A stretch of 14,560 nt of DNA from assembly GCA_048939245.1 (NCBI GenBank), contig JBHLPR010000056.1, forward strand, positions 1 to 14,560, in the 5' to 3' direction. Numbering within the stretch: position 1 is the stretch's first letter; each line of letters begins with the position of its first letter. The position numbers and the translations under genes were made by a program. Shown here piece after piece: positions 1-14,560 of the stretch. The notes beneath the pieces were generated by a model. It was not told the origin of the DNA. It was given only the letters and a program-made list of their open reading frames with translations, and did no database searches. The stretch is from Promethearchaeota archaeon (GTDB lineage Archaea; Asgardarchaeota; Hermodarchaeia; Hermodarchaeales; Hermodarchaeaceae).

Positions 1-164
1 TTGAAGGATCCTCGATCCATCTCTTCGGCCAGCTTCTCGAGCTTTGCCATCTCTTGTTTTGATAAAGCCCCAGTCTTATAGAGCATGTGTCCCATCAATG
101 TGGATTTGCCGTGATCGACGTGTCCGATTATGATGAGATTGATGTGGGGTTTCTTTCCGGACAT
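1..164 (-). CDS. tuf: Translation elongation factor EF-1alpha (aEF1A), N-terminal part; runs off the left edge
   Basis: Not in the ORF track. Manual translation from ATG at 164: [34 protein letters not shown]..., the EF-1alpha G1 motif GHVDHGKST. Lies directly downstream of rps7. Confidence 0.93.
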   Translation of the reverse strand, partial: [54 protein letters not shown]

Positions 165-236
165 TGTTTGTTCAACTCATTTGTGTTAACTTAAGCTGGC
201 ATAAAATATGCAGGTGAAGGCACTTCAAGTGGGGCG

Positions 237-252
237 TATAAAACTCTTTTGG
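237..252 (-). promoter_or_regulatory. Putative BRE/TATA promoter for EF-1alpha
   Basis: Minus strand reads AAAAAGAG-TTTTATA about 75 nt upstream of the EF-1alpha ATG, in the rps7-tuf intergenic region. Confidence 0.5.
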
Positions 253-335
253 CGTTATGGGTTCTCAGAAGATAACAGAAGAGTGGTAGATGGGTTGGGT
301 TATTCTCGCCTTTGTGGTTTTCGTTTTTAAAGGGT

Positions 336-971
336 TTAGCGGGCTGATAGGGCCATACGTTCTTTTTCTTCTCTTCGTCGGACAGCATTGCTTCGGGAGT
401 CGCGGTTGGCGGTGGCAATGAGTTCATCGGCGATGATTTCTTCGATGGCTTCGATAGTGCTGAAGCTTCTGCGCCAAATACTTTCTGAGATGAAGCGGAG
501 GGCAAGATCTATACGTCGAAGCGGTGCCACATCACAGGCTGTGTGGTAGCTAATACCGCCGTATGAGATGCGAGTAGTTTCTTCACGAGGGGCGGCGTTT
601 TCGATAGCTTGGATGAGAATCTGGACCGGGTTTTGGTTGGCACGTAGATGAATAATTTCAAAAGCTGATCGTACAATGCGAATAGCAGTTGATTTTTTAC
701 CGGTGATAAGACCGGATTGTCGAGCGCTTTGGCTTCGTCGACTAGCCCATCCTGGAGTCATGAGGCGATTGATAAACCGTTCCACAATAGGTACTTGGCG
801 TTTTCCAAACCGTCGGTGCTCATGGCGACCAAAAGTGTGGGGGATGATTACAGGTCTGAGGCTGATATATTTGGCTAGACCTTGATCGTTAATTTGAATG
901 TCTTTTGTACTCCAGCGACCGAAGACCTTGATTTCTGGGAGCTTTGTTTCAGGGGGAGATTCTGAGGACAT
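336..971 (-). CDS. rps7: 30S ribosomal protein S7 (uS7)
   Basis: Motifs KVFGRWS, PHTFGRHEHRRFGK, IVERFINRLM, ENAAPREETTRI, DVAPLRRIDLAL, ERMALSAR; position after rps12. Confidence 0.97.
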   Translation of the reverse strand: MSSESPPETKLPEIKVFGRWSTKDIQINDQGLAKYISLRPVIIPHTFGRHEHRRFGKRQVPIVERFINRLMTPGWASRRSQSARQSGLITGKKSTAIRIVRSAFEIIHLRANQNPVQILIQAIENAAPREETTRISYGGISYHTACDVAPLRRIDLALRFISESIWRRSFSTIEAIEEIIADELIATANRDSRSNAVRRREEKERMALSAR

Positions 972-991
972 GATTTATCTACACCTTTCGG

Positions 992-1441
992 TTAGCGTTG
1001 CGGTTTTTCGACTTTGCCGATTATCATCGCTTCTAAGGATGCACCATTACATTTCACGACTTTCCAACGAACCCCAGGGAGGTCGCCGAAGGCTCTTCCA
1101 CGGGAGCCACCAATTCCTTCTACGATAACTTCGTCGTGTTCATCAACATAGGTGAGTGCACCATCACCCGGAAGGAATGCGGTAATTTGTCTACCATTAC
1201 GAATTAGCTGTACACGAACACACTTACGGATTGCCGAGTTTGGTTGCTTTGATTCAATTCCGACTTTTTCTAATACGATAGCCCGTGCTTGTGGACTTCC
1301 TTCAAGTGGGTCAGCTTTCACGTCAAGACGAAGCATTCGCCGCTTGTAGTAACGGTCTTTCCAGCGGTGTTTTTTTCGTTTCTTCTTTAACGTTCGGCCT
1401 GCAAATTCTCCTGATGGTGATTTTGATCCGGGCAATCTCAT
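992..1441 (-). CDS. rps12: 30S ribosomal protein S12 (uS12)
   Basis: Motifs [36 protein letters not shown] and [12 protein letters not shown]. The true start may be the TTG at 1435 (MPGSKSP...). Confidence 0.97.
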
Positions 1442-1520
1442 TTAACCTCTTTAATATTCAGGGTGCTGCGATTCTGTGAAGGAGCTTAAAACTTTTGTCA
1501 TCTATCGGTTGATGCAGTAG

Positions 1521-1985
1521 TTAGCCAGATGTATCAGGAGAAGCCTCGGCAATGATAATCGCATCAATTCCATGATGACGTTTTGCAAGTAGGCGAGCGC
1601 GTTCTATATTGCGTCCGTTCCTACCGATGACTCGGCCCCGATTTTCGCTCTTTACTGTAACTACGGCCACGCGACGTCCTTTGGATTGTTCTTGGACATT
1701 AACTGTGGTGACTTTAGCGGGGGCTAGAGCGTTTCGCACAAACGTTTCAGGTGTGTCTGCATCTTCAACTACATCGATATCACGTTTGAGCATAGTTCGT
1801 GCCCGTTTGATAGTCGTACCGCGACGACCTATGGCCAATCCTAGATGACCGGGGCTAACGACGAAAATAATCCGCTCGCCATCTTGATCGACGATGCAAT
1901 CTTTGACTTCCGCACCTGTGATATCGCCGAATAGAGCCATCAGTTTGATTTCTTCAATATTCAGTTTAATGTCTGAAGAAGTCAC
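1521..1985 (-). CDS. nusa: Archaeal NusA-like KH-domain transcription factor
   Basis: Motifs FGDITGAEVKDCIVD, GLAIGRRG, IGRNGRNIERARLLAKRH (two KH GxxG loops). Start reassigned from 2090 to GTG at 1985, which overlaps the rpl30e TGA (GTGA coupling). Confidence 0.92.
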   Translation of the reverse strand: MTSSDIKLNIEEIKLMALFGDITGAEVKDCIVDQDGERIIFVVSPGHLGLAIGRRGTTIKRARTMLKRDIDVVEDADTPETFVRNALAPAKVTTVNVQEQSKGRRVAVVTVKSENRGRVIGRNGRNIERARLLAKRHHGIDAIIIAEASPDTSG

Positions 1986-2290
1986 TTTTTGCCAGCCCCA
2001 GTTAGAACAGTAATGTCTGCGTCTCCAGGTTCTAAGACTGCCATGGCAGCCACCATATGTGGGCGTCCACATATTTGACCTAGATCCCAACTATTACTTC
2101 TGTATTGGTAAATCGGTATTTGATTTGCAGTTGCTAACATATCGATATCTTCAATCACTTCATTTGGTGCGTTCGCAGCTAGGATGACAACACGGGGAAC
2201 CCCAGTGCGAAGAAGATGGAGCGTGCGGTTGGCTCCAAAAACTGTTTTTCCTGATTTTACAGCTAATCGTATTGCAGTTTCAGCATCCAT
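1982..2290 (-). CDS. rpl30e: 50S ribosomal protein L30e (eL30)
   Basis: Motifs AVKSGKTVFGAN, VILAANAP, DLGQICGRPHMVAAMAVLEPGDADI; conserved position between rpoA2 and nusA. Confidence 0.95.
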   Translation of the reverse strand: MDAETAIRLAVKSGKTVFGANRTLHLLRTGVPRVVILAANAPNEVIEDIDMLATANQIPIYQYRSNSWDLGQICGRPHMVAAMAVLEPGDADITVLTGAGKK

Positions 2291-2410
2291 CAAGGATCAC
2301 TTTTTCCTATGTATTTTCATTCGTAATGCATCTGGTGATTAAGATTGCAAGTTACCGTGCCATATAAGGGCTACGGAACGAACGTGCAGTTCTGGCAGAA
2401 TTTAAACGCT

Positions 2411-2425
2411 CCCTTTTAAGTTCTC
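2411..2425 (-). promoter_or_regulatory. Putative BRE/TATA promoter for the rpl30e-nusA-rps12-rps7 unit
   Basis: Minus strand GAGAA-CTTAAAAGGG in the 208-nt rpoA2-rpl30e gap; same CTTAAAA core as upstream of rpoB and tRNA-Met. Confidence 0.45.
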
Positions 2426-2501
2426 TGCACACGCTGTGAGATAGTTTTGACCATTAATACTGTCTAATCTCAAAAGAAGATACCACCTTGAGCTCTGGCA
2501 A

Positions 2502-3713
<1,212 letters not shown>

Positions 3714-6362
3714 TCACTTCTCTTCACTTAAGACGCGTTCGATAATTACGTCAAGGTTCACAGCCTTCCCGTGGTCGCTTCGAGCTGGATCGACGCCGTC
3801 TTCGCCGTATTTGAATTGGATAATTTCGCCTGATGAATTTCTTACTGTTCCGTCGTATTCGACTTTGATATCTTGGAGCGCATTGATGAGTCGGCGTTGC
3901 ATGTATCCGCTGGTGCTTGTCCGGACTGCAGTGTCCACTAAGCCTTCTCGACCACCCATAGCATGGAAGAAGAATTCAATAGGATTCAGTCCTTTTCGAT
4001 AACTGGCAACTACAAATCCCCGGGCTTGTGGGGATAAATCGCCTTTAATGAAGTGGGGTAAAGTTCGTCTACGATAACCTCGCGAAATTCTTTGACCACG
4101 GACCGCTTGTTGCCCGACGCTAGCAGCCATTTGTGCCAAGTTAAGAGGATTACCTTTCGCCCCAGTTCCGGTCATGATAACCGCATGTTTGTCAAGTCCT
4201 AATTGCTGAGCGGCTACTTCTCCGGCTTCGTCACGTGCGCGGGCAAGGATTTCAATCATTTTCATTTCAAAGGTTTCTTCAATTGACCGCCCGGGAAGTC
4301 GCTGAAGTTCGTCCGCTTCATATATTTGAACGAGTTGATTCCCTTCTTCCTCTGCATCAGTGAGAATCTCCTCAATTTGACGAATGGCTGTTGGATTTAG
4401 AATTACATCATCAATTCCCATGCTGAACCCCATATTGGTAATAAGAACAACCAGTAGTGGGCATATTGCATCAAGAAACCGGCGGGCTGCGGAATTTCCA
4501 TAGTCTTTGGCGATTCGGTGTAAGACACTTTCGGGTTGGGCGGCACCTATTGCCTTTTTATCGATTACTCCAGCTAATAGCTGACCATCGCGAATTAACA
4601 CATAGGCGTCGTATGGGCAGTGTTCTTTTTCACAGACGTCGCATTTCCGGCAAATTCGGGCTTTCAGCGATAAATTTAGCCCCTTTGGAAGAAGCATACT
4701 GAAAATCTGTTTTCCTGTCCACATTGGTTCGGGTTCTAAGATAGTGGGTTTGGGAAGATCTTCACGATAACCAGCTGAAGCTAGAAGCTGACAGGTTTGA
4801 CGTTTGTTAAATATTGAATTCTTTCGAGTAAGAAGGAATGAAGAGGAGATATAATCCTGAATACCTCCAATGATCGGTCCGCCATACCTTGGACTGAGAA
4901 TCTGTTCCTGAACGAGCATGAGAATTCGTGCTTCAGCCCGAGCTTCTTCGCTTTGTGGAACATGAAGATTCATTTCATCTCCATCAAAGTCAGCATTATA
5001 GGGGGGGCAGACAACGAGATGTAGCCGGAATGTGCGATATTTCATGACCTTGACTTCATGAGCCATAATTGACATGCGATGCAGTGACGGTTGACGGTTG
5101 AAAAGAACAATGTCACCTGATCGAAGATGTCTTTCGATAACATATCCGGGAGCTAAACCATCTGCATTTGTCTTTCTATCTTTTACGTAGCGTAAATCGA
5201 TGCGTTTGCCATCAGGTCGTACAACATAGTTACATCCTGGATAGCCTTGCGGGCCTTTGAGGACCAGTTCACGCATATCCTCAATGTTCCATTCGGTTAC
5301 ACGTTCAGGAACTGTTAGGGTTTTAGCAATTTCTGAGGGAACTCCAACTTCGTTAATCGAGAGATTAGGATCAGGGGAAATAACTGTTCGAGCTGAGAAG
5401 TCAACCCGTTTTCCAGAGAGGTTGCTTCGGAACCGACCTTCTTTGCCTTTCAGACGTTGGGCTAATGTACGTAAGGCGCGACCAGACCGGTGACGAGCAG
5501 GGGGAATACCAGAGACTTCATTGTTGAAGTATGTGGTGATGTGATATTGGAGTAGTTCCCAAAGATCTTCAACAATAAGTTGTGGTGCGCCAGCTTCAAT
5601 GTTTTCTCGGAGTCGTTGATTAATCCGGATTACATCGACGAGTTTGTGTGTCAGGTCGTCTTCTGATTTTACTCCGGATTCTAATGTGATGGATGGACGC
5701 ACAGCGACTGGAGGAACAGGTTGAACTGTAAGAATCATCCATTCAGGTCGCGAGACACGTGTGTCAATACCCATAAGATAGTTATCATCAGGGGTGATGC
5801 GTTCCAATCGGTCTCGGATATCAGTAGGAGTTAGGCGAACGCTACCCTCCATTTTTTCTTCATAGAAGGTTGTAGGTTTTTCAAACTTGATTTTGTATTG
5901 TTCGGCTTCGCAATGCGGACAGGTTGTAGCCTTTCCTGCCTCTTTGAGGACCTCATCTGCAAGGTCTTGATCAAGATGCCCATATTTTTCAAAGTGTGCA
6001 TCTATTCGTTGTTTATATTTCTCCCAGGATTCATCCTTTAATTTCAATCGAGCACATCGCCGACAGAGGGCTTTGAGGAATTTCTTAATTTGCTTCGCGA
6101 AACTGACATGAACGACAGGGCGAGCTAATTCAATATGTCCAAAATGACCTGGACATTCACCGACGCGGTTTCCACAGGATTTACAACGTTGACCGGGTTC
6201 TATAGTTCCTAATTTAGGATCCATTAATCCTGAGGAAATAGGGAGTCCGTCCTCATCATAGGTGTCAGCGGTGATTACCTGGGTTACGCTCATTTTTCGG
6301 ATTATCTCAGGAGAAAGCAGTCCGAACCAAACACTTCCAACCTGTTTAAGTGGATGTGACAT
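3714..6362 (-). CDS. rpoA1: DNA-directed RNA polymerase subunit A' (Rpo1N)
   Basis: Zn-binding CKSC...CPGHFGHIEL, catalytic YNADFDGDEMN, TAVRTSTSGYMQRRL. ATG at 6362 is preceded by a GGGAGG SD. No intein evident from the length. Confidence 0.98.
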   Translation of the reverse strand: MSHPLKQVGSVWFGLLSPEIIRKMSVTQVITADTYDEDGLPISSGLMDPKLGTIEPGQRCKSCGNRVGECPGHFGHIELARPVVHVSFAKQIKKFLKALCRRCARLKLKDESWEKYKQRIDAHFEKYGHLDQDLADEVLKEAGKATTCPHCEAEQYKIKFEKPTTFYEEKMEGSVRLTPTDIRDRLERITPDDNYLMGIDTRVSRPEWMILTVQPVPPVAVRPSITLESGVKSEDDLTHKLVDVIRINQRLRENIEAGAPQLIVEDLWELLQYHITTYFNNEVSGIPPARHRSGRALRTLAQRLKGKEGRFRSNLSGKRVDFSARTVISPDPNLSINEVGVPSEIAKTLTVPERVTEWNIEDMRELVLKGPQGYPGCNYVVRPDGKRIDLRYVKDRKTNADGLAPGYVIERHLRSGDIVLFNRQPSLHRMSIMAHEVKVMKYRTFRLHLVVCPPYNADFDGDEMNLHVPQSEEARAEARILMLVQEQILSPRYGGPIIGGIQDYISSSFLLTRKNSIFNKRQTCQLLASAGYREDLPKPTILEPEPMWTGKQIFSMLLPKGLNLSLKARICRKCDVCEKEHCPYDAYVLIRDGQLLAGVIDKKAIGAAQPESVLHRIAKDYGNSAARRFLDAICPLLVVLITNMGFSMGIDDVILNPTAIRQIEEILTDAEEEGNQLVQIYEADELQRLPGRSIEETFEMKMIEILARARDEAGEVAAQQLGLDKHAVIMTGTGAKGNPLNLAQMAASVGQQAVRGQRISRGYRRRTLPHFIKGDLSPQARGFVVASYRKGLNPIEFFFHAMGGREGLVDTAVRTSTSGYMQRRLINALQDIKVEYDGTVRNSSGEIIQFKYGEDGVDPARSDHGKAVNLDVIIERVLSEEK

Positions 6363-6387
6363 TTTCAATTCCTCCCCATAATTATCA

Positions 6388-9300
6388 TCATGTTCTATCT
6401 GATAATTTCAGTCGAGGCCATATACCGAGAGAGATGAGTTCTTGCAAGACAAGTTTGAATGCATATGACATCTCAACTTTACTAATTGTAGTTGTTTTAG
6501 GTGCACAAACACGGCAGCGATACCGATCACGATTTCGATCATATTCAGCCAGCATTCCACATTCTTCGCAAACCATTGCGGTATACTTGTCTGACTCCTC
6601 TAGTAGTCGTTCGCGAAGAAGTAAGGCAGCTCCGTGACCGATTAAGCAGTCCCGTTCCATCTCACCAAAGCGTAAGCCGCCTTCCCGGGCACGTCCTTCA
6701 GTAGGTTGCCGGGTTAGAATTTGGACCGGACCGCGTGCTCGGGCATGCATTTTATCTGCAACGAGATGATGCAGTTTCTGATAATAGACAACACCAATGA
6801 ACAGGTCAACATCATATTTGTGACCCGTCACACCGTTATACATTGTTTCTCGTCCGCTATATTTGAAGCCTAACTTGTGAAGATCTTTGAACATCTCTTC
6901 AAGCTTTTTACCGGAGAAAGGTGTGGCATCGACGGGTTGTCCTTGTAGACAGCCGATTTTTCCTCCCATGGATTCAAGAATTTGTCCGAGGGTCATTCGA
7001 CTGGGGAAGGCGTGGGCGTTGACGACAAGATCAGGGACTATCCCTGTTTCAGTGAATGGCATATCTTCCTGTGGTGCAAGGAGACCAATGACGCCTTTTT
7101 GGCCGTGGCGGCTAGCGAACTTGTCCCCTAGCTCGGGAATGCGTTCATCTCGGACCTTGACCTTGACAAGGCGGTTTCCATCGATGGTTTCAGTGATGAG
7201 AACTTTATCAATTGTGCCTTGTTCACCGTGACGGAGACTTACAGAGGTTTCACGCCGTTTTGGTCCAGGTACTTCAAGTTCTGTATATTCTTCTAAAAAT
7301 CGAGGAGGACTGGTCCGTCCGATGAGAATTTCATCGCCACCAACTTGGAATTCGGGTTCAATGACGCCATCTTCGCTTAGTAAACGATAGGCTTCTGAAG
7401 CGCGATACCCGCGGACTTCTCGGCTAGGAATTTCGAATTTATCTTCTTGCCCACCGGGATATTTTCGTTCTTCTGCGTCATAGCTTCGGAAGAAGGATGA
7501 ACGGGCGATTCCGCGTTCAATGGATGCTTTATTGATAACAAGGGCATCTTCAATGTTGTATCCTTGGAATGAGTGGATGGCTACTATGAAGTTTTGTCCT
7601 GCTGGTCGTCGGTGATAGCCAATGACTTCCATGGGACGGGTGGTGACTACTGGGCTTTGAACATAATGTAGTATATGGCTGCGTGTATCGACGCGTAGAT
7701 TAAAATTGGCAGAGTAGAGTCCGAGAGCCTGCTTGGCCATTCCGGCTTCATAGGTATTACGTGGAGATTGGTTATGCTCAGCGAAGGGAACTAGACTGGC
7801 GCAGATTCCGAGAATGGTTTCGGGTACAATTTCAAGGTGAGTATGCTCAGGAGTGATGTCTTCAAGATTCATGGCGATGAGGGTGTTCTCTTCTTCCTCT
7901 GCATCGAGATATTCGATAATCCCAGCCTTAACCAAATCATCCCAAGAGATTTCACGATTTCGAACGCGTTCCACATGTTGTTTTTCAAGTAGCGGGACAC
8001 CGTCTTTTACGATGATAAGGGGTCGTCGAACCCGACCAGCATCGGAATTAATTTGAATTTCATTTGTATCGGGATAGAAGGCGATGTTTACCTGATCATT
8101 GAGTTCGTTTCTTTGCCGGCGATCACGAAGTCGGGTTACTAATAATTCAGGTTGTGGATGATTGCCCACAAAGCGTCCATTCAGGTAGACATAAGTGCCC
8201 TTTTTTGAAGCACCCGATTTTGTATCAATTGGTTGGACCTTTAATGAGAGAAGTGCTTCTTCCACTTCTGCTTCGTCTGAGCCAACGGAAATGTAGGACA
8301 TTAACGCGAGATTTTTGACAAGACCACAATTGGGGCCTTCTGGGGTTTCGTTGGGACAGATTTTTCCCCAATGTGTAGGATGAAGGTCTCGAGCTTCAAA
8401 GTGCGGTTGGCTTCGGCTTAGGGGAGATACTACTCGTCGAAGGTGGCTAATTGAGGACATATAGTTCACTCTATCAAGAAGCTGGCTGACCCCAGCTTTA
8501 CCACCGACCCAGTTCCCTGTTGCGAGGGCATGACGTAGCCTCTCTGTAATAACATCAGCGCGAACGGCGGTTTTGATATTAGGCTTACGTCCGCGTGTGG
8601 CAGTTCTTTCGAGTTGGTATTTGATGTCTCGGCAGAGATTAAGAAAAGCCACCCGGAAGAGGCTGGTAAGCAAATCGCCGGCAAGTTTCAACCGTTTATT
8701 GGCATAATGGTCTTTGTCATCTTCATGCCGTCGACCAACACTCAGTTCTATCAAACGTTGGGTCATTTGTCCGACATAATAAGCCTTATTGACTGCTGCG
8801 CCTGTATCAGTACCAACGTGAGGAAGAAGATAGCGGTTTAGAACCTGTTCTGCACGTCGGAGACGATAGTCCTTTGTTTGACCAACTGCTACTCGCTTTC
8901 CAATATAATCTAGTGCATTTTCACGAGTAGCTTTGGAGTCCTTCGGGGCCACTAACGATTCAGCGGCATGGAAGCTGGGAATTAACTCTTGAGCCAAATC
9001 AGGATCATCAGTAATAGCGGCCACAATTTCACGATCGGTAACCAGACCCAATGCCCGCATTAACACAACTAGGGGAATCTTTCCTGGTACTGAAGGGAAC
9101 GATACTCGAAAAGTATGATCTGCACGTCGTTCCATGGTCACAGGGGCACGAAAACCTCGAGCCGTCGAAAAGACTTTGGCCATATGAGTGCACGAACTAC
9201 TACTTGTGGCTTCTTCAATGAGAATCCGGTTTGGGGCAAGATCCTCTTGCGTCACCAACACGCGCTCCGAACCGTTAATGATGAAATATCCACCTGGATC

Positions 9301-9750
9301 ATTGGGATCTTCACCAGCATCGACGAGTTCTTCGGGTGTCATTGCTGAGAGCCGACAGAATGCGGATTTGAGCATAATAGGAAGCCTGCCCACGTACACG
9401 CTGGTCGTTTCCTCATCATATTCCATCCCGGTTTTTTCATCCCGATATACCGGGGTCATTTCCAAATAAATTGGAGAGGAGTAGGTTAGGTTCCGAATCC
9501 GTGCTTCCGCCGGAGCAATGTTACGTACGGAACCATCTGCTTCACGGACTGAGGGGTTCTGGATTTCAACGCGCCCTAGCCGTACATAATAATTGGGAAT
9601 ATCTGGCTCGATTTTGCCGACATCACTAACAATTTGTTGAATACGACGTTCAACGAAGTGATTGTACGAGTCCAGATGTTGTCGGACTAACCCCTTCGAT
9701 AGGAAGAAGGATTTCATAACTGCCCAACGGTCTTCAGATGAAAGTGCCAT
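6388..9750 (-). CDS. rpoB: DNA-directed RNA polymerase subunit B (Rpo2), unsplit
   Basis: 1120 aa; motifs GGYFIINGSERV, ETPEGPNCGLVKNL, GDKFASRHGQKG, GGLRFGEMERD, and a C-terminal Zn ribbon. Confidence 0.98.
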   Translation of the reverse strand: MALSSEDRWAVMKSFFLSKGLVRQHLDSYNHFVERRIQQIVSDVGKIEPDIPNYYVRLGRVEIQNPSVREADGSVRNIAPAEARIRNLTYSSPIYLEMTPVYRDEKTGMEYDEETTSVYVGRLPIMLKSAFCRLSAMTPEELVDAGEDPNDPGGYFIINGSERVLVTQEDLAPNRILIEEATSSSSCTHMAKVFSTARGFRAPVTMERRADHTFRVSFPSVPGKIPLVVLMRALGLVTDREIVAAITDDPDLAQELIPSFHAAESLVAPKDSKATRENALDYIGKRVAVGQTKDYRLRRAEQVLNRYLLPHVGTDTGAAVNKAYYVGQMTQRLIELSVGRRHEDDKDHYANKRLKLAGDLLTSLFRVAFLNLCRDIKYQLERTATRGRKPNIKTAVRADVITERLRHALATGNWVGGKAGVSQLLDRVNYMSSISHLRRVVSPLSRSQPHFEARDLHPTHWGKICPNETPEGPNCGLVKNLALMSYISVGSDEAEVEEALLSLKVQPIDTKSGASKKGTYVYLNGRFVGNHPQPELLVTRLRDRRQRNELNDQVNIAFYPDTNEIQINSDAGRVRRPLIIVKDGVPLLEKQHVERVRNREISWDDLVKAGIIEYLDAEEEENTLIAMNLEDITPEHTHLEIVPETILGICASLVPFAEHNQSPRNTYEAGMAKQALGLYSANFNLRVDTRSHILHYVQSPVVTTRPMEVIGYHRRPAGQNFIVAIHSFQGYNIEDALVINKASIERGIARSSFFRSYDAEERKYPGGQEDKFEIPSREVRGYRASEAYRLLSEDGVIEPEFQVGGDEILIGRTSPPRFLEEYTELEVPGPKRRETSVSLRHGEQGTIDKVLITETIDGNRLVKVKVRDERIPELGDKFASRHGQKGVIGLLAPQEDMPFTETGIVPDLVVNAHAFPSRMTLGQILESMGGKIGCLQGQPVDATPFSGKKLEEMFKDLHKLGFKYSGRETMYNGVTGHKYDVDLFIGVVYYQKLHHLVADKMHARARGPVQILTRQPTEGRAREGGLRFGEMERDCLIGHGAALLLRERLLEESDKYTAMVCEECGMLAEYDRNRDRYRCRVCAPKTTTISKVEMSYAFKLVLQELISLGIWPRLKLSDRT

Positions 9751-9975
9751 GTTCTACCCTCAGAGACGAATCTGCTCAATTGCGACGGGAATCCCACCCT
9801 CATCAGACGGTGTTATACTTCCAGCGAGCCCATATAGCCTTAGCCCGCATGAGAAACGTGGAATCCTGTGTCTATGAACGAGAACATCGTCTCTTCAGCA
9901 ATTTTGCCCAGGCAGAAACATGCGGCGCCAAACCAGCCGTCGCTCCAGCGAAGCAGACCGTCTGCGGAGTTACGC
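9751..9975 (-). ncRNA. Candidate structured 5' leader RNA of the rpoB operon
   Basis: GC-rich stretch with no credible ORF between a TATA-like box (~9995-10000) and the rpoB ATG. Nested helices: 9963-9951/9777-9764, 9943-9937/9788-9782, 9925-9919/9851-9845. Confidence 0.45.
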
Positions 9976-9992
9976 CGACAATGTACAAACGC

Positions 9993-10008
9993 CTTTTTAA
10001 GCTTTCGA
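9993..10008 (-). promoter_or_regulatory. Putative BRE/TATA promoter of the rpoB operon
   Basis: Minus strand CGAAAG-CTTAAAAAG fits the archaeal BRE + TATA arrangement. Confidence 0.55.
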
Positions 10009-10038
10009 TTAAACGCTTAGGGTTTCGATTAAACGCTT
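10003..10038. repeat. Tandem direct repeat, 2 x 16 bp (TTTCGATTAAACGCTT), 20-bp period
   Basis: Exact copies at 10003-10018 and 10023-10038. Confidence 0.9.
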
Positions 10039-10180
10039 CAATAACACAGTAAAAACCCATAATATTCGTCCCAACAATCACTAGAAAGTAAAAATGGTGC
10101 GCAACCATTGGCAAGGGGTTTATATTTGACAAACAGGACATGATTTCCTCACAACTTGAGTTTTAAGAGAGGTTTGAGCA

Positions 10181-10720
10181 GTGCCGTTGAAGATTGTAAT
10201 TGAATCGGAGAAAGATAGGTTTGGTTCGAGAGCCACCGGTGTGATGCTAGACAGGAAGAACCGAATCCTGCTATGTCAATTGGAAGGTGATGATCTCTGG
10301 GTTCTTCCAGGCGGTGGAATAGGCTTGCATGAAACCCTTCAGGAAACCGTTGAGAGAGAACTGTTCGAAGAGGCGAACTTCGAAATAAAGGTCCAACGAC
10401 TCCTCTGGATTATCGAGAATTTCTTCATCTTCCATGCCAAGAAACACCACATCCTTGAATTCTACTTCCTCGTAACACCCAAAGAATCCACAGGAATCTG
10501 GGAACAAGACGAGTTCGAAGGACAAGAAGACTTCCTTGACGCAGACAACTTCTGGAGCCTCCCAGAAGGTAGGACTCCGTTAAACTTCAAATGGTTCGAC
10601 ATCGCAAAACTCAGCGAGATCAACTTCAAACCCACCATCCTCATCGAACTGCTCAAAGACCTCCCAACGTACCCCACCCATGTAGTATGGGATACCTACG
10701 GAAGAAACACCGAAAGTTAA
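10181..10720 (+). CDS. Nudix-family hydrolase
   Basis: Nudix box LPGG-GIGLH-E-TLQETVE-RELFEE (GX5EX7REUXEE). GTG start with a GAGGT SD at 10169-10173. Confidence 0.88.
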   Translation: MPLKIVIESEKDRFGSRATGVMLDRKNRILLCQLEGDDLWVLPGGGIGLHETLQETVERELFEEANFEIKVQRLLWIIENFFIFHAKKHHILEFYFLVTPKESTGIWEQDEFEGQEDFLDADNFWSLPEGRTPLNFKWFDIAKLSEINFKPTILIELLKDLPTYPTHVVWDTYGRNTES

Positions 10721-10763
10721 TCCCCTTCATCCAACACAAAGAAGCTAATAAGAAAAGAAGAAG

Positions 10764-10871
10764 TGGCGCCCGTTCCGGGATTCGAACCCGAGTCCTAGGA
10801 GATCCGCAGATCTATGAGCAGCATAGACCGTTGACAGTCCCAGATGATAGACCTGGCTACACTAAACGGGC
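10764..10871 (-). tRNA. tRNA-Asp(GTC) with a 30-nt canonical 37/38 intron (10802-10831); CCA encoded
   Basis: Acceptor GCCCGTT/AACGGGC-G-CCA; anticodon loop CT-GTC-A|C; T-arm TCGGG-TTCGAAT-CCCGG. Relaxed BHB: central helix CTGT/GCGG, intron hairpin GGTCTATG/CATAGATC. Confidence 0.93.
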
Positions 10872-10944
10872 ACACGTGTTTTTTTGTGGATTCCGTTGTG
10901 GGATTTAAAGATTGCTCTGCTCTGAGTGACTTGTTAGGGGGAGT

Positions 10945-11076
10945 TGGTCCCGGCGCCCGGATTTGAACCAGGAACCATCTGGTATCTGCGTTGGTTGACA
11001 CCGGGTCATTGCCGTGTGGCTCAGGGTGCGGTGTGTACCTACAGCCAGACGCTCTACCAGGTTGAGCTACGCCGGG
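10945..11076 (-). tRNA. tRNA-Tyr(GTA) with a 55-nt canonical 37/38 intron (10984-11038); CCA encoded
   Basis: Acceptor CCCGGCG/CGCCGGG-A-CCA (C1-G72 archaeal Tyr identity); stem TCTGG/CCAGA; loop CT-GTA-G|A; BHB helix CTGT/GCAG. Confidence 0.95.
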
Positions 11077-11103
11077 GTTGCGAAAAATGGTTTGGGTGGC
11101 TGG

Positions 11104-11118
11104 CTTATAAGAGTTTTC
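11104..11118 (-). promoter_or_regulatory. BRE/TATA promoter of tRNA-Tyr
   Basis: Minus strand GAAAACTC-TTATAAG about 28-34 nt upstream of the tRNA 5' end. Confidence 0.65.
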
Positions 11119-11605
11119 AAAGGGTTTTGGTGAAAAGTTGAGTAAGAGTGGTGATGATTTCGTTAGCAGCGTGTTGAACGGGTTCTGAGAGCGGTTGGGT
11201 AAATTCGTCAGTGAATGGTTGGACACCAAGGATGAGGATTGTCGTGGGGATGTTGTTTTCGAGGTATTCGATGAAGAAGGTGAGGGGGAGTTGGTGTGAG
11301 GAGAAGGCGACGCCGCCGATGGTCTCCTTGTCGATGAGCTTGATAGTCCCGGCTTCAGCTTGCATTAGAGCAGCGTCGATAAGGAGGATGAGGTCAGGTT
11401 TTAATTCGATAAGATGACTGATGAAGTTTTCAGGGACGGTGCTGGCGTTGATCAGTTCAATGTGTGGGGGGTTATGGGTTTGGAGTTGTTCAATGACATA
11501 GGGTCCAATGCCATCATCTGCTTTGAGATCATTTCCAACGCCGAGGATGGCAATTTTCGATGAATCGGCAAAGACTGTATTCAGTCGCTGTTTCCAAGTT
11601 GTCAT
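11117..11605 (-). CDS. hycI: Hydrogenase maturation protease, HycI-like (peptidase A31)
   Basis: Motifs ILGVGNDLKADDGIG, STVPENF, LIDAALM, FSSHQLPL, ILGVQP. Start at ATG 11605 or GTG 11608. Confidence 0.88.
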   Translation of the reverse strand: MTTWKQRLNTVFADSSKIAILGVGNDLKADDGIGPYVIEQLQTHNPPHIELINASTVPENFISHLIELKPDLILLIDAALMQAEAGTIKLIDKETIGGVAFSSHQLPLTFFIEYLENNIPTTILILGVQPFTDEFTQPLSEPVQHAANEIITTLTQLFTKTL

Positions 11606-11668
11606 CACGTCAGGGAAACGGTAAGAGTGTTATATAGCTTCGCCTCTTGTCGGTTCAGTAAATGGTAG

Positions 11669-12268
11669 ATGATAATGGCAGAAGAGAAGCATGAAAAATC
11701 GCTCGTAGAGAAAGAAGGCGTTCAACTTCCAGATGAACCCATTCACGCAAGATTGACACGTGGTAAGGTCGTGGTGAGAGATGAGTTCGCCCCACTGCTG
11801 TATAAGGCGGGTTATTATGGGACGCTAAAAAGCGAGAACCGGTTAGTGCTTGAGCCGGAAGAGGCGTTATTGTTAGCTCGCCGTGAACGAATTGTAGTTA
11901 GTGAGATAAAAGGCGAGTTGCTGGATTTTTCGACATTGCTTGAGCGGTTAGGAGAAGGACGAGCTGGTCTCTGGACTCGTTTTTTGGTGTATAGTGATTT
12001 GCGAAGCCGTGGATATGTGGTGCGTACAGGATATGGGAAGGGATTATTATTTCGTGTCTACCCGCGTGGGGCAAAACTGAATGAGGCGACGGCGAAATAT
12101 TTTGTATGTGCAATTTCAGAAGGGGCGCCGCTCAAAGTAGGAGAGCTTGATGCCTTTAGTAAGCAGGCAAAACGGAACCGAAAAAAACTGATGTTGGCAG
12201 TATTGGATCGGCAAGGTGAAACAACCTATTACTTGGTTTCACCTGCTGATATTGTTGCAGAAAAATGA
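11669..12268 (+). CDS. endA: tRNA-splicing endonuclease subunit, probably the structural (beta) subunit
   Basis: EndA fold motifs LEPEEALLL, FLVYSDLRSRGYVVRTG, FRVYPRG, KKLMLAVLDRQGETTYY. The catalytic His is missing (VYPRGAKLNEATAKYFV), and GYG replaces the GxKFG of catalytic units. Confidence 0.88.
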   Translation: MIMAEEKHEKSLVEKEGVQLPDEPIHARLTRGKVVVRDEFAPLLYKAGYYGTLKSENRLVLEPEEALLLARRERIVVSEIKGELLDFSTLLERLGEGRAGLWTRFLVYSDLRSRGYVVRTGYGKGLLFRVYPRGAKLNEATAKYFVCAISEGAPLKVGELDAFSKQAKRNRKKLMLAVLDRQGETTYYLVSPADIVAEK

Positions 12269-12284
12269 GCAATTAGATTGAGAA

Positions 12285-12407
12285 TGGCGGGCCCGCCGGG
12301 AATTTCGACGTTTGTTTCTTGGAACGTTTTCGAACCCGGGATTTCCAGCTTAGGAGGCTGGCGCCTTCTCCGGGGAGAAGTGTCCTATCCGACTTGGCCA
12401 CGGGCCC
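12285..12407 (-). tRNA. tRNA-Arg(CCT) with two non-canonical introns: D-loop 20a/21 (12368-12386, 19 nt) and T-loop 59/60 (12302-12328, 27 nt)
   Basis: Acceptor GGGCCCG/CGGGCCC-G-CCA; anticodon arm CCAGC-CT-CCT-AA-GCTGG. T-loop intron is a strict BHB (TTCG/CGAA, ACGTT/AACGT). D-loop intron has helices TCGG/CCGG and GGA/TCC. Removing both gives a normal 77-nt tRNA. Confidence 0.9.
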
Positions 12408-12454
12408 AGAACATCTAGTGTGGAGAGAGGCTGAAGGTTTATGCATGTTTCGAT

Positions 12455-13141
12455 TCAGCGTTGAAGCAGTTTTGCGCCTTTGTCTTGACCGACGTAGACA
12501 ACATCTGCTTGAGTTGGAAATAGACCGTTTTCAATAACCCCAGGAATCGCATTCAATTGGGCTTCTAGTTGACTTGGGTTGGGAATTTGTGTAAATGTGA
12601 CATCTAAAATGAAATTTCCATTATCTGTGATTAGCGGACCAGCCTTTCGCTTCGCTTGCCGGAGTAGTGGTGAGCCATCCAAGCGTTGAATTCGGTCCAT
12701 GGTGAGTGCCAATGCTTCGGGAAGAACTTCAACGGGAACTGGCATCTTGGTTCCAAGCTTGTCCACCAGTTTGCTACTATCCACAATAATCACGACCTGT
12801 TGAGCGGCTTCCGCCAAGATTTTTTCTCGGAGAAGCGCGGCCCCACCTCCTTTGATTAGAGCTAGTTCGGAATCCACTTCATCAGCACCATCGACCGCAC
12901 ATGCCAAACTGGTTATCGCTCCAAGCGGCACTGTATTGATTCCCGTATCATGAAGGCGTAACTCCGTAGCATGTGAACTGGGAACCGCGGTTAATGTGAT
13001 ATTTTCTGAAACAATTTTCTCGACCAACAAATCAATGAATATCTCAACAGTAGATCCGGTGCCGATGCCAAGGCACATGCCATCTGAAACATGGTTAATC
13101 GCGGCTTCAGCTGCAAATCGCTTTTCGTTATCAACTGTCAA
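12455..13141 (-). CDS. rpiA: Ribose-5-phosphate isomerase A
   Basis: Motifs LGIGTGST, VDGADEVD, IKGGGAALLREKI, ITDNGNFILD, IPGVIENGLF. Likely TTG start at 13141 after a GAGGTG SD (13156-13151); the ORF track extends to 13180. Confidence 0.95.
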   Translation of the reverse strand: MTVDNEKRFAAEAAINHVSDGMCLGIGTGSTVEIFIDLLVEKIVSENITLTAVPSSHATELRLHDTGINTVPLGAITSLACAVDGADEVDSELALIKGGGAALLREKILAEAAQQVVIIVDSSKLVDKLGTKMPVPVEVLPEALALTMDRIQRLDGSPLLRQAKRKAGPLITDNGNFILDVTFTQIPNPSQLEAQLNAIPGVIENGLFPTQADVVYVGQDKGAKLLQR

Positions 13142-13253
13142 CGTGCACAACACCTCACATGACTCGAAGCAACATAGCAATTCAACCCTTCGACCCTTAA
13201 AAAGTCATCATTACCTTGGTGAATAGTACAGACTAGTTTCTGTGAAGAAAAGG

Positions 13254-13330
13254 TGGAGCCTCGGGCGGGATTCGAACCCGCGACCCCTGCCTTACCAAGG
13301 CAGTGCGCTACCATGCTATGCCACCGAGGC
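13254..13330 (-). tRNA. tRNA-Thr(GGT), intronless; CCA encoded
   Basis: GCCTCGG/CCGAGGC-T-CCA; CTGCC-TT-GGT-AA-GGCAG; GCGGG-TTCGAAT-CCCGC. Confidence 0.95.
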
Positions 13331-13343
13331 TCAGCATTTTGAT

Positions 13344-13491
13344 TGGTGCCGAGGGCGGGCTTTCCGCGATGCCCATGAGACGTCGGTTCGAACCCGCGAC
13401 CTCCAGATATCTCAGGCGCCAGAAACGACAATTCTGACCCTTGGGCAAAGCCCTATGAGTCTGGCGCCCTACCAGGCTAGGCAACCTCGGC
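13344..13491 (-). tRNA. Elongator tRNA-Met(CAT) with two introns: 37/38 (13409-13453, 45 nt) and 59/60 (13361-13386, 26 nt)
   Basis: Acceptor GCCGAGG/CCTCGGC-A-CCA (G1-C72, so not initiator); CCAGA-CT-CAT-A|A-TCTGG with BHB CTCA/TGAG; T-loop BHB TTCG/CGGA with CGA/TCG. Spliced length 77 nt. Confidence 0.9.
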
Positions 13492-13513
13492 AGCACTTAA
13501 CCCCAGCGCGTAC

Positions 13514-13532
13514 CTTTTAAGCATTTTTCTCG
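13514..13532 (-). promoter_or_regulatory. BRE/TATA promoter of the tRNA-Met/tRNA-Thr(GGT) unit
   Basis: Minus strand CGAGAAAAATG-CTTAAAAG about 23-30 nt upstream of tRNA-Met. Confidence 0.65.
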
Positions 13533-13574
13533 CCATGCTCACCATACACTCTTTCCCTTCTAATTTTACCTACA

Positions 13575-13590
13575 CGAAGCAATTTTAAGC
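13575..13590 (+). promoter_or_regulatory. BRE/TATA promoter of the tRNA-Leu/tRNA-Thr(TGT) unit
   Basis: CGAAGCAA-TTTTAAGC. This is the only TATA-like box between the divergent tRNA-Met promoter and tRNA-Leu; it implies a start near 13610 and a ~50-nt leader. Confidence 0.55.
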
Positions 13591-13663
13591 ACCAAAACAA
13601 CTTTCTCACGCCACCATCTTTGCGGGGGCGTGTCCAAGGGTATGCGCCCGCAATGACTAAGCG

Positions 13664-13774
13664 GCGGGGGTATCTCCCCAGACGGAGACCCCACAGCCAA
13701 GCTTGGTCAAAGGCGCAGGACTTAAGATCCTGTCTCGTAGGAGTTCCCGGGTTCGAAGCCCGGCCCCCGCACCA
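13664..13774 (+). tRNA. tRNA-Leu(TAA) with a 23-nt intron at position 8/9 (13672-13694); CCA encoded
   Basis: Acceptor GCGGGGG/CCCCCGC-A-CCA; CAGGA-CT-TAA-GA-TCCTG; long variable arm; CCGGG-TTCGAAG-CCCGG. Strict BHB: GGC/GCC, central GGGG/CCCC, bulges GT|A and AC|A, intron stem TCTCC/GGAGA. Spliced length 88 nt. Confidence 0.9.
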
Positions 13775-13821
13775 CACCCCTCCGACAAATTAATCAACCG
13801 TGTATGTATAACTGAAAACGA

Positions 13822-13896
13822 GCCTCCGTGGCCTAGTGGTAGGGCTATAGCCTTGTAAGCTATCGATCCCGGGTTCAAATCCCGGCGGAGGCTCCA
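13822..13896 (+). tRNA. tRNA-Thr(TGT), intronless; CCA encoded
   Basis: GCCTCCG/CGGAGGC-T-CCA; ATAGC-CT-TGT-AA-GCTAT; CCGGG-TTCAAAT-CCCGG. Confidence 0.95.
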
Positions 13897-13943
13897 ATTT
13901 TGTTTATGAGTTTTTAGATATTTTTGAGCTGTTCATTGTTGAA

Positions 13944-14560
13944 ATGAAAAAAGTGGACATTCTTACTGTTTCACGGGCTTTGGATGAAGCGAAGGTATGG
14001 CATAAGATTCAAAGTGATTTTATCTGCACTAAAAAAACACGAGTAAAGATTCCGAAGATCAACGATAAGGTTGCCTACCTTGCAGGAGTGATTACTGGTG
14101 ATGGGTATCTGACTAGGTGTAAAAGGAAAAATGGTTATTACCACTACCTAGTGGGAATTGTGGGTCGCCGAGAATTCACTGAAGAAGTGTTAAACTTGAT
14201 TAGAAATATCTTCCATTATAAGCCAGGTTTTTACAAAGACAAAAGAAAGAACAATTGTTATTATGTTAATATCTGCTCTGTGGCGGTTTTTTTCTTTTTC
14301 ATTGAATTGGGTTTTCAATCAGGAAAGAAACGAAATATTAGGGTGCCCTCGTTGATTGCAGACGATGCTTCGCTCTTTAAGCATTATATGTGCGGGTTAA
14401 TTGATACGGATGGTTTTATTGACAAGAAGAGAGTGCAATTGAAGCAGAAGGACAAGGGTTTTCTGAAAGAGCTTGTGGGTCTTTTGAAGAAGCATTTCGG
14501 GATTATTTCAAGGCCTCCGAAGGTTAATTTCACGGAAGGAAAGCCGTACTATTACATTCG
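13944..14560 (+). CDS. Free-standing two-motif LAGLIDADG homing-endonuclease-like protein; runs off the right edge
   Basis: Not in the ORF track. Open frame from ATG 13944 to the window end (205 codons): MKKVDIL...VAYLAGVITGDGYL...GKKRNIRVPSLI...HYMCGLIDTDGFI... Both motifs keep the acidic residue. Confidence 0.85.
   Translation, partial: MKKVDILTVSRALDEAKVWHKIQSDFICTKKTRVKIPKINDKVAYLAGVITGDGYLTRCKRKNGYYHYLVGIVGRREFTEEVLNLIRNIFHYKPGFYKDKRKNNCYYVNICSVAVFFFFIELGFQSGKKRNIRVPSLIADDASLFKHYMCGLIDTDGFIDKKRVQLKQKDKGFLKELVGLLKKHFGIISRPPKVNFTEGKPYYYI

Follow-up and report, generated by a model that had tools for sequence, protein, structure and literature searches.

The 5' leader of a tRNA-Leu(UAA) gene from a Hermodarchaeia (Asgard) genome is complementary to the body of its own tRNA, which carries an intron whose splicing motif is incompatible with the cloverleaf. 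tRNA 5' leaders are normally regarded as short disposable spacers. On the strength of sequence comparisons and folding models, we consider it likely that this leader is a cis-acting folding aid kept by selection. The initial annotation of the window (the whole 14,560-nt stretch of DNA that was analysed) had claimed that the leader favours the BHB by opening the D-arm and capturing the 3' acceptor strand once this is displaced. Conservation, co-occurrence of leader and intron in at least three lineages, compensatory change and folding predictions all speak for this claim, but the tRNA-Leu(CAA) genes with the same intron gain no consistent folding benefit. If the claim is true, selection has maintained this leader as a folding element without which the intron could not be spliced out, and the leader also determines in which order the precursor is processed.

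The tRNA-Leu(UAA) gene, its intron and its leader

The locus comprises the 5' flank and the body of tRNA-Leu(UAA) (Table 1), with +1 at 13664, the discriminator at 13771 and CCA at 13772-13774. ARAGORN makes no call for this gene, and the Rfam match covers model positions 9-63 only. The intron has the parts of an archaeal BHB intron: a 4-bp central helix (13666-69/13689-92), two bulges of 3 nt each, and flanking helices, the outer at 13663-65/13696-98 and the inner at 13673-77/13684-88. All four pairs of the inner helix show changes on both sides across orthologues. As the initial annotation had proposed, and as is seen in the sequence, the motif takes up tRNA nt 1-6 and 10-12. When the BHB forms, nt 1-6 are paired to the intron and to nt 10-12 and so are unavailable for the acceptor stem, and the D-stem is likewise lost; judged by these pairings, BHB and cloverleaf are mutually exclusive in the precursor. 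The spliced sequence folds as a class II cloverleaf with an acceptor probability of 1.00, and removal of the intron restores a normal tRNA. A relative in one contig set, which is probably DNA, is present in unspliced form only and is neutral evidence on splicing.

The host genome encodes a structural EndA subunit in the window, a catalytic EndA subunit on another contig (C90), RtcB and RNase P RNA. Given the motifs of the two EndA subunits, the enzyme is most likely (alpha-beta)2. The EndA paralogues and RtcB provide the EndA of broad-specificity type and the ligase expected where archaeal BHB introns occur.

Table 1. Features of the tRNA-Leu(UAA) locus and its surroundings in the window
Feature	Position	Strand	Basis or remarks
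Structural (non-catalytic) EndA subunit	11669-12268	+	context gene in window
BRE/TATA-like promoter (putative)	13575-13590	+	sequence motif; TATA begins at 13583
Leader self-hairpin hiding the spare strand (alternative fold)	13620-13653	+	-22.0 kcal/mol, z -3.5
Spare (decoy) acceptor strand	13621-13629	+	13622-13628 is an exact copy of tRNA nt 1-7; pairs with 13763-13771
Middle leader blocks	13638-13648	+	13643-48 pairs with D-stem 3' strand 13712-17
D-loop complement	13654-13662	+	pairs with 13701-13709; extends outer BHB helix across the A13-A14 bulge
tRNA-Leu(UAA) exon 1 (nt 1-8)	13664-13671	+	sequence; invariant in orthologues
23-nt intron, position 8/9, strict hBHBh'	13672-13694	+	central helix 4/4 pairs in 30/30 Hermodarchaeia Leu genes
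tRNA-Leu(UAA) exon 2 (nt 9 to CCA), anticodon 13723-13725	13695-13774	+	sequence, Rfam, folding

From the TATA-like motif it is 39 nt to an upstream copy of the 5' acceptor strand, here called the spare strand, and 81 nt to the mature 5' end. Such a motif is found 70-83 nt before +1 in 30/30 related Leu genes, with no second one nearer. TATA and +1 are usually 30-49 nt apart (PMC3218864), from which we expect a leader of about 50 nt and infer a transcription start near 13610-13616. The initial annotation had named a start site downstream of most of the leader as evidence against its reading; the candidate promoter lies upstream of the leader. A sigma-70 scan was set aside as not applicable to archaea.

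Four leader blocks had been described as pairing with the tRNA in nested order, and all four are present with their partners in that order. The spare strand and the D-loop complement hold up, with ensemble pairing probabilities of 0.68 and 0.98, and the second block reaches 0.37; in orthologues, too, the second block pairs with the D-stem 3' strand. The third block (13632-35) was probably assigned the wrong partner: its pairing probability is 0.20, it is degraded in genus g2, and orthologues use the homologue of 13638-42 instead, which pairs with 13719-23 (anticodon-stem 5' strand and loop) and is altered in the host genome. The leader self-hairpin, also part of the initial annotation, is real in the host genome, and the region 13638-13648 doubles as its 3' arm. 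A K-loop reading of the leader spacer was rejected, the required box D-like word being present in 1/13 orthologues.

Co-occurrence and covariation of leader and intron

We reconstructed 40 tRNA genes in the host genome and looked within 50 nt upstream of each for a copy of its own 5' acceptor strand. The copy is present in all three genes with an 8/9 intron (Leu-UAA; Leu-CAA on contig C115; His on contig C78) and in 0/37 others (Fisher p ~1e-4). The Leu 8/9 intron occurs in 19/19 genomes of the host family and in 0/332 other Asgard genomes searched. Counted over related genomes, which are not independent samples, the spare strand makes at least 6/7 pairs in 13/13 Leu-UAA, 17/17 Leu-CAA and 13/13 His relatives, and the 24 intron-less Leu genes all stay below 6 Watson-Crick pairs. 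In one control gene, which has a D-loop intron, there is a 7-nt D-loop match. In genus g2 one genome has a His gene with the intron and the spare strand, and the His genes of three others lack the two; one of these three has a G-U-rich chance match with 5 Watson-Crick pairs.

Similar leaders are found in another phylum. Among the matches listed, a Bathyarchaeia clade has Leu-GAG genes with an 8/9 intron, whose leaders carry a 7-9 nt D-loop complement in 10/10 of the matches listed and lack a full spare strand; several of them pair instead with the variable arm. One genome of this clade (G660) has spare strands at Glu (10/11 intron) and Asn (8/9 intron) and a D-loop block at Leu-GAG (8/9), and no spare strand within 50 nt of its 20 other tRNA genes. 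The spare strand recurs in 7/7 Glu and 6/6 Asn orthologues of the clade and is missing from its intron-less Glu-UUC. Metagenomes hold a further lineage, in which the Leu-CAA leader combines a spare strand with a short stretch complementary to nt 10-15. They also hold a second group of Bathyarchaeia, whose spare strand is 6/7, and a weak case (L363) with a five-base copy and 3/4 of the central helix. Relatives with the same intron and no leader complementarity, the counterexample foreseen by the initial annotation, did not appear among the genuine 8/9-intron Leu genes in the matches listed.

The tRNA genes of the clade that includes G660 are heavily interrupted, like those of the intron-rich Asgard classes. 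The leaders of Bathyarchaeia Leu(GAG) and of Hermodarchaeia g2 Leu(CAA) share a similar small hairpin of three C, a short loop and three G, which hints at a common origin or at transfer of leader and intron as a unit.

Across 30/30 Hermodarchaeia Leu genes the spare strand starts with the same six bases, and the bases just upstream are mostly 40-70% conserved. The D-loop sequences CTT (g1 Leu-UAA), CCT (g2) and CCA (Bathyarchaeia) face AAG, AGG and TGG in the respective leaders, and the His and Glu spare strands have C-to-U substitutions opposite G that keep the pairing. In a 12-row alignment 91% of cells pair, compared with 21-46% in slid registers, and six pairs change on both sides, which 0/500 shuffles match, although these statistics ignore kinship and so overstate significance. 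Of the six, four belong to the intron helix and one to the D-loop block; the sixth, which comes from a poorly aligned row, belongs to a middle block. The middle blocks are paired in 94% of cells and show little covariation because their tRNA side is invariant.

Folding predictions and a proposed order of processing

When the leader is left out, the folding model predicts a cloverleaf for the unspliced precursor (acceptor probability 0.96-1.00), with the intron projecting as a side hairpin, and forming the BHB costs 6.5 kcal/mol; adding the leader abolishes the acceptor stem and brings this cost down to 2.4 kcal/mol. Tertiary contacts within the tRNA, Mg2+ and modifications are not part of the model; they should stabilise the cloverleaf by some kcal/mol. 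The cloverleaf returns in silico (0.93) when the D-loop block is changed to A, and does not when the spare strand alone is replaced; shuffled GC-rich leaders also disturb the acceptor stem, to a mean probability of about 0.4. The duplex between leader and 3' exon (-46.9 kcal/mol, z -3.6) is equalled by 0/100 dinucleotide shuffles and has a median z of -3.1 in 13 orthologues; with extra introns left in, the same test is not significant for Leu-CAA (median z -0.9) or Bathyarchaeia Leu (-0.5). For the whole precursor z is -3.3, with 1/200 shuffles as good. In the rod of lowest energy the pairing is shifted by one base, and about 2.4 kcal/mol more is needed for the true BHB register. Because of this slippage the probability of the exact BHB central helix, taken alone, failed to separate the real leader from shuffles (81/200 as high), and a fuller constraint did separate them.

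The leader lowers the BHB cost in 13/13 Leu-UAA genes, from 5.5-10.7 to 1.8-5.9 kcal/mol with at most 2/25 shuffles as good, in 10/10 Bathyarchaeia Leu genes (median 8.9 to 1.7) and in 13/13 His genes (14.4 to 5.6; shuffled median 8.6). The Leu-CAA genes, of which 15 of 17 were folded, show no consistent gain, the cost with the leader being down in 8/15 and up in 7/15. The native acceptor stem is abolished by the leader (probability 0.00) in nearly all folds, Leu-CAA included.

Once spliced, the host RNA is predicted to regain the cloverleaf (0.86-0.92) as the leader folds into its hairpin; in silico, this recovery is blocked by mutations in the 3' arm of the hairpin. In 12 orthologues the cloverleaf after splicing reaches 0.00-0.18 and the leader-bound form is kept in most; their native fold lies 1.1-6.9 kcal/mol above the ensemble, tertiary energy not counted. 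The leader hairpin is possible in all orthologues but no stabler than shuffles (median z -1.0). The two-state switch that the initial annotation had built on this hairpin is plausible for the host genome, where the folding model predicts it, but its conservation in orthologues is unsupported by folding.

We propose that the leader would supply replacement partners for the tRNA strands taken up by the BHB. The D-loop complement would lengthen the outer BHB helix, the middle blocks would cover the D-stem 3' strand and the spare strand would rebuild an acceptor stem on the T arm, so that the leader lowers the price of the BHB by paying for the opening of the tRNA. The leader may also conceal the true +1 from RNase P. 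Since the spare strand would stack on the T arm with the 3' ACCA, our prediction is that RNase P may trim first at the spare G, 13622. From EndA cleavage until RtcB ligation the leader might keep the 8-nt exon together with exon 2. In the folding model, cleaved exons compared with exon 1 alone show no tighter leader binding at equilibrium, so a tethering effect could only be kinetic. Once the exons are ligated, the true acceptor strand would take the place of the spare strand, aided by D-arm and tertiary folding and, in the host genome, also by the leader hairpin, and RNase P would then cut at 13664.

This scheme, drawn from sequence and folding model, would place splicing before 5' processing. 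Methanopyrus kandleri trims tRNA ends first and removes introns later (PMC3695527). Processed in this order, the Leu precursor would be stuck as a stable cloverleaf lacking a BHB, which would give a reason for the leader. A general and repeatedly evolved archaeal rule, by which acceptor-borrowing introns persist only with an RNA-chaperone leader that holds a non-cloverleaf rod, reverses the order of trimming and splicing and is then released by a programmed two-state step, is a tentative extension that could well hold but that we stop short of favouring.

Alternative explanations, known systems and neighbouring genes

The co-occurrence of intron and spare strand would also be accounted for if insertion of the intron had duplicated the tRNA 5' end and left the old end without a role, with intron loss by recombination removing both. 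The spare strand stands at the normal place of +1, intron-less His tRNA genes begin exactly at its position, 36 nt from the TATA, and the leader is loosely like a tRNA 5' half. In one metagenomic lineage (L357:7050-8021, minus strand; L387-L390), moreover, a LAGLIDADG gene directly upstream of an 8/9-intron tRNA-Leu(CAA) has its stop codon at the end of the spare strand. Without a function the copy should decay, but all 30 genes, from two genera and two paralogues, have the same six bases, while their flanks vary. The D-loop block, for its part, is no copy but a reverse complement and follows the changes of the D-loop, and Bathyarchaeia Leu-GAG retains the complement without a full copy. We therefore regard a roleless scar as unlikely. 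Duplication as such fits the folding-aid reading: because the spare strand lies at the ancestral +1 distance and intron-less His genes start there, it probably began as the ancestral 5' end, was duplicated when the intron arrived and was later kept for use. The LAGLIDADG gene that ends in the spare strand marks a possible route of intron arrival.

If the upstream copy were instead the real 5' end, either a second intron would lie between the copies or one long intron would be combined with C8-to-U editing. The first copy has normal promoter spacing and is able to pair with the C-run of the intron, and for His cutting at position 3, 4 or 7 would formally allow a self-complementary central helix. 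For Leu both versions fail the BHB test at every cut position, none yielding a 4-bp central helix (0/30 at 5/7 positions; at most 3/13), and no position yields a central helix for Glu or Asn. The first copy never has U at position 8, where C, A or G stands, and one orthologue has C at position 7. Covariation links the inner helix to the second copy (4/4 pairs in 26/30), and with the first it never reaches 4/4; an upstream 5' end is thus very improbable. The loss of the native acceptor stem in nearly all folds, even for Leu-CAA with its often unlowered BHB cost, would suit a leader that mainly blocks a premature RNase P cut at +1 or regulates tRNA output, with EndA finding the BHB unaided and enzyme binding paying a few kcal/mol. 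Without the leader, however, the BHB costs 5.5-16 kcal/mol in most Leu-UAA, His and Bathyarchaeia Leu genes, and we hold a leader of this kind to be quite unlikely as the main explanation; it also overlaps with the folding-aid model.

The intron is a member of the known class of non-canonical archaeal BHB introns (including the 3/4 introns of Thermoproteales, PMC4090602, and Asgard introns, PMC11291895 and bioRxiv 10.64898/2026.10.13.758758). As far as the available parts of these sources describe them, these are the same protein-spliced hBHBh' motifs outside 37/38, with a two-subunit EndA and RtcB; position 8/9 is absent from the positions named in the available review text (PMC4090602). tRNA-Leu(UAA) differs from them in that its motif excludes the cloverleaf and a long leader pairs with the distant tRNA body. 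Judged by geometry, the leader of a gene with a 3/4 intron would itself form part of the BHB and not act as a stand-in. A multi-intron tRNA with an acceptor-stem intron of the 3/4 type would have a BHB between the two copies of the 5' strand, and this BHB is not found here. In its accessible portion, the 2026 Asgard census (bioRxiv 10.64898/2026.10.13.758758) pools acceptor-stem and junction introns as 'other' and does not use the word 'leader'.

Split tRNAs (Nanoarchaeum equitans, Caldivirga, Aeropyrum, Staphylothermus), as covered in excerpts of PMC4090602 and PMC3218864, likewise use a non-tRNA flank, later removed, to pair exon pieces into a BHB; there, the leader and trailer of separate transcripts pair together and act as the intron. 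tRNA-Leu(UAA), in contrast, is a contiguous gene with a single transcript and one promoter-like motif, there being no TATA-like motif in the 23-nt intron. Its leader pairs not with a trailer but with the exon (D-loop, D-stem and acceptor strand) and would presumably be removed by RNase P, not EndA. Permuted tRNAs (Thermofilum pendens, Cyanidioschyzon merolae) also have a far promoter, at -65 and -72 compared with -81 here, and share the need for splicing before end formation (PMC3218864). In tRNA-Leu(UAA) the extra sequence copies the 5' strand and complements the 3' strand, and no 3' half lies upstream of the 5' half.

We found no description of such leaders in the literature searched, which did not extend to subscription journals; in particular, they do not figure in the available parts of PMC4090602, PMC11291895 or the October 2026 Asgard intron census. 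The folding-aid reading would impose a testable constraint on where archaeal tRNA introns persist, a question that the census, in its available part, leaves open. It also suggests that acceptor-proximal introns arise by duplication of the 5' end, and would link cis introns to the complementary flanks of split tRNAs. In practice, tRNA finders miss such genes or misplace their start.

Several related and neighbouring tRNA genes are also interrupted. tRNA-Leu(CAA) of the host genome (C115:17733-17919) has four introns (8/9, two in the anticodon arm and one in the T-loop), and its leader is a homologue of the tRNA-Leu(UAA) leader. tRNA-His(GUG) (C78, about 4231-4385, minus strand) and its relatives have up to three introns (8/9, 15/16 and 37/38). 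ARAGORN labels this gene Cys; it has discriminator A73 and does not encode G-1, as in eukaryotes, and no Thg1 homologue was found in the 88%-complete host genome. In the window, tRNA-Arg(CCU) (12289-12407, minus strand) has D-loop and T-loop introns and is uncalled by ARAGORN. tRNA-Met(CAU) (13344-13491, minus strand), also uncalled, is transcribed divergently from tRNA-Leu(UAA) and has a 37/38 and a T-loop intron. An 11-nt word in its anticodon intron (13434-13444) is identical to the conserved middle of orthologous Leu leaders; it is single copy in the host genome and differs by one base in genome G009. Directly after tRNA-Thr(UGU), an ORF of a LAGLIDADG-type homing endonuclease (14004-14560, plus strand) runs off the end of the contig.

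Follow-up and report, generated by a model that had tools for sequence, protein, structure and literature searches.

A tRNA gene near the end of the 14,560 nt window analysed here (contig JBHLPR010000056.1 of a Promethearchaeota archaeon of the Hermodarchaeaceae, positions 1 to 14,560) raises the question of how an intron can be excised at all when its splice motif requires the acceptor strand, so that two folds essential to the same RNA compete. The initial annotation had placed 23 extra nt between U8 and A9 of a tRNA-Leu(UAA) in this window. The gene, the putative intron and the elements of its BHB motif are:

13664-13774, plus strand: unspliced tRNA-Leu(UAA) gene, containing the 23 nt insert
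13664..13671, plus strand: 5′ exon, tRNA positions 1-8, GCGGGGG-U, from the sequence and the ARAGORN cloverleaf
13672..13694, plus strand: putative 23 nt BHB intron at the U8/A9 boundary, from the motif, the junction, orthologues and shuffles
13695..13774, plus strand: 3′ exon, positions 9-73 and an encoded CCA (13772-13774), anticodon UAA, from the ARAGORN cloverleaf
G13663/G13664/C13665 with G13696/C13697/C13698, plus strand: BHB outer helix, G-1, G1 and C2 with G10, C11 and C12
G13670 U13671 A13672, plus strand: first bulge, G7 U8 A
G13666-G13669 with C13689-C13692, plus strand: central helix, G3-G6 with CCCC
A13693 C13694 A13695, plus strand: second bulge, A C A9
13673-13677 with 13684-13688, plus strand: intron helix, UCUCC with GGAGA

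The insert can be read directly in the sequence at 13672-13694, and the annotated geometry (3 bp / 3-nt bulge / 4 bp / 3-nt bulge / 5 bp) is indeed present at 13663-13698. Cutting after the second nucleotide of each bulge, as had been proposed, removes 13672-13694 and leaves 88 nt, which ARAGORN identifies as tRNA-Leu(taa); the cloverleaf is clean and of class II, with a long variable arm, a 7-bp acceptor stem, A73 and an encoded CCA. The predicted spliced junction is GCGGGGGU|AGCCAAG, the 3′ exon starting with AGCCAAG and ending with CCCCCGC-A-CCA (13764-13774). The exons are contiguous, in order and on one strand, and the gene is thus neither split nor permuted. A purpose-written BHB scorer returned H=4, h′=5 and h=3 at precisely the register that restores the tRNA, and the strict hBHBh′ criterion (flanking helices of at least 2 bp) is met, with h=3, including the pair made by leader base -1, and h′=5. 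When the 23 intron bases were shuffled 200,000 times, H=4 with h′ of at least 5 occurred at this register in only 4 shuffles. Equally strict motifs are common in raw sequence, with 19 over both strands of the window, and the weight of the argument is therefore carried by the exact junction and by the comparisons described below rather than by the motif alone. RNAfold favours a register slipped by one G within the G-run, so that the 3-nt bulges are to be understood as the rule of the enzyme and not as the energy minimum. Within the window, cleavage at 8/9 and at 9/10 would give the same product because both the intron and the 3′ exon (A9) begin with A; in seven orthologues with an intron that starts with T, 8/9 is the only workable site. 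The outer pair that uses the leader base -1 (G13663) had also been recognized correctly in the window, but only 9 of the 14 orthologues preserve it.

That standard tRNA finders might miss such a gene proved to be the case. ARAGORN and the Rfam tRNA model (RF00005) both detected the four other tRNAs of the window and both were without the unspliced tRNA-Leu(UAA), and the gene was also absent from the output of a genome-wide Rfam search. No second tRNA-Leu(UAA) was found by BLAST and pattern searches of the assembly, which is 88% complete; BLAST alone gave three Leu-like loci in the genome and the pattern search added Leu(UAG), none being a second UAA gene. As judged from sequence, this is a real-looking, functional-type class II tRNA-Leu(UAA), single copy in the 88%-complete assembly and apparently essential, and the assignment of 13663-13698 to a BHB-type intron at 8/9 is supported, in the absence of RNA evidence.

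An exact-pattern scan, with one genome per species, located the same gene in MAGs designated Candidatus Hermodarchaeota or Promethearchaeota. The orthologue set consists of 14 genomes of one family and two genera, the host, nine of the same genus and four of a sister genus, and the insert is at the same site of tRNA-Leu(UAA) in all 14. The exons are almost invariant, with one variable-arm base that differs in two genomes; the intron loop is freely variable and the flanks vary too. The intron helix has undergone double substitutions (UCUCC/GGAGA, UCUAC/GUAGA and UCAC/GUGA), and the central helix is fully paired (4/4) in 14 of 14, with changes from G-C to G-U. With the BHB structure as named above, 93.8% of cells are paired across the 14 sequences, versus 20-45% when the partner strand is slid, and three pairs have changed on both sides. 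Only moderate weight can be placed on this covariation because the orthologues are related; they are kin and not independent cases. In the sister genus, the intron is reduced to 14-16 nt and the inner helix to h′=2. Among all genes found to bear an 8/9 intron, the central helix is 4/4 in 40 of 41.

The initial annotation had seen a role for the leader in the single outer pair made by base -1. This was correct as far as it went, but the part played by the leader appears to be much larger, with a spare acceptor strand and a stretch complementary to the D-loop among the following upstream elements:

13575..13589, plus strand: BRE/TATA promoter-like element, CGAAGC AATTTTAAG, conserved among orthologues
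13612..13663, plus strand: inferred pre-tRNA 5′ leader, ~50 nt and conserved, its start estimated from the TATA distance
13622..13628, plus strand: spare 5′ acceptor strand GCGGGGG, proposed partner of 13764-13770, from conservation and the minimum-energy fold
13629..13654, plus strand: leader hairpin and spacer, -21.8 kcal/mol alone, able to refold onto the spare strand, function not shown
13655..13662, plus strand: leader stretch GACUAAGC, complementary to the D-loop GCUUGGUC (13701-13708), extending the BHB outer helix

The distance from the end of the TATA element to the upstream GCGGGGG is 30-33 nt wherever the TATA pattern was matched, in 9 of the 14 Leu(UAA) genes (where it is 31-33 nt) and in all 12 Leu(CAA) genes, so the upstream copy occupies the spot, relative to the TATA box, at which the 5′ end of a tRNA usually lies. 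The real 5′ end of tRNA-Leu(UAA) is 39-43 nt beyond this copy in the orthologues. The exact 7-mer is present upstream of all 12 Leu(CAA) orthologues and of every Leu(UAA) orthologue but one (13/14), or 25/26 in total, and outside the 7-mer the Leu(UAA) and Leu(CAA) leaders of the host genome are identical at only 23 of 39 positions. The hairpin and spacer are partly conserved in sequence. Pairs between leader and D-loop are kept in 11-14 of the 14 sequences, with one double change from A-U to G-C in the sister genus. As MAFFT misaligns the spare strand, its pairs were counted by script, and there is no true covariation of the copy with the 3′ strand because the acceptor sequences are invariant within each gene family. 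The possibility that the leader is a decayed copy of the D-arm, or of exon 1 plus intron, was considered and rejected, as local alignment beyond the 7-mer was no better than for shuffles (p 0.51 and 0.74).

The BHB is built in part from acceptor bases 1-6 and so must compete with the acceptor stem; as it also borrows bases 10-12 of the D-stem, it can form only while both the acceptor and D stems are open. A leaderless Leu(UAA) precursor is predicted to fold to the acceptor stem with no BHB, and the same holds for all 40 genes folded without leader, the BHB core being formed in 0/40 and the true acceptor stem in 40/40. Folded with its leader, the region from 13612 to 13774 has a predicted energy of -76.7 kcal/mol (z = -4.0 versus shuffles). 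In this minimum-energy fold the upstream copy is paired to the 3′ acceptor strand, the BHB core is formed, GACUAAGC is paired to the D-loop GCUUGGUC and the anticodon, variable and T arms are normal. With the leader present, the BHB core is formed in the minimum-energy folds of 14 of 14 Leu(UAA) orthologues, and in 14 of 14 the 3′ strand is paired to the leader. The conserved leader, these results suggest, is the means by which the cell resolves the conflict of folds. Replacement of the spare strand by its complement in silico did not remove the BHB core in 10 of the 14 Leu(UAA) folds, and the copy alone is therefore insufficient as an explanation; the stretch that pairs with the D-loop may matter more. 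When the precursors were spliced in silico with the leader still attached, the copy continued to hold the 3′ strand in 12 of 14 folds. Refolding before RNase P cleavage is therefore not explained by energies alone and, by inference, must then depend on proteins, on tertiary interactions or on the hairpin within the leader itself (-21.8 kcal/mol).

On this basis, we consider it likely that the tRNA-Leu(UAA) gene is functional and has an 8/9 BHB intron, the splicing of which is aided by a leader that carries a spare acceptor strand, although RNA evidence is lacking. Transcription would start a few bases before 13622, both this start and transcription of the leader being inferred. The leader copy of the 5′ acceptor strand would pair with the real 3′ acceptor strand and so block displacement of the BHB, and leader bases -9 to -2 would extend the outer helix by pairing with the D-loop. 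With the real 5′ strand thus free to pair with the C-run at the 3′ end of the intron, EndA would cut both bulges and RtcB would join U8 to A9. The tRNA would then refold, and RNase P would remove the leader. The motif, the exact junction, the conservation and covariation, the co-occurrence of spare strand and intron documented below, the folds (as predictions) and the genes for the enzymes are all observed; it is by inference that the leader is transcribed, that the steps occur in this order, that the tRNA refolds and that the leader is needed at all.

Spare strand and 8/9 intron occur together in three tRNA genes, those for Leu(UAA), Leu(CAA) and His. The other genes that bear on this association, of which the first four are in the host genome (G000), are:

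G000:C115:17733-17916 (locus L077), plus strand: tRNA-Leu(CAA), 8/9 intron, spare acceptor strand 42 nt upstream
G000:C78:4234-4385 (locus L076), minus strand: tRNA-His(GUG), three BHB introns, at 8/9, in the D-loop and at 37/38
G000:C12:1123-1239, plus strand: tRNA-Leu(UAG) with a T-loop intron
G000:C73:9387-9502, plus strand: tRNA-Leu(GAG) with a D-arm intron, called tRNA-Arg(tcg) by ARAGORN
Loci L049 and L071: tRNA-Leu(GAG) of two Bathyarchaeia hot-spring MAGs, with a 23-24 nt BHB intron at 8/9

The tRNA-Leu(CAA) gene apparently has four inserts, at 8/9, in the anticodon stem, after the anticodon and in the T-loop, and all 12 Leu(CAA) orthologues have GCGGGGG at 40-43 nt upstream. The Leu(GAG) and Leu(UAG) genes of the host have the same GCGGGGG/CCCCCGC stem, with introns elsewhere, and have no upstream copy. 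The spare strand is thus present only where an early intron is present, and at the normal promoter distance; this co-occurrence is observed, and any causal role would be an inference. When the genome was scanned permissively for early BHBs accompanied by a matching 3′ strand, most of the 304 hits were attributable to chance, and the scan therefore provides no unbiased test of the association. In the families of other Asgard archaea that were sampled, Leu genes lacked this intron, and no upstream copy was seen in the ~65 bases before their 5′ ends. The two Bathyarchaeia Leu(GAG) genes have a near-copy of the acceptor strand, GCGGAGG, 11 nt upstream, and suggest that the 8/9 site arose or spread beyond Asgard. 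Their 3′ strands also pair with the leader, but the BHB core is absent from their minimum-energy folds.

ARAGORN miscalls tRNA-His(GUG) as a tRNA-Cys(gca) with an 83-nt intron. Recursive removal of BHB motifs, judged by ARAGORN, led to spurious class II calls, and the His introns were therefore solved by hand and then checked. With the three BHB introns removed, the tRNA is clean, and the central helix of the 8/9 motif is made with bases 3-6. The acceptor strand of tRNA-His differs from that of the Leu genes, and it is a copy of this strand, its own, that is found 12-13 nt upstream. Ten orthologues have it as GCCGGGG, GCUGGGA or GCCGGGA, and the host and one other genome have 6-of-7 versions (GCCGGGC and GCCGGGU); in a sister-genus His gene, GCUGGGA is located 16 nt upstream. 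The variants GCCGGGG and GCUGGGA remain able to pair with the 3′ strand. Intron and copy are present together in 14 of the 17 His orthologues; the remaining three, all from the sister genus, have neither. The copy is positioned 27 nt past a TATA-like box, and in the intron-less His genes it is the real 5′ end that is at 27-28 nt. The copy is also part of a 9-nt direct repeat, with CGUGCCGGG present twice, 3-4 nt apart. In the sister genus, the 5′ region is intron-less at loci L091, L094 and L096, and locus L092 has both the 8/9 intron and the spare strand; two of the three intron-less loci also do not have the 37/38 intron. Such a presence/absence polymorphism within one genus should be useful for dating gain or loss of the intron. 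The tRNA-His(GUG) gene has A73 and no encoded G-1, the base at -1 being U, and Thg1 (PF04446) was not found in the 88%-complete host genome.

How intron DNA enters tRNA genes is an open question (bioRxiv 10.64898/2026.10.13.758758), and the comparison of His genes with and without the intron bears on it, as the spare strand is located at the old 5′ end. It also gives substance to a reading in which the intron is real and spliced, and the upstream copy is a mere insertion scar with no role in folding or splicing, left when incoming DNA, bearing the intron and a fresh 5′ strand, was inserted behind the original 5′ end. The location of the His copy within a 9-nt direct repeat, where the intron-less orthologues have one copy at the same TATA distance, is as expected from such an event. 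The BHB core is also retained in most folds with a complemented copy, and co-transcriptional folding could build the BHB before the 3′ strand exists. A scar would, however, account for the origin of the copy and not for its retention. All but one of the 26 Leu genes have the exact 7-mer beside leaders that, in the host, are only 23/39 identical, a pattern which, as far as sequence comparison can tell, speaks for retention by selection, and the His variants are pairing-compatible transitions, with the exception of position 7. A scar without function therefore seems unlikely to us. The two ideas are compatible, and insertion may well be the origin of a copy that was later kept for function.

The remaining alternatives concern the gene itself. 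Were the upstream GCGGGGG the true 5′ acceptor strand, with everything up to 13694 one large intron, the normal promoter spacing of this copy would be accounted for, and the 3′ strand can indeed pair with either copy equally well. The base after the upstream copy is C in Leu(UAA), or A in Leu(CAA), and not U8, and no BHB could be recognized by eye at such a junction, making this arrangement scarcely conceivable. As a candidate 5′ exon, the upstream copy was rejected, as its direct joining to A9 would cost the tRNA position 8. That the locus is a pseudogene, or has a tolerated insertion that is never spliced, cannot be countered with RNA data, of which there are none, and standard finders do not call the gene. 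The initial annotation had named a pseudogene as the outcome that would refute it, and this is contradicted by exons that are almost invariant in 14 genomes while the flanks and intron loop vary, by covariation in the intron helix, by the absence of any other detected Leu(UAA) gene and by conservation of the promoter-like element; we regard it as very improbable. The reading preferred here thus remains a spliced 8/9 intron with assistance from the leader. Its extension to a general rule is tentative, and we judge it possible without being able to call it probable. Archaeal tRNA introns within the first ten bases would depend on a cis-acting leader, which provides a stand-in acceptor strand and a D-loop splint and is the stranded old 5′ end left when DNA with a new 5′ strand and an intron was inserted. 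If true, pre-tRNA folding aids of a new class would be defined, and there would be tangible evidence of how such introns are gained.

Non-canonical introns in archaeal tRNA genes have been documented at 20/21, 22/23, 25/26, 29/30, 30/31, 45/46, 53/54, 56/57 and 59/60, with 3/4 as the extreme case (PMC4090602), and intron positions are described as seemingly random in the tRNAscan-SE 2 paper (PMC8450103). According to the initial annotation, 8/9 is not known to be among the reported positions, and it is indeed missing from the list in PMC4090602; novelty is nevertheless a negative drawn from limited literature, which does not extend to the original intron catalogues of Sugahara (2008) and of Marck and Grosjean (2003). 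The introns described here resemble the non-canonical BHB introns of Thermoproteales and other Crenarchaeota (PMC4090602) in their hBHBh′ motif, enzyme family and short length, and differ in the 8/9 position, in a motif made from the acceptor strand itself and in the conserved leader with its spare strand. Asgard classes in which most tRNA genes are interrupted have been published (PMC11291895; 2026 preprint). As in those cases, an Asgard host has many tRNA genes with several non-canonical introns, some of which are missed by annotators. The published reports concern other classes and mention leaders in neither case ('leader' has 0 occurrences), and the earliest intron listed in the published Atabeyarchaeia-1 table begins ~15 bases into the gene. 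Because finders miss or miscall such genes, as with the His gene called tRNA-Cys by ARAGORN, the tRNA sets of Asgard MAGs look incomplete when they are complete. In split and permuted tRNA genes (Nanoarchaeum, Caldivirga and Cyanidioschyzon; PMC3218864, PMC3978253), sequence from outside also pairs with the tRNA to build a BHB that is cut by EndA. Here, unlike in those systems, the gene is contiguous and in normal order and the leader is neither joined nor cut by EndA; if it acts, it would do so as a stand-in strand that is then removed by RNase P. No paper describing the combination of a leader-borne spare acceptor strand with a 5′-proximal intron was found in the searchable literature.

The host genome encodes two EndA paralogues, RtcB and an archaeal RNase P RNA. 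The presence of two EndA paralogues is as in the broad-specificity heterotetramer. One of them is encoded within the window, close to several tRNA genes:

10767-10871, minus strand: tRNA-Asp(GUC) with a 30-32 nt intron near the anticodon
10948-11076, minus strand: tRNA-Tyr(GUA) with a 55-58 nt intron near the anticodon
11669..12268, plus strand: tRNA-splicing endonuclease (EndA) paralogue, Pfam PF01974 and PF02778
13944-14558, plus strand: AT-rich open frame with LAGLIDADG and homing-endonuclease domains (PF14528, 2.7e-11), running past the window end

The EndA paralogue of the window is 26% identical to the second copy, on contig C90, and in the alignment it seems to be without the catalytic His of the D-H-S stretch that is present in the other copy. 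It is probably, on this alignment, the structural (beta-like) subunit, as in a heterotetrameric alpha-beta enzyme. The tRNA genes clustered around it are those for Asp(GUC), Tyr(GUA), Thr(GGU), Leu(UAA) and Thr(UGU), and the LAGLIDADG frame at 13944-14558 is located directly 3′ of tRNA-Thr(UGU).
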